A stretch of DNA of 64,000 bases from Deltaproteobacteria bacterium (lineage in GTDB: Bacteria > Myxococcota_A > Polyangia > Polyangiales > Houyiibacteriaceae): contig JAXMNT010000004.1 of assembly GCA_034670305.1 (NCBI GenBank), positions 160,001 through 224,000 of the forward strand, given 5' to 3'. Shown here piece after piece: positions 1-64,000 of the stretch (within the stretch, counting starts at the first letter, position 1; each line of letters opens with the position of its first letter). The notes under the pieces are model-generated. The model saw only the letters and a list, made by a program, of their open reading frames with translations. It did not search any database and was not told the DNA's origin. Position numbers and translations under genes: made by a program.

Positions 1-423
1 CGTGACCAACGTGCCGTTGGTCGTGACGTGGACCGCGAGCGGCGTCTCGGCCGCGAGCCGCCCTACGAGATCCGCAAACCCCGCGTACGCGAGCGGTTCG
101 CCCCCACCGAACGCCACCTCGAGCGTGCCCGCATCGGCCAAGTCGCGAAGCAGCTCAAACGCCTCGTCCGCGTCCCACCGATCGGTGATCTCCGCGTCCC
201 GCGAACAAAAATGACAGCGCAGATTGCAGGCGTGCGAGAGCCCGAACAGCACCACCCGCGGCGCCCGCCGCCGAAGCCCGCGGGTCGAAGGCGCATCGAA
301 CCGAATCGAACGCCCCGTCGACGGCTGAAAGTAGAGAAGCGCCCCATCGAGCGCATGCGACCGAAACGCAGTGCTGTCTGGCTGAAACGCAGTGCTGTCT
401 CGTCGAAACTCAGCCCGGTCCAT
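1..423 (-). CDS. Radical SAM protein, N-terminal part (runs off the window edge; not in ORF track)
   Basis: Manual translation from ATG at 423: MDRAEF...VVLFGLSHACNLRCHFCSRD...EVAFGGGEPL...VHVTTNGTLVT. It contains CxxxCxxC, GGEP and TNG motifs. Confidence 0.9.
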   Translation of the reverse strand, partial: MDRAEFRRDSTAFQPDSTAFRSHALDGALLYFQPSTGRSIRFDAPSTRGLRRRAPRVVLFGLSHACNLRCHFCSRDAEITDRWDADEAFELLRDLADAGTLEVAFGGGEPLAYAGFADLVGRLAAETPLAVHVTTNGTLVT

Positions 424-491
424 CGTAGTGGTTGGAGGTTCCCCCATGGTCCGCCCCGAGTAACCACCCAGCGCCCGAAGTCCACAAAGAA

Positions 492-660
492 CCCTTGCCC
501 CTGCCCTTGCCCCTGCCCTTGCCCTTCGGATGAAGCGGAGTCGGCATCGGCTTTGGCATCGGGCATCGGGCATCGGGCATCGGGCATCGGCTTCGGCATC
601 GGCTTCGGCATCGGCTTCGGCTTCGGCTTCGGCTTCGGCATCGGCTTCGGCATCGGCTTC
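492..660. repeat. Compound simple-sequence array: (CCCTTG/CCCCTG)n, then (GGCATC/GGCTTC)n with four GGGCATC heptamers
   Basis: Visible directly in the divergent spacer between the radical SAM gene and ORF 872. Confidence 0.95.
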
Positions 661-871
661 AACCCTGTTCTTCGCCGCAAAAGCTCGTGGGCTCGCATCT
701 CTCTTGCCGGCCTGGAGTCACGGTGGAGGTCCGAGTTCGTTTCGGGAGAGTTCGTAAGAGTTCCGGGGAGTGCGGGGGAGTTCTCACAAGGCCGCTGGAT
801 GTCGCTTTGTCCTTTTGCATCGGCCCCGGTCTTCCGCGGGTCGCGCTGACATGGCACGCTGGCTACTCTGA

Positions 872-2044
872 TTGACCACAGGCGTGTTCAAGAACCAGGG
901 AGTGACAGTGCTGGCCAGAGCCCATGAACGCTTCGAGAGATACGTAGGCACTTCTTCCAAAGGAGAGAAGCCATCGCCTGAACAGACGCACTCGATGGGG
1001 GCGAAGATCTCGGAACTCGGCCGCTCCACTTGGTGCCCCGAGACCCACGCGAAACTCGCTCAGATGTGCATCGACATGCTCCCGGCGGAACCGGTGGCGT
1101 CGCCTTCAACCTGGTTTCCCCTGAACTCGGCGAGCAATGCGGGACGCGATGTAGACTCAGCCCTTCACGTGAAGCCTCTGCTCGATATGTTCGAGCAGGT
1201 GGCGTCCAACCTGACGCACCAGCAAATCGAGTTTCTGAGGTCTACCCTCCTTCCCCACAGTCGAGGTCCGGCGACCGAGTGGGTCCGAAGCCACCCACTG
1301 AACTCGCCTGAACTACGTGAGTTGTACGACCCGCCGGAGGGCACCTCAGGCACAGCGTCCGCCGCTCCAGCGTCTCCGACCCTGCTGCCGTGCGCCCCCC
1401 TGTCTGGCGTGCCCGCCGAACTGAGCAGCTGGGAAGCCGCTGGCCAGGACCGAGCGTGGGATGAGCTGGTGCGTGCGCGCGGGGACGAACGCGAGGACAT
1501 CGCCCCGTGGCGTCTGGCGACTGCGGCCCGTCGATGCCTCGAAGCTCGGACACTGCCGTCCGCTCAGTGCCTGGCGCTGCACGCGGATTGGTCCACGCCC
1601 GCGAGTCTGAACTGGCTCTTTGACGAGGGCCGCCACCACTTCTCGGGTGCGCCCTTGCACGCGTCCAGGGTGTCGAGGATGTGGGCATCGCTCCTCCTCT
1701 ACAAACCGTCGGTCTGGGCGCCGGTCGACGGCACGCCCTGGGCGGCGCGGAACGTGGACACCGGGGTGGAACTCGCAGGCGAGTCTTGGACCTGCTCGCT
1801 GGACGGCGAACCGGTGCGTGCTGGCTACTTGACCCTACCCACCGCCGCCGGTGTGCAGTGGGGGGTGGACAACTATGGCTCCGCCCGCCTGCCCCACCTG
1901 CCCGCACGATTGGAGCTGCGGGCAGGCAACTTCTTCTCAGGGGTGCTTCCTGGTTTGCGACCCACGGACCTCGAGGACGAACGCGGCAAGCCACTCTCGT
2001 GTTTGGCAACGGGTGCGGTGCGGATGCTGGTGGTCGCGTCGTGA
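872..2044 (+). CDS. Hypothetical protein (paralogue A of a tandem pair)
   Basis: 390-aa ORF with TTG start (uncertain). Its stop overlaps the next start (GTGA). The C-terminal half resembles the downstream ORF. Confidence 0.7.
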   Translation: MTTGVFKNQGVTVLARAHERFERYVGTSSKGEKPSPEQTHSMGAKISELGRSTWCPETHAKLAQMCIDMLPAEPVASPSTWFPLNSASNAGRDVDSALHVKPLLDMFEQVASNLTHQQIEFLRSTLLPHSRGPATEWVRSHPLNSPELRELYDPPEGTSGTASAAPASPTLLPCAPLSGVPAELSSWEAAGQDRAWDELVRARGDEREDIAPWRLATAARRCLEARTLPSAQCLALHADWSTPASLNWLFDEGRHHFSGAPLHASRVSRMWASLLLYKPSVWAPVDGTPWAARNVDTGVELAGESWTCSLDGEPVRAGYLTLPTAAGVQWGVDNYGSARLPHLPARLELRAGNFFSGVLPGLRPTDLEDERGKPLSCLATGAVRMLVVAS

Positions 2045-3150
2045 AACTGGCCCACCCCGAGCGTTTTCCTGCCGCCCTGCGCACCATGATCACCACCCTG
2101 GAGGTCCAGCGAGCGGATGTCCGGATGTTGGAACTGCTGGCGAACGCCACCATCGACCCGGTGGCCCATCGGGACCTCGCACAGGTCCTCGCCCAATCTC
2201 CCGATGCCTCCTACGCCGCTGTCCTGATCGATCATCCCACCTGCGCTTCTCGGATCCCCAACGCGCAGCTCGCCGAAGCGGTCCTACCGAGCGCGTGGGA
2301 GAGCGCGCTCATCCAGGAGCGTCGAAAGCTGCTGCTGGCGGAGTTGGAGGCGTTCCCCGGCGCCGCCGACCAGGCGTCCGAGGTCGAGCGGAAGATCAGT
2401 TCGCAAAGGAAGCTCGAGGAGCAGCAGACCATCGCTCGTCTTGCGGAGCTCAGCGGCCACGCAGCACCCGGCCCTGCGCCCGACTTCCGCATGCCCACCG
2501 CCCCACTCGTCGGGTCCGAGCGGGGCTCCAAGTCCAGCGAAGCCCAGCGGGCGGGGTGTGAACTGGATCGGGAAGATCTCACGCGCTGGCTACTCGACGA
2601 CTCCCGAGACTTGGCCTCTGCCCGCATCGCCACCCTCGCGCATCGTGCCGTCACTGGCGGCGAAGACTCGACCGCTCGGAACGTTGTTCTCGCCGGAGGC
2701 TGGCCTACGCCTGCGACCCTGTCCCGCGCCTTCGAACATCCGGAGGCGGTGCCGTGGTGCACGGCGGACGCGGCGACTGCGTGGGCCGAGCTGGTGCTTC
2801 AATGCCCCGCGCCATGGATGCCCCGAAACGCGACTCCATGCACAGCATTCGTGGACGCGATCGGCCGTTCCTTCTCTGGTCACCGCTGGCCGGTTCGAAC
2901 CCGCACGGGCGAGTCGACCCATGTCCTGCTCGACCTGGAGTCCGCTTGGGGCGAGTACAGCACGCTCCACTTCACCGAGGCCAACGGGACGTTCTGCGCC
3001 ACGGGACTGAATCACTCCGCCCATCACTTCGGAGACGTTTGGTCCCCGGTGGACGAGACGGTGTTCGTGCGAATGCGATTGGAGGGGGGAACATCCCAGG
3101 ACGCTCTCTACCTGGCCAGGTTCCAGGATCGCATCCTTCTCGAGTACTGA
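2041..3150 (+). CDS. Hypothetical protein (paralogue B of a tandem pair)
   Basis: GTG at 2041 overlaps the upstream TGA. Protein-like composition from VKLAHPERF onward; shares W-TPA-L and WA-L-L--P--W-P motifs with ORF 872. Confidence 0.75.
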   Translation: MKLAHPERFPAALRTMITTLEVQRADVRMLELLANATIDPVAHRDLAQVLAQSPDASYAAVLIDHPTCASRIPNAQLAEAVLPSAWESALIQERRKLLLAELEAFPGAADQASEVERKISSQRKLEEQQTIARLAELSGHAAPGPAPDFRMPTAPLVGSERGSKSSEAQRAGCELDREDLTRWLLDDSRDLASARIATLAHRAVTGGEDSTARNVVLAGGWPTPATLSRAFEHPEAVPWCTADAATAWAELVLQCPAPWMPRNATPCTAFVDAIGRSFSGHRWPVRTRTGESTHVLLDLESAWGEYSTLHFTEANGTFCATGLNHSAHHFGDVWSPVDETVFVRMRLEGGTSQDALYLARFQDRILLEY

Positions 3151-3159
3151 CGCTCTCGC

Positions 3160-4515
3160 TCAGCGCACCACGGGCGTGAACTCCCGGCGCCGCTCCAGGT
3201 CGCCCACGCCCAGCCGGCCGTCGTCGTTCATGCCGGTGCAGTAGACCTCGTCGCCCGCGCGGCGGGCGCAGGTGTGGAAGCGACCGACGGCGACTTCTTG
3301 CCAGTCGTCGAAGGGGCCGACCGCGACCGGCGCGGATTGGTCTTCGAGGTCGCCCGTGCCGAGCTGGCCTTCGGCGTTGCGGCCCCAGCACTCGAGCACG
3401 CCGCCATTGCGAATCGCGCAGCCGTGGAAGGTGTCGGTGTCGAGGTCGGCGTAGCCTTCGCCGACCACCGTCGGCACGTCTCGGTCGATGCGGTCGCCGA
3501 GGCCGAGTTGTCCGTGCGAGTTGTCGCCCCAGCATGCGAGCGCGCCGCCGGCCGTGATTCCGCAGGAGTGCGACTGGCCGGCGACCGCGCGGCTCCATCG
3601 ATCGTCGCCAACCTGGGTGGGCGTGCGCCGCTGGACTGGTGCGCCGCGTCCGAGGCCGAGTTCGTGGCTGCCGTTGCGTCCCCAGCACGCGAGCGTGCCT
3701 TGCCCGTCGGTCGCGCAGGCGTGGCCTTGCCCGATGCGGACGGTTGCCCAGTCTTGGGTCGAGGCGACCATTGGGATGGGTTGGTCGGGCACGAACGGCG
3801 GTGGGTCGTCGAGGGCGAGCTGGCCTTCGTTGTTGCGGCCCCAGCATCGAAGCACGCCGAGCGCGTCGATCGCGCAGGTGTTGTCGTAGCCGCCAGCGAA
3901 CGCGACGACCGGCGGCACCTCGACGACGCCCGGCGGCCCGTCTTCGAAGTCGCCGCGTCCGAGCTGGCCGAAGTCGTTGCGTCCCCAGCACTGCAGCGCG
4001 CCGGCGCTGTCGCGCGCGCACGCGTGGGTGCCGCGTCCGCCGACTTCGACGTAGGTGCCGGCTGGCAGGGCGACCGGCGTCGGCACCAGGTGATCCGGGC
4101 CCGCCGCACCGGACTGTCCGGACGAGTTCGACCCCCAGCAGTACACCGCCCCGTCGAAGACCGCGCAGCTGTGGGTGCGTGCGGCCGAGAGCCGCCGTTC
4201 GCCAGCGACCGGGCCGCCCGCATCCGGCTGGCGCGCATCTGCCTCGAGCGCGACGTCGGGGGTGCCGACGTCCAAGACCGCCGAGTCGCCCGCATCGGCC
4301 GGGCTCAGGGTCGGCAGGTCGTCGATGCAACCGATGGAGAGAGACAGCGCGCACAACACGGCGCTTCGGGACAGCACCGCGATGCGAGACAGCACCGCGA
4401 TGCGAGACAGCACCGCGATGCGAGACAGCACCGCGATGCGAGACGGCAACGCGATTCCAGACAACACCGCGGGGTGCAGTTCCGCGGGGCCCGTTCGCGC
4501 GCGGAACGGGTTCAT
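3160..4515 (-). CDS. RCC1/BLIP-II repeat lipoprotein
   Basis: Repeated H-C-A...G.L.CWG.N..GQLG motifs; lipobox SIGC; ATGA overlap with the upstream gene. Confidence 0.9.
   Translation of the reverse strand: MNPFRARTGPAELHPAVLSGIALPSRIAVLSRIAVLSRIAVLSRIAVLSRSAVLCALSLSIGCIDDLPTLSPADAGDSAVLDVGTPDVALEADARQPDAGGPVAGERRLSAARTHSCAVFDGAVYCWGSNSSGQSGAAGPDHLVPTPVALPAGTYVEVGGRGTHACARDSAGALQCWGRNDFGQLGRGDFEDGPPGVVEVPPVVAFAGGYDNTCAIDALGVLRCWGRNNEGQLALDDPPPFVPDQPIPMVASTQDWATVRIGQGHACATDGQGTLACWGRNGSHELGLGRGAPVQRRTPTQVGDDRWSRAVAGQSHSCGITAGGALACWGDNSHGQLGLGDRIDRDVPTVVGEGYADLDTDTFHGCAIRNGGVLECWGRNAEGQLGTGDLEDQSAPVAVGPFDDWQEVAVGRFHTCARRAGDEVYCTGMNDDGRLGVGDLERRREFTPVVR
4370..4444. repeat. 18-bp tandem repeat x4 (GACAGCACCGCGATGCGA) encoding SRIAVL in the signal-peptide region
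   Basis: Four identical units visible in the sequence. Confidence 0.95.
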
Positions 4516-5525
4516 CGCCATGTGCCGAGCCCCAGCCGCGCGAAGATGGTGAAGCCTTGCACCGCGGTCAGCCGGTCGGCGCCGTCGAGCGCGGCCACCC
4601 CGGCGAGCGGTCCCCCCAGACTGACTTCGGCGAGCAGTCGGAACCGTCCGAACGCCTGACGCAACCCTGCGCCGCCGCGCAGCCCGACGCTGACCCCGGA
4701 ACGATCCGAAGCCACTCCGTCCGCTGCGGCCTCCGCGTGAAACCGGGTCCAGCCGAGGAACCCACCGAGGGTGAGCACCAAGTGGGTGCCTTGGTCTGGA
4801 CGTCCCCAAACTCCGACGCTGAGATCGAGATCTGCATGGGCACCGCGGCTTCGCACGCTGCCGAGTTGCCCCGTGCGCCGCCGCCCCACCCGGCCGCCGA
4901 TGCCGAGCCGCGCGCCGACGTGGCGGTGTAGCCACAGCTCGAACGTGAGCCCACCCCCGCCGTGGAGCTCGCCCCCGACGTAGCGCTCCAGGTTGCCGAC
5001 GACGTCGATCCAGAGCGGCAGCGAACTGCGGACGGACCCTTCGTTCTGCTGCACCACCCGGTCGACGATCGCGCGGACCTGCGGAGGCGGTGGCGCCGCG
5101 GTCTCGGGCGCGTCGTCGAGCAGCAGCTCCGTCCAGCTCGCGCGCACGAGTTCGTCGGCGGCGACCGCGATGGCGAGGCTGCGCGCGCCGGCGTCGAAGC
5201 CGGTCAGGTCGATGTCGCGCTCCACCCACTTGTCGGTCACCGCATCGCGCACCCGGATGTTGACCACGGTGTCGGTGGTGCGCGAGAGCGTGAGGCGCGC
5301 GATGGCATCGCTCGGCGCCGCACCCGCGATGCACAGATCGAGATCTTGAACCCGAAGCGCCGCGCGAAGCTCGGCCGCGATGGCCCCACGTTCGCCCGCC
5401 GGCCACGCGCCGTCGAGCACGAGATCGAGGTGCGGCCCGGCCGCGCGACAGACGTCTTGCGCGTCGCTGCGGGAGGCGGACGCGCAGACGAGGAGCAAAG
5501 CGAGGACGATGGACGGCCGGCCCAT
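4512..5525 (-). CDS. Secreted protein with probable C-terminal outer-membrane beta-barrel
   Basis: Signal peptide [17 protein letters not shown]; alternating Gly/hydrophobic strands ending ARLGLGTWR; lies in the ECF/FecR operon. Confidence 0.7.
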
Positions 5526-5579
5526 GGGGGACGGTACTCCAGGCGCGGCTGGCGCGGCAGTTCGCGCGTGCCCGTGGTT

Positions 5580-5953
<374 letters not shown>

Positions 5954-7003
5954 TCAGTCGCACAGGTTGGCGAGCGCGCTGGTGTGCCGGCCTTGTGGGT
6001 AGGCGGACACGTAGGAAGCGTGGCTCTCTTGGCAGCCGGCGGTGTCGCCGAGGCGGGCAAGCGCCCTCACGATGCGGGCCATGGCGTCTTCGCGGAAGGG
6101 GGAGGCGCCGGAGCGGAGGGAGCGGCGGAAGGCGCGGACGGCACCGCGGAGGTCGCCGAGATCGTCCATGCGGACGCGGCCGAGTTCGAAGGCGGTGAGG
6201 GGGACGCGGGTGTCGCGGGGATGGCGGCGGAGCAGACGTTCGTACAGGGCCTCTGCTTCGGAGGCCGAGCCGGTGCGGCGGGCTTCGCGGGCGCGTTCGA
6301 AGAGTTCGTCGGCGGTGGGGCGTGCGGCGCGGGCGACCTCGGCGACGGGCTCGGCCTCGCCTTCTTCCGGATCTTCCAGGCCGTCCTGCCCGGGCGCACC
6401 CTGCTGCAGCCCATCCAGCCCACGCAGCGCTTCGACCACGGGTTCTTCCGCCGCCTCTTCTGTCCAGCGCTCGCCTGCGCGCACGCGCTGGACCTGTTCG
6501 CCTCGTCGGACGTCGACGGCTCCCCGTTCAACCGACACCGAGACCGACGCGCCGCGGGTCACGGTGAAGCGGGTGCCGATGACTCGGACTTCCACACCGT
6601 TCGCGAGCACCACGAACGTGCGCGAGGGGTTGCGGGTCACGTCGAAGGTCGCGGCGCCCTCTTCGATTCGGATGCGGGTCTCGTCGCTGCCAACGGGCGC
6701 GTCCTCTCGATGCAGGAGCGAATGGGGCGCGGCCGCGATGGTCGAGCCATCCTCGAGCCGCGCGTGCACCGACGTCTGCTCGGACGCCAGCGTGGTGCCC
6801 GCCCAGTGGGGTTCGGCCGACGGGAGCTGCGACCAGGCCACGACGCCCAGCAGGACCGCGGCCGCCACCGCCAGCCACGCACGCGACCGCATCGGCGTGC
6901 GCTTCGCCTCGAGCTGATCGGCGATGGCCGACCAGTTCTCCTCCACGCGCTCCGGCGAGAGATCCGGTTCGACGAGCGACCGGCGATCGAGCGGCTCGGT
7001 CAT
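5954..7003 (-). CDS. FecR-domain anti-sigma factor with C-terminal TPR-like region
   Basis: TM segment; [20 protein letters not shown] and [10 protein letters not shown]...V.VERGAVDV motifs; helical C-terminus; ATGA overlap with the sigma gene. Confidence 0.9.
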
Positions 7004-7578
7004 CGCGCACCTCGTTCGAGCCGCGCGTTCAAGAGCGTGTCGCCATCCTGGATGCGTCGCTTCACCGTCGCGATGGAACGGCCCATCTGCGCCGCGATCT
7101 CCGCGATGCTCAGCCCCTCGACGCGCCGAAGCACGAGTGCGATCCGCACATCGGTCGGGAGCGCATCCAGCAGTCCGTAGAGCGCGCGCAGCTCCAGCCG
7201 CACCTCGGCCGACGCCGTGTTCGACACCAACCGGTCCACGGCGACCGCTTCGGTCGGCAGGAAGAACCGGCGGCGGCGTTGCCGCTTTCGGATCGTGGCC
7301 CGGGCGCAGTTCACGACGATCGTCCCCAGCCACTTCGCGAAGGCCTGTGGGTCGCGCAACGTGTCGAGCCGTTCGTACGCGGTGACGAAGGCGTCTTGCA
7401 CGAGGTCGTCGACGTCGACGCCGCCAAGCAGCCGATGCGCGAGCCCGGTCGCGAGCCCGACGTGCCGGCGGTAGAGGACCTCTTTGGCACGCATGTCGCC
7501 GTCGAGCGCGCGGCGGACCCACGCCCCATCGGGAAGCTCCGCATCGGCCCCTCGGCGCAGTGGTACGACGACACCCAT
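7000..7578 (-). CDS. ECF RNA polymerase sigma-70 factor
   Basis: DDLVQDAFV...FAKWL (region 2) and EGLSIAEIA...TVKRRI (region 4.2). Confidence 0.93.
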
Positions 7579-7642
7579 CTCCACAGGATAGGTGCACCTC
7601 GGGCCACCAACGGCTCAAAATGCTCCAACCCAGGCGCCTGCC

Positions 7643-7678
7643 TAGGGCCGCCAGTCTCGCGAAGCGAGCCAGGCCCGT
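7643..7678. repeat. REP-like palindromic repeat, inverted copy of the 38-bp unit at 30975 and 31203
   Basis: TAGGGCCGCCAGTCTCGCGAAGCGAGCCAGGCCCGT is the exact reverse complement of 36 bp of the other copies. Confidence 0.92.
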
Positions 7679-7690
7679 GCTGGCAGAAGA

Positions 7691-8905
7691 CTACGGGCAC
7701 CGTGCTGCCTGGCCGTAGGCCATGAACCGGATCGGGTGGCTGCCGACGAACGCGTCCGCTTCCGCCCAGTTCGTTCCGTCGCTCGAGCGGTAGAAGACCT
7801 GGTCTTCGTACCAGACCTGCCAGCCCCCACGGACCCCGACGTAGGATCCATCGCCGTACGCCACCGCGCCGAGCGTGATGCCGCCGGGCGACATGTCCGA
7901 CGAGTTCCAAGTCACCCCGTCTGCGCTGCGGTGGACCTGGCCGCGGCTCCACGCGACGAACTCGGTCCCGTTCCACACCAGCTGGGAGGACACCTCGGTG
8001 CCGATCGAAGACTCCACGAAGGTCTGGCCATCGGTGGACGCACAAGCGACACCATCACCCCCGAGGATCAACGTGGTGCCGCCGCCTGCGACGATGCCGC
8101 CGCGGGTCTGGACCGACGCGCCACATGCGCTCGGCATGCTCTCCGCGTGACGCCAGCTCACGCCGAGGTCGTCGCTCAAGACGACGTCGCGCATGCCGCC
8201 GTCTTCGCCGACCATGACGAAGCGCCCGTCCCCGAAGCCCGCGCGGCGCACGTTGAAGACCGAGAGCATGCTCTCGCCGCCCTCGACCCAGGTGTCGCCG
8301 AAGTCGGTCGAGCGGCGGACGTTGCGCGCGGCGGCCAGCACCACACCACCGCCGAAGACCACGTCGCCAAAGGTCGTGTCTGCGAGCGTGCGGGTCCAGC
8401 TCGTGCCCTCGGCAGTCCAGTCGATGCCGCCGGGCGGCCCCCAGCCCCAGGTCGCGACGAACCGTGGGCCGGTCGGTGTGGGCGCAAACGCGATGCCCTT
8501 GGCGGCGCCCGGGTGGTGGTCGCAGTCGTACTCGCCCTCGGCCGGCCAACACACCGCGTCGTCGTCGAGGGAGCGGTTGGCGACCCACGTGCGGCCGCCG
8601 TCGCACGACACCGTGGTGCGCCCGACGTGTCCCTGCGCAACGAAGACGTTGACCGCGCTTGTCTCGCCCGCGTCCTCGCCCCGCGCGTCTTCACCCGCAG
8701 CGTCTTCGGCCGCCACGTCGCTCGCGGGCGCATCGCGTTCAGGACCCGAGTCCACGCTACCCGCATCCACCCGGCCAGCGTCCAGCGGATCGGACGGGTC
8801 GGAGTCACACGCCACCCCAGTGGAGACGAGCGCGCTGGCGGCGATGAGGACAAACAGAGGGCGGGTCACAAAGGGTAGGAGCGTGACGGGGCAAGAACGG
8901 CTCAA
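7691..8905 (-). CDS. Lipoprotein with BNR/Asp-box (sialidase/Ycf48-like) beta-propeller repeats
   Basis: Lipobox GVAC; SCDGGRTW, STDFGDTW, SDDLGVSW, SADGVTW and SSDGTNW Asp-boxes. Start codon uncertain. Confidence 0.85.
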   Translation of the reverse strand: MSRSCPVTLLPFVTRPLFVLIAASALVSTGVACDSDPSDPLDAGRVDAGSVDSGPERDAPASDVAAEDAAGEDARGEDAGETSAVNVFVAQGHVGRTTVSCDGGRTWVANRSLDDDAVCWPAEGEYDCDHHPGAAKGIAFAPTPTGPRFVATWGWGPPGGIDWTAEGTSWTRTLADTTFGDVVFGGGVVLAAARNVRRSTDFGDTWVEGGESMLSVFNVRRAGFGDGRFVMVGEDGGMRDVVLSDDLGVSWRHAESMPSACGASVQTRGGIVAGGGTTLILGGDGVACASTDGQTFVESSIGTEVSSQLVWNGTEFVAWSRGQVHRSADGVTWNSSDMSPGGITLGAVAYGDGSYVGVRGGWQVWYEDQVFYRSSDGTNWAEADAFVGSHPIRFMAYGQAARCP

Positions 8906-8913
8906 ATGATTCG

Positions 8914-8962
8914 GGAAGCGGAAGCGGAAACGGAAAGAGCCGGCGCCCAGGCGGACGCCGGC
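8914..8962 (-). terminator. Hairpin plus short (GGAAGC/GGAAAC) run downstream of the four-helix-bundle gene
   Basis: On the minus strand a GCCGGCG...CGCCGGC stem is followed by TCTTTCCGTTTCCGCTTCC. Confidence 0.5.
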
Positions 8963-8968
8963 CTCCGG

Positions 8969-9283
8969 TCAACGGCTTAGCTTGTAGAGCATCGCGCAGA
9001 TATGGTCGCACCGGTCGAGGAGCGCCGGGTCGACGTCGATGTACCCGAAGACCTCTGCGAGCTGCATCGCCGCCTTCAGCTCGCTGCACTCGCCACATGC
9101 AATCGAGAACTTGTCATGACACCGCAGCCCTCGCGCTTGCTTTGCTTCCGCAATGTTGAGGACCACGCTCTGCGCCGCCCGCTGCATCTGAGACGCAAGC
9201 GAAGCGTCGTGCTTGCGAACGCTCGGCAGCACCTGCGCACGCAGCGAACGAACCAGTTCGAAAGAAGTTTGAAGAACGATCAT
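8969..9283 (-). CDS. Four-helix bundle protein (23S rRNA IVP / bAvd-like family)
   Basis: 104 aa; LASQMQRAAQSVVLNIAEA...FSIACGECSEL...L...GYI matches the family pattern Q..RAA.S...NIAEG...F..A.GS..E. Confidence 0.9.
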   Translation of the reverse strand: MIVLQTSFELVRSLRAQVLPSVRKHDASLASQMQRAAQSVVLNIAEAKQARGLRCHDKFSIACGECSELKAAMQLAEVFGYIDVDPALLDRCDHICAMLYKLSR

Positions 9284-9320
9284 CGGAGACCCCTGAGTGA
9301 AGACGACCGAGCAGTGTGCC

Positions 9321-9519
9321 CGGCGGCCGCAGGCCGCCGTCGCCTGGTGGGTCAGGGGTCAAGGGCGAAGCGACGCGCATCGCGTCGGGCCGAAGGCCCC
9401 CTTGAGGCCTGGCACACCAGGCGACACGCTTGATCACCTGCCGTGCACAACCCCACCCGCAAAATGGGCACTCGAATCCCCACTCCGAAGGAGAGGATTC
9501 GGCCGACCTCCGAAGGAGG
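9321..9519. other. Branched hairpin element upstream of the four-helix-bundle gene
   Basis: GTCGCCTGGTG(9339-49)/CACCAGGCGAC(9415-25) closing stem; TCAAGGG/CCCTTGA stem; several short-loop hairpins with GCA, GAA and CAT loops. Confidence 0.75.
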
Positions 9520-9530
9520 AGGCTACCCGC

Positions 9531-9638
9531 GGTTTCGGTTTCGGTTTCGGTTTCGGTTTCGGTAGCGGAAGCGGAAGCGGAAGCGGAAGCGGAAGCGGAA
9601 GCGGAAGCGGAAGCGGAAGCGGAAGCGGAAGCGGAAGC
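9531..9638. repeat. Hexamer array (GGTTTC)5 GGTAGC (GGAAGC)12
   Basis: Visible directly. Confidence 0.98.
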
Positions 9639-9689
9639 GGAGCAGAACTCTTTTGAGCCGTTTCCGAGTGCCCGGTCTCCTACCCCGCA

Positions 9690-11444
9690 ATGGGACCTGT
9701 GCCACACCTCCGAGCGTTCGTGCTCCTCGGCGTCTCCGTCGGCCTTCTCGGCTGCCAGGGGATCATCGACGAACCGAACTGGATGCCTCCGGACGACGAG
9801 TTCTACGAAGCGGAGGTCGACTTCGAGTGCCCCGCCGACCGAGCCCCCGTCGATGCGCCGCTGCGCCGCTTGAGTCGAACGCAGCTCGAGAACACGGTGC
9901 GCGACACGCTCACCGCGCTGCTCGGCGAAGGCGAGAGCGGGGTGGTCATGAACGAGATCAACCGTGAGCTCGGTGCCATCCCAGGCGACCTGCGCACGAC
10001 CGACTCCGACCAGCAAGAAGGCCAGCTCGCGTTCTACCGGGCAGACCAGTCGGTCGGCGGTTCCGCGGTCGACGCCCACTACGGGCTGAGCCTGCAGCTC
10101 GGCGAAGCACTGACCACGCCCTCCCGACTCGACGCCCTCGGCTCGGGCTGCTTGATGGTCGGCAACTCCGACGGCGCGTGCATCGACGGGTTCATCCGGC
10201 GGGTCGGCGACCTCACCCACCGCCGCCCGATGCAAGAGGACGAGTTCCGCTTCTACCGCGACGAGGTCTACACGGCGGGCGACCTCATCACCCTCGAAGA
10301 CCTGCGCGATGTGGTCACCGTGCTCTTCGCCCAGCCGAACTTCCTCTTTCACGTGGAAGGCACCGGCACCCTGACCGCACACGAAGCCGCCAACCGGTTG
10401 AGCTACCACCTGTGGGACACGATGCCCGACGACGCGCTTCGGGCATCCGCCGCGAGCGGCGATTTGCTGACTTCGGAGGGCTGGCAAGCCGAGGTCACCC
10501 GGGTGCTCGCCGACCCGCGGTCCGAACAAGCGTTCCGCAGCTTCCTCACCGAGTGGCTCCGCTTCGACCACCTCAACACCGCGAGCACCGGCACCGGCGC
10601 CGACTTCGAGGCCATCGCCGGCGACTTGGATCTCGACGCCGAGTTCGACCGCGCCGTCGAAGACGAGCTCGTCGATCTCTTCGCACACGTCGTGCGCACG
10701 GGCGGCACCTTCGAAGACTTCTTCCTCTCCGAGGTGACGCCGACGTCGCACCCGATCCTGGCCGAGTTCTACGGGGTCTCGCCCGCGGCGCCGGGCGAAG
10801 TCGTCGCCGTGCCGCCCGAACGCCGCGGCATCCTCACCCGCGTGGGCCTCTTGCTCTCCCGTGCGGAAGTCGCGCTGCCCACCATCAACTCGATCACCCA
10901 CCCCATCCTGCGCGGCGTGTTCGTCCGCCGGCAAATCACGTGCGACAACCTGCAGGCCGCGCCGGGCGGCGCGATGGACGACTTGCCCGTCGTCGACCGC
11001 TCGGTGGTCGGCTCTCGCGACGCGACCAACCGGCTGACCGGCAGCATCGACTGCAGCGGATGCCACGGCCGCATCAACCCGACCGGCTTCGCGTTCGAAG
11101 GCTTCGACGCCATCGGCCGCGCGCGCACGATGGAGCCGCTCTTCAACGCCGCCGGCGAACAGACCGCGCTGCTGCCCATCGACGCGAGCGCGCAGGTCTT
11201 CGAATCCGAAGACCCCATCACCGGGCCGGTCGAGCTCGGCCAGGTGCTCTTCGATTCCGAGAAACCCGGCGCGTGTTTCACCCGGCACTACGTACGCTTC
11301 GCGCTCGGCCGCACCGAGCGGCTCGAAGAAGACGGGTGTCTGTTGCGCGACATGGACGAAGCCATCGACGACGGACGACCCCTCCGCGAGGTGCTCTCCA
11401 TGGTGATCCTGAACCCCGACTTTCGAGTGCGAGCGGAGAACTGA
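9690..11444 (+). CDS. DUF1592/DUF1588 (PSD/PSCyt-type) lipoprotein with a CxxCH heme motif
   Basis: LRRLSRTQLENTVRD, ANRLSYHLWDTMPD, HPILRGVFVRRQITC and CSGCHGRINPTGFAFEGFDAIGR; lipobox LLGC. Confidence 0.9.
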   Translation: MGPVPHLRAFVLLGVSVGLLGCQGIIDEPNWMPPDDEFYEAEVDFECPADRAPVDAPLRRLSRTQLENTVRDTLTALLGEGESGVVMNEINRELGAIPGDLRTTDSDQQEGQLAFYRADQSVGGSAVDAHYGLSLQLGEALTTPSRLDALGSGCLMVGNSDGACIDGFIRRVGDLTHRRPMQEDEFRFYRDEVYTAGDLITLEDLRDVVTVLFAQPNFLFHVEGTGTLTAHEAANRLSYHLWDTMPDDALRASAASGDLLTSEGWQAEVTRVLADPRSEQAFRSFLTEWLRFDHLNTASTGTGADFEAIAGDLDLDAEFDRAVEDELVDLFAHVVRTGGTFEDFFLSEVTPTSHPILAEFYGVSPAAPGEVVAVPPERRGILTRVGLLLSRAEVALPTINSITHPILRGVFVRRQITCDNLQAAPGGAMDDLPVVDRSVVGSRDATNRLTGSIDCSGCHGRINPTGFAFEGFDAIGRARTMEPLFNAAGEQTALLPIDASAQVFESEDPITGPVELGQVLFDSEKPGACFTRHYVRFALGRTERLEEDGCLLRDMDEAIDDGRPLREVLSMVILNPDFRVRAEN

Positions 11445-11446
11445 CG

Positions 11447-12994
11447 ATGACGGTACGCAAGTTTGGACGACGCTGGATGCTGCTTGGTGGCGGCGCCTCT
11501 CTCATGATCCCCGCATTGCCCAGTCTGCTCCGCGGCACGAAGACCGCCGCGCAGGACGGTGCGCTGCCGCGCCGCATGGTGGCCATCGTCACGGAACACG
11601 GCGGCGTGTGGCAGGACGACTTCTACCCGGCCGAATCGCTCGCTTCGACGCCCTTCGCGCACCCGCTGCATCCGTGCCACCAGGGCGCGCTGACGTCGAT
11701 GGTGGCGGGCAGCGACCGCGTCATGTCGCCGACCCTTCGTGCACCGAGCGGCCTCTTCACCGAGAGCATCGCCTCGAAGATGAACGTGCTGCGCGGGCTC
11801 GACGTGCCGTTCTACTACGGGCACGGGCGCCACTCGCTCGGCAACTACGGGGACATGTCGAACAACCACGACGAGTTCCCGGACGACCAGCAGACGGCCG
11901 ACCAGATCATGGCGTACTCACCGGCGGTCTACGAGACCACGCCGCGTCGCCGGACCATGTACTTCGGATCCGAGGCGCTCAGCGTCGAACTCCGCGACCG
12001 CACGCTCGGCCCGTCCGGTGGGTTTCAGCCGGTCGAAGAAGTCGGCGCGCAGACCATCTTCGATTCCATCTACGTCGAGACCACCACCGAGCCGCCCCGC
12101 CCCTCGCCGATCAACGCGGTCTACGAGAGCTACGCGCGGCTCGAGTCCGGCCGCTTCGGCGCGGGTGCGCGCCTCGGTCGGGCCGACCGCCAGCGACTCA
12201 CCCAATACATGGATCGACTCAGCGACATCCGCGCCTCGTTGATGGCCGGAGTCGGCGCGTCCTGCAGCGACGTGACGCCCATCGCCGGGCTGCCCGACCG
12301 TTGGTCGCGCTACGGACGAGACACGTACGCCTTGATCAACGACGTCGTCGTGGCGGGCTTCATGTGCGACAGCAGCCGCATCGCCATCATCCGCGTCAAC
12401 GACGCATTCAACGACGCCATCGACGCGTACCCCGGCGGCTACCACGAGGTCGCGCACAACGGCGCGGGCACCGACACCAGCATGGTGGAACCCGCGGTGC
12501 TCGAGAACCTCGGCGCCATGCTGCGCGACGGCGGCCGCAACTTCTTCGCCGGCGCCTACCTCGACCTGGTGTCGAAGCTCGACGGCATCTCCGAGGGCGA
12601 CGGCACCATGCTCGACAACAGCCTCGTCTGGTGGACCCAAGAAGCCGGCTCCTCGACGCACAACGGAGACTCGATCCCCATCGTCACCGCGGGCGGCGCC
12701 GGCGACCGGCTCAACACCGGCCTCTACCTCGACTTCCGCAACCGCCCCGAGATGCGCTTCAGCGCCGAGCAGCACATCTACGCCAACGAAGGCCGCCGCC
12801 CCGGCGCGTGTTTCTTCCAGTGGACCACCACCTACCTCGACGCCTTCGGCGTCGGCCGCGAAGAGTGGCAAACCGCCGACCGCCGCGCCTTCAGCGCCAT
12901 GGGCCCCAACCACACCTGGATGCGCATGCAGTACGACCAGTCCGCCATGGACGCGAGCTGCGACGACCCCCTGCCCCACCTGATGCGTACATAA
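11447..12994 (+). CDS. DUF1552 domain protein (Tat-like signal)
   Basis: RRWMLLGGG...PALPSL N-terminus; DQIMA, YHEVAH and [12 protein letters not shown]...H...[10 protein letters not shown]; usual partner of DUF1592. Confidence 0.9.
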
Positions 12995-13093
12995 GAGCGC
13001 CGCGCCGGAGCTGCCTCCGAATTTGGCCGAAGGCCTCCTTGAGGCGCCACCCCGCCGACCGCCTACGAGAAGGGGCGCAGACTGGAGGATGAG

Positions 13094-13264
13094 GTTCGGC
13101 TTCGGCGTTCGGATTCGGATTCGGCATCGGATTCGGCATCGGATTCGGCATCGGCATCGGCTTCGGCTTCGGCTTCGGCGTCGGCGTCGGCTTCGGCGTC
13201 GGCTTCTTCGTCGGCTTCTTCGTCGGCTTCGGCGTCGGCTTCTTCGTCGGCTTCGGCGTCGGCG
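13094..13264. repeat. Compound hexamer array (GGATTC/GGCATC/GGCTTC/GGCGTC)
   Basis: Convergent intergenic region; preceded by GGCCGAAGGCCTCCTTGAGGC at 13025-13045. Confidence 0.95.
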
Positions 13265-13310
13265 CCGCCCTCGCCCTCGCCGTCGCCAGTCGACCTCCCC
13301 CTCCGCGCCT

Positions 13311-14141
13311 TCATCCACCCATGATCGGCACCCGAATCTGCGGCGGCGGAAACGGCTGGTGGTTCGCCACCCGCCGAAGCCGCTCCGGCACATCCTCGAA
13401 CTCGAACTGCGTCCGATCGAGCGCCAGATGTTCGAGCGACTCGAGGTGCGCGATGGGTTCGAGCGATCGGATCTGCTTGCAGTTGCGGATGTCCAACACC
13501 TTCAGCTTCGACGCGCCCCGAAGCGGCTCCAGCGAATCGACGTGCGTGCCCGTGATGCGCACCTCCTCCAAGTCGGGCGCGGTCTCCAACCCGCCCAGGC
13601 TCGAGAGGCGCGCGTAGAGCACGCTCAGCATTCGCAGCCGTGGCATGGAGCGAGGCAGTTCCACCACCCCACAGTTGCTCAACTCCAGCTGCTCCACCGC
13701 GCCCAAACGAGCCACCACAGAGACCACACAATCCATGATCCGGAGCAGACGTACCTGTTGCCATTGGCCGAGGTTGTCTTCGCTCAAACCAAACGTCTTC
13801 GGGTCGTACTCAAACGGATCGACGTCCCCGATGACGATCCGTTCTGCGGCAGGCCACGCGCCACCCAACCTCGCTGCCATCGCCTGCGACGCTCGGACGT
13901 CCGTCAACTTCGCCCAGTAAGGGCGCGCCAGCTCCACGCGACACGCCAGGAGCACACTCGCCGGCGTCCGGCCCGCATGCCACACCCCATCCGGATCGAT
14001 CTTCAGCTCCGGCTCGATCGCCGCGAGCAGTGCACGCTCCAGCTCGGGATCGGCGAGAGACTGAACCAACGCCACCGCCTGAGCGGCGGACCCCTCGTCT
14101 CCCCGAAACAGCGCGAGGAGCTTCTCGACCGGGTGCTGCAC
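13311..14141 (-). CDS. Leucine-rich repeat protein
   Basis: LEEVRITGTHVDSLEPL, LKVLDIRNCKQIRSLEPI and LEHLALDRTQ LRR units. GTG start inferred. Confidence 0.8.
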   Translation of the reverse strand: MQHPVEKLLALFRGDEGSAAQAVALVQSLADPELERALLAAIEPELKIDPDGVWHAGRTPASVLLACRVELARPYWAKLTDVRASQAMAARLGGAWPAAERIVIGDVDPFEYDPKTFGLSEDNLGQWQQVRLLRIMDCVVSVVARLGAVEQLELSNCGVVELPRSMPRLRMLSVLYARLSSLGGLETAPDLEEVRITGTHVDSLEPLRGASKLKVLDIRNCKQIRSLEPIAHLESLEHLALDRTQFEFEDVPERLRRVANHQPFPPPQIRVPIMGG

Positions 14142-14191
14142 CGCCGCAGTGGACCAGCCCGCGCGGGTTCCGTCCACGACGTCGAGCCTCG

Positions 14192-14849
14192 CTACGGTGA
14201 GCGCCGCCGCCGACGGATAGCAAAGACCGCGAGTCCGATGACGAGCCCGCCACTGGGGTCCCCCCCAGCCGCACACCCGCAACCATCACGGGGACCCACT
14301 CCATCGCCGGCATCAGCGGGACCTCCATCCAAACCTCCGGTGTCCGGTGGGCCAGCATCGGGTCGAGACGGCGGGCGGAGACAGGCACAAACGCCATCCT
14401 GACAAGGCACCCGCTCACCGTCCCATTCCCCGTCGACGCATGCATCGAACGGGCACTCGCTGGACTCTGTGCAGCTCTGCGCTTCGAGGCAGCTGCTGAT
14501 CCCAGCACAGTCCCCGTACTCGAAGCATTGAACGGTTCGGTAGCCAGCGCAGACACTACTGCCGTCCAGCGTCTCCTGGACCCCATCCCTCCGGCACATC
14601 GAACTCGCGCACGTTGCAGCGGCAACCATCGTCGTCACAGATCTCTCCCCATCTGCAGCCACACCCGCAACGATCGTTCGTTTGGCACTGACTCCCCGTC
14701 GGGCAGTCGACGTTGTAGCTGCACTCGATGGAACGGGGCTCTTCGCCCGCGCACTCCAACCGCGGAGGCCCCGCGTCCGAGCACGCAGAGGCGGATTCCG
14801 CCACGAGCAATGCACCCATTGCGACGAGAGAAGCCAACAAGAACCGCAT
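14192..14849 (-). pseudogene. Cys-rich secreted protein with MYXO-CTERM-like tail, split by a frameshift near 14581-14584
   Basis: Signal-peptide ORF 14849-14556 (MRFLLASLVAMGALL) continues in another frame to ...GCGCAAGGDPSGGLVIGLAVFAIRRRRRSP. Confidence 0.75.
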
Positions 14850-14982
14850 CCCTGAACACTAGCGGTTCGCGTCGCCGTGCACCACATGAAGACCGACTGT
14901 TTCGGACGTGTCCCAGCGTGGTGACTCCGCGGCCTTGCTGGACGAAATGGGTCCAGATTGGCGATACTGAGCCGTGGGCACG

Positions 14983-15996
14983 ATGAGATTCTCACTGTGT
15001 ATGGCCATCGGCCTCTTCGTCGCACTCTCGGCATGCGACCCAGAACCGGTCCGCCCTTCCTGCTCCGCCGCGCAACCGGAGTGCGGGATGGGCTGGAACT
15101 GCGTCGAGGGAACACGCCCACTGTGCCCGCGCCTCTGCGACCCGACCTACACCTGCTACGCGCAGGGGATCCTCGAAGTGGGCTGGAGCTGCATCGCAGA
15201 CTCGGAGTGCGTCGAAGGCGCGCACTGTCGGCTGCTCGAAGGCGGCTCCGCCCAAGAGTGCGCCGCCATCGAGTGCGTGGACACCGAGGAGTGTGGCGAG
15301 GGCGAGGTGTGCCGGAGCTTCGACTGCGTGCGCACCCTGGGCGCATCCTGCGTGGGCGCCCGCGGCGACTACGGCTGCAGCCCTGGGGAAATCTGTGTCA
15401 GCAGCGAATGTGTGCTCCCACCGATGGAGGGCGGGAACAGCTGCACCGACGAGACCGATTGCGCTGTGGGCTTGATGTGCACGCTCGACGCCAACTCGTT
15501 GCGACGGTGTTCGACATGCGCCAGCGACGCAGAATGCACCGACCCCGAGATTGCGCACTGCCACGAAGGCCAGTGCCACGTCTGCTCAGACGCGGCGTGC
15601 GACCCGGGCCTGTGCATCCGCAACCGCGGCTGCGTGGAGTGCCTCGGCGACGAGGACTGTGGCGAGGGCCAGTTCTGCGAACGCGCTCGAGGCACCCACA
15701 CCTGCCGCACCACGTGCACGCGCGGCGACGACGCCACCTGCCCAGAGTCTTCCGGCCAGTGCGCGTTCGGGGAGTACTGCGTGCGGGCGTTCGGCAGCCC
15801 GTGCGAGGAGCCCATCCGCCGCTCTCGAGAGTGCTTCGACGGCGCCTGCATCGACCGTGACGCCGACGGTGCGTTGGTCCCGGCCTACTGCACCCGCACC
15901 TGCGACCCGGACGACCTGCCCTGCGGCCCAGGTTCGGTCTGTATCGAGGACCACCGGTTCCCGGACGGCACGCAGACGGTGTGCCTGGCGATGTGA
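14983..15996 (+). CDS. Cysteine-rich repeat lipoprotein
   Basis: Lipobox LSAC; repeated C..D.EC..G..C units. Confidence 0.85.
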   Translation: MRFSLCMAIGLFVALSACDPEPVRPSCSAAQPECGMGWNCVEGTRPLCPRLCDPTYTCYAQGILEVGWSCIADSECVEGAHCRLLEGGSAQECAAIECVDTEECGEGEVCRSFDCVRTLGASCVGARGDYGCSPGEICVSSECVLPPMEGGNSCTDETDCAVGLMCTLDANSLRRCSTCASDAECTDPEIAHCHEGQCHVCSDAACDPGLCIRNRGCVECLGDEDCGEGQFCERARGTHTCRTTCTRGDDATCPESSGQCAFGEYCVRAFGSPCEEPIRRSRECFDGACIDRDADGALVPAYCTRTCDPDDLPCGPGSVCIEDHRFPDGTQTVCLAM

Positions 15997-16041
15997 GCTG
16001 TCCTCGACCCTGCGTGTTGTGTTCGAGGGTTCTCGCATTGC

Positions 16042-16821
16042 ATGGACCAATCGCGGTGCCGACCTCAGACTCGAACCGTGGACACACTCGATCTGCGAGG
16101 CGCGGATCTTCGCGGGGCGGACCTTCGGGGACGGACGTTTGCCGGCGCCAACCTGCGAGGCGCCCGCCTGGACGACGCGGATGCACGGGGGTGCGACTTC
16201 TTCGGAGCGAACCTCTCGCGCTGTTCTGCGCGCCGGACCCGCTTCGACGGCGCACGCCTCCAAGCGTCTTCGTTTGCGGGCGCAGACCTCCGGTGCGCAT
16301 CGTTGCGGGACGCCGCCCTCGCCCTCTGCGACCTCGAAGGCGCACACCTGGCGTGCATCGACCTCGGCCGAGAACGCACAACCACGATGCATCGCTACGC
16401 CCGCGAGGATGGTTTCCCGAGTTTCGGTTGTGCGATCTCAACCGGGCGCGAAGCGGGCTACTTGAGCGTCTCGAGGTTGGAGGCGCGGGACATGCACTTC
16501 GCGATCGAAGCCGCGCTCGAGTCCAGCGGCGACCTCGAGGCAGAGGTGAACGCGATCTTCGAAGCGTCCGACTGGCGGATGCGCGCGTATGGCTTCTACG
16601 CGGTGGCCCTGGTCCACCATTTCGGAGAGACCGTCTTCGCGAGCTGGCGAACCAACCTCGAACGTCCGTGGCCGCGCGAAGAAGCCCTGCTCGCAGAAGC
16701 GGTCCGCCGTTTCCTCGAGCCGGGTTCCATGACCGAGGAGCCACACCGCCTCGTGCAACGGCGTCTCACCGCCCTGAGCAAATGGCCTGCCCGAGCCAGC
16801 CACCCCCGTACGCCGAACTGA
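16042..16821 (+). CDS. Pentapeptide repeat protein
   Basis: LRGADLRGADL...GANLRGARLDDAD...GADLRCASL. Start may be GTG 16078. Confidence 0.85.
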   Translation: MDQSRCRPQTRTVDTLDLRGADLRGADLRGRTFAGANLRGARLDDADARGCDFFGANLSRCSARRTRFDGARLQASSFAGADLRCASLRDAALALCDLEGAHLACIDLGRERTTTMHRYAREDGFPSFGCAISTGREAGYLSVSRLEARDMHFAIEAALESSGDLEAEVNAIFEASDWRMRAYGFYAVALVHHFGETVFASWRTNLERPWPREEALLAEAVRRFLEPGSMTEEPHRLVQRRLTALSKWPARASHPRTPN

Positions 16822-16838
16822 GACCCTGACCTCGGGTG

Positions 16839-17393
16839 TCAGGAAGAGCGCTTGCGGGCGATCACCTGAACCATGCCACCGCTGTGTACCTTGGGCGGTT
16901 CGAACACGAGGTCCGTGCGGCTCTGCAACCCATCCCAGAGCCGAATGCCCCGGCCGAGGATGAGCGGCAAGAAGGTCAGACAGAGTTCATCCACCAGACC
17001 CGCGTCCAGCCCCTGCCGCACGAGATCACCGCCATCCAGGTAGACGTCCTTGCCACCCGCGGCTTGCTTCGCCTGCGCGACGAGCTCCTCGATCGGCCCC
17101 TCCACCGCGCGCGCCTTGCCGCCCCGGGGCGCAGGCGGAAGCGGATGGTGGGTGGCGACCAGCACCGGCCGATCGCCGTAGTGCCACACGTCGTAGTCGA
17201 GCGGCACCTGGTAGGTCCGCCGCCCCATGAGCAACGCGCCCACGTCCTCCATGAACGCTTCGAAGCCAAGCCCTTCGCCTCCGGGCGCGTCCGGCGGCGG
17301 CGTGTGTTCGGTCAGGAACGAGAGATCGTGGTCGGGACCGGCCACACATCCGTCGAGGGAACAGGCGAGGTAGACACGGACGCGAGAAGTCAT
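16839..17393 (-). CDS. Dihydrofolate reductase family protein (RibD C-terminal domain)
   Basis: YLACSLDG, LLMGRRTY, VYLDGG and LVDEL...P.ILGRGIRL motifs. Confidence 0.92.
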   Translation of the reverse strand: MTSRVRVYLACSLDGCVAGPDHDLSFLTEHTPPPDAPGGEGLGFEAFMEDVGALLMGRRTYQVPLDYDVWHYGDRPVLVATHHPLPPAPRGGKARAVEGPIEELVAQAKQAAGGKDVYLDGGDLVRQGLDAGLVDELCLTFLPLILGRGIRLWDGLQSRTDLVFEPPKVHSGGMVQVIARKRSS

Positions 17394-17437
17394 GGGGGGC
17401 TCCAGGTCGGTGGCGCAGGATCACCGGACGGGAGACG

Positions 17438-17472
17438 GAAAACAAAACGCCCTGCTCGAAAGCAGGGCGTTT
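17438..17472 (-). terminator. Rho-independent terminator of tRNA-Asp
   Basis: AAAACGCCCTGCT-CGAA-AGCAGGGCGTTTT perfect hairpin with a U-tract on the minus strand. Confidence 0.85.
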
Positions 17473-17549
<77 letters not shown>

Positions 17550-17770
17550 AAGACTCAAAGAACTGCCGGGGTTGCCCACGGCGGAGCGACTATCTAGCGC
17601 ACGTCTCCGAGGGTGGCAAGAGATAGCAGCCGAGAATGCGACAGGGGCCCGCGGGCTGGGCAAACCGGCCGAAAAAGGCGAGAACGTAACGGATCCGCGG
17701 GTTCCGACGCGGGTCACGGCGATCCGATGCACGGAATCGCCACCCTTCCCTCTGCTCCCAGGATCTCCCG

Positions 17771-18718
17771 ATGGCCAAAGCGCTGATGTGTGCCCCCGAA
17801 CTGCTCCAGAAGGACCTGACCGGTCGCCGCATCGTGGTGACGGGGGGCAACTCGGGGATCGGCTTCGTCTGTGTGAAGCAGCTCGCGAAACAGGGCGCCC
17901 ACGTGGTGCTCGCGTGCCGGCGGGTGGGCGAAGGCGACAAGCGGGTCGCGGAGGTCCTGGCCGACCACCCGAACGCGAGCGTCGAAGTGCGGGCGCTGGA
18001 TTTGGGCGATCTGGCTTCGGTGCGCGCCTTTGCCGAAGGACTCGTTTCGGAAGGTGAGCCGCTGCACGGGTTGCTGAACAACGCCGGGGTGATGAACACC
18101 GACGAGGGCAAAACCAAAGACGGTTTCGAGACCCAGATCGGGGTGAACCACCTCGGGCACTTCTTGCTGACGGAACTCCTGGTGCCGCTCCTCGAAAAGG
18201 GCGCGCCGTCGCGCATCGTGAACGTGTCGAGCTGCTTTCACGACAAGGCGATGGGGCGCGACGGCAAGATCGTCATCGACGATCTCTTCTTCGAGAGCCG
18301 CACGTACGACGGGTGGGAAGCCTACGCCCAATCGAAGCTCGCGAACTTGCTCCACGCTCGGGCACTCACGAAACACCTCGAGGGCAAGGACATCGTCGCG
18401 GTGAGCGTGCACCCGGGCTGGGTCCGCACCGAGCTGATGCGGCACAGCATGCCCATCTGGGTCCAGAACTACATCATGCGCCCGTTCATGAAACTCGGCG
18501 GCATGATCGAACCGTGGGCGGGCGCGCAGACCTCGCTCCACGCATTGCTCGCGGACGACGTCTCTCCCGGCGCGTTCTACAGCCAGACCGGCAGCTACCG
18601 AGACAAGTCGAAGAACAAAGGAGGCTGGCCGCTCGTGAGCCCCAACCCCCAAGCCAACGACGACGCGATCGCAGACGCGCTGTGGGAGAAAAGCCGAGTC
18701 CTGGTCGGCCTCGCGTAG
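17771..18718 (+). CDS. SDR family oxidoreductase (retinol dehydrogenase-like)
   Basis: TGGNSGIG, NNAGVM, GVNHLGHF, YAQSK and VHPGWV. Confidence 0.95.
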   Translation: MAKALMCAPELLQKDLTGRRIVVTGGNSGIGFVCVKQLAKQGAHVVLACRRVGEGDKRVAEVLADHPNASVEVRALDLGDLASVRAFAEGLVSEGEPLHGLLNNAGVMNTDEGKTKDGFETQIGVNHLGHFLLTELLVPLLEKGAPSRIVNVSSCFHDKAMGRDGKIVIDDLFFESRTYDGWEAYAQSKLANLLHARALTKHLEGKDIVAVSVHPGWVRTELMRHSMPIWVQNYIMRPFMKLGGMIEPWAGAQTSLHALLADDVSPGAFYSQTGSYRDKSKNKGGWPLVSPNPQANDDAIADALWEKSRVLVGLA

Positions 18719-18833
18719 CGGGCACAGGGCAACTGCCTGAGGAACGGGTCGAGGAGTGGGCTTTCCACAAGGAGTTCACCATGCCCGGCCCTCAGTCCAT
18801 CAGGAACCTGCACGCAGCTGCTATGAGAACGGC

Positions 18834-19202
18834 ATGATGGACGAAGAGAGCCGGGTGGAACTCGATGGCGACGACGGGCCCTTGTCGGATGGCAAGAAGG
18901 CCCGTCCGGAGCTGCCGCCGAAGCAGCGGGCGAAGGATGGCAAGACGATCGTCATTCCATGGGAGCGGCTCTCGCCCGACGCGTTGGCGGGGGTGATCGA
19001 GGAGTTCGTGACCCGCGAAGGGACCGAACATGGGCGCGACGACGTGCCGCTCGAGACCAAGGTCGCCCAGGTGAAGAAGCAGCTCGCCAAAGGCGTGGTG
19101 CTGGTGCTCTTCGATGCCGAGACCCAATCGGTGAACCTCGCCCACGCCCGCGATGTGGACTTGTCGACCGACTCGGAAGTGGAGCTGGATCCCGACTCGT
19201 AG
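18834..19202 (+). CDS. yheU: YheU family protein (UPF0270)
   Basis: [22 protein letters not shown]...[13 protein letters not shown]...[12 protein letters not shown]. Confidence 0.85.
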
Positions 19203-19228
19203 TTCTGCACGCAGCGGCCTTCGGAGTC

Positions 19229-19436
19229 GGGCATCGGCATCGGCTTCGGCTTCGGCATCGGCTTCGGCTTCGGCATCGGCATCGGCTTCGGCTTCGACTT
19301 CGGCATCGGCATCGGCTTCGGCATCGGCATCGGCATCGGCATCGGCATCGGCTTCGGCATCGGCTTCGGCATCGGCTTCGGCTTCGGCATCGGCATCGGC
19401 ATCGGCTTCGGCATCGGCTTCGGCATCGGCATCGGC
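19229..19436. repeat. Binary hexamer array (GGCATC/GGCTTC)n
   Basis: About 35 units, flanked by GCAGCGG...CCGCTGC. Confidence 0.97.
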
Positions 19437-19459
19437 CTTCCGCTGCTACACTGTTCGAC

Positions 19460-20248
19460 GTGCGCTCCCTTTCCCTCCTGCTCGTCGCCCTCGTGGTCGC
19501 TTGCGACTGCGGCTCCGGCACCCCGACCCGCGACACCGGCCTCGCCGACGCCAACGGCCAGGACACCGGTGGCCAAGACGCTGCGCGCGTAGACGCGCCG
19601 CCGATCGATGCACCCAGGCGCGACGTCGGGACCCCGCCCAGCTGCGGCACCCTGCTCGCGGTGCTGCGCGACTTCCGGGCGGACCACCCGGACTTCGAGG
19701 GCAACCTCGGCAACGACCGCGGCCTCGTCGAAGACATGCTCGGTTCGGATCGCAAACCCGTCTACGCGGTGGATACGTCGCCGACCACCAGCAACGCCGC
19801 CAACTTCGATGAGTGGTACCGCGACGTCGACGGCGTGAACCAGCGGTTCGAGGTGCCGATGCCGTTGACCGAGGGCCCGGCAGGTGTCTTCGTGTTCGAA
19901 AGCGATGCGTTCTTCCCCCTCGACGGAATGGGCTGGGACGAAGAGATCGACGGACACAACTTCCACTTCACGACCGAGATCCACGCCAGCTTCCAGTACC
20001 GCGGTGGCGAGACGTTCACGTTTCGCGGCGACGACGATGTGTGGGTCTTCGTGAACGACCGGCTCGCGCTGGATCTCGGCGGCGTGCACGGCGCACAGGA
20101 AGCGACGATCGACTTCGACGCGATGGCGACCGAGCTCGGCATCGAAGTCGGCCGCCCGTACGCGCTCGAGGTGTTCCACGCGGAGCGGCACACGACCCAG
20201 TCGAACTTCCGAGTCGAGACCTCGATCGACTGCTTCATTCTCGAGTAG
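19460..20248 (+). CDS. Fibro-slime (PA14-like) domain lipoprotein
   Basis: RDF..DHPDFE, FFPLDG, HNFHFTTE, GDDDVWVFVN..LA.DLGGVH and FHAERHT; lipobox VVAC. Confidence 0.93.
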   Translation: MRSLSLLLVALVVACDCGSGTPTRDTGLADANGQDTGGQDAARVDAPPIDAPRRDVGTPPSCGTLLAVLRDFRADHPDFEGNLGNDRGLVEDMLGSDRKPVYAVDTSPTTSNAANFDEWYRDVDGVNQRFEVPMPLTEGPAGVFVFESDAFFPLDGMGWDEEIDGHNFHFTTEIHASFQYRGGETFTFRGDDDVWVFVNDRLALDLGGVHGAQEATIDFDAMATELGIEVGRPYALEVFHAERHTTQSNFRVETSIDCFILE

Positions 20249-20289
20249 GCGGACTTGCCGAGAGCCCGCGTTGCCCCCAATCTCGGGAA

Positions 20290-20583
20290 ATGGGTGCGCA
20301 CGAGCAGTGTCATTGCCCGCGGTGCAAGCGGGATGTCCGGGTCGAACGCCCCTGGCGCGGCTTCCGAGTGCTCTGGCGCGGCTGGCTCGGCCTGGTCGTC
20401 CTGCTCGGGCTGACGGCGCCGGTCTGGGCGACCGACCTGATGGTGATGATGCCCACCGCCTGCTTCATCCTGCTTGCGGGCGGCAGCCTCTCCACCTTCG
20501 CCAAACAACCCCCCACCTGCCGCCGCTGCAAACTCGAACTCACCGACCCCCTCCCCCCGGTCCAAAGCGTCCAGCCGTTCTGA
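20290..20583 (+). CDS. Small membrane protein, CxxC-hydrophobic-CxxC (LITAF-like zinc-ribbon architecture)
   Basis: HCPRC, two hydrophobic segments, then TCRRC. Confidence 0.7.
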   Translation: MGAHEQCHCPRCKRDVRVERPWRGFRVLWRGWLGLVVLLGLTAPVWATDLMVMMPTACFILLAGGSLSTFAKQPPTCRRCKLELTDPLPPVQSVQPF

Positions 20584-20586
20584 GCA

Positions 20587-20915
20587 GAAAGCGGAAGCGG
20601 AAGCGGTCGCGGATCGGAAGCGGTAGCGGATTCGGAGCGGTAGCGGATCGGAAGCGGTAGCGGATTCGGAAGCGGTAGCGGATTCGGAAGCGGTAGCGGA
20701 TTCGGAAGCGGTAGCGGATTCGGAAGCGGCTTCCGTAGCGGCTTCGGTAGCGGCTTCGGATTCGGCGTCGGCTTCGGATTCGGCGTCGGCTTCGGATTCG
20801 GATTCGGCGTCGGCTTCGGATTCGGATTCGGCTTCGGCTTCGGGATCGGATTCGGGATCGGCTTCGGATTCGGAGCCAGGTGCCAGCAAAACCACGGGCA
20901 CGGGCACGGGCACGG
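20587..20915. repeat. Compound array (GGAAGC/GGTAGC/GGATTC/GGCTTC/GGCGTC) plus a (CACGGG)3 run
   Basis: Convergent spacer; contains an 18-bp higher-order period GGAAGCGGTAGCGGATTC. Confidence 0.96.
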
Positions 20916-20933
20916 AACCGCCTCGCCCGTCGC

Positions 20934-23132
20934 TCAGGAGTACACGGTCTCCGGCCACAACCGCGCCACCACCTCCCGCACCCGCATCTCCGCCGTCCAG
21001 TACTCGGACTCCGGATCGATCCGCCACGACCTCTCGAACGCCGCTTCGATCCACGCTTCCACGATCCGCGTGCTCGCTTCGTCTTCCACGACGACGTTCG
21101 CTTCACGCTCCCAAAAACTTGCGGTCGCGTCGAGGTTGGCCGAGCCGACGCTGACGACCTTGCCGTCGGCCGACATCAGCTTGGCGTGCACGTAAGGGCG
21201 CACCACGCCGCCCGCGCAGACGATGAGCGGGTGGTGCGGCTCGACGGTGTACTCGTAGAGCTCGAGGCCGCGGCGCACCAAAGGTTCGAGCCGCCCCTTG
21301 GTCATGTGTTCGAAGACCTCGCGGTAGAGCGGCCCGCGCACGAACGTCCCATCTCCGCGGCGCGGCAGCGCGTTGCCGGTCAGCAGGCAGACCCGCACGC
21401 CCCGACCAAGTGCTCTCCGCACCGCGGCGACCAAGGTCGACACAATCGGGAAGTCGTTGACGATGTACACGTGGTCCTCGGCCCCATCGAGGATCGCTTC
21501 GTACGCCGCCATGCCGTTCGCGTCGTCGACCGCCGCGTGCACCACGAGACGCGTGTGCGCATTGCCGACTTCAGCGGTCGGGCCGGAGAAGATGACGTCT
21601 TCGGGGTCGGCGTCGTTGGCACCCGCGTTGGTCTGCCAGGCGTCTTCGAACGACTGCCACACGTCTTGCACGAGCGGGCCGGTGACTTCGATGTGCGCGT
21701 CGAGCCAGGGGATGCGTTCGTAGGGCGTAGCGCTCGTGATCGCGACTTCGTCGAACCCTCGGTAGTAGAGGTCGCCCGCATTCCGACCACTGACGAAGGC
21801 GACGCGTTGGTCGAAGACGAACACCTTGCGGTGGTCACGTTTCTTGAGTGACTGAAGTTCGAAGAGATCCGTGGCCGGGATCGGGTCGGCAGCGCGCACT
21901 TCGACATTGGGCTCGTCGCGCAGCGCCTGCAGGATCGGGTTCTTCATGCCGAGCGCTTTGTCGCGCGAGTAGAGCGCGTCGACGAGCACCCGCACCTTCA
22001 CCCCACGACGGGCGGCGCCGATGAGCGCGGCGCTGAACCGGTCCATCAGGGCGCCGTCCTCGACGATGTAGACCTGCATGTCGACGCTCGTCGACGCCTC
22101 GTCGATCGACCGGACCACGGCTTCGCGGGCACGCCGGTTGTCGAACTCGACGTGGCACCGGTTGCCGGGACGGACGGGCGTCCGGGTGGTCTCGTCGAGC
22201 CGGAACCGAAATGGTCCGACGCGCCGGCGTCGTGCGTGAATTTCCTCTGCGGCTGCCCGAAGCTGCGCGACGAGCGCTGTCTTGACTGGCGATTCTCCCG
22301 CCTCCTCGCCGAGCGACGCGAGCATCTCCGGTGCGAGCAAGACGACGCCCTCCCCTTCGCAGCCCTCGAACTGATGCAGCTGATGGGTGATGAGGCCGAC
22401 GATCGCGACACCCGATGCGCGGCTGCGGCGGCAGGTGGTGCGCAGAAACGCGGCGTGAAAACTCGCGCCGTACGCCGACCGGTCGATGCCTTCGTGCACG
22501 TGGGAGAGCACGATCGAGGGCGGCAGGTTGAGCGCGGCGATGGACTGTTGAATCACTTCGAGGCGCGAAGCCTCGGCGAAGTCGACCCAGACGAGCGACG
22601 CCACGCGGGCCAGCGCGCCCAGCCGAACCGAGAGCGTCTCGGTGTTGATGCCGCTCATCGCGAGCGCGGCATCGACGTAGACAACGGGCTCGTCGCCAAC
22701 AATGTGCACCCGGGTCGAGCCGCCGCGCTGGACGACGACACCCGCGGGTCCGAGCGCCTCCCAGGTGCACACGTAGTGTCCGGGCGTGTCGTGGCGCGTG
22801 GTGAAGAACGCGGCACCGCCGAGCACCTCGGCTTCGCCCACCTGCACCACCTCTTCGCCGGAGGTGAGCGAGAAGCGGATCCGATCACTCAGCAACCCCC
22901 GCAGCGCAGAGGTCTCCGCGACGACTTCGAAGCTCTCCCCCGCCGCCACGATCTGGTCGTGCGAGCTGGGGCGCAGGAAACGGACGACGTCCGCGTAGCG
23001 TCGCAGCTGCTCCACCGAGCGCCCGACCAGCTCCGCCGCGCGACCGAGCAACTCGCGTCCTTCGGTCTCCTCGCTGCGCTCCTTCCACAAGCTGCGAAGG
23101 GTGGCGAGGGTGCCGCCTTCCTCTTCACTCAT
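20934..23132 (-). CDS. Phospholipase D-like / cardiolipin synthase-family protein with long N-terminal extension
   Basis: Two HKD motifs (DHRKVFVFD...SGRN; VHAKLMSAD...VGSANLD) and AARRGVKVRVLVD. Confidence 0.9.
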   Translation of the reverse strand: MSEEEGGTLATLRSLWKERSEETEGRELLGRAAELVGRSVEQLRRYADVVRFLRPSSHDQIVAAGESFEVVAETSALRGLLSDRIRFSLTSGEEVVQVGEAEVLGGAAFFTTRHDTPGHYVCTWEALGPAGVVVQRGGSTRVHIVGDEPVVYVDAALAMSGINTETLSVRLGALARVASLVWVDFAEASRLEVIQQSIAALNLPPSIVLSHVHEGIDRSAYGASFHAAFLRTTCRRSRASGVAIVGLITHQLHQFEGCEGEGVVLLAPEMLASLGEEAGESPVKTALVAQLRAAAEEIHARRRRVGPFRFRLDETTRTPVRPGNRCHVEFDNRRAREAVVRSIDEASTSVDMQVYIVEDGALMDRFSAALIGAARRGVKVRVLVDALYSRDKALGMKNPILQALRDEPNVEVRAADPIPATDLFELQSLKKRDHRKVFVFDQRVAFVSGRNAGDLYYRGFDEVAITSATPYERIPWLDAHIEVTGPLVQDVWQSFEDAWQTNAGANDADPEDVIFSGPTAEVGNAHTRLVVHAAVDDANGMAAYEAILDGAEDHVYIVNDFPIVSTLVAAVRRALGRGVRVCLLTGNALPRRGDGTFVRGPLYREVFEHMTKGRLEPLVRRGLELYEYTVEPHHPLIVCAGGVVRPYVHAKLMSADGKVVSVGSANLDATASFWEREANVVVEDEASTRIVEAWIEAAFERSWRIDPESEYWTAEMRVREVVARLWPETVYS

Positions 23133-23218
23133 CGCTGTGCTCCCGCGCCCATGGCGGGATGCTGACACCGTTTGCCCGCCGCGGCAGGCGAATCAGCATC
23201 AGCCTCCAACGCAGTCGC

Positions 23219-23297
23219 TCAGGCCTCCTCCGACTTCGCTTCGCACGAGCGAGGACGGTCGTCGGCGCCTTGACAGGGCGCTCTCACAGCAGCCTGA
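23219..23297. other. Intergenic hairpin element
   Basis: TCAGGC...GCCTGA ends; internal GGCGCCTT-GAC-AGGGCGCT hairpin; GCTTCGC motif. Confidence 0.45.
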
Positions 23298-23304
23298 TCC
23301 TCCG

Positions 23305-24135
23305 ATGACCGAACTCCAGTTCCTCGAGGCCAACGGCGTGCGCCTCGCGTACTACAGCGAAGGCGAAGGCCCGCTCGTCGTGCTGACGCACGGCTTCCCG
23401 GACACCGCACACACCTGGGACGGGATCCGACCGGCGATCGCCCGCGCAGGATTCCGGGCGGTCACCCCGTTTCTGCGCGGCTACGCGCCCTCGGCGGCGG
23501 CGCCCGACGGCAAGTACGACTCCGACACGCTCGGGCGCGACGTGCTCGCCCTCGCGGCGGCGCTCTCCGACGAACCCGCCACGCTCATCGGGCACGACTT
23601 CGGCGCGAGCGCGTCGTATGCCGCGGCGGCGTTCGGTGGACCCGAGCGGGTCCGGCAACTCGTCACGCTGGCGATACCGCACCCCGCGGTGGTCAAACCG
23701 TCGCTCGGACTGCTCTGGCGGGCGCGGCACTTCATCGCGTTCAAGATGCCCGGCGCCGTCGGTCGCCTGCGGGCGAACGACTTCGCCCAGGTGGACGAGC
23801 TGGTGAAACGGTGGTCGCCGCAGTGGTCTTTTTCGGCCGAGGACACGCGTACCGCGAAGGAGTGTTTCGCGCAGCCAGGGAGCGCGGAGGCCGCGATCGA
23901 CTTCTACAAGCAGCTGAGCCCGAAGTTGCCCGAGGGGCACCGCAAGAAGATCGACGTGCCCACCGTGAGCTTCGCGGGCGAGACCGACGGCGCGTTGCTC
24001 GACCTGACGTTGTACGAGAAGGCGCGGTCTCGCTTCACGTCGGACTACGAGGTCGTGACCCTGCCGGGCGGGCACTTTCTGCATCTCGAGCACCCCGAGC
24101 AGTTCGAGCAGGAACTGATGCAGCGGCTTCGCTAG
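23305..24135 (+). CDS. Alpha/beta hydrolase (epoxide hydrolase-like)
   Basis: HGFPD, GHDFGA nucleophile elbow, GETDG and GHFLHLEHP. Confidence 0.93.
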   Translation: MTELQFLEANGVRLAYYSEGEGPLVVLTHGFPDTAHTWDGIRPAIARAGFRAVTPFLRGYAPSAAAPDGKYDSDTLGRDVLALAAALSDEPATLIGHDFGASASYAAAAFGGPERVRQLVTLAIPHPAVVKPSLGLLWRARHFIAFKMPGAVGRLRANDFAQVDELVKRWSPQWSFSAEDTRTAKECFAQPGSAEAAIDFYKQLSPKLPEGHRKKIDVPTVSFAGETDGALLDLTLYEKARSRFTSDYEVVTLPGGHFLHLEHPEQFEQELMQRLR

Positions 24136-24242
24136 AAACCCGGGTGTCGGTGGGAAGCCCGCGGTTTGTCGGTTCCGTCGTGCGTGGCTGACAGCGGTGA
24201 CATGGGCTCGACGAAAGCGGCGAGAAGCGTGGGGTTCCGGGC

Positions 24243-24258
24243 TGGCACACGACGTGCT
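24243..24258 (+). promoter_or_regulatory. Putative sigma-54 (-24/-12) promoter
   Basis: TGGCACACGACGTGCT has GG-N10-GC spacing and lies about 30 bp upstream of GGAG-ATG (24289). Confidence 0.6.
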
Positions 24259-24288
24259 GTATAGGCTCCCGAAAGGATGGGAGTACCC

Positions 24289-24981
24289 ATGAAACAAACC
24301 AAGATCCACCGCGTCCTGCTCGTCACCTTCGCGCTCGTCGCGTGTTCCGGGTCGGAGGACGCCCCAGCCACCGAAGGCGCCACCGAGGCGACCGAGACGC
24401 CCACCGAGGTCGCCGCACCGGCGACCTTCGAATACACCGAGACCCCAACCCTGGACATGGTGCCCGCTGGCCCCGTTCAGGTCAGCGCCAACGGGCGCAC
24501 GATCGAGATCAAGACGATCCTCTTCCAGCCGCGGCTCGACACCTGGTCCTTCCAGATGAGCACCGGCGAACTCGAGCGACCGACCGGCATGCTGCCGAAC
24601 GGTTCGGAGACGGTGAACATCACCGGCCTGCCGCAGGAACTCGGCGTCGGCACGTACTCGCACACGATGGACGAGAGCGGCGGCGGCTACTTCCAAATCC
24701 AGCAGCCGGACGACCCCACCCGCACCACGAGCTGGAACACGCGCATGGCGTACCACCTCCAGATCACCGCATGGGATGTGGCGGAGTACGATTCGGAGGC
24801 GTCGATGTTCCAGGTGGCCGGCAAAGCGAGCGGCAAGGTCGTCGTGACCTTCCGCGGCAGCGGCGACCGCTTCGCGAACAGCTGGGCGGTGGGCACGTTC
24901 ACCGACGCGCCGGTTCGCTACATGGGCAAGCCCCGCTGGGTCCGGGATGCGGAGGAGGCGGCGGCGGCGGCGGCGGAGTAA
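24289..24981 (+). CDS. Hypothetical lipoprotein
   Basis: MKQTKIHRVLLVTFALVAC lipobox; GGAG RBS. Confidence 0.85.
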   Translation: MKQTKIHRVLLVTFALVACSGSEDAPATEGATEATETPTEVAAPATFEYTETPTLDMVPAGPVQVSANGRTIEIKTILFQPRLDTWSFQMSTGELERPTGMLPNGSETVNITGLPQELGVGTYSHTMDESGGGYFQIQQPDDPTRTTSWNTRMAYHLQITAWDVAEYDSEASMFQVAGKASGKVVVTFRGSGDRFANSWAVGTFTDAPVRYMGKPRWVRDAEEAAAAAAE

Positions 24982-25005
24982 GGGCTGCTGAAAGAGAAGT
25001 GAACT

Positions 25006-25047
25006 GGGGAAGCGCCCGGGACCGGAGACGGTCTCGGGCGTTTTCTC
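25006..25047 (+). terminator. Rho-independent terminator
   Basis: AGCGCCCGGGACCG-GAGA-CGGTCTCGGGCGTT stem-loop followed by TTCTC. Confidence 0.75.
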
Positions 25048-25069
25048 GTTGGGCGTTCCTCGCGAGCGG

Positions 25070-25428
25070 CCCGTGCCCCGTGTGCCCGTGCCCCGTGCTT
25101 CCGACGCCGAAGCCGATGCCGATGCCGATGCCGATGCCGATGCCGATGCCGAAGCCGAGGCCGAGGCCGAGGCCGATGCCGAATCCGACGCCGAATCCGA
25201 ATCCGACGCCGAATCCGAATCCGAATCCGAATCCGAATCCGAATCCCGCTACCGCTGCCGCTGCCGCTGCCGCTGCCGCTGCCGCTGCCGCTGCCGCTGC
25301 CGCTGCCGCTGCCGCTGCCGCTGCAGCTGTCTCTGTCTCTGTCTCTGTCTCTGTCTCTGTCTCTGCCGCTGCCGCCCGCCGCTGCCGCCCGCCGCTGCTG
25401 CCGCTGCCGCTGCCGCTGCCGCTGCCGC
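25070..25428. repeat. Compound array (CCCGTG, GATGCC, GAGGCC, GAATCC, GCTGCC and GTCTCT blocks)
   Basis: Convergent spacer; visible directly. Confidence 0.96.
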
Positions 25429-25432
25429 TCTC

Positions 25433-26341
25433 CTACCTGGTTGCGGTGATCGCTTGGCGGAGGCGGGCGAGCGGGGCGGTGTCGTGCAGTCGGATTCCGT
25501 CGTCCGTCTCCACGACGCCGAGGCGGCCGAAGAAGGCGTCGAGGTCGACGGTGCCGCGTTGGGCGGCCATCTCGGCGTACAGGTCGGAGAGCACGGTCGT
25601 GCCGCTCAGCTCGTCGGCGACGCGGACGACTTCGGCGGTGGTCCAGCGGACGCGGGCGTTGCCGCCGCGGGCGAGGATGCCTTGCACGATCGACTGGACG
25701 CTGGCGCGGCCGCGGGTGGCCGACCGCAGACGGACGTCGGCGACCATCCAGAAGAGTGCGCCGCCCCAGTAGAGGGCGCCCCAGCTGCGGGTGTGGTCGA
25801 GGCCGCGGTCGCGGCGGCCCGGCAGGCCGTTGGGCATCTTCTGAACGAAGCGCTCCCACACCCGCTCTTCGGTGATTCTGTTCTCGCGCGCGAGCATGAT
25901 CGACTCGAGGTAGGTCGACAGGCCTTCGCGCATCCACCGGTGCCGGTTGGCGAGCATCGGGAACGCGACGTGCGCCATCTCGTGGCGCAGCACCCAGTCG
26001 CGCGCCAGCTGCTCGTCGGTCGTGTTGCGGCCGACGCGAACACGCACGCGGCGGCCGCGAAAGTGCTGTCCGAACCCGACCCGCGATCCGGAGTTCACGT
26101 TGAGCTCCACCTGCAGCGTGCGCACCGGGTATCGGCCGAAGTAGGTCGCGATGGTCTCCGCCGACTCCCGCACCCAAGTCAGCAAACGCCTGCGCTCCGA
26201 GCGGTCGACCCCGCCTTCGAACGACACCTCGAGCCGAGCCCCCGCCACCCTCAGCGTGGTCGGCCGGGATTGGGACTGCGCGTCCGCGCGCTCCGGTGCT
26301 GGTCCAGCGAGAAGGAGAAGGGCCAGGAGGGTCGTACGCAC
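25433..26341 (-). CDS. Secreted gluzincin-type zinc metallopeptidase (M61/M1-like)
   Basis: Signal peptide; HEMAH...[15 protein letters not shown]. Confidence 0.8.
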
Positions 26342-26386
26342 GCCATCGGAGGATAGCAGCCCAAACAAGGGACGGCGGGCATGCGC

Positions 26387-26699
26387 CGGCTTCGGCATCG
26401 GCATCGGCATCGGCATCGGCGTCGGCTTCGGCGTCGGCTTCGGTGTCGGCTTCGGCTTCGGTGTCGGCTTCGGATTCGGCTTCGGCTTCGGGGTCGGCTT
26501 CGGGGTCGGCTTCGGTGTCGGCTTCGGTGTCGGCTTCGGCTTCGGCGTCGGCTTCGGATTCGGCGTCGGCATCGGAGTCGGCGTCGGATTCGGATTCGGA
26601 TTCGGCTTCGGCGTCGGCATCGGAGTCGGCATCGGCTTCGGCGTCGGCTTCGGCTTCGGCTTCGGCTTCGGCTTCGGCATCGGGATCGGGATCAGGATC
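26387..26699. repeat. Compound hexamer array (GGCATC/GGCTTC/GGTGTC/GGCGTC/GGATTC)
   Basis: Fills most of a divergent spacer. Confidence 0.97.
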
Positions 26700-26742
26700 C
26701 CCCCCTTGCGCCCGCCCGAACCCGACCCACTCTGCGCCGCCA

Positions 26743-27633
26743 ATGCGCGCCGACGTTCTGTTCCTCCGCCCCCTCACCCCTCAAGCCACCGCCGACGGAT
26801 TCGAAGACGAAGCGCTCGCCGTCGAGATGCTCGACCTCGACGCCCATGTGATCCCCTTCGATCTCATCGTTGACGGCGAAGCCGATCGCGCGGTGGAACA
26901 GTTGCCGGAAGGGGGCGGCCGCACCTACTTGCTTCGCAGTTGGATCCTCTCGCTCGAGGAGTACGAAGCGCTGGACGAAGCGCTCGCGGAACGGGGCGAT
27001 CAGCTGGTCAGTACGCCGGAGGAATACGAACGCACGCTCTACCTGCCGGAGTGGGCGCCGCTTCTTGGGGAACGTACGCCAGCTTCCATCTGGACCGACG
27101 GCGCGGAGGCGGCCGAAGCCTACGAGCTTGCGCGCACCACGCTCGGTCCACCGCCGTGGATCCTCAAAGACCACGTGAAGAGTGCGAAGGAGCAGTGGCT
27201 CGAAGCCTGCTTCGTGGCGCCCGAAACCACCGAAGCCGAGTTCACCGCCATGGTGGACAACCTGCTCACCGAACGGGGCGAGCGGTTCGAACGCGGCCTG
27301 GTGGTGCGCAAGTTCGTCGACCTCGCCCCCCTCCCCTACTCCACCGAAGAACGCCGCATCCCGGATGAACACCGCCTGGTCTTCTTCGAAGGCGAACTCA
27401 TCGCCTCCAGCCCCTACCACGACGTCGAAGACCCCGAGTTCGAACCGGTTGACTTCCACTGGGTCGCGGACGCGCTCGACGCCCCCTTCGTCACGGTCGA
27501 CGTCGCCCGCCTCCGCGACGAAGACCCGCACTCCGCCGACGGCTGGACCGTCATCGAGATCAACCCGGGCGAAGTCACCACCTGGCCCGCCCAAATGGAT
27601 CCAAGAGCGCTGTACAAACGCCTCTTGGACTGA
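26743..27633 (+). CDS. ATP-grasp domain protein (R2K clade / DUF4343-like)
   Basis: [32 protein letters not shown] and FVTVDVAR...WTVIEIN. Confidence 0.82.
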
Positions 27634-27675
27634 CGGCAAGAGCGGCGAAGCGGGTCGGATCGGGTCGGTGACGGA

Positions 27676-28119
<444 letters not shown>

Positions 28120-28227
28120 GCTGATCGCCGCCGCAACGGTCAGGCCAGGGCAACCGCCCAAGCCCCCGCCAACGCCAACGCCCCCGCAGCAACCAACCCC
28201 ACCGCCAACGCAGCGAGAAGGCGGTTG

Positions 28228-30945
28228 TCAGTGCGCGGCGCCCCAGGTCTTGCCCCAGCCGACGTCCGCCACGAGCGGTACCGAGATCTCCATCGCGCCT
28301 TCCATGACGCTCCGGACCACCGGCTCCACCCGCTCCTTCTCGGCTTCCGGCACCTCGAGCAGGAGCTCGTCGTGCACTGTGAGGATCATGCGGGACTCGA
28401 AGTCCTGTTTCCGGAGCGCGGCGTGCAAACGCACCATCGCGACCTTGATGATGTCCGCGGCGGTGCCTTGGATCGGGGTGTTGCGCGCGATGCGTTCGGC
28501 GCCGTGCCGGAGCGCCGGGTTCTTGCTGCGGATGTCGGCGAGCGCGCGGCGGCGGCCGAGCAACGTCGTCACGTAGCCGGTCGCCCGCGCCTCTTCGACG
28601 ATCTCATCCATGAAACGCTGTACGCCCGCGTAGCGCTCGAAGAATGCGTCGATGTAGCCGCGCGCTTCGGTCTTCGTGATGCGGAGGTTCTGCGCCAGGG
28701 CCCACTGGGTCTGCCCGTAGATGACCGCGAAGTTCACCGTCTTGGCCTGCCCGCGCTGCTCGCGGGTGACGGCGTCTTTCTCGATGTCGAAGATGGCGGA
28801 GGCGGTGCGCACATGCACGTCTTCGTTCTTCGAGTACGCGTCGATGAGCTCGGGATCTTGGGACAGATGCGCGAGCACGCGCAGTTCGATCTGGGAGTAG
28901 TCCGCCGCAAGCAACCAGCACCCGTCGCGCGGCACGAACGCGTCGCGCACGCGGCGGCCCATCTCGGTGCGGATCGGGATGTTCTGCAGGTTGGGATCGC
29001 TCGAGCTCAGCCGACCGGTCTGCGCGACCGCCTGGTTGTAGCGGGTGTGGATGCGGCCGGTCTCCGGATGACGCGCGAGCGGCAGGGCGTCGAGGTAGGT
29101 GCCCTTGAGCTTCGACATCGATCGCAGCTCCAGGATCACCTCGGGGAGCGGGTGCTGGGAGGCGAGCTCGTTGAGCACCGAGGCATCGGTCGAACGCGCG
29201 GTCTTGGTCTTCTTGATGACCGGGAGCTTCAGCTCGTCGAAGAGGATCGTCTCGAGCGCCCGCGGCGACCCCACGTTGAACTTCTGGCCCGCGAGCTCGT
29301 GCGCCTTCTTCTCGAGCCGGTCGATCTCGAGGCCGGCTTCGACGCTCATCTTCTCCAGAATCGACGCGTCGATCGCGACGCCGATGCGCTCCATGTCGGC
29401 GAGCACATGCGCGAGCGGAATCTCCAGCGTGTCGAAGAGCACGTGGAAGTCGCCGTGCTCCATGCGCGGTCGCAAGAGGTTCGTCAGACGAAGCACGTAG
29501 TCGGCCCGCGCGCCGGCGACTTCGGAGACCGGTTCCACTTCGAGTTCGTCGACCGACTGCTTCTTGGACTTGGTGAGCTTCGCCATCGTCGGCACTTCGC
29601 CGTCGAGTTCTGCCCGCGCCACGATCTCGAGCGAGTGCCCGTGGCGGCTCGGGTCGTAGAGGTAGCTCGCGAGCGCGACATCGAAACGTCCGCCGCGGAA
29701 CGTCACGCCGCGCCGGCCCCACGCGAGGTCTTCCCGTTTGAGGTCGCCGCTGAACTTCGGAAACAGCGAGTTCTCGAGCAACGGCGCAAGCACCGACTGC
29801 GCGTCGTCGAGCGACATCTGGGTCGGTACCCCGATGTAGCGGTGCGACACCGGCACGTAGACCGAGATGCCCTCCACCCAGGCGAGCCCGATGCCCACGA
29901 TGTCCGCGGTCAGAGGGTCGGTCCCCGAGAGCACCGTCTCGATCGCGAGCTGCCCGGCTTTGCGCACTTCCACCGCGACCATCTCGAGTTCTTCGACGGT
30001 CTCGAGCAGTCGCACCTTGCTCTCCATGGTCGGGGTCGGGTCGAGTTGCGCGAGCAGGCGGGTGAACTCGAGCTCCGCGAAGATGCGGCGGATCTCGTGT
30101 CCGTCGCCACCGTCGAACGCGAGCTTCTCGAGATCCCACTCGAGGTCGACGTCGTAGCGGAGCGACACGAGCTCCCGGCTGAGCCGCGCGTCGTCCTCGT
30201 GGTCGCGCAGCTTCTCCTTCACCTTGCCCTTCACCTTGTCGAGGTTGGCGTAGAGGCCTTCGAAGTCGCCGTACTGGATCAGCAGCTTGGACGCGGTTTT
30301 CGGACCGACGGAGGGCACGCCGGGCACGTTGTCTGACTTGTCGCCGGTGAGCGCCAAGAGGTCGCGAACGAGCTTCGGTTCGACGCCGAACTTCGCGACG
30401 GTCTCCGGCACACCGAACACGGTCTCGCGCATCGTGTCCCACATGACGACGCCGTCTCCGACGAGCTGCAAGAGATCCTTGTCGGCGCTGACGACGACGG
30501 CTGGACGTTTCTCTGCGCGGCAGCGCTCCACCACGGTCGCGATGGCGTCGTCGGCTTCCATGCCGTCCTGGCCGAGGAGCGGAATGCCGAACGCTTCGCA
30601 GACCTCGAAGACGCGTTTGATCTGGATCGCGAGGTCTTCGGGGGGCGGCGGCCGGTTCGCTTTGTACTTGCCGTAGATGTCGCGCCGGAACGAACCCTTC
30701 TTGCTGTCGATGGCGACGCACAACATCTTCGGGTCGCGCTCCTTGAGGAGCTTCATGACCATCGTCGTGACGCCGCGAACCGCGTGCGTCGGTTCGCCGC
30801 GGCTCGAGCTCAGTGGCGGCAGCGCGTGGTAGGCGCGGTAGATGTAGCCGCTGATGTCGATGACGTAGAGGGTGTCTGGATCGCCCTTGGGCGGGAGCTT
30901 CGTCCCCTCCCCCGTCACTGCGCTCTTCTTCTTCTTGGCGGCCAT
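28228..30945 (-). CDS. polA: DNA polymerase I
   Basis: 5'-3' exonuclease domain (YRAYHA, YKANR, EADD, GDKSDNVPGV); polymerase motifs DYSQIELR, KTVNFAVIYG and VHDEL. Confidence 0.98.
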   Translation of the reverse strand: MAAKKKKSAVTGEGTKLPPKGDPDTLYVIDISGYIYRAYHALPPLSSSRGEPTHAVRGVTTMVMKLLKERDPKMLCVAIDSKKGSFRRDIYGKYKANRPPPPEDLAIQIKRVFEVCEAFGIPLLGQDGMEADDAIATVVERCRAEKRPAVVVSADKDLLQLVGDGVVMWDTMRETVFGVPETVAKFGVEPKLVRDLLALTGDKSDNVPGVPSVGPKTASKLLIQYGDFEGLYANLDKVKGKVKEKLRDHEDDARLSRELVSLRYDVDLEWDLEKLAFDGGDGHEIRRIFAELEFTRLLAQLDPTPTMESKVRLLETVEELEMVAVEVRKAGQLAIETVLSGTDPLTADIVGIGLAWVEGISVYVPVSHRYIGVPTQMSLDDAQSVLAPLLENSLFPKFSGDLKREDLAWGRRGVTFRGGRFDVALASYLYDPSRHGHSLEIVARAELDGEVPTMAKLTKSKKQSVDELEVEPVSEVAGARADYVLRLTNLLRPRMEHGDFHVLFDTLEIPLAHVLADMERIGVAIDASILEKMSVEAGLEIDRLEKKAHELAGQKFNVGSPRALETILFDELKLPVIKKTKTARSTDASVLNELASQHPLPEVILELRSMSKLKGTYLDALPLARHPETGRIHTRYNQAVAQTGRLSSSDPNLQNIPIRTEMGRRVRDAFVPRDGCWLLAADYSQIELRVLAHLSQDPELIDAYSKNEDVHVRTASAIFDIEKDAVTREQRGQAKTVNFAVIYGQTQWALAQNLRITKTEARGYIDAFFERYAGVQRFMDEIVEEARATGYVTTLLGRRRALADIRSKNPALRHGAERIARNTPIQGTAADIIKVAMVRLHAALRKQDFESRMILTVHDELLLEVPEAEKERVEPVVRSVMEGAMEISVPLVADVGWGKTWGAAH

Positions 30946-30974
30946 TCCGCCCCTTGTAGCACTTCTTTCTTACA

Positions 30975-31012
30975 CTACGGGCCTGGCTCGCTTCGCGAGA
31001 CTGGCGGCCCTA
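30975..31012. repeat. 38-bp REP-like palindromic repeat, copy 1
   Basis: CTACGGGCCTGGCTCGCTTCGCGAGACTGGCGGCCCTA. Confidence 0.95.
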
Positions 31013-31125
31013 AGTCGCGCCCGTCGCTGCCTGCACGTGCTCGCCGCCCATTCTCTGGTGCGGTGAAGAAGCACTTGGTGACATCGGCGGCTGCGCGCGT
31101 CCAGGCGCTCCTCAAGGCGCTCTGT

Positions 31126-31188
31126 GTTCACTTGGAAGTGTACCAGTTGCTCGGCCTGCGGCCTGCGCAGGTACACTTATCGGTGAGC
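31126..31188. other. Long imperfect hairpin between the two 38-bp repeats (possible ncRNA or MITE core)
   Basis: GTTCAC..AAGTGTACC..GGCC-TGC-GGCC..GGTACACTT..GTGAGC. Confidence 0.55.
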
Positions 31189-31202
31189 TTCTCTCTTGCC
31201 AC

Positions 31203-31240
31203 CTACGGGCCTGGCTCGCTTCGCGAGACTGGCGGCCCTA
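31203..31240. repeat. 38-bp REP-like palindromic repeat, copy 2 (identical direct repeat)
   Basis: Identical to 30975-31012; contains the TAG stop of the adjacent gene. Confidence 0.95.
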
Positions 31241-32515
31241 GTTGCTGGTGGTGTGCATCTCGATCACGGGGCCGCCGAGCTCCGGGACTCGGGCCGGGTC
31301 GGTTGCGAGGGCGTGCACGCGGACCAGCGCGAACCCGTCGACATCTGGGTGTCCGTCGACTGGGAAGTGGCCGTCTCCGGGCACGTCGAGCGCTGCACCG
31401 TCGAGCGGGCACAGCCGCATCACCCGCTCGCTGAACTCCGCACCTTCTCCGCCGTCGAGGATTTGGCTGGGGGGACGGAGCGCGTCGGCGCGTTGGTAGG
31501 CGACCGCCACGAGCGCGCGTCCCACGAGCCCTGCCTGCATGACGTGGGATTCGCCCACGTCGTCGGGGCGGTGCACGCGGAAGCCGGCGCTCGCGCCGCG
31601 GGCGATGGTCTCCACATACGACATCCGTCCGTCGACCCGAACGAAGCAGCCGTCGATGCGGTCGGGATCGTGGGGGACCCGGAGCGCACGCAGACGCCGC
31701 GACCGCGTCATCGCGATGCTGACGAACGCATGGTCGCCTTCGTCGGTCGCGAACCACGGGTCGGCGAGGCCATCGCCGTCGAGATCCAACCCGCCCCCCG
31801 CCAGCTCCTCCATCGAATGGCGGTGCGAGTCGGCGGAGCGCCAGACTCCGTCAAACGAGGCGAGCGCGGTCCAGAGGATGACGCCTTCCTCTTGCGCCAC
31901 ATGAACCACCACCACGAAACGGCCGGGCGCAGGCCCGAAGACCGCATCGACTTCGAAGCCGTCCGGTGCGTTGGCCACGTTCCGGGCCGCAGTCTTCAGC
32001 TCCACGTCGAGATCGTTGGCGTGGGGCTGCACCGCGTCGAGGATCCGGTTTCCATCCGTGGGCCCGACCCGGCCCGCGGCGCCACGCCCGTCCCCCGGCT
32101 CGGTGACCTCGGGCGCGCGCCACGGTTCGACGACCGGTGGGCAAGTCGACGCCATCGGCGCCTGGAACCAGCCCTCGACCGGCCCGAGCACGTGCACCTG
32201 GGCGCCTTCGGCCTCCGCCACGACTTCGGCGCCCGACGCGAGCAGGATCCGCTCCTCCTCGAGGGGAGGCACCTCCGGATCGGGTCGGCCTTCGATCCCG
32301 GCCAGCATCGCGCCATCGACCGGCCCAAGCCGAGTACAGGTCCGGGGGGGTGCGGTCACGGCTGGGGTGGCGGTGGCCACCGGATCGGGCTGAGGCGTGG
32401 CCGGGGGGGTCGCGCCTGAAGCCGGGCCACACCCGCCCAGAATCACGAAAGCGACGCCAAAGGGGCCAAGCGAGCGGCTTGGCGTTCTTCGAAGGAAATC
32501 CAACATCGGCGGCAA
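31238..32515 (-). CDS. Hypothetical lipoprotein
   Basis: Lipobox LGGC followed by a Pro/Thr-rich linker; DLDGDGLAD EF-hand-like/FG-GAP-like motif. Confidence 0.7.
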   Translation of the reverse strand: MPPMLDFLRRTPSRSLGPFGVAFVILGGCGPASGATPPATPQPDPVATATPAVTAPPRTCTRLGPVDGAMLAGIEGRPDPEVPPLEEERILLASGAEVVAEAEGAQVHVLGPVEGWFQAPMASTCPPVVEPWRAPEVTEPGDGRGAAGRVGPTDGNRILDAVQPHANDLDVELKTAARNVANAPDGFEVDAVFGPAPGRFVVVVHVAQEEGVILWTALASFDGVWRSADSHRHSMEELAGGGLDLDGDGLADPWFATDEGDHAFVSIAMTRSRRLRALRVPHDPDRIDGCFVRVDGRMSYVETIARGASAGFRVHRPDDVGESHVMQAGLVGRALVAVAYQRADALRPPSQILDGGEGAEFSERVMRLCPLDGAALDVPGDGHFPVDGHPDVDGFALVRVHALATDPARVPELGGPVIEMHTTSN

Positions 32516-32601
32516 TGTCCCCCGCGGGGGGCTCCAGGATCAAGGGGCCGTGTTGCACGGTGTCGAACCGGCGTGCTACCTCGCCGTTCCCCTACAAACG
32601 C

Positions 32602-34227
<1,626 letters not shown>

Positions 34228-34235
34228 GAGGCACG

Positions 34236-35699
34236 ATGCAGATGCGGCGTACGTTCAACGTGTGGGGGAGCGCCTTGCTGGCGCTGGCGACGACTGTGGC
34301 GACGACGGGATGTGTGGAGCGTTCGCGCGAACTCACCCGCACCGAGCGCGAACAACTCGCGCAGTACGTCTCGGAGACGGCGACGACGCCGCAGCACGAG
34401 CTCGACATCTCGTTCGAGGACAAGGTCTTCCTGGTCGGCTACGACCTGAGCAGCGAGACGTGGACCCCGGGCCAAGAGATGACCATCACCTGGCACTGGC
34501 GCGTCGAACGCGCGCTCGAAGACGGCTGGAACCTCTTCACCCACGTGGCCGATGCGAACGACTCGAGCCGGCTCAACGAAGACGGCACCGGCATCGTGCG
34601 CGAGCTCTACCCGCCGGGCCGCTGGAAGGCCGGCGAGCACATTCGGGACCCGCAGCCGATCACGCTGCCCGCCGACTGGAGCGCACCGCAAGCGGTGGTC
34701 TACCTCGGCCTGTGGAACGGGCCGCACCGCCTGCGCATCACGCGCGGTGCGAACGATGGAGACAACCGCGCGCGCGCCGCCTCGATCCCGACCGGCGTGA
34801 GCGCCGCCAACACCAACCGTGCCCCGACCGCGCCGCAGGTTCCGTCGGTCGTCGCCAACGCAGTGGCGGACAGCGCCATCACGCTCGACGGCAACCTCGA
34901 CGAGCCGGCGTGGGTCGCCGCGACTGCGACGAGCCCCTTCGTCAACACCATGAGCGGCGGAGCGGCCGAGTTCCGCGCGACCGCGAAGGTGCTCTTCGGC
35001 GACGAACACCTGTACGTCGGATTCGTGGTCGACGACGACTTCCTCAAGAGTGAGTTCACCGACCGGGACGACCATCTGTGGGAAGCGGACTGCGTCGAGA
35101 TCATGGTCGACCCGGACGGCGACGGCCGGAACTACTTCGAACTCCAAGTGAACCCGCGCAACGCCGCGTTCGACACGCGCTACGACAGCCGCCGCAACCC
35201 CGGCCCGATCGGCCACGACGACTGGGACAGCGGCATCCGCTCGGCCGTTCAGGTGCGCGGCACGATCGACGACGACGAAGAAGACCAGGGCTACACGGTC
35301 GAGATCGCGATTCCTTGGACCGGCTTCGCGCAGGGCACACCGCCCGCGACCAAACCGAGCGCCGGCGATCACTGGCGCGTGAACTTCTACGTGATGGACT
35401 CTCGTGAAGAAGGCCAGCGCGCCGCCGGTTGGTCCGCGCCCCGCGTCGGCGACTTCCACGTGCCGGCCCGCTTCGGCCGCGTGAACTTCGGCACCCCGAC
35501 CGCCGCCGCGCCCACCGCCGCGCCCACCGCCGCGCCTGCCGCCGCCGGCCCCGCAGGCACGCCCATGCTCGCCCCCCAAGTCCAGCGCGCCCTCCAAGCC
35601 GTCCGCGCCCGCGAAGGCCAACTCCGCCAAAACGCCCTCGACCCCGACCGCGCCGCCCCCGGCGAGACGATTCGAAACGTCCCGACCGCGATGGAGTAG
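34236..35699 (+). CDS. Lipoprotein with carbohydrate-binding family 9-like (DOMON) domain
   Basis: ITLDGNLDEPAW, LWEADCVEIMVDP..YFELQVNP, YTVEIAIPW and WRVNFY. Confidence 0.85.
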   Translation: MQMRRTFNVWGSALLALATTVATTGCVERSRELTRTEREQLAQYVSETATTPQHELDISFEDKVFLVGYDLSSETWTPGQEMTITWHWRVERALEDGWNLFTHVADANDSSRLNEDGTGIVRELYPPGRWKAGEHIRDPQPITLPADWSAPQAVVYLGLWNGPHRLRITRGANDGDNRARAASIPTGVSAANTNRAPTAPQVPSVVANAVADSAITLDGNLDEPAWVAATATSPFVNTMSGGAAEFRATAKVLFGDEHLYVGFVVDDDFLKSEFTDRDDHLWEADCVEIMVDPDGDGRNYFELQVNPRNAAFDTRYDSRRNPGPIGHDDWDSGIRSAVQVRGTIDDDEEDQGYTVEIAIPWTGFAQGTPPATKPSAGDHWRVNFYVMDSREEGQRAAGWSAPRVGDFHVPARFGRVNFGTPTAAAPTAAPTAAPAAAGPAGTPMLAPQVQRALQAVRAREGQLRQNALDPDRAAPGETIRNVPTAME

Positions 35700-35716
35700 C
35701 GACCCCGCGCGCGGCC

Positions 35717-36058
35717 GGATTCGGATTCGGATTCGGATTCGGACACCGAGGGCAAGGGCACGGGCAAGGGCAAGGGCAAGGGAGCTGCGGCATCCTCTCC
35801 TTCGGATTCGGATTCGGATTCGGATTCGGATTCGGATTCGGCTTCGGCTTCGGATTCGGCTTCGGGATCGGCTTCGGCATCGGCTTCGGCTTCGGCTTCG
35901 GCTTCGGCTTCGGTAGCAGCAGCAGCCGCAGAATCAGCCGCAGAATCAGCAGCAGAATCAGCAGCAGAACCAGCAGCAGAATCAGCAGCAGAACCAGCCG
36001 CAGAATCAGCAGCAGAATCAGCAGCAGAATCAGCAGCAGAATCAGCAGCAGAATCAGC
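35717..36058. repeat. Compound array: (GGATTC)n, (GGGCAA)n, (GGCTTC)n and 12-mer AGCAGAATCAGC
   Basis: Convergent spacer; the last unit overlaps the TGA stop of the gene at 36054. Confidence 0.96.
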
Positions 36059-37457
36059 GCGGCGAGTCGCGCCGGTCCAGCCACACGTAGTGGTAGCCGT
36101 CTGTGTAGCGGATGGTCTCGCGGTAGACGTAGTGGCGGCGCACGTACGCCGAGGCGGCGAGTCTTCGCTCCACTGGGTAGCCGGCCAGACGGGTCAACCG
36201 CCCTTCCGAGTCGACGGTCGGCGGAACGGCGCTGTGCAGCAGGATCACCTCGGGTGCTTCCTCCGCGAGCCAGCCGATGGGCACGTCCTTGTCGAGGTGT
36301 CCGCCGGGCGCATGTGCGACCACCGGCTCGGTGATGCCGCCGAGATCCAGGACCCGCACATCGGAGTCCCAGGTGAAGTAGCCGATGTCGACGAGCGCCA
36401 CCGAACGCAGTCCGCGCACCTGAGCGCGGAGCGCCAACGCATCCGAGCGCGCCTCGCCCGCGTCGCGCACGTGCGGCAGTTGCAGCCACGCGTCTCCGAT
36501 CCCAGCGCACACGACCCACGCGCAGAATACGAAGCGCAACGCAGGCGACGCGGGCAGTGCACGCACCCCGCGCGCGACGAGCCACGCATACGCGGGCAGG
36601 AGCGGCGCGAAGAGCCGCCACCCGGGCATCCAGTCGCCGCCAGCCAGTGCGACCGTGGCGAGGTGCACCAAACACGCGAGCACGAGACCCCGCGCGTCGC
36701 CGCCGGTGCGCCACGCCAGCGCCGCCACGCCCACCCCGACCCCACCGGTGAGGAACATCAGGCCGTAGAACACATACTGCGCGCCAGCGCCTGCGTCGCC
36801 GGCCTTGGCGAACATCGGGAGCGGAAAAACCGACTCGAACAGCGCGAGGCGGAACCCGACCAGCAGCACCGCCGGCACGAGCGCGCCGATCCACGCGACC
36901 CGTGATCGTTTCGCGATCAGCAGCAGCAGCGCGAACGGCGCGAGCTCGGGGCGAAGCCAACCGGCGAGTCCGAGTGCGACGCCCATCGCGATCGCGTCGC
37001 GGCGTTCCCGCCCGGCGTAGCCCACGACGGCCACCGAGGTCGCCAGCACCGCGCCGCCGGTCTCGAGTCCTGCGCCGCCCCAGATGCCGAGGGTGGACTG
37101 GCTCGCGAGCACGAGCGCCGCGAAGGGCGGCGTGTGTCGAGCCAGCCACCAAGCCCCCGTGGCGGCGGCTGCGAGCCCAAAGGCTTTCTGAAACGTCGGT
37201 GCACCGATGCCGGTGAGCTCGCCGAAGGCCGCGGGCAACATCCAGAGAGGGCCGGTGATTCCGTCGGTGGGGGGCCCGTCGATAAAGGTCCATCCAAGGC
37301 CACCGCACAGCCGCTGCGCGTAGCGGCTCACGACGAACGCGTCGTCCACCGTGAAGGGCCACGCGAAGAGCCCCACCCCGATCACCGCGAGCGCGGCCGC
37401 CACCGCACGCCACGCCTGTCGACGGTCTCCGTCCGATCGGTGCGCATCTTTCACCAA
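36054..37457 (-). CDS. GT-C fold membrane glycosyltransferase (AftB/PMT-like)
   Basis: DDAFVVSRYA..L..G.G...G.T.PLW; RPE; GGDWMPGWR; multiple TM segments; DLGGIT. Confidence 0.8.
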   Translation of the reverse strand: MVKDAHRSDGDRRQAWRAVAAALAVIGVGLFAWPFTVDDAFVVSRYAQRLCGGLGWTFIDGPPTDGITGPLWMLPAAFGELTGIGAPTFQKAFGLAAAATGAWWLARHTPPFAALVLASQSTLGIWGGAGLETGGAVLATSVAVVGYAGRERRDAIAMGVALGLAGWLRPELAPFALLLLIAKRSRVAWIGALVPAVLLVGFRLALFESVFPLPMFAKAGDAGAGAQYVFYGLMFLTGGVGVGVAALAWRTGGDARGLVLACLVHLATVALAGGDWMPGWRLFAPLLPAYAWLVARGVRALPASPALRFVFCAWVVCAGIGDAWLQLPHVRDAGEARSDALALRAQVRGLRSVALVDIGYFTWDSDVRVLDLGGITEPVVAHAPGGHLDKDVPIGWLAEEAPEVILLHSAVPPTVDSEGRLTRLAGYPVERRLAASAYVRRHYVYRETIRYTDGYHYVWLDRRDSPR

Positions 37458-37525
37458 CGCGCCGTCATCCCATGCATCGGACCGCCCACCTTGGACTCCG
37501 ACGCGGTCTGGCCCACACTCCGTGG

Positions 37526-38626
37526 GTGCAACCCGCCCGCATCGGCAAATACGTGCTCGAGCAGAAGCTCGGCGAGGGCGCCAACGGCCAAGTCTACGCG
37601 GGGCGCGACTCGGTCTTGGGTCGGCCCGTCGCGCTCAAGTTGCTTCACCCACGGCTGACCAGCGACGCCACGATCCTCGGGCGGTTTCGTTCGGAAGCCG
37701 AAGCCATGGCCCGCTTGAATCACCCGCACGTGCTGACCGTTCACGACTTCGTCGGCGATCGCAACGAATGGGCGATCGTCATGGAGCTCATCGAAGGCGG
37801 CGAGACCCTCGAGTCCGTGCTCGCCCGCGAAGGCAGGCTTCCCCCCGCGCGCGCGGCGGCGCTCCTGCGCGACGTCGCCGATGGCCTGGCCCACGCGCAC
37901 GCGCACGGCATCGTGCACCGCGACATCAAGCCGGCGAACGTGATGGTCACCCACGTGGGCAAGAAGGAGATCGCGAAGCTCACCGACTTCGGCATCGCGC
38001 GGGTGCTCGACCAGCAGCGCCAGACCGCGATGAACACGACGCTCGGCACGCTCTACTACATGTCTCCGGAACAAGCCGGAGACGCCGCGGTGGATGCGCC
38101 GGCCGATCTCTACTCGCTCGGTGTGAGCGCGTTCGAGCTGCTGACCGGCTCGGTCCCGTTCGAATACGACTCGCCGGCGCGGCTCATCCGCGCGCACCTC
38201 GAAGAAGTGCCCCCCCGCGTGTCGACGATCGTGGCCGAGATGCCACCCGAGTTCGACACCTTGGTCGCGCAGATGCTCGCCAAGGATCCCGCGCAGCGAC
38301 CGGCCAGCGCGGAGATGGTCGCGCAATCGCTCGAGCCGCTGATCGAAGCGCGGCCGTCCGGTTCGCCGGCCCACCCGATGGCGTTCGCACCCACCGCCGC
38401 GATGGCCAGCACCCCACCGGCCGCCGCGACCCGCACGGCCGAAGGACAGGCATTCACGCGAGGCGACACCCACCAGCCCGGTCCAGGACAGTCCGGCAGC
38501 GGCGGGTCCACGTCGATGGGTGTGCGCACCGACGAAGACAAACTGGCGCTGAAGATCGCGCTCGGCGTCGTCGTGTTCTTCCTCGTGGTGTGCATCGGCG
38601 GCATGGCGCTCAACTGCGCGCTGTAA
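37526..38626 (+). CDS. Serine/threonine protein kinase, membrane-anchored
   Basis: LGEGANGQVY, VALK, HRDIKPAN, DFGIA and GTLYYMSPEQ; C-terminal TM. Confidence 0.95.
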   Translation: MQPARIGKYVLEQKLGEGANGQVYAGRDSVLGRPVALKLLHPRLTSDATILGRFRSEAEAMARLNHPHVLTVHDFVGDRNEWAIVMELIEGGETLESVLAREGRLPPARAAALLRDVADGLAHAHAHGIVHRDIKPANVMVTHVGKKEIAKLTDFGIARVLDQQRQTAMNTTLGTLYYMSPEQAGDAAVDAPADLYSLGVSAFELLTGSVPFEYDSPARLIRAHLEEVPPRVSTIVAEMPPEFDTLVAQMLAKDPAQRPASAEMVAQSLEPLIEARPSGSPAHPMAFAPTAAMASTPPAAATRTAEGQAFTRGDTHQPGPGQSGSGGSTSMGVRTDEDKLALKIALGVVVFFLVVCIGGMALNCAL

Positions 38627-38674
38627 CGAACCCGTCGCACGTGCACCAGGCCCGTGGTGGGCTTCAGGAAGCGG

Positions 38675-40168
38675 CTATTCGGGGACGCGGCCGCCGTGGC
38701 CGACGATGTGCACGCGGTGCTCTTCGATGCCTTCGACGAACGGATGCGCGACGTCGGGATCGAACTGCGACTTCGAACAGCGCTTGATCTCACTCACCGC
38801 GACTTCGTGCGGCAGCGCTTTGCGGTAGGCGCGGTCGCTGGTCATCGCGTCGTAGGTGTCGGCGACGGAGATGATGCGCGCGATGACGGGGATCTCCTGC
38901 GCCTCGAGCCCAAGTGGGTACCCGCTGCCATCCCACCGTTCGTGGTGCAGATGCACGCCCGGAATCAGCGGATGGAGAAACGAGATCGGTTCCAGGATGT
39001 CGCGGCCGAAATCCGGATGACGTTTGAAGACGTCGTACTCTTCTTGGCTGAGCTTGCCGGGCTTGTTCAGGTTCATCACGCACCCGATCTTGCCGATGTC
39101 GTGCATGAGCGCGGCTTGCCGCACGATCTCCACCGTCTCGTCGTCGAGGCCGAGTTTGATCGCGAGCACCTGCGCGTACCCCGCCACCCGCTCCGAGTGT
39201 CCGGCGGTGTAGCGGTCCATCTTGTCGATGGCGCTCGCGAGTCCGCGAATCGTCTGTTTGAACGTCGACTGCAGGTCTTCGTAGAGGCGGGCGTTCTCGA
39301 TCGCCGCACTGGCGCGATCGGACACGATGCTGAGCAACTTGCGCTGCCCTTCGTCGAATCGGCGGCCCCGGACGTACGAGACGACCGCGAGAAATCCGAT
39401 GACTTCTTTTCGAACCCGGAGCGCCGTGATCAGCACCGCGCTCGGCCGTGGATGGTCGGGCAAGTCCGCGAAGTACTGGAGTGCAGTCTCTCCATGCGCG
39501 CGCAGATGCGGCTCTTCTTCGAAGTGCAAGAGCAACCGCTCCGGGTGCAGCTTCGGCAGTTCGTCGATCGTGAAGCCGAAGTCGTGGGAGACGTCGTTGA
39601 TGCGTTCGAAGAACCCACCCTCGCCGTTCTGCAACATGATGATGACGTGGTCCGCGTTGACCTCGCCGAGCGCGGCTTCGTGCACGGTGCCGAGCACCTG
39701 ATCGAGCGAGAGGCTGGACGCGATGGCTTCGCTGACCTTGTAGAGCGAGAGCGCTTCCTTGAGACGCATGTTCTCAGCGCGCAGCTTCTGCTTCTCGAGT
39801 CCGCGCCGAATCGTGTGCACGACCTCCTCCACCTTGAACGGCTTGAGGATGTAGTCGTACGCCCCGCGCTTCATCGCATCGATGGCGGTCTCGACCGTGC
39901 CGAAGCCGGTCATGATCACGGTGACGACGTGCGGCGTGTGCTTCTGAATCGCCTCGAGCAGTTCCAGTCCGCCCATCTTCGGCATCTTCAGATCGGAGAG
40001 CACGAGGTCGTACCGACTCCGGCTCAACTCGACCAGCGCCTCCGAGCCGTCGGCGGCCGTGCGTACGAGGAAGCCCTCCATCGAGAGAAAATCCGCAAGG
40101 ATCTCTCGGATGACCTGCTCATCGTCCACCACCAGGATGCGTGGAGCTTCGTCGCTGGATTCCGCCAT
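38675..40168 (-). CDS. Response regulator REC-GAF-HD-GYP c-di-GMP phosphodiesterase
   Basis: ILVVDD..DLKMP..KPF receiver; GHSERV, HDIGK and HHERWDGSGYP. Confidence 0.95.
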   Translation of the reverse strand: MAESSDEAPRILVVDDEQVIREILADFLSMEGFLVRTAADGSEALVELSRSRYDLVLSDLKMPKMGGLELLEAIQKHTPHVVTVIMTGFGTVETAIDAMKRGAYDYILKPFKVEEVVHTIRRGLEKQKLRAENMRLKEALSLYKVSEAIASSLSLDQVLGTVHEAALGEVNADHVIIMLQNGEGGFFERINDVSHDFGFTIDELPKLHPERLLLHFEEEPHLRAHGETALQYFADLPDHPRPSAVLITALRVRKEVIGFLAVVSYVRGRRFDEGQRKLLSIVSDRASAAIENARLYEDLQSTFKQTIRGLASAIDKMDRYTAGHSERVAGYAQVLAIKLGLDDETVEIVRQAALMHDIGKIGCVMNLNKPGKLSQEEYDVFKRHPDFGRDILEPISFLHPLIPGVHLHHERWDGSGYPLGLEAQEIPVIARIISVADTYDAMTSDRAYRKALPHEVAVSEIKRCSKSQFDPDVAHPFVEGIEEHRVHIVGHGGRVPE

Positions 40169-40275
40169 TTTCGCTTCTGCAGTTAGTTCTTTCGCACAAC
40201 TGGTGTCAACCATGACCCGCACCCGCGGTGCTGGGGTCGTTTGCCGGTGCGTGGCACACCTGATACGAGCGTTCA

Positions 40276-40923
40276 GTGGTTTCACACATCCGCCGTCGGG
40301 TCCCGCGCCGCATCCTGGTGGCTGGCTTGGCCTACGCCGCGATGACCGCCGCGGGGTTGTTCTGGATGCACGGCCACGCCCCGCAGGCGAGTTGGATCGA
40401 AACAATCTGGCCGGAGGTGACCCGGGGCAGTCAGATCGGACTGTCCCTGGGTGGGGGACTGCTCTTGGCGATGGCCACCATCGCCCTCAGCCGCGTCCTG
40501 GTTCGCCGCACCGCCTGGGCCCAGCGTCTGCACCTCGGGTTTCGGGACATGCTCGGCAACCTCTCGAGCGCCGAGATCGCGTTCTTCGCGATCAGCGCGG
40601 GGATCGCCGAAGAGATTCTATTTCGCGGAGGCATGCTCAATGCGTGGGGCTTCTGGCCAAGTGTCCTGATCTTCGGGCTCGCCCACGTGGCGCCCGACCG
40701 CCGCTTCTGGCCATGGACCGCCTCGGCGATCGTGGCCGGTCTGGCATTCGGCGCGCTGTACGCAGCGACCGGCGAACTCGTGGGGGTCGTGGTGGCGCAC
40801 ATCCTCATCAACTACGAGAACCTGCACTTCGTGCGCAGCTACGACCCGAGCCGCCGCGTGCCACGCACGCCCTCCGCCCCAGGCCTGGTTGGGGATCGGT
40901 TGCGCGTCGGCGGACATTCTTAG
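40276..40923 (+). CDS. CPBP (Abi/CAAX protease-like) intramembrane metalloprotease
   Basis: EEILFRG, FGLAH and AHILIN motifs. Start uncertain (40276 or 40342). Confidence 0.9.
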   Translation: MVSHIRRRVPRRILVAGLAYAAMTAAGLFWMHGHAPQASWIETIWPEVTRGSQIGLSLGGGLLLAMATIALSRVLVRRTAWAQRLHLGFRDMLGNLSSAEIAFFAISAGIAEEILFRGGMLNAWGFWPSVLIFGLAHVAPDRRFWPWTASAIVAGLAFGALYAATGELVGVVVAHILINYENLHFVRSYDPSRRVPRTPSAPGLVGDRLRVGGHS

Positions 40924-41084
40924 CAGGGCCACCGGCCAACGAATCGTCCAAATCCACCATCTTTTTCCAACCCGAACGTGTCCGGGGTACCGCTGCGCAG
41001 GGGTGGCGAGACCCGACCTGGACATCTTGGCAGTTGACTGCGGGTCGCCCGGCTTCCTAGGATTGGGGTCGACCTTGAGGACTT

Positions 41085-41969
41085 TTGGACTCTGACATCA
41101 AAACGCGGGTCACCCCGCTCGACGAGCTCAAGCTCCCGAACAAATCCGGCTCGGACTGTTTGGTCGTCATCTACAGCACCGACTCGCGGCAGTTGGGCAA
41201 ACGGCACGTGCTCGCCTCGCAGCCGGTGTCGCTTGGTCGGGGCAGCGACAACACCATCGTTCTGGAGAACGACAGCGTGTCCCGCCGGCATTGCCGCATC
41301 GAGAAACGTGGGCCTGGCTACCACGTGCAGGACCTGAACTCGACCAACGGCACCTACGTCAACGACGAGCTGATCAGCGACTACCAGCTGCGGCGAGGCG
41401 ACCAGGTCAAAGTCGGCGACACCATCTTCAAGTTCCTCAGTGGCTCCGACATGGAAGCCCAGTACCACGAGACCATCTACAAGATGACGATCGTGGACGG
41501 CCTCACTGGCGTGAACAACAAGCGCTTCCTGCTCGAGACGCTCGAACGGGAGATCCCACGCGCGCGTCGACACGAGCGTCCGCTCACGCTCGTGATGATG
41601 GACATCGACCACTTCAAGAACATCAACGACACCTACGGCCACCTCGCGGGCGACTACGTGCTCAAAGAGCAGGCGCAGCTCGTCAAGAGCCGGCTTCGTC
41701 CAGACGATGTGCTCGGCCGATACGGCGGCGAAGAGTTCGCGATTCTGCTTCCGGAGACGGCGCTCGAGGGCGGGGTCGCCATCGCAGAGGAACTCCGCTC
41801 GATGATCCAGGACCACTCCTTCAGCTTTGAGCAGGAGAAGATCCAAGTGACGATGTCGATGGGTCTCGCGCAACTCGAAGATGGCTGGGACGTGCCGTCG
41901 TTCATCAAACAAGCGGATGAGCGTCTGTACGCGGCCAAGCGCGAAGGCCGCAACCGAGTCTGCTTCTAG
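41085..41969 (+). CDS. FHA-domain diguanylate cyclase (GGDEF)
   Basis: GR..SRRH..DLNSTNGT FHA domain; DIDHFK.IND.YGH..GD, RPDD I-site and GGEEF; GAGGA RBS before TTG. Confidence 0.95.
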   Translation: MDSDIKTRVTPLDELKLPNKSGSDCLVVIYSTDSRQLGKRHVLASQPVSLGRGSDNTIVLENDSVSRRHCRIEKRGPGYHVQDLNSTNGTYVNDELISDYQLRRGDQVKVGDTIFKFLSGSDMEAQYHETIYKMTIVDGLTGVNNKRFLLETLEREIPRARRHERPLTLVMMDIDHFKNINDTYGHLAGDYVLKEQAQLVKSRLRPDDVLGRYGGEEFAILLPETALEGGVAIAEELRSMIQDHSFSFEQEKIQVTMSMGLAQLEDGWDVPSFIKQADERLYAAKREGRNRVCF

Positions 41970-43951
41970 TGTTCGCCAGACCCGGACTCCACGAGCCCCG
42001 GGTCAAGCGCACACGAACATCCCGCCTGCCACGACGCGTGGTGACCGGCCTTGCGATCGCCCTGCTCGCGGGCTGCGCGAGCAACAGCGGGCTCGAACTC
42101 AGCGTCGACGTGCGCACGGATCTCGTGCCCGGCCGCAACTTCATCGGAGTCCGCGTCGAGCACTTCAACGCCGACCGGTCGCGCACCCTCAACCGCGCAG
42201 ACGCGATCGCGACCCTCAGTCAGGACTACTTCGAAGGCTACCGCGTCGCCGACTTCGAAGATGTGCCCGGCGGACCGCAGCTGTTGCTCGTGTCCCTCAT
42301 CTCGCCCGACGGAGACGTGGTCGCGAGCCGACTCACTTCGCTCGACCTCAACTCCAGCTACGCGGTGACCGTGGTGCTCACCGCGAGTTGCAGCGGCATC
42401 GAATGTCCCGGCGAAGGGGACGACCCAACCTACTCCGCCTGCCACGGCGGCCAATGCGTCGACCCCCGTTGCAGCGTGGAAGAACCCGAGTTCTGCGGAC
42501 CGCAGAACTGCACGACCGACGACGAGTGCAGCTCGCCGGTGCCGTGCGGTGTTCCGATCTGCCGGGTTGGGGTGTGTTTCGTCCGGCTCGACGATTCGGC
42601 GTGTCTGGATGGCGAGGTCTGCGACGTCGAAGGGTGCATTCCGGACCCCGCCGTGGTGATGATGGACGCCGGCATGGACGACGGCGGACCCGACTGCCCC
42701 GCCAGCGAGACGCTCTGTTCCGATGGCCGCGACGACGACTGCGACGGGCTCACCGACTGTGAAGATCCCGACTGCGAATCCGAGTCGTGCGACGACGGCA
42801 ACCTCTGCACGACAGCCGACGCGTGCGGCGACGCGGGCACTTGCGTCGGCACGCCGGTCGTGTGCGACGACGAGAACGCATGCACCGACGACGCATGCGA
42901 TCCCGAGACCGGTGGGTGCGAGAGCGTGAACAACACCGCCAGCTGCGACGACGGACTGTGGTGCAACGGCGCCGACTCGTGCGCGGGCGGGGCTTGCACC
43001 GAACACAGCGACCCGCCCTGCCCGACCTTCTGCAACGAGACCTCGATGGCGTGCGAAGCGTGTCGGGGTCCGGACGACTGCGGCACCGTGACGTTCGGCG
43101 GGTGGGGCTCCTGCGGAGGCTACGCGGACTCGTGCGATGAGACCGGCACCCAGAGCCGGACCGTCACCACGCCCACGTGCACCGCCGGCATGTGCGGGAC
43201 GGTCGTCACCATGGAATCCCAAGGCTGCATGCGGGACACGGACGGAGTCACGTGCGGCTCGACGACCATGGGCGGATGGAGTGGCTGCAGCGGGTACACC
43301 AGCACCTGCGACGAGACGGGCAACCGCACCCGGACCATCACGATGCGCCAGTGCGCGGCGGGAAGCTGCGCGAACATGGACAGTGTCGAAAACGGAAGCT
43401 GCGGTCGCGACACCGACGGGACCTCCTGCGGCACCACGACGTACGGCGCGTGGGGATCCTGCGGCGGGTACAGCAACGCATGCGACGAGACGGGGAGCCG
43501 CAGCCGGACGTGCACCGCGCGCTCGTGTGTGGCCGGCAGCTGCGCCTCGCAGAACACGACGCAGAACGGGAGCTGCGGCCGGACGGTGAACGACGGCACC
43601 GTGTGCGGCGGAAGTGCGTGGCAGGTCTGCTGCGGACCGAGCTGCGTGGACACGAGAAACAACAACGCGGCGTGCGGCTCGTGTGGACAAGCGTGCGCGG
43701 GCGGACTCACCTGTGCCGCGACAGGAAACGGGGGCTACGGGTGCCGCTCCTGCACCGCCAACTCTCAGTGCACGGGCTCCCTGGACTCCGACGCCACGTG
43801 CTGGAACGTGGCCGCCCCGCCTGCGTACTGCCAATGCCAGTGTCCTGGCGCCGGCCATCAGATTTGCGCCGACGCGGGATGCGGTCCCGGCATGTACTGC
43901 CACGATTGCAGCGGCCACAACTGGTGCGCGCCCTTCCCCGGCAGCTGCTGA
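41969..43951 (+). CDS. Cys-rich lipoprotein with Dictyostelium-type and thrombospondin type-1-like repeats
   Basis: Lipobox LAGC; CDDGN.CT.D.C repeats; three ~58-aa W..C.GY...CDETG...RT repeats. True start is probably near 42037. Confidence 0.85.
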   Translation: MFARPGLHEPRVKRTRTSRLPRRVVTGLAIALLAGCASNSGLELSVDVRTDLVPGRNFIGVRVEHFNADRSRTLNRADAIATLSQDYFEGYRVADFEDVPGGPQLLLVSLISPDGDVVASRLTSLDLNSSYAVTVVLTASCSGIECPGEGDDPTYSACHGGQCVDPRCSVEEPEFCGPQNCTTDDECSSPVPCGVPICRVGVCFVRLDDSACLDGEVCDVEGCIPDPAVVMMDAGMDDGGPDCPASETLCSDGRDDDCDGLTDCEDPDCESESCDDGNLCTTADACGDAGTCVGTPVVCDDENACTDDACDPETGGCESVNNTASCDDGLWCNGADSCAGGACTEHSDPPCPTFCNETSMACEACRGPDDCGTVTFGGWGSCGGYADSCDETGTQSRTVTTPTCTAGMCGTVVTMESQGCMRDTDGVTCGSTTMGGWSGCSGYTSTCDETGNRTRTITMRQCAAGSCANMDSVENGSCGRDTDGTSCGTTTYGAWGSCGGYSNACDETGSRSRTCTARSCVAGSCASQNTTQNGSCGRTVNDGTVCGGSAWQVCCGPSCVDTRNNNAACGSCGQACAGGLTCAATGNGGYGCRSCTANSQCTGSLDSDATCWNVAAPPAYCQCQCPGAGHQICADAGCGPGMYCHDCSGHNWCAPFPGSC

Positions 43952-44012
43952 AAAGGTCGGCCCTCCCGGTCTTCTTGCAGCCGGCCGTGGCGTAGTTTGG
44001 TACAACCACACC

Positions 44013-45128
44013 GTGCATCGGGGTGTACGAGATTTGATTCGCTGGGTCAGCGAACACGAGGCCGACGAGGACGTCCAGCTGAACCCGCCGGCGTCCACGG
44101 CGGACATCGCGGACGTCGAGCAGATGCTTGGCGGACCGCTGCCCGCGGACCTGAAGTTGGTCCTCACGCGGTTCAATGGGGGTGCGTTGCCCGCTGGCGA
44201 GCTGCTCCCCGCCGGCCTCGAGCCGGGGACCATCGGTCACACGGTCCGCGAGTACGCCGAAGCCGTGGGCGGTGACTTCCTCGACACCGAGCTCTTGCTG
44301 CCGTTCCACCGCACGCCGGAGGGGAGTTTGCTCGCCTTCGATCGGAGCGCCGGTCCGGTCTCCGACACCTGGCCGATCGTCGACTACTACGAGGACACCG
44401 ACGAGCACCGGCTGATGTACCGGACCTTCGACGGCTGGTGCCGGGTCTGTGTCGCCGAGTGGACCTCCGATGATTTTCATCAGGAGTTCACGCTCGACAC
44501 CTACCTTCGTTCCGGTGCCCGACATGCCGAAGCCGAACCCGACGTGGCCACCGCGCACGCCACAGTGGCCCACGCGCTGCGTCGCGCCGGACGTCCCCTC
44601 GATGCGCTCGAAGCGTACTTGCGGGCTGCTCGGTGTGTACCGGAGCTTCCTTGGACCGATTGGGAGGCACTGAAGCTCGCCGCGATCCTCGACCAACGCG
44701 ACCAGGCGTTCGAAGCGGCCACCCGGCTCTGCAGCTGGGCGCCTGCGGCGCGCTGGGGACAGCGCGAGACCACGCCGGCACGGGTCGCCGAAGTGATCGG
44801 TCCGCTCGCGTTTCGCGGCGGCGACGACGAACGCTGGATGCGTTTGCTCGAGCAGCTGCTGGAACAGTCCGACGAGGAAGACCAGCCCGTGGTCGATGCG
44901 ATCCGCGTCGCGACCGGCGCTGGGGACCCGCCCCCACCGGTTCGGCCCTTCCGAGCGGAGAGCGTCGTGCCGCGCGTGCCAGACCTCGACGCGTGGTGGG
45001 CCGCCGCGGTGGCCGCGTTCTCGGCGGGCACCTTGCGGGACGAGGACCTGCTGCTCGACCCGGAGATGGTGCACCTCGGCCGGGTGCGAAACTTCGCAGA
45101 GCTGCTCCAGATCCGCCGCGACTTCTGA
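44013..45128 (+). CDS. SMI1/KNR4 family protein with TPR-like C-terminus
   Basis: LNPPAS..DI.DVE..LG..LPADL...L..FNGG; LLPF; TFDGW. Confidence 0.85.
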   Translation: MHRGVRDLIRWVSEHEADEDVQLNPPASTADIADVEQMLGGPLPADLKLVLTRFNGGALPAGELLPAGLEPGTIGHTVREYAEAVGGDFLDTELLLPFHRTPEGSLLAFDRSAGPVSDTWPIVDYYEDTDEHRLMYRTFDGWCRVCVAEWTSDDFHQEFTLDTYLRSGARHAEAEPDVATAHATVAHALRRAGRPLDALEAYLRAARCVPELPWTDWEALKLAAILDQRDQAFEAATRLCSWAPAARWGQRETTPARVAEVIGPLAFRGGDDERWMRLLEQLLEQSDEEDQPVVDAIRVATGAGDPPPPVRPFRAESVVPRVPDLDAWWAAAVAAFSAGTLRDEDLLLDPEMVHLGRVRNFAELLQIRRDF

Positions 45129-45130
45129 TC

Positions 45131-45223
45131 GCGGCGAGCCGCTTCGCGAACCACATGCGGCTCCGGACCCGATGGTCGCTTCGCTCGCGCGGGCCCACTG
45201 GACCCGCGGGCCGTCGCATGTGG
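45131..45223. other. Intergenic hairpin element
   Basis: CCACATGCGGC(45151-61)/GTCGCATGTGG(45213-23) stem enclosing GCTTCGC; preceded by GCGGC-GA-GCCGC and TTCGCGAA. Confidence 0.55.
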
Positions 45224-45338
45224 GCATCGACCGCGACACGGATCACAGCCTCCCGCACGAAGACTTATCGAAGCGCTTGTGGAAGTTGGGCGCCCGCGAA
45301 GTCGCCAACTCCGCTGGAGCATCCTAGGATCGCGCGTG

Positions 45339-47522
45339 ATGCGTTCCGTCCTCTGTGTGTTGATGCTCGTCCTCGCCAGTGTGTTGCCCCGCGTGGGCAG
45401 CGCCCAGAGCGACGCGACCGAGCCGGCGTCCACCCCCAACCGCTTCGAAGCGCACTGGGTGGACGGAGAAGAGTCGGCTGCGTTGGCGGCTTTGCGGCTC
45501 GCCGAAGAAGAGATGTTCCGGCAAGTGGCGCAACCGCTGGTGGCCAGGGCCAGCGTGACGGTCGGCATCCCTCCGAGCGCGACCAGCGCTCCGGCGCACC
45601 GCACCGATCACCCGGCCGCGGTCGGCACCCCGCGCTGGCTCGAAGGACTCACGTTGCCGGATCTCCCGGTGCGGTTTCACGACCGCGTCGTGCGCTACCT
45701 CGAGTACTTCCGGGACTCGCGCCGTGGTCAGTCGTTGATGCGTGCATGGCTGCGGCGTTCGAGCCGGTACGGCGGCATGATCACCCAGACCCTGGAAGCA
45801 CGCGGCTTGCCCCGCGACCTGCGCTGTGTGGCGATGGCCGAAAGCGGATTCGATCCCACCGTCCGGTCCCACCGCGGCGCACTCGGCATGTGGCAGTTCG
45901 TGCCGCGCACGGGACGCGAGTACGACTTGAACTCGAACCGGTGGTTCGACGAGCGCATGGATCCCATCAAGTCGACCGACGCGGCCGCGCGCATGCTCGG
46001 CGACCTGCATCGACGGTTCGGAAGCTGGGAGCTCGCGCTGGCCGCATACAACATGGGCTACGGCGCCCTGCTTCGCGCCATCCGCAAGTACAACACCAAC
46101 GACTACTGGGTGCTCGCGGATCTGGAAGCAGGCCTCCCCTTCGAGACCACCATCTACGTGGCGAAGATCATGGCGTGTTCGGTGGTGATGCGAAACACCG
46201 AGACCTTCGGGTTCGGAGAACTCACCCGCGACCCGCCCCTCGAGGTGGAACCCTTTCATGTGGGCGGCGGCACGACCCTTCGGCAGATCGCGAGCGCCGC
46301 GTCGATGACGGTCGAGGAGATCTCGGCGCTCAACCCGGAGTTGCGCCGCGGGCGCACCCCACCCGGACGCGAAGGTTGGGACGTGCGGGTGCCCGCCGAC
46401 CGATTGGAGGCGTTGAGTGCGCGCTGGGCGCGGCGGCGCGCGCAAGACCATCCGACCCAGCCCTACGTGGTGCGCTTTGGCGAGACGGTGGCGATGATCG
46501 CACACCGGTACCGCACGCGAGAACGGGACCTGGTCGAACTCAACGGCATCCTCGACGACGAGACGATCGGTGCCGGCACCACGCTCCTGGTTCCGGCGGT
46601 CGAACCACGCGAAGAAGAGACGCCCGAAGAGGCGCCAGTGGTCGCGGTGCCGCAGGGTGTCCGCCCGCCCTCCGGCACGGTTCGAGTCATCTACCGCGTC
46701 TCGCGCGGCGACACGCTCTGGGAGATCGCGCGGTTCTTCGACACACGCGTGGCGGCGGTGGCGGAGTGGAACCAACTCGACCCGCACGCGACCTTGCACC
46801 GCGGCATGTACCTGCAGCTCTTCGTCTCGCGCAGCCGCGATCTGAGCCGTGCCATCGTGCTCCAGGAGAACGACGTGCGGCTCGTCACGGTGGGCACCGA
46901 GGCGTTCTTCGACCAACACGAAGAGGCGCAGGGGCGCGTGCGCTTCCGCTACCGCGTGGTGGAAGGCGACACGATCGCGGGCATCGCCCGGCGGTTCGGA
47001 CTGTCCACGGGGAGCGTGGCGCGCATCAACCAGTTCTCGCGGCGGACGACGTTGCAGATCGGACAGGAAGTGATCGTGTACGCGGACGAGGGCCGCGTGC
47101 CGGCGAGGTTCCGCCGGCGGAGTGCGGGGGATGCCGCGGCTGATTCTGATGCCGGCGCTGCTGCTGGGGGGGATGCTGATGCTGCGGCTGATGCTGCGGC
47201 TGCGACTGACGCTGAGGCTGAGGCTGACTCCGAAGCCGATGCCGATGCCGAAGCCGATGCCGATGCCGATGCCGAAGCCGATGCCGATGCCGATGCCGAT
47301 GCCGATGCCGATGCCGATGCCGATGCCGAAGCCGATGCCGACGCCGAAACCGATGCCGATGCCGATGCCGATGCCGATGCCGATGCCGATGCCGATGCCG
47401 ATGCCGATGCCGAGGCCGATGCCGATGCCGATGCCGAAGCCGAAGCCGACGCCCAAAGCGACGCCGATGCCGACGCCGGGTCTGCCGTTGCCGACACGAC
47501 CGTGGTGGAGCCGCGCGAGTGA
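45339..47522 (+). CDS. mltD: MltD-like lytic transglycosylase with LysM domains and acidic Ala-Asp tail
   Basis: MAESGF, GMWQF..TG and LALAAYNMG; several LysM motifs ([20 protein letters not shown]). Confidence 0.88.
47130..47476. repeat. Hexamer array (GATGCC/GAAGCC)n inside the 3' end of the MltD-like CDS
   Basis: Same units as the intergenic arrays; no stop codon lies between the last LysM and the array. Confidence 0.95.
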
Positions 47523-48757
47523 TCTCTCCGGCGGAGGCGCTTCGACGGATTGTTGGGGGGGCCGTGGCGCTCGAGGCGGAGGAGGTTGGGATCTCGGAGG
47601 CGGGGGGGCGGGTGTGTGCGGAGGCGGTGGCGGCGCGGATGGATGCGCCGGCGCTTGATGAGAGTGCGATGGACGGGTTCGCGGTGCGGGCGGGCGAGGT
47701 CATTGCGGCGACCGCCGGGCGGCCCGTCTTCTTGCCGCTTCACGGAGAGTCGCGGGCGGGCGGGCCGATGCCGCCCCCGCTGCCGGTTGGTCACGCGATG
47801 CCCACCTTCACCGGGGCACCCTTGCCCGACGGCGCGGACGCCATCGTGGTGCGTGAAGACACGCAGCGCATCTCGCGCGAAGGACTCGACGCGGTTCAGA
47901 TCCGGTTCGCGGCGCCGCGGCATCACCACGTGCGACGTCGAGCCGCGGACCTGGAGGCGGGTGCAACGATCGTGGAGGCCGGTCGGCGGCTCCATGCGGG
48001 CGCCCTTGGGCTGCTCGCCAGCCAAGGGATCGACCGGCTGGCGGTGCGCCGGGCCGCGCGCGTCCGAATCTTGGCGACCGGCGACGAACTCATTCCGCTG
48101 GGGACCCCGCTGAAGCCTGGCCAGCGCTACGACAGCAACGGCCCGATGTTGTTGGCCTTGTGCGCCGAGGTCGGAGCGTCGGCCTCCGTCGTGCCGACGA
48201 CCGGCGACGACCTGGGCGCGCTCACCGCGGCGGTGGCCGGTGCGATGGCAGAGTCCGAGGTGTTGATCACGACGGGCGGCGTGAGCGTGGGTGACCACGA
48301 CCACACCCGTGCCGCGTTCGAAGCCGCGGGGGCGACGCTCGACTTCTGGAAGATCGCGATCAAACCCGGCAAGCCGCTGGTCTTCGGACGAACCGAGACC
48401 GGCGGGTTCGTGATCGGCCTGCCGGGCAACCCGGTCAGCGCCTTCGCGACCTTCCATGCGTTCGTACGGCCGCTCTTGCGGGCCCTCGAGGGCGACGCGG
48501 CGCCCTACCCGCCGGTCCTGCGGGCCAAACTTGCGGGACCCACCAAACATCGGCCGGGCCGACTCGAACTCGCCCGAGTTCGCGTCAACGGGGGGCGGGC
48601 GGTGCTGCATCCGCATCAGGGATCGGGCGACCTCAGCAGCCTCGGCTGGGCCGACGGGCTCGCGGTGTTGCCCGCCGACGCCGGCGATCTGGTCGCCGGG
48701 ACGAGCGTGGACGTGCTCCGCCTGGACGGTGGTCAGCCCGAGCCCTGGATCCTCTGA
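47519..48757 (+). CDS. moeA: Molybdopterin molybdotransferase MoeA
   Basis: [32 protein letters not shown] and [13 protein letters not shown]. Confidence 0.96.
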
Positions 48758-48763
48758 GCGCTT

Positions 48764-48858
48764 GCGAAGCGAGCCAGGCCACAAGATCGGGTGGCCCGCA
48801 AGATCGGGTGGCCCGCAAGATCGGCCCGCAAGATCGGGTGGCCCGCAAGATCGGGTGG
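48764..48858. repeat. Half copy of the 38-bp REP-like repeat joined to a 17-bp tandem repeat (CAAGATCGGGTGGCCCG)
   Basis: GCGAAGCGAGCCAGGCC (48764-80) followed by about 4.5 units, one with a 4-nt deletion. Confidence 0.9.
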
Positions 48859-49083
48859 AAGGGAACGCCCCGTTCGTGCGTTCTTTGTTCGTGCACACTG
48901 GCGTTGTCTCGATGCGACTTGGTTCCGGTCGGTTCTCAGCTATTTTCTCAAGAGAACCAAGGGATTGCCGGATCTGGCGTGTCCAAGGAAGACCTGCGGA
49001 GCGAGGGCACGCATGCCCCCAATCCGTCGTACACTGAACCACCACGGAAACTTTCGTCTCCGTTCCGCGTCCCAACCTCACCC

Positions 49084-51213
49084 ATGTCGCCACGTCCCAC
49101 CCCGCTTCCTCCTTCGTTGACCCGCGCTTTGGCGTCCGTCCGGCGCCGTCTCCGCACCCAGCGGGCCGTCAACGCGGGCGTGGTGTTCCTGATGGCCGGC
49201 CTCGGTCTCGCGGCGGTGGTCCTGACCCTGGCGAAGACCTCGACCATCACCGAAGCCGATTCGGTCCGGTGGCTGTATGTCGCGGGGGCCCTGCCCGTCT
49301 TGGGGATCCTGATCGGTGTGCTCCGGCCCGTCGCGCGCCTGCTTCCGGCCCAGTTGCTCGACCGGAGCCATGGCCTGCGCTCCCGCATCGCCAACGCACT
49401 CGAGCTCTCGAGCGTGGAGGAGCGGACGCCGTTCATGGACGCGGCCATCCAGGACGCGGCGGACAAAGCCGGCGCCGTGACCCCGAAACGTGCGATGCCC
49501 CTCAAGGCGCCCAAGGACCTCGGTCCGGTGTTCGTTCTCGGCGTCGCGGTCGCCGTGCTGGTGATGCTGGAGATCCCGCGCGAGGTGCCCGCGCCCGTCG
49601 TCTCGCAGCTGCAGCCGATGTTGCTGGACGGAGACTCGCTCGACGCGTTCGAGTCCAGCCTCGAGCCGGTGCTGCGCGACCAGGAGACCAGCGAAGACAT
49701 CCGGCGCGCCGCCGACCGGCTGAACCAGATCCTCGAAGACATCGCAGACCGCCGGCTCGACCGCACCGAAGCACTGCGCCGGATCCAGGAGCTCGAGAAC
49801 GAGCTCGTCGAAGGCCGCAATGCGTCCGCCGACGAGATGGAAGCGCAGCTGCGCGAGATGGGGCAGCAACTCGATCGGTCCGCCCTCGCGGAAGCGGCGA
49901 GCGAAGCGCTCCAAGACGCCGACGCGGAGCGGGCCTCCGAAGCGATGTCCGAGCTCGCCAACCAACTCGAGAACGAACCCCCGAGCCGCCAGGAGCTCGA
50001 GCAGCTTCGTCAGGCCATGGACCGCGCGAGCCAGGACCGCACCGAACAGGAGGAGCGGGAGAACGAGCAGGAGCAAGAGCGTCTGCAGAGTCTTCTGCAA
50101 CGCCAGCGCGAGCAGAACAAGACCGAGTCCGAGCGGGAGCGGCGGCTCCTTCAACGCCGACAACGACAGCTCGAGCGGCTGCAGCGCGAGCAGCAGGACA
50201 TGCAGGAGCAGCGGCGTCAGCTCGACCGGCTGCGCCGCGAGATGCAGCAAGCGGCCGAGAACCTGAACCGCGATGCTCAGGACCGAAGCCAAGCCTCCGA
50301 GCAGATGCGACGCGCGGCCGAAGAGCTGAACCGCATGGCCCGCCAGCAGATGAGCGAAGAGCAGCGTCAGCAACTCGAGCGTCAGATGCGGCAGCTGCGC
50401 GAGATGATTCGGCGTCAGCAGCAACAGCAGCAGCAGCAAGGCGGCCAGCAGCAGGGCCAGCAGGGCCAAGGCGGACAGCAGGGGCGCATGCAGCGCTTCG
50501 TGCTCCAAGCCGGTGGCCAAGGCGCGCGGCTCCAGATGCCAGGTCAGCAGGGCCAGGGTCAGCAGGGCCAGGGCCAGCAGGGCCAGGGCCAGCAGGGCCA
50601 GGGCCAGCAGGGCCAGGGTCAGCAGGGCCAAGGTCAGGGTCAGCAGGGCCAAGGTCAGGGTCAGCAGGGACAAGGTCAGGGTCAGCAAGGCCAGGGTCAG
50701 CAAGGCCAAGGCCAGGGACAAGGGCAAGGCCAGGGACAAGGGCAAGGGCAAGGCGGCCAGGGCGGGCAAGCTCAGGGCGGTCAGGGTCAGGGCCAAGGCC
50801 AAGGTCAGGGCGGACAACAGACGCTCACGCTTGGCGGCAACGGCCAAGGCAACGCGGTGCTCGAGATGCCCGGCATGGGCCAGGGTCAGGGCCAAGAAGG
50901 CGAAGGCCAAGGCGGCGGTCAGGGCGGAAGCCAGGCCGGCACCGGACACGATCCGCAGATGCTCGACGACCCGACCCACCTCCGCGGCAGCCGACAGAAC
51001 AGCCGCGTGCAGGGCGACCAATCCGGAGAAGGTCCGTCGCGCAGCGAGGTCATCCTCGGCGCGTCCGACCGTGGCTTCGTCGGCGAGGGGTACCGCGAGG
51101 TGTTCACCGACTACGAAGGCCACGCCGAAGAGGTCCTCGAGCGCGACGAGGTTCCGCCCGGCTACCGGTTCTACGTGCGCCGCTACTTCCAGCTGATTCG
51201 CCCGCGCGAATGA
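49084..51213 (+). CDS. Membrane-anchored coiled-coil protein with Gly/Gln low-complexity region (MoxR-operon associated, DUF4175-like)
   Basis: Three TM segments, E/Q/R coiled coil and (GQQGQ)n; C-terminal E.VP.GYR..VRRYF. Confidence 0.85.
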   Translation: MSPRPTPLPPSLTRALASVRRRLRTQRAVNAGVVFLMAGLGLAAVVLTLAKTSTITEADSVRWLYVAGALPVLGILIGVLRPVARLLPAQLLDRSHGLRSRIANALELSSVEERTPFMDAAIQDAADKAGAVTPKRAMPLKAPKDLGPVFVLGVAVAVLVMLEIPREVPAPVVSQLQPMLLDGDSLDAFESSLEPVLRDQETSEDIRRAADRLNQILEDIADRRLDRTEALRRIQELENELVEGRNASADEMEAQLREMGQQLDRSALAEAASEALQDADAERASEAMSELANQLENEPPSRQELEQLRQAMDRASQDRTEQEERENEQEQERLQSLLQRQREQNKTESERERRLLQRRQRQLERLQREQQDMQEQRRQLDRLRREMQQAAENLNRDAQDRSQASEQMRRAAEELNRMARQQMSEEQRQQLERQMRQLREMIRRQQQQQQQQGGQQQGQQGQGGQQGRMQRFVLQAGGQGARLQMPGQQGQGQQGQGQQGQGQQGQGQQGQGQQGQGQGQQGQGQGQQGQGQGQQGQGQQGQGQGQGQGQGQGQGQGGQGGQAQGGQGQGQGQGQGGQQTLTLGGNGQGNAVLEMPGMGQGQGQEGEGQGGGQGGSQAGTGHDPQMLDDPTHLRGSRQNSRVQGDQSGEGPSRSEVILGASDRGFVGEGYREVFTDYEGHAEEVLERDEVPPGYRFYVRRYFQLIRPRE

Positions 51214-51313
51214 ACGGCGCATCTGAAGCGCCTTCGGCACGCATCCATTCCCGTACGACACCCGCCAGCCGCGGGTGCGCACCCCACCCCAACGCACACC
51301 ACCCAGGAACCAG

Positions 51314-52312
<999 letters not shown>

Positions 52313-52313
52313 C

Positions 52314-53249
52314 TTGCTCGACTGGCTGCGCGGCAAGAAGGCCACCGACACGCGCAAAAGGGCGCGCGGTGGAGACGATCTGTTCGACGAGGAGTTTCAG
52401 CGGCGCCTCGAGTACCTGGCGATCGTGTCCCGCAAGATCTACCGCGGGCGCATGCGGGCGGAGCGCCGTTCGAAAAAGACCGGCGCGGGCATCGAGTTCG
52501 CCGACCACCGCGAGTACGCCCCGGGCGACGACTTCCGCTACCTCGACTGGAACGTCTACCAGCGCACCGGCCGGCTCTTGGTCCGGCTCTTCGAAGAAGA
52601 AGAGGACCTCAGCGTCTACGTGATCGTCGACACCTCGCGCTCGATGAGCCTCGGGGACCCTTCGAAACTCGACTACGCCAAACGCATCGCCGCCGCCCTC
52701 GCCTACGTGGCGCTCGCGAACCTCGACCGCGTCTCCGTGTTGAGTTTCGACGAGAAGATGGAGGCCCGGCTCGCGCCGACCCGCGGCAAGAACCGGATCT
52801 TCAAGGTGTTCGACTTCCTCCGGCCGCTGGTCGCCGAGGGCGAGACCAAACTCGAGGATTCGCTCAAGACCTTCGCCGCGCAGAACAAGCGGCGCGGCAT
52901 CGCGATCCTGATCAGTGATCTCTACGACCCGGCGGGCTTCGAAGACGGCATCAACCAGCTGCGCTTCGCGAAGTTCGAGCCCTTCGTGCTGCATCTCTTC
53001 GACCCGGCGGAGGTCGAACCGGCGCTTCATGGCGACGTGCGACTCGTCGACCACGAGACCGGCGAACACCGCGAGGTGACCATCACGCCGCGGGTGCTCA
53101 AGCGCTACAAAGAAGCGCACGAGAAGTACCGCAAGGAGATCGCGACCTTCTGCGGGAAGAAGCAGGTCGCCTACCACCCGCTGCGGACCGACCTGCCCTT
53201 CGACGAGGCGGTGCTCGAAGTCCTGCGCGCCGGCGGACTCGTGCGATGA
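52314..53249 (+). CDS. DUF58 domain protein
   Basis: EFADHREY.PGDDFRYLDWN; DTSRSM. Confidence 0.93.
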   Translation: MLDWLRGKKATDTRKRARGGDDLFDEEFQRRLEYLAIVSRKIYRGRMRAERRSKKTGAGIEFADHREYAPGDDFRYLDWNVYQRTGRLLVRLFEEEEDLSVYVIVDTSRSMSLGDPSKLDYAKRIAAALAYVALANLDRVSVLSFDEKMEARLAPTRGKNRIFKVFDFLRPLVAEGETKLEDSLKTFAAQNKRRGIAILISDLYDPAGFEDGINQLRFAKFEPFVLHLFDPAEVEPALHGDVRLVDHETGEHREVTITPRVLKRYKEAHEKYRKEIATFCGKKQVAYHPLRTDLPFDEAVLEVLRAGGLVR

Positions 53250-55186
53250 CTCCCGTCTTCCCCGAGCTGGCATCCGGCGTCTTCGTCCCCGCGATCTCGT
53301 TGACCGGGCTCACCGCCACGCAGGTGTTCACGGTGCTCGGCATCGCGGGCGGGCTCGTGGTGGTGCTCTACCTGCTCAAACTTCGGCGCCGCCAGGTCGA
53401 AGTCCCCTTCGTCAAACTCTGGCAGCAGGTGCTCGCGGAGAAGCAGACCACCCGTCTGTTCTCGCAGCTCAAGCGGCTGCTCTCGTTGCTCATCGCCCTG
53501 ATCATCGTGGGCGCGCTCGCGTTCGCGCTCGGGGATCCGCGCAGCGACGGCGCGCTCGACGAAGGCCGCACGCTGGTCGTCCTGGTGGATGCCTCGGCTT
53601 CCATGCAAGCGACCGACGTGGAGCCGAGCCGGTTCGACGCGGCGAAAGAGAAGGTCAAAGAACTGATCGAAGCGCTCGGCCCGGCGGACCGGATGCTCAT
53701 CGCGCAGCTCGATGCGACCGCGACGCCGGTGAGTCCGCTCTCGGGCGAGACGCGGGTGCTCTTCGACGCGCTCGACACCCTCGAAGCGACCGAGGTCGCC
53801 GCCAACCTGCGGGCGGGACTTCATCTCGCGCTCGACGTGCTGCGCGACCAGCCGCAGCCGGAGGTCGTGCTGATCTCCGATGGCAACGTCGGCGAGTCGC
53901 GTTTCGATCCACGCGTCTTCGCCGCGCGGCTGGAGGAACGCAACGTCCGCCTGAGCTGGGAGAAGATCGGCGTGCGCGGCCGCAACGTCGGCATCGCGGC
54001 GTTCAGCGTGCGGCGCTACCCACTCGACAAGAGCCAGAGCGAAGTCTTGGTCGAGCTCACGAACCCAAGCGACGAAGCCCACGACGTGGAGCTCACCTTG
54101 CTCGGCGACGGCGAAGCGGTGGACGTGCAGCGGCTGCGGCTCGCCGCCGGCGAACGGCTTCGGCGGTTCTTCCGAAACATCTCGGGCGTCGACGAAGCGC
54201 TCGAAGCCCGGATCACGATGGCGGACGGGACCCACGACGACCTCGCTGCGGACGACCGCGCGTTCGCCCGGTTGCCGGAGCGCCGGCGCGCGCGGGTGTG
54301 CGTGGTCAGCGAAGGCAACCTCTACCTTCAGGCCGCGCTGCTGCTCGATGAGTACCTCGACGTGACCGAGGTGACCCCGTCCCAGTGGCCGGTCGAAGAA
54401 ACCTACGACGTCTTCATCTTCGATGCGTGGGCGCCGCCCTCCCCGCCCGACACCGCGTCGCTGTACCTGGCGCCGCTTCGGTGGACCGAAGGCACCGGCC
54501 CACTGGAAGTCACCGGCGAGTTTGCCGCGCCTTACTTCACCCACATCGACCGCCGCCATCCGCTCTTGCGATGGACCGCGCTTCGGGACGTGAACGTCGC
54601 ACGCGCCGCCGAACTTCGACTCGAGCAAGGCGATCGGGGACTCGCGCGCGACGACCGCGGCCCGCTCATCGTGAGCGGTGCCCGCGATGGAAAGCGGTTC
54701 GTGGTGTTCGGCTTCGACGTCCGCGAGAGCGACCTGCCCTTGCGCGTGGCGTGGCCACTGCTCTTGCTCAACACCGTCGACTACTTCGTGCAGGAAGACG
54801 TCGGGTTCGTCTCGAGTTTCCACACCGGCGACACGTGGCATGTGCCGGTGCCCTCGCACCTCGACGCCGTAACCATCCTCGATCCGCGCGGCGAAGAACG
54901 CCGGGTGCCGGTCGTCGAAGGCCGCGCGGTGTTCGCCGGCCAGCACGTTGGCTTCCACACCGTGCGCACAGATGAAGGCGACGAACGGTTCGCGGCCAAC
55001 CTCGGCGCGGGCGAAGAGAGCCGCATCGAACCGGCGGAGTCTGTGGACGTCGGTGACATCGTTGCCGGCGCGCCGTCTCGTGGACAGATCGGCGCGCGGC
55101 GTGAGATCTGGCTCTACCTGGTGCTCTTGGTGCTCGGTGTCCTCACGGTCGAATGGTGGACCTACCACCGCAGGATGACGGTATGA
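53246..55186 (+). CDS. BatA/VWA domain membrane protein
   Basis: LYLLKLRRR N-terminal BatA-like segment; DASASM MIDAS; ISDG; C-terminal EW motif. Confidence 0.9.
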   Translation: MTPVFPELASGVFVPAISLTGLTATQVFTVLGIAGGLVVVLYLLKLRRRQVEVPFVKLWQQVLAEKQTTRLFSQLKRLLSLLIALIIVGALAFALGDPRSDGALDEGRTLVVLVDASASMQATDVEPSRFDAAKEKVKELIEALGPADRMLIAQLDATATPVSPLSGETRVLFDALDTLEATEVAANLRAGLHLALDVLRDQPQPEVVLISDGNVGESRFDPRVFAARLEERNVRLSWEKIGVRGRNVGIAAFSVRRYPLDKSQSEVLVELTNPSDEAHDVELTLLGDGEAVDVQRLRLAAGERLRRFFRNISGVDEALEARITMADGTHDDLAADDRAFARLPERRRARVCVVSEGNLYLQAALLLDEYLDVTEVTPSQWPVEETYDVFIFDAWAPPSPPDTASLYLAPLRWTEGTGPLEVTGEFAAPYFTHIDRRHPLLRWTALRDVNVARAAELRLEQGDRGLARDDRGPLIVSGARDGKRFVVFGFDVRESDLPLRVAWPLLLLNTVDYFVQEDVGFVSSFHTGDTWHVPVPSHLDAVTILDPRGEERRVPVVEGRAVFAGQHVGFHTVRTDEGDERFAANLGAGEESRIEPAESVDVGDIVAGAPSRGQIGARREIWLYLVLLVLGVLTVEWWTYHRRMTV

Positions 55187-58143
55187 GCACGGCAGACGAA
55201 CGATCGGACGCGGACGACGCCGCGAAACGGATCGGACGGCGCCGGCCCAGCCGACCGCCACCGAAGAAGAAGTCGAAAGGCGTGCCCTTCTTCTGGGGCA
55301 TGCTCTTCACCCTCGCCGCGTGCGTCGGGCTTGGCATCGCGCTCTGGACGACCCTCGGCGAAGGCTGGTCGGCGGAGATCGGCGGCGAGACCTACGAGCT
55401 CCTCCAGCCGCGCTGGATCGTCGCGTTCGCGATCGCCCCGCTGTTTCTGTTCGGCGCGACCCGTTCGCTCGCCGACCTGCCCGGGGCCCAGCGCTGGCTC
55501 GGGGTGTTCTCGCGCATCGCGCTCGCGGCGCTCCTGACGCTCGCCGTCGCGCGGCTCGCACGCACCACCGACGCCACCAAGGTCAGCACCGTCTTCCTCG
55601 TCGACGTGAGCGACTCCGTCACCGAAGAAGCACTCGTGGACGCCCGCGATGCCGTGCAGGCCGCGTGGGAGGTGCGCGAAGACAACGACCTGCAGCTCGT
55701 GACCTTCGCGCGTGAAGCGCGCGCGGTCCCGCTCGAACGCGGCCTCGATGAGATCCCGGGCATCGAACGCCACGAAGCCGTCGGCGCATCCGTCGCGGAC
55801 ACCGCCACGACACCCGAAGGTGCGGAAGTCGAACGAGACGCACCACCGCCCGACGAACAAGCGGGCGACCACCCCGGCCGCGGCAGCAACCTGCAGTCCG
55901 CGCTTCAGCTCGCCTATGGGCTCTTCCCGCCCGGCCATCTGCGCCGGGTCGTGCTCGTCAGCGACGGCGGCCAGACCGACGGAGACTTGCTCGCGGAAGC
56001 CAGCCGCGCCCGGCGCTTCGGGGTGAAGATCCACGCGCGGCCGAGCCGCCACGGCGCGCCGCCGGAAGTCGCCATCCGCGAGCTCGACTTGCCGGACCGC
56101 ATCAAGGTCGGCGACCCCTTCCCCGTCCGTGGCCGGATCTTCGCCTCGGTGCCCTCGACGATTCGTCTCCGGCTCTACCAGGGCGAGACCCTCAACGGAC
56201 TCGACTCGGTCCGCGACGTCGAAGTGCAACCGGGCGAGACCGAAGTGAACTTCCAGTCGGTGGTGCGGGTCGCCGGTCCGGTCACCTACCGGATGACCCT
56301 CGAACCCTCGGTGCCCGATGGCGAGCTCGCCGGCGGCGTCGCGCTCGACCGGTTCGCGGCCAACAACGAGTACGAGACTTCGGTCGTGGTGCCGGGCAAA
56401 CCCACGGTGCTCTACGTCGAAGGCGACCCCGGGCGCGCGACCTACCTCGCACGCGCGCTCAGCGCGGCCGACTACGACGTCGATGTGCGCGGACCGCGCG
56501 CCATCCCGACCAACGTGCGCGAGCTCGAGCGCTTCGACTTCTTCATCTTGAGCGACGTGTCCGCGGACCAAGTGAGCCTCGGTCAGATGGACGCGATCGA
56601 ACGCTACGTGCGCGACCTCGGCGGCGGCTTCCTCTTCGCCGGTGGCGAACGCGGCTTCGGGCTCGGCGGCTGGCAGGGCACCCGCATGGAGCGCCTGTTG
56701 CCGGTGCGCATGGACTCCGAGCGCCGCCGTGACCAACCGTCGCTCGCGCTCGCGCTCGTCATCGACCGCTCGGGATCGATGAACGGGGTCAAGATGGAGC
56801 TCGCCAAAGAAGCCGCGAAGGCGACCGCGGAGCTTTTGAGCGGCGACGACTACATCAGCGTCATCGGGTTCGACTCCCGGCCCGAACGGGTCGTGCGCAT
56901 GCAGAGCGCGCGCAACCGGGTCCGCATCCTGCGCGACATCGGCCGGCTCACGCCACGCGGCGGCACCGCCATCTTCCCGGCGCTCGACATGGCGTACCAG
57001 GATCTCGCGGTCACCCGCGCGCGGGTCAAACACGTCATTTTGCTCACCGACGGCCAAGCGCCGGACCAAGGCATCACCGAACTCACCCAGGTGATGCGCG
57101 CCGAAGGCATGACCATCTCGACGGTCGGTCTCGGCGCAGACGTCAACCGCGCGCTCTTGCAATCGATCGCCAACCTCGGTGGCGGCCGCAGCTACCTCAC
57201 GAACGACCCGCACAACGTGCCGCGCATCTTCATGCGCGAGACCACCACCGTGGCGCGCTCGAGCGCGGTCGAGGAGTACTTCCAGCCCACCGTCGTCCAG
57301 CGCGCGGACTTCTTGCGCGGCACCAACGTCGAGGGCTCGCCCTTCCTGCATGGCTACGTGGCGACCCGCAGCAAGCCGAGCCCGGCGCAGGTGATCTTGC
57401 AGAGCGACATCGGCGAGCCGATCCTCGCGCGCTGGCGGGTCGGCCTCGGCTGGTCGATGGCGTGGACCAGCGACGTGAAGAACCGCTGGGCGGTCGAGTG
57501 GGTGCGCTGGAACGGGTTCAGCCGGTTCTGGGCGCAGCTCATCCGAGAACACATGCGGCAGAAGCGGCGGCAGCGGCTCGACATGGTCGCGCGCACCACC
57601 GGCGACGAAGTGCACGTCGTGGTCGATGGCATCGGCGGCGACGACCAGTTCATGAACGACCTGACTTCGACGTTGAAGATCGAAGGTCCGATGGGCAGCC
57701 GCCGCGCCCGCGACGAAGAAGACGACCCACAGCTGCGCCGGACCCGCGAGCTGCCCTTCCGCCAGACCGCACCTGGCCGCTACGAAGCCCGGTTCCCGCT
57801 CGATGCGTACGGCTCGTTCGTCCTGACGGCGGAACACCGCCGCGAAGGCCGGCTCATCGCCGAGAGCGCGACCCAACTCGCGAACCCCTACCCCGCCGAG
57901 TACGCCACCCTCGAACCGGACGAAGCGCTGCTGAGAAGCGCGGCCGACCTCACCGAAGGCGTGCTCGACCCCGAACCCGCCGCCATCTTTGATCCCGGCG
58001 AAGAGACCATCCGCGCCCACGAAGAACTCTGGCCCTGGCTCCTCTACTTCGCACTCGGCCTCTTCTTGCTGGATCTGCTGCTGCGCCGCGTCCGAATCTT
58101 CGACCGCAAGTTCAAGAAGAGAACCCGCCGCCAACGCGCCTAG
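55183..58143 (+). CDS. Double-VWA domain membrane protein with glutamine amidotransferase-like domain
   Basis: DVSDS and DRSGSM MIDAS motifs; YVRDLGGG...GG...FG.GG; ATGA overlap. Confidence 0.9.
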   Translation: MSTADERSDADDAAKRIGRRRPSRPPPKKKSKGVPFFWGMLFTLAACVGLGIALWTTLGEGWSAEIGGETYELLQPRWIVAFAIAPLFLFGATRSLADLPGAQRWLGVFSRIALAALLTLAVARLARTTDATKVSTVFLVDVSDSVTEEALVDARDAVQAAWEVREDNDLQLVTFAREARAVPLERGLDEIPGIERHEAVGASVADTATTPEGAEVERDAPPPDEQAGDHPGRGSNLQSALQLAYGLFPPGHLRRVVLVSDGGQTDGDLLAEASRARRFGVKIHARPSRHGAPPEVAIRELDLPDRIKVGDPFPVRGRIFASVPSTIRLRLYQGETLNGLDSVRDVEVQPGETEVNFQSVVRVAGPVTYRMTLEPSVPDGELAGGVALDRFAANNEYETSVVVPGKPTVLYVEGDPGRATYLARALSAADYDVDVRGPRAIPTNVRELERFDFFILSDVSADQVSLGQMDAIERYVRDLGGGFLFAGGERGFGLGGWQGTRMERLLPVRMDSERRRDQPSLALALVIDRSGSMNGVKMELAKEAAKATAELLSGDDYISVIGFDSRPERVVRMQSARNRVRILRDIGRLTPRGGTAIFPALDMAYQDLAVTRARVKHVILLTDGQAPDQGITELTQVMRAEGMTISTVGLGADVNRALLQSIANLGGGRSYLTNDPHNVPRIFMRETTTVARSSAVEEYFQPTVVQRADFLRGTNVEGSPFLHGYVATRSKPSPAQVILQSDIGEPILARWRVGLGWSMAWTSDVKNRWAVEWVRWNGFSRFWAQLIREHMRQKRRQRLDMVARTTGDEVHVVVDGIGGDDQFMNDLTSTLKIEGPMGSRRARDEEDDPQLRRTRELPFRQTAPGRYEARFPLDAYGSFVLTAEHRREGRLIAESATQLANPYPAEYATLEPDEALLRSAADLTEGVLDPEPAAIFDPGEETIRAHEELWPWLLYFALGLFLLDLLLRRVRIFDRKFKKRTRRQRA

Positions 58144-58279
58144 CCTCGGCTGAGTCGAAACGCGGGTCGTCTCTCGCGAGGGAGGCTTTGGGCCCGCGCG
58201 GAGCGAAACGAGCAGGTCCGGAGGCCCGCAGAAACCCCGCGAGAGACCAGCAATCAGCGGCGCTTTTTCTCACCCGAGG
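58144..58279. other. Nested inverted-repeat element, 136 bp
   Basis: CCTCGGCTGAG/CTCACCCGAGG ends; GTCTCTCGCG(58169-78)/CGCGAGAGAC(58238-47); GGGCC/GGCCC. Confidence 0.65.
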
Positions 58280-58312
58280 TGAAGATGCCGGCCTTCCGCG
58301 ACAAGATGGGGT

Positions 58313-58846
58313 GTGGGTCGTTCGCGCACCGATGTTCTTCCGGCGGTTTCGGCGCCGGTGCTGGATGTGCACGAGGCCTACGAGCGCCATGCGGAATTCG
58401 TGTGGCGGTCGCTGGCGCGGCTTGGATGTGCACCTGCGGACCGGGCGGACCTGCTTCAGGAGGCCTTCGTGGTGCTCCACCGGCGGCGGGCCGATTGGGA
58501 CGGGCGTTCGGTGCGGGGTTGGCTGTGGGGGATCTGCGTTGGACTGATGCGGAACCACCGGCGGCGGGCGTTTCGTCGGATCGAGACTTTGGTGGCCGAT
58601 GTGGACGTTGCGGGCGCCCCGCCAGTCGATGTGATCGAGCGGAAGCGACGGATGGCGAATGGGCAGCGCGCGCTCGCGGAGCTGGAGGTCGAACAGCGGG
58701 CGGTGTTCGTGATGTTCGAGATCGAGCAACTGAGCGGCAAACAGATCGCAGACTCCTTGGAGATCCCACTCGGCACCGTGCACTCGCGTCTCTTCTCCGC
58801 CCGCAAGACGCTCGCGCGGCGGCTGCAGGAGTTCGAAGATGAGTGA
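58313..58846 (+). CDS. ECF RNA polymerase sigma-70 factor
   Basis: DLLQEAFV..RGWL and QIADSLEIPLGTVHSRL. Start uncertain. Confidence 0.92.
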   Translation: MGRSRTDVLPAVSAPVLDVHEAYERHAEFVWRSLARLGCAPADRADLLQEAFVVLHRRRADWDGRSVRGWLWGICVGLMRNHRRRAFRRIETLVADVDVAGAPPVDVIERKRRMANGQRALAELEVEQRAVFVMFEIEQLSGKQIADSLEIPLGTVHSRLFSARKTLARRLQEFEDE

Positions 58847-59657
58847 GTCTGATCCGATCCGCTGGCGCGAGATGCCGGAGCTTCCACCCGGCACGCTCGA
58901 GCTGCTCGAGTCGGTCGAGCGGCCCGATGTGCTGCCGCCCGCGATCCGGGCCGAGGTCGGTGGACGGCTCAGTGCGCAAGTGGTGCGTCCGGCGCCTCGG
59001 TGGATGGCGGGGGCACTTCCGGTCGGCGTCGCGGTCCTGGCGACGGCGGCGGTGATCGGCGGGATCGTCGTGTGGCATCAGTCCCGGCCGCGGGCTCCCG
59101 AGCGGATCGATCCGCTGGTCGAAGAGATGGCTGCGCCGTCCGAAGCGCCGAGTTCTACGATCGATGCCGTCGAAGAAGAGCACACGCTCGGGCAAACGAT
59201 CGAGGAGCCGCCGGAGGTAGAGCGCGTCGTAGCACCGCCCAGCCCAATGCGTGCCACCCAGAGCGCGATGCGCGCCGTTCCCCAGTCGCCCGATGTAGAC
59301 CCCGTTCCCGCCATGACCCTCCTAGGCCGCGAGGCATTCGAGAGGGAGCTTCCCTCTCGAATGGAGGCGCGGCCTGCGGTGGCGGAGGGGGTCGGCACGC
59401 TGATGGTGAACTCGATGCCGTGGTCGCGGGTATGGGTCGATGGACGTTCGTTGGGCAACACGCCAGTGGTGAACGTGAGGCTGGCCGCGGGCACCCACCG
59501 ACTGCGTTTGCAGGCGGAGGGCTTTGACGCGGTGACCCGAACCATCCAAATCCGCGCCGATCAACGAAGCCAGTTCATCCACCGGTTCAGCCGCTCAACG
59601 ATGACATCTTCGATCGTCGACCCGTTCGGCGACCCCGTCCCAGCCAACCCGTTCTAG
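58839..59657 (+). CDS. Putative anti-sigma factor with PEGA domain
   Basis: Single TM, Pro-rich linker and GTLMVNSMPWSRVWVDG..LGNTP...L.AGTH. Confidence 0.82.
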   Translation: MSESDPIRWREMPELPPGTLELLESVERPDVLPPAIRAEVGGRLSAQVVRPAPRWMAGALPVGVAVLATAAVIGGIVVWHQSRPRAPERIDPLVEEMAAPSEAPSSTIDAVEEEHTLGQTIEEPPEVERVVAPPSPMRATQSAMRAVPQSPDVDPVPAMTLLGREAFERELPSRMEARPAVAEGVGTLMVNSMPWSRVWVDGRSLGNTPVVNVRLAAGTHRLRLQAEGFDAVTRTIQIRADQRSQFIHRFSRSTMTSSIVDPFGDPVPANPF

Positions 59658-59685
59658 CAGGTCGCTGAAAAGCGACCTACTCCCT

Positions 59686-59875
59686 TTGCCGTTGCCCTCG
59701 CCCGTGCCCTTGCCCGCGTCGTGGACGCCGTGTGTTTCGCGACGGCCAACCCGCGAATCGGTCGGTGGAGCTCTAGCCCACCTTGAGCAGGTCGTCGCGA
59801 TGCTCGTCGCGCTGATCAAGCGATCTGACCGCTGATCCGCGGGCAGGGCAAAGGCAAGGGCAGGGGCAAGGGGCA
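59686..59875. repeat. Inverted pair of degenerate (TTGCCC)n / (GGGCAA)n runs flanking a ~120-bp core
   Basis: ...TGCCCTTGCCCGCG (to 59718) and CGCGGGCAGGGCAAAGGCAAGGGC... (from 59838). Confidence 0.75.
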
Positions 59876-59912
59876 GGCTGCTGAAGGGAACTGGGTCGCG
59901 CTATCCTCCGGC

Positions 59913-61367
59913 ATGGCCCGAGTACGGAATCTTCTGATCACCCTCGCCCTCACCGGCTGCCCGGCCGAGTCCCCCGTCACGCCGGAACCAGAGCCAACCC
60001 AGGGCGCTGAAGAGGCCCGCTCGTTTGCCAGCATCGAAGAAGCCACCGCCGCGCTCGAGAGCGGCGACCAGGCGGCCGCCATCTTTCTCGCGGAGCAAGT
60101 GCACGACCCCGACACCTCGGACGAAGACGTCGTCGAAGCGCTCGCCGGTCTGCAAGCCGCGCCCCAAGTGGCCGCGGCGCGGTGGGGGCTGGACCGGGCC
60201 TCGGGCAACTCGCCGGTGCACAACCGAATCCGGATCCACGCGATGCGCATGCTCGGTGCGACCGGGAGCGAGGAGGCGGTCGAGCCGCTGGCCAGCGTGG
60301 TCGACGACAGCCGCAGCCACATCCTGATTCGTAGGCTCGCTGTGGAGAGCCTGGGCCAACTTCGTTCCGAGAGCGCCCTGCCGGTCTTGCTCCGCGCGCT
60401 CTACATCGCAGACCGTGAGAACCCGGCAATGCGCATGAACGACGCAGCCGCCTTGGCGCTCCTCCAGCTTGGTGAGGTCGCGGTGCAGCCTCTTTTGGAG
60501 ATCCTCGATGCGGAACCGGAGGGCGCACACGACGACATCCTCACGCTGACCGAAGCCTACGTGGGCCAAGTGCTCACGGCGAACTCGGCTGTGGAGATGA
60601 ACCCACGCGAAGTCCGCATGGGCGAGGCGCTGTACGTCCTTGGCGCTCTCGGCGACCCGCGCGCGGCGCCGCGCTTGGTGGAGTTGAGCGCCGACGAGGA
60701 CTCCCATGTCTCGCTGGGTGCGATGATGGCGGCCGCGCGCCTGGTCCCCACGCCGCCAGAGACGTTCGGGCTCGTGGACGCGGCGATTCAGGACGCAGAC
60801 CGGCCTGCGTACGAACGCGCTCAGCTGCTCGCACTGATGGTGCGTTTGCCAGACAACCGGGCCGTCAGCGTCTGCCAGCGCATCGCAGAGGGCGGGGACG
60901 AACTCCCGCTCCGCTACCAAGCGACCAACTTCTTCTGGCTGCTGGCAACCGCCACCGAAGCCGGACGTTTCTCCTCCGCGGAGGACATTCCAATGAACGA
61001 CTCACTCGAAGCGCTGGCCAGTCTCTCGGAGCGCTGCAACGACCTAGCTTGCTACCGCGACATGCTCGACCCCGGAGACCACGTGGCGTTCGAGAAGGCG
61101 AGCGCAATGCTCATCCGGGTGGGCGACCAGGAGCCCGAGACCATCGATCGATTCTTCGGTGCCCTTCGCACGGGGGAGATCATGGTCCGCCGCCAGGCCA
61201 CCCAGGCCATCGATCGCCTGCTTGTGACCCCCACCCAGGCGCAGGCCGATGCGCTGCGGCACCTCACCGACACCCTTGAAGTAGCGGAAGCTGGACGCGC
61301 CAGCTGGCACGCTGTCCAGAGTGAACTTCGCATCGTGGTCGAGCGCGTGGCAGGCCGAGTCCAGTAG
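59913..61367 (+). CDS. HEAT repeat lipoprotein
   Basis: Lipobox LTGC; RRLAVESLGQL..ALPVL and ALGDPRAAPRL repeats. Confidence 0.85.
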   Translation: MARVRNLLITLALTGCPAESPVTPEPEPTQGAEEARSFASIEEATAALESGDQAAAIFLAEQVHDPDTSDEDVVEALAGLQAAPQVAAARWGLDRASGNSPVHNRIRIHAMRMLGATGSEEAVEPLASVVDDSRSHILIRRLAVESLGQLRSESALPVLLRALYIADRENPAMRMNDAAALALLQLGEVAVQPLLEILDAEPEGAHDDILTLTEAYVGQVLTANSAVEMNPREVRMGEALYVLGALGDPRAAPRLVELSADEDSHVSLGAMMAAARLVPTPPETFGLVDAAIQDADRPAYERAQLLALMVRLPDNRAVSVCQRIAEGGDELPLRYQATNFFWLLATATEAGRFSSAEDIPMNDSLEALASLSERCNDLACYRDMLDPGDHVAFEKASAMLIRVGDQEPETIDRFFGALRTGEIMVRRQATQAIDRLLVTPTQAQADALRHLTDTLEVAEAGRASWHAVQSELRIVVERVAGRVQ

Positions 61368-61381
61368 ACCGCCAACGGGGG

Positions 61382-63223
61382 TCAGCTGGCCGCGTCGTAG
61401 ACGCCGCTGGAGCTCTTGGTGTGCGACTGCGGCAGCACCATGGTGAACACGGTTTTCCCCGGTTCGCTCTCGCACGTGATCGTACCGCCGTGGTCTTCGA
61501 CGATCTGGGCGACGATGGCGAGGCCGAGGCCGGTGCCGCCCTTCTTGCCATGCGTGATGAAGGATTCGAAGAGCCGCCCTTTGATGAGCTCCGGCACGCC
61601 AGGGCCGTCGTCGATGAACTGGAGCACGAGCGCTTTGGTCTCCACGTCCCGGTCGACGATGATCCGGAACGTGCCGCGCCGGTCGGTCGCAGCGATGGCC
61701 TCGGCCGCGTTGCGCGCGAGGTTGTGCACGGCGCGCATGAGCTTCGGTCCGTCGACGTGTGCGATGCCGCGATCCCGCAGCTCGAGCTGGATGTCGATGT
61801 GCTCCTCGAGGCTCCGCCGGACCTGCTCGGTGAGCACGTCGAAGAACTGGTACAGGTACACCTTCCGGACCCAGAGCTTGCGGTCGCCACGCGCGAACGC
61901 GAGCGTCTCGCGGGTCATGTCGTCGAGCACGTCCACCTGGGTGAGCACCGACTCCACGTACTGCGCTCGGATCTCGCCGTCTGCCTCCCCTGCGAGCATG
62001 CGCGCGTACCCCTTGATGATCGTCATCGGGGTCTTCAGGTCGTGGAGCACACTGGAGAGGAACTGGCCGAGGGCCGTCAGCCGCTCTTCCCGCTCCTGCC
62101 GCTCTCGGCCGCGGGCGATTTGAATCGCGGTCGAGATGTGTCCCGCGATCACCGTGGCGAGCTTCAGGTCGTCCGAGGTGAAGTTGCTTCGGCCCTTGCC
62201 CTTGTTGAGCAGCTCGACCGCCCCGATGCCTTCCAGTTCGCCGTCGTCCCAGCGAAGCGGCACACAGAGCACGTTCCGCGGATGGTACCCGGTGTGCTCC
62301 GAGATGTGCCGGGAGTGGCGGTCGTCGTCGTCGAGGCGGTTGACCACCTGCGGCTTGTTGTTCTTCGCCACCCAGCCGCAGATGCCCTGGCCGGATCGGA
62401 TCTTCAGCTTCTTCACCTTCTCGGGCTCGCCGCCCACCGCCGCGCGGAAGTGCAGGTCGCCGGTGACCTCGTGGGCCAACATGATCGATGCGGCTTCGGC
62501 GTCGACGGCCCGCATGGTGCGCGCCAGCATCGCTTGCAGCAGCTCGTCGAGATCTTCGGTGCTCGCCGACACCTGCGCGATCTCGAAGAGCACGTCGAGT
62601 TCGCGGATCTTGTTCTGGAGCTGCTCTTGGGTTTCGAGCAGCTCGATGTTCTTGCCGACGACACTCAAGAACAGCTTCGAGTTCTCGATCGACACGGCCG
62701 CTTGAGAAGCCAGCGCACCGAGCAGGCGCTCGTCGGCGACCATGAAATAGCCGTGGCGTTTGTTGAGCACCTGCACCACGCCGATGATCCGGCCGTGCTG
62801 GTTCTTCATCGGGATACACAGAACGCTGCGGGTGCGGTAGCCGGTGCGGCGGTCCCACTCGCCATCGAACCGAACGTCCTGGTAGGCGTCCTTGAGGTTC
62901 AGCGGCTTGCCGGTCTTCGCCACGGAACCGGCGAGCCCTTCCCCGACCTTCAAACGGATCTCGTGCACGAGTTCGCCCTGCGCGACCTTCGACCACAGCT
63001 CGCCAGTGTCTTCGTCGAGCAAGTAGAGGGTGGAGCGCTCCGCATCCATCAGGTCGCTGATGCGGGCGAGCACCACGGTCAGCAGCTCGTTCAGATCGAG
63101 CGTCGAACCAAGCAAGACGCCGATCTCTTGCAGGGCGCGCAGTTTGGCGCGCTCGCGCTCCATCTCGAGCCTCAGCTCAGACAGCGCCTCCGCATCGGTC
63201 TCGGCTTCGGTCTCCGTCGACAC
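61382..63223 (-). CDS. GAF-GAF sensor histidine kinase
   Basis: GAF domains with DAYQD.RF..TGY.TRSVLC.P; H-box HDLKTP; NLARNA, DDGPG and GGTGLGL. Confidence 0.94.
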   Translation of the reverse strand: MSTETEAETDAEALSELRLEMERERAKLRALQEIGVLLGSTLDLNELLTVVLARISDLMDAERSTLYLLDEDTGELWSKVAQGELVHEIRLKVGEGLAGSVAKTGKPLNLKDAYQDVRFDGEWDRRTGYRTRSVLCIPMKNQHGRIIGVVQVLNKRHGYFMVADERLLGALASQAAVSIENSKLFLSVVGKNIELLETQEQLQNKIRELDVLFEIAQVSASTEDLDELLQAMLARTMRAVDAEAASIMLAHEVTGDLHFRAAVGGEPEKVKKLKIRSGQGICGWVAKNNKPQVVNRLDDDDRHSRHISEHTGYHPRNVLCVPLRWDDGELEGIGAVELLNKGKGRSNFTSDDLKLATVIAGHISTAIQIARGRERQEREERLTALGQFLSSVLHDLKTPMTIIKGYARMLAGEADGEIRAQYVESVLTQVDVLDDMTRETLAFARGDRKLWVRKVYLYQFFDVLTEQVRRSLEEHIDIQLELRDRGIAHVDGPKLMRAVHNLARNAAEAIAATDRRGTFRIIVDRDVETKALVLQFIDDGPGVPELIKGRLFESFITHGKKGGTGLGLAIVAQIVEDHGGTITCESEPGKTVFTMVLPQSHTKSSSGVYDAAS

Positions 63224-63334
63224 AGGCCATTGTCCCCGCAAAGGGGGGACAACATCAACCAGCGTGTTGGGCGTTCACGCGCTCGAAGCGGGCACGCACG
63301 CAAGCCAAGGGCAAGGGGAGCAGCTTCGCGTGCT

Positions 63335-64000
63335 CTAGAACCCGCGGCGCATCTCGACCTTGTCGCCCACCTCGACCGCGCGCACGCTCCGCGTGATGAG
63401 CAGCGTGGCCGTGCTCGGTCGAACCGACACCACGCGGCCTTCGGCCGTCACTTCGGGCGGGTACTGGTCTTCGTCGGCGCTCGGTGCATCCGGCAACTCC
63501 TGGCCGTAGTCGAGCCCGTCGTCGAGAAGGCCTGTCCGCCATTCGTCTCCGCTTCGGACGATGAAGAACCGGTTGCCGAGCTGGACGCCCGACTCTCCAC
63601 CGATGTTGATGAAGACGATCTGGCTGTCGGAGCTGAGCTGGAGCGGGCGCAGCGTGGCGACCACGTCCCCCTGGATGTCGCGGGCGTTCTCACGCGGCGG
63701 GACGACCTCGAAGCGGCGCGGAATCGGCGCCACTCGGAAGCCGCGCTCGATCGGATCGAGCGCCTCGGTGATGGTCGCCCGGCCGACGCCGCGGTCGCGG
63801 TCGTAGCTTCGCAGGCGGACGGTTCCGAAGATGCGGACGAGCTCCCCGAGTTCTTCTTCGCGTCGTTCGCGCTCTTCCATCTGCCGGAAGATCGTGTACT
63901 CGCGGCCCGGCTGGATCTGCGCGCCCTCTTCGAAACGAATGTAGACCTCATCGAACGCGCTGAGCAGCATGTGCTCTTCGGGCGAACCAATGATGATCCC
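63335..64000 (-). CDS. C-terminal part of a probable LysM/FlgT_C-like envelope protein (runs off the window edge)
   Basis: Frame open to 64000; VFINIG...GV..GNRF.I.R...G.VV.V....AT.LIT.S. Confidence 0.6.
   Translation of the reverse strand, partial: GIIIGSPEEHMLLSAFDEVYIRFEEGAQIQPGREYTIFRQMEERERREEELGELVRIFGTVRLRSYDRDRGVGRATITEALDPIERGFRVAPIPRRFEVVPPRENARDIQGDVVATLRPLQLSSDSQIVFINIGGESGVQLGNRFFIVRSGDEWRTGLLDDGLDYGQELPDAPSADEDQYPPEVTAEGRVVSVRPSTATLLITRSVRAVEVGDKVEMRRGF

Follow-up and report, generated by a model that had tools for sequence, protein, structure and literature searches.

A PF05635 gene bordered by hexamer arrays as a probable member of an amplified cassette family with a covarying RNA leader

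The locus here described raises the question of whether a small gene placed between runs of tandem hexamers, with a folded region ahead of it, is a solitary gene in repeat-rich DNA or one example of a defined genetic unit, and in the latter case of what kind. It lies in a stretch of 64,000 nucleotides (the window) of contig JAXMNT010000004.1, from assembly GCA_034670305.1 of a Polyangiales bacterium (the source genome, G000). The gene belongs to the PF05635 "IVS proteins", which are very common, have solved structures and show a fold close to that of the DGR factor Avd, even though, to our knowledge, no role is known for them outside DGRs.

At this locus, hexamer arrays on both flanks enclose a folded leader of ~245 nt, a minus-strand PF05635/TIGR02436 gene and a GC-rich hairpin on its 3' side (Table 1). 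The three arrays detected by TRF are all in one orientation, and the downstream and upstream unit types are the same, in agreement with an earlier note on this DNA, made from its letters alone, that described same-orientation GGAAGC-type runs on both sides of the gene. The opening units of the downstream array would give the post-stop hairpin its T-rich tail. No sigma-70-type promoter consensus was detected in 8800-9750, where it must be considered that promoters of the host group may differ. The window is free of rRNA, as had been claimed for the locus, Rfam at the gathering threshold finding in it a tRNA only.

Table 1. Features of the cassette at the window locus, listed in the direction of the gene (positions are those of the window).
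Feature	Position	Strand	Description
Upstream hexamer arrays	9530..9641	-	Gene strand: (CTTCCG)n then (AAACCG)n, stopping at the leader 5' border; TRF, plus strand: (CGGTTT)x5.7 at 9530-9563 and (CGGAAG)x13.7 at 9560-9641
Leader 5' module	9456..9529	-	Starts ..GGGTAGCCTC.., then two small hairpins with cUUCGg loops; basis: sequence, fold, copy alignment
Leader core	9314..9455	-	~140 nt, structured and conserved; basis: match to covariance model R2, covariation
Linker with ribosome-binding site	9284..9313	-	..CAGGGGTCTCCG ATG
Four-helix-bundle protein gene	8969..9283	-	104 aa; PF05635/TIGR02436, subfamily A
Terminator-like GC-rich hairpin	8938..8963	-	5 nt past the stop codon; 11 pairs, 9 of them G-C
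Short downstream hexamer array	8914..8935	-	Gene strand CCGTTTCCGCTTCCGCTTCC; TRF (GGAAGC)x3.7

The 104-aa ORF scores 56.8 bits against PF05635 (E 3e-15, cut-off 33.8) and 59.7 bits against TIGR02436 (E 2.8e-16, cut-off 24), bearing out the four-helix-bundle gene that had been claimed. Its AlphaFold2 model displays four helices with a pLDDT of 95.3, and Foldseek relates this model to 2gsc/2rld with TM values of 0.82-0.86 and to the DGR Avd structures 8ub7/4dwl with a TM of 0.71, the profile match to 2gsc reaching an E of 7e-11. By profile and by model, the protein is a member of PF05635/TIGR02436 with a predicted four-helix-bundle fold like that of 2gsc/2rld.

The earlier note regarded the gene as a lone one. 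On the contrary, 48 PF05635 matches are found in the source genome, 33 of them intact copies of 102-104 aa that distribute into subfamilies A (8), B (13) and C (12), beside at least five broken copies, with ~35 cassettes per genome. Cassette proteins have pI values of 8.4-9.8, those of subfamily A being barely basic (net charge of 0 to +2). The copies share a common build of ~0.62 kb, in which a hexamer array is followed by the leader, the ORF and a GC hairpin, and in many cases by another array. The alignment of seven other subfamily-A copies to that of the window extends from one array to the other (window 9640 to 8914/8939), similarity between copies ends within the arrays, and a hairpin stands behind every stop codon, being seen in all three subfamilies. 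The leader 5' module is common to subfamilies A and B and is also found in the genome as solo modules, together with broken, internally deleted and orphan pieces of the cassette, so that cassettes with and without the gene both occur. The same layout of array, leader and gene recurs in other genera; a search of public genome contigs for related loci returned only 2 distant ones, both in an uncultured Bdellovibrionales MAG. The 33 intact recurrences and the array-to-array alignment of the A copies sustain the previous suggestion that gene, structured leader and repeat flanks form a unit, and we hold it somewhat probable that the locus belongs to a family of ~0.62-kb cassettes that has undergone amplification, each composed of array, covarying RNA leader, PF05635 ORF and hairpin.

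The first alternative to be weighed is that of an ordinary, old paralogous family provided with a 5'-UTR regulator, in which gene conversion operates with no mobility and the arrays are incidental to intergenic DNA filled with hexamers. We consider it unlikely. Copies situated at unrelated loci, tandem and convergent pairs among them, orphan leaders, internal deletions and a copy number that ranges from 0 to 30 among relatives argue against it, whereas the neighbour genes, compared in orientation alone, show no fixed orientation, which is in its favour.

The arrays themselves bear on this alternative in both directions. Tandem repeats flanking the homologues, whose enrichment the earlier note had proposed to test, are indeed enriched: a strict period-6 detector finds a 5' array in 25 of the 33 copies vs 362 of 4099 control genes (odds ratio 32, 8.6-fold), and a 3' array starting 0-95 nt past the stop codon in 17 of the 33 vs 542 of 4099 (odds ratio 7), the controls coming from a crude GC3-based caller that covers 69% of the genome and the Fisher tests overstating the enrichment because the cassette copies are related. 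In the array-poor relative G012, which contains 8.5 times fewer (CCGANN) windows than the source genome (1246 vs 10572), an array is nonetheless present at the leader 5' border in 14 of 14 copies examined. Array unit types and orientation are, in addition, subfamily-specific, CCGANN being read on the gene strand in 10 of the 10 upstream arrays detected for subfamily C and in all 14 G012 copies. The enrichment, its persistence in G012 and the subfamily-specific types are all contrary to incidental arrays. Short-period arrays also stand just upstream of 10 of the 12 matches of leader model R2 (see below) in other genera, and likewise in a second family. Supporting the paralogue alternative, on the contrary, the source genome holds a total of 1866 arrays, mostly away from cassettes, and 13% of the crude control genes carry one just past the stop codon. 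The 3' arrays are missing in 16 of the 33 copies of the source genome and in 12 of the 14 of G012. Arrays differ unit by unit, as well as in length and unit between copies, and no constant nucleotides are observed at the array-leader junction among aligned copies. As imperfect 6-nt tandem arrays of variable length and unit they resemble the long simple-sequence repeats or VNTRs of prokaryotes, from which the subset here considered differs in that its arrays border a gene cassette at a constant place and have a unit type and an orientation proper to each subfamily.

On either strand, region 9284-9529 folds more stably than any of 200 dinucleotide shuffles (z of -4.3 for the gene strand and -4.1 for the plus strand), and all five of the nested hairpins that had been pointed out 5' of the gene are present in its sequence. 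In the core, a long-range helix forms the outer part and a long stem closes a junction, ..CAAGGG-(GGCC UUCG GGCC hairpin)-(second hairpin)-CUUCGCCCUUGAC.., while a GGCGGCC-UGC-GGCCGCC hairpin overlaps the outer helix on its 3' strand; inverted repeats listed there include CGGCGGCC/GGCCGCCG at 9321-9339 and 27-nt arms at 9339-9365/9399-9425. Alignment across subfamilies by MAFFT and RNAalifold recovered only 20 pairs and failed once G012 was joined, covariance models being used for this reason, with the covariation alignments fitted to them. Model R1, built from the 8 subfamily-A leaders alone, was applied to the 19 of 39 non-A loci (from B, C and G012) that gave full-length matches. In these leaders 86.8% of the cells are paired vs 68.7% in shuffles, with double changes at 35 of 50 pairs, while slid controls gave 35-46% of cells paired and 5-12 pairs with double changes.

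Model R2, built in turn from those 19 leaders and, therefore, with no subfamily A in its training, matches the window core (G000:C4:169314-169455, minus strand) with 115.5 bits. Its scan of the source genome produced 38 matches, every one on the gene strand, which end 31-64 nt ahead of the start codon in 31 of the 33 intact genes, the gap between core and start codon being 31-36 nt in 29 of the 33 copies. On 31 leaders that had no part in its training (8 from A, 11 from G012 and 12 from other genomes), 88.6% of the cells pair, compared with 40-43% in slid controls, and double changes occur at 43 of 50 pairs. Nine reverse-strand rows were removed from the R2 alignment before these pair counts, and a mixed-strand R1 alignment was left unused; R2 matches in G116 and G072 (L118), with no PF05635 ORF, are doubtful, L118 being kept in the 31-row count. 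The core is also found ahead of PF05635 homologues in other genera and in one other family. The leader is thus conserved and covarying, a point that had been raised as a check on the nature of the locus.

This structure had been described as a series of GNA triloops on the plus strand and read as C(GNA)G loops of single-stranded DNA. The triloops do exist in the plus-strand sequence, but, the gene being on the minus strand, their GAA loops become cUUCGg when the gene strand is read. Considering that (i) cUUCGg loops are found on the gene strand, and (ii) gene-strand GU and UG pairs in the 31 untrained leaders outnumber their opposite-strand equivalents, AC and CA, by 90 to 25 (the leaders counted first gave a smaller excess, 48 to 26), the sequence comparison favours a leader that behaves as sense-strand RNA, and disfavours the single-stranded DNA reading. 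Rfam 15 returned nothing for the leader at the gathering threshold, the only rows in 8700-9900 being three chance-level miRNA ones (E 2.9-9), and the leader is a candidate new RNA family absent from Rfam.

The 9 nt at 9288-9296 can pair without a mismatch with 9352-9360, which belongs to the long stem, and do so in the minimum-energy fold, so that the ribosome-binding site could be masked in an alternative structure; this complement is found in subfamily A. The fixed spacing, the sense-strand structure and the anti-RBS complement would fit a cis-regulator bound by its own predicted gene product. In the cassette reading that we prefer, the leader would serve as the gene's 5' untranslated RNA and might bind its own mildly basic product, resulting in translational feedback and/or in a ribonucleoprotein, by analogy with Avd on structured RNA. 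The cassette may multiply as a unit, either bearing array seeds at its ends or homing to arrays, which would afterwards lengthen or shorten through slippage, and the T-rich tail of the terminator hairpin would be provided by the downstream array.

Both protein and leader are under purifying selection in all three subfamilies, with dN/dS of 0.095 (A), 0.135 (B) and 0.056 (C) at dS values of 0.43-0.61, and p-distances of 0.09-0.11 for the 170 nt ahead of the ATG. Copies are not recent, the most alike pair being 97.6% identical and dS ~0.5. In the tree, the 33 copies of the source genome and the 14 of G012 part at a 100/99 branch, and they form genome-specific clades with star-like subclades. Genome-specific clades could also arise if long-standing paralogues evolved in concert. 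Strong purifying selection on every copy at such dS also agrees with the paralogue alternative. The same applies to the apparent lack of transposition hallmarks: neither terminal inverted repeats (TIRs) nor target-site duplications (TSDs) were seen between aligned copies, one scar-like site showed GCCTC at both junctions, and PF05635 is the sole ORF of the cassette, with no transposase or other recombinase inside the unit. By the TIR and TSD criterion, the cassette differs from a MITE or a mobile insertion cassette.

Empty-site alleles near the BNR lipoprotein gene had been suggested as a further check, and no clean one was found by synteny or in four metagenome runs. Orthologues of the downstream BNR-like lipoprotein in five relatives are 46-56% identical to it, and no cassette, DUF1592 gene or sigma-factor gene lies within 1.5 kb of these five; the neighbourhood being thus not conserved in relatives, an empty site cannot be defined there. 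The four DNA metagenome runs, all of one study, contain the locus as short contigs broken at the repeat, none of which joins across the cassette, and hence are uninformative on empty sites or expression. No RNA sequencing runs holding the locus are listed.

Non-LTR retrotransposons carry microsatellite tails, and a second alternative is, accordingly, that of a retro-mobilised element whose RNA would be copied by a host reverse transcriptase (RT) with the aid of the Avd-like protein, the arrays being slippage tails. We regard it as very unlikely. It would agree with the structured RNA that adjoins the gene, with the subfamily-specific end repeats, with the presence of three RTs in the genome (RVT_1 matches on contigs C23, C10 and C67), and with the Avd-type fold, Avd being, in the portion of PMC10053308 available, the RT partner in DGRs. 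The likeness to bAvd (PDB 4dwl, 8ub7) extends to a small basic protein beside a structured RNA. Against this, identity to Avd is just 10-14%, the nearer structures 2gsc/2rld have no assigned function, and the cassette gene is multicopy. Moreover, none of the three RTs is on the contig of the window, confirming the absence of an RT at the locus that had been noted, and all of them score best vs retron-family models, below the NCBIfam cut-offs, instead of vs DGR models, no DGR-type RT being found in the source genome. The absence of recent copies is likewise contrary to retro-mobilisation, as are the arrays, whose units differ from one to the next and most of which have no cassette beside them.

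Slightly less plausible still is an element of single-stranded DNA hairpins mobilised in trans by transposases of the HUH class (Y1/RAYT-type), which would recognise the GNA-triloop hairpins and use the arrays as a run of target sites. The genome contains 11 Y1_Tnp genes, RAYT-like below cut-off, hairpins occur at both unit ends, a plus-strand GCGAAGC motif lies in the conserved core, and the absence of TIRs and TSDs is expected for the IS200/IS605 or REPIN class, whose derived palindromes are, similarly to the cassette, dispersed, hairpin-rich intergenic repeats. On the contrary, the wobble counts of 90 to 25 and the cUUCGg loops favour the gene strand, what is conserved is a single large fold of many helices, set at constant spacing from the start codon, and not a pair of subterminal hairpins, the array-leader junction is devoid of constant nucleotides, and the cassette gene is a non-transposase under strong purifying selection. 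The search for RTs and HUH nucleases that the earlier note proposed returned both, but the Y1 loci form a separate repeat family of ~1.2 kb, 8 of the 11 lacking an array within 1.2 kb, and show no common ends with the cassette, except for array matches at one locus and a further match of 29 nt among those listed. The HUH link was consequently rejected, since the Y1 loci and the cassette have neither ends nor arrays in common.

The least probable alternative, an IVS-type hairpin cassette whose flanking arrays would pair into a long processed stem around the gene, finds some agreement in the shared protein family (as far as the portion of PMC4990558 available describes it), in the short-period arrays on both sides and in two G012 copies (L089 and L091) in which the upstream array recurs downstream as its reverse complement, but is largely refuted for the source genome, where, of 32 copies, the flanks share direct 6-mers in 20 and inverted ones in 8, the arrays of the two sides mostly run in the same direction or differ in type, the duplex energies of upstream and downstream flanks are no better than those of shuffles (z of -2.7 to +5.5), the two arrays of the window are co-oriented and the 23S rRNA gene is without a cassette.

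The helix-45 23S rRNA IVS of Coxiella burnetii, with its S23p/PF05635 ORF, is called a selfish genetic element in that same portion of PMC4990558, and both systems are compact structured units of a few hundred nt, with a ~100-aa ORF of the same protein family. The cassette, however, lies outside rRNA: besides the window having none, the one 23S rRNA match of the source genome (C85:11277-14289, 3013 nt vs 2925 of the model) is on a contig with no PF05635 match. It also differs in having direct hexamer arrays as flanks instead of an inverted processing stem, its own ~140-nt covarying leader, and ~35 copies per genome. Judged by its RT content, location and flanks, the cassette falls outside both the DGRs and the 23S rRNA intervening sequences. 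In the portions of the literature available, no account was found of PF05635 cassettes that occur in many copies and carry a conserved leader or flanking hexamers.

A bolder extension of the cassette reading is that of a self-propagating ribonucleoprotein element tied to microsatellites, in which an Avd-like pentamer and the leader RNA, with host polymerase or recombination, would copy the unit beside or into hexamer arrays, perhaps seeding or extending them, PF05635 cassettes then being a widespread and so far unrecognised mobile class associated with repeats. We consider this distinctly unlikely, below the paralogue alternative and above the retro-mobilised one.

As for its meaning, the PF05635 gene comes here with a defined, ~140-nt covarying RNA at a fixed distance and with an array at a fixed border, and dozens of selected copies per genome, in several genera, offer a testable handle on the PF05635 family, with the concrete hypothesis that the protein may bind leader RNA and array DNA. 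The cassette ties a gene unit to bacterial microsatellites and possibly explains the origin of rRNA intervening sequences. If the reading as a microsatellite-tied ribonucleoprotein were true, these intervening sequences would be a special case of a repeat-associated mobile class, and the cassettes would drive the unusual hexamer-array landscape of these genomes.

The gene at the window locus, described in the earlier note as a lone one, belongs to a family with 33 intact copies in the genome concerned (G000; 7.93 Mb in 105 contigs). PF05635 matches number 48 there, and a profile search of all stop-to-stop ORFs retrieved 38 ORFs, 33 of them intact copies of 102-104 aa. According to identity to the window protein, these were divided into subfamilies A (8 copies including that of the window, 88-93%), B (13 copies, 60-63%) and C (12 copies, 49-53%). 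Along with the gene, its leader DNA recurs as well, and all copies share a common build of hexamer array, leader of ~245 nt, ORF, post-stop GC hairpin and, often, another array. The combination of gene, structured leader and repeat flanks first noticed in the window is a recurring unit in G000. Alignments of the window copy to the seven other A copies run from one array to the other (window 9640 to 8914/8939) and show no similarity past them. Tandem copies of the cassette occur on contig C46. Cassettes of relatives (examples are from G012, G002 and G013) are often paired closely on opposite strands, their two genes being some 20-100 nt apart; in G013 the two are arranged tail-to-tail, each gene having its own outer leader and array.

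Coordinates of the cassette at the window locus and of related or neighboring features (C, contig of G000 unless another genome is named; L, locus)
Feature	Location	Strand	Remarks
104-aa ORF	window 8969-9283	minus	PF05635 3e-15, above cut-off; TIGR02436 2.8e-16
(GGAAGC)x3.7	window 8914-8935		Tandem Repeats Finder
(CGGTTT)x5.7	window 9530-9563		Tandem Repeats Finder
(CGGAAG)x13.7	window 9560-9641		Tandem Repeats Finder
Terminator-like hairpin	window 8963-8938	minus	5 nt past stop codon
Further window arrays (examples)	5580-5953, 13095-13303, 19230-19436, 20589-20873, 25101-25429, 26387-26699, 27677-28119, 35716-36058, 47230-47478		
B array and 5' stub joined to B downstream array	C43:58214-58304	minus	45-nt stub
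Internally deleted copy	C22:43671		5' module and 3' hairpin kept
Solo 5' modules	C1:196128-196237; C6:187925; C3:81142; C63:8850 and 10574; C14:53496; C22:43671		
Leaders with insertions	C10:57088 (L077); C28:6826, C68:36055 (L063, L071); L089, L090 of G012		
Opposite-strand pairs	G013 C11:206989-208081 (L111); G002 C6:420072-420676; G012 C1:7848143-7848830		
Reverse transcriptases	C23:86418; C10:168437; C67:18832		439-554 aa, long extensions at the N terminus; one is 5 kb away from a C-type cassette (C67:13298)
Y1 repeat	C20:45721; C31:83470; C38:23649; C68:18551; C1:180072		six more copies

The window protein is confidently modeled by AlphaFold2 as four helices (pLDDT 95.3; input alignment of 26 copies). 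A structural search placed closest to this model 2gsc and 2rld (TM 0.82-0.86), solved PF05635 proteins of unknown function, followed in the ranking by the DGR accessory protein Avd (8ub7 and 4dwl; TM 0.71, identity 10-14%). PF05635 is likened to Avd in PMC10053308, and PMC4990558 describes 23S rRNA intervening sequences (IVS) as carrying PF05635 ORFs and calls them selfish elements; a literature search turned up no publication reporting PF05635 cassettes that are multicopy and have a conserved leader or hexamer flanks. The PF05635 product is mildly basic (pI 8.4-9.8). The 246-nt stretch that separates the ORF from the long array has a better fold than 200 of 200 shuffles on both strands (z -4.3 and -4.1). 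All hairpins listed in the earlier note were located in the window sequence, its plus-strand "GAA triloops" being cUUCGg loops on the gene strand, since the gene lies on the minus strand. The initial units of the downstream array (8914-8937, minus strand) give the post-stop hairpin its T-rich tail. TT-containing arrays might act as terminator tails across the GC-rich genome.

A covariance model trained on the 8 A leaders only (R1) detected B and C leaders, plus two leaders from another genus, on the gene strand. Of the 39 non-A loci, the 19 with full-length matches were carried forward, a choice that favors the structure; in these, 86.8% of cells pair versus 68.7% in shuffles and changes on both sides occur at 35 of 50 pairs, with 35-46% pairing and 5-12 double-change pairs in slid controls (partners moved by 1-3 columns). 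The model built from these 19 leaders (R2) has 38 matches in G000, every one on the gene strand. They end 31-64 nt upstream of the start codon in 31 of the 33 intact genes (31-36 nt in 29); the two leaders missed carry a large insertion or have had their 5' half replaced, and five matched leaders are without an intact gene. Among 31 leaders outside the R2 training set (8 of subfamily A, 11 of G012 and 12 of other genomes, nine reverse-strand rows having been removed beforehand and one retained row, L118, being doubtful), 88.6% of cells pair, a value that, like that of the first set, is inflated because the alignments are fitted to the model; slid controls give 40-43%, and double changes are found at 43 of 50 pairs. 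The leader structure is conserved and covaries. G-U/U-G pairs number 90 vs 25 A-C/C-A in this set, and 48 vs 26 in the first. The slid controls argue for a real fold, as do stems whose sequences differ entirely between A, B, C and G012.

This fold comprises an outer long-range helix, a long stem, and a junction (CAAGGG ... CCUUGAC) with two or three hairpins. In subfamily A, a GGCGGCC-UGC-GGCCGCC hairpin offers a competing pairing for the outer helix's 3' strand, and 9 nt of the 3' strand of the long stem (window 9352-9360) perfectly complement the ribosome-binding region (9288-9296); a 5-nt equivalent was seen by eye in B, and none in C. Such complementarity hints at a possible on/off switch. 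No matching family was found in Rfam, the leader being a candidate for a new RNA family. Hairpin-rich insertions of 60-85 nt are present in some leaders, either within the first hairpin of the junction or immediately 5' of the long stem.

A period-6 detector found 1866 arrays in G000 (1519 of at least 30 bp), typically with units of a constant 4-nt core and two variable bases (CCGANN, GGGCAN, CCGCTN). As they cover 1.4% of the genome, array adjacency alone could be chance, and the cassettes might then be an old family of paralogues whose arrays are incidental, a reading that we consider unlikely. Against it, 25 of 33 copies have an array whose end lies 200-360 nt ahead of the start codon, at the leader border, whereas 362 of 4099 crudely called control genes of G000 have one ending at any point in the 400 nt upstream. 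On the 3' side, 17 of 33 copies have an array starting within 95 nt past the stop codon, versus 542 of 4099 controls (13%), and 12 of the 33 copies have arrays on both sides. Odds ratios are 32 (5' side) and 7 (3' side), the p-values being overstated because copies are related and gene calls rough. The adjacency is not chance. The array unit tracks the subfamily, being on the gene strand CCGCTN upstream and downstream in A, CAGCNN upstream and TCGGCN downstream in B, and CCGANN upstream in C. In the window, hexamer arrays also read as GS/GF/GV dipeptide runs in a long minus-strand ORF with RCC1-like repeats (..CWGRNxxGQLG..; 3160-6060) when taken from its most upstream start, its real start probably lying downstream of them.

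Incidental arrays are further disfavored by G012, a genome from another genus whose proteins share 47-49% identity, where (CCGANN) windows are 8.5 times fewer (1246 vs 10572 in G000). In the best-scoring 14 of its 30 matches, a (GCCGAN)n array was seen by eye directly at the 5' border of the leader in 14 of 14 copies, two of them also having a downstream array; leader architecture is the same, and array orientation is that of subfamily C. Within the family, R2 detects the leader in 12 of 61 genomes, which belong to 6 of 18 genera; under stricter filters it does so in one more family of the same class. Matches in relatives lie 3-46 nt upstream of ~100-130-aa ORFs, and the four such ORFs tested all match the family profile. 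By eye, short-period arrays of quite different units lie just upstream of 10 of the 12 leader matches in other genera, the other two being one at a contig start and one without an array. Thus, since it recurs at the leader border in G012 and other genera, the 5' array acts like a component of the unit.

Comparison of copies inside each subfamily gives dN/dS values of 0.095 (A), 0.135 (B) and 0.056 (C) at a dS of 0.43-0.61, and the 170 nt upstream of the ATG differ by only 0.09-0.11, indicating purifying selection on both protein and leader in many separate copies. None of the G000 copies is very recent, as the closest pair is only 97.6% identical. In a protein tree of 33 G000 and 14 G012 copies the genomes part at a 100/99 branch and every subfamily is star-like with short tips, a pattern that would fit duplication bursts after the genera split, or concerted evolution.

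Broken forms also occur. On C43, a B downstream array, GGCTTCGG.., immediately follows a B upstream array and a 5' stub with the end ..TGTAGCCTC; since complete B cassettes terminate in ..CGCGGGCCTC followed by GGCTTCGG, GCCTC stands at both cassette junctions. This single case looks like an excision scar or empty site. No clean empty site was found in relatives or metagenomes, synteny being lost in five relatives and contigs of four metagenome runs being broken at the repeat. The 5' module of B and A leaders (array, ..TGTAGCCTC.. and small cUUCGg hairpins) is also found solo, with neither the ~140-nt structured core nor the gene; the one on C1 is a 99% copy placed 104 nt upstream of an unrelated 1073-aa gene, so it may represent a portable element that supplies a promoter or 5' end.

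Retro-mobilisation is improbable, as G000 has only three reverse transcriptases, matched best by retron-family models (below cut-off) and all on contigs other than that of the window; a DGR is rejected likewise. An HUH/ssDNA element is slightly less probable still: the 11 Y1 genes of G000 belong to a separate 1.2-kb repeat (80-90% mutual identity; 232-249-aa IS200-like, RAYT-like transposase, below cut-off) sharing no ends with the cassette, 8 of the 11 loci have no array within 1.2 kb, and the G-U excess on the gene strand also speaks against it. TIR and TSD of MITE type were not seen at cassette copies. An rRNA IVS was discarded, the sole 23S rRNA match being on C85, a contig without PF05635 match; the window indeed contains neither reverse transcriptase nor rRNA, as initially stated. 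An IVS-type hairpin between the arrays is the least credible option, since the two flanks do not pair: their duplex energies equal those of shuffles, and their common 6-mers are direct in 20 and inverted in 8 of 32 copies.

From the observed anatomy, conservation, covariation, selection, amplification pattern and array association, we infer, with confidence a little above even, a composite mechanism. The leader would be the sense 5' UTR of the PF05635 gene and an RNA partner of its mildly basic, Avd-fold product, while the cassette would have multiplied as a unit along with array seeds, or into arrays. The arrays would subsequently have been altered by slippage, and the downstream one would also serve as a terminator tail.
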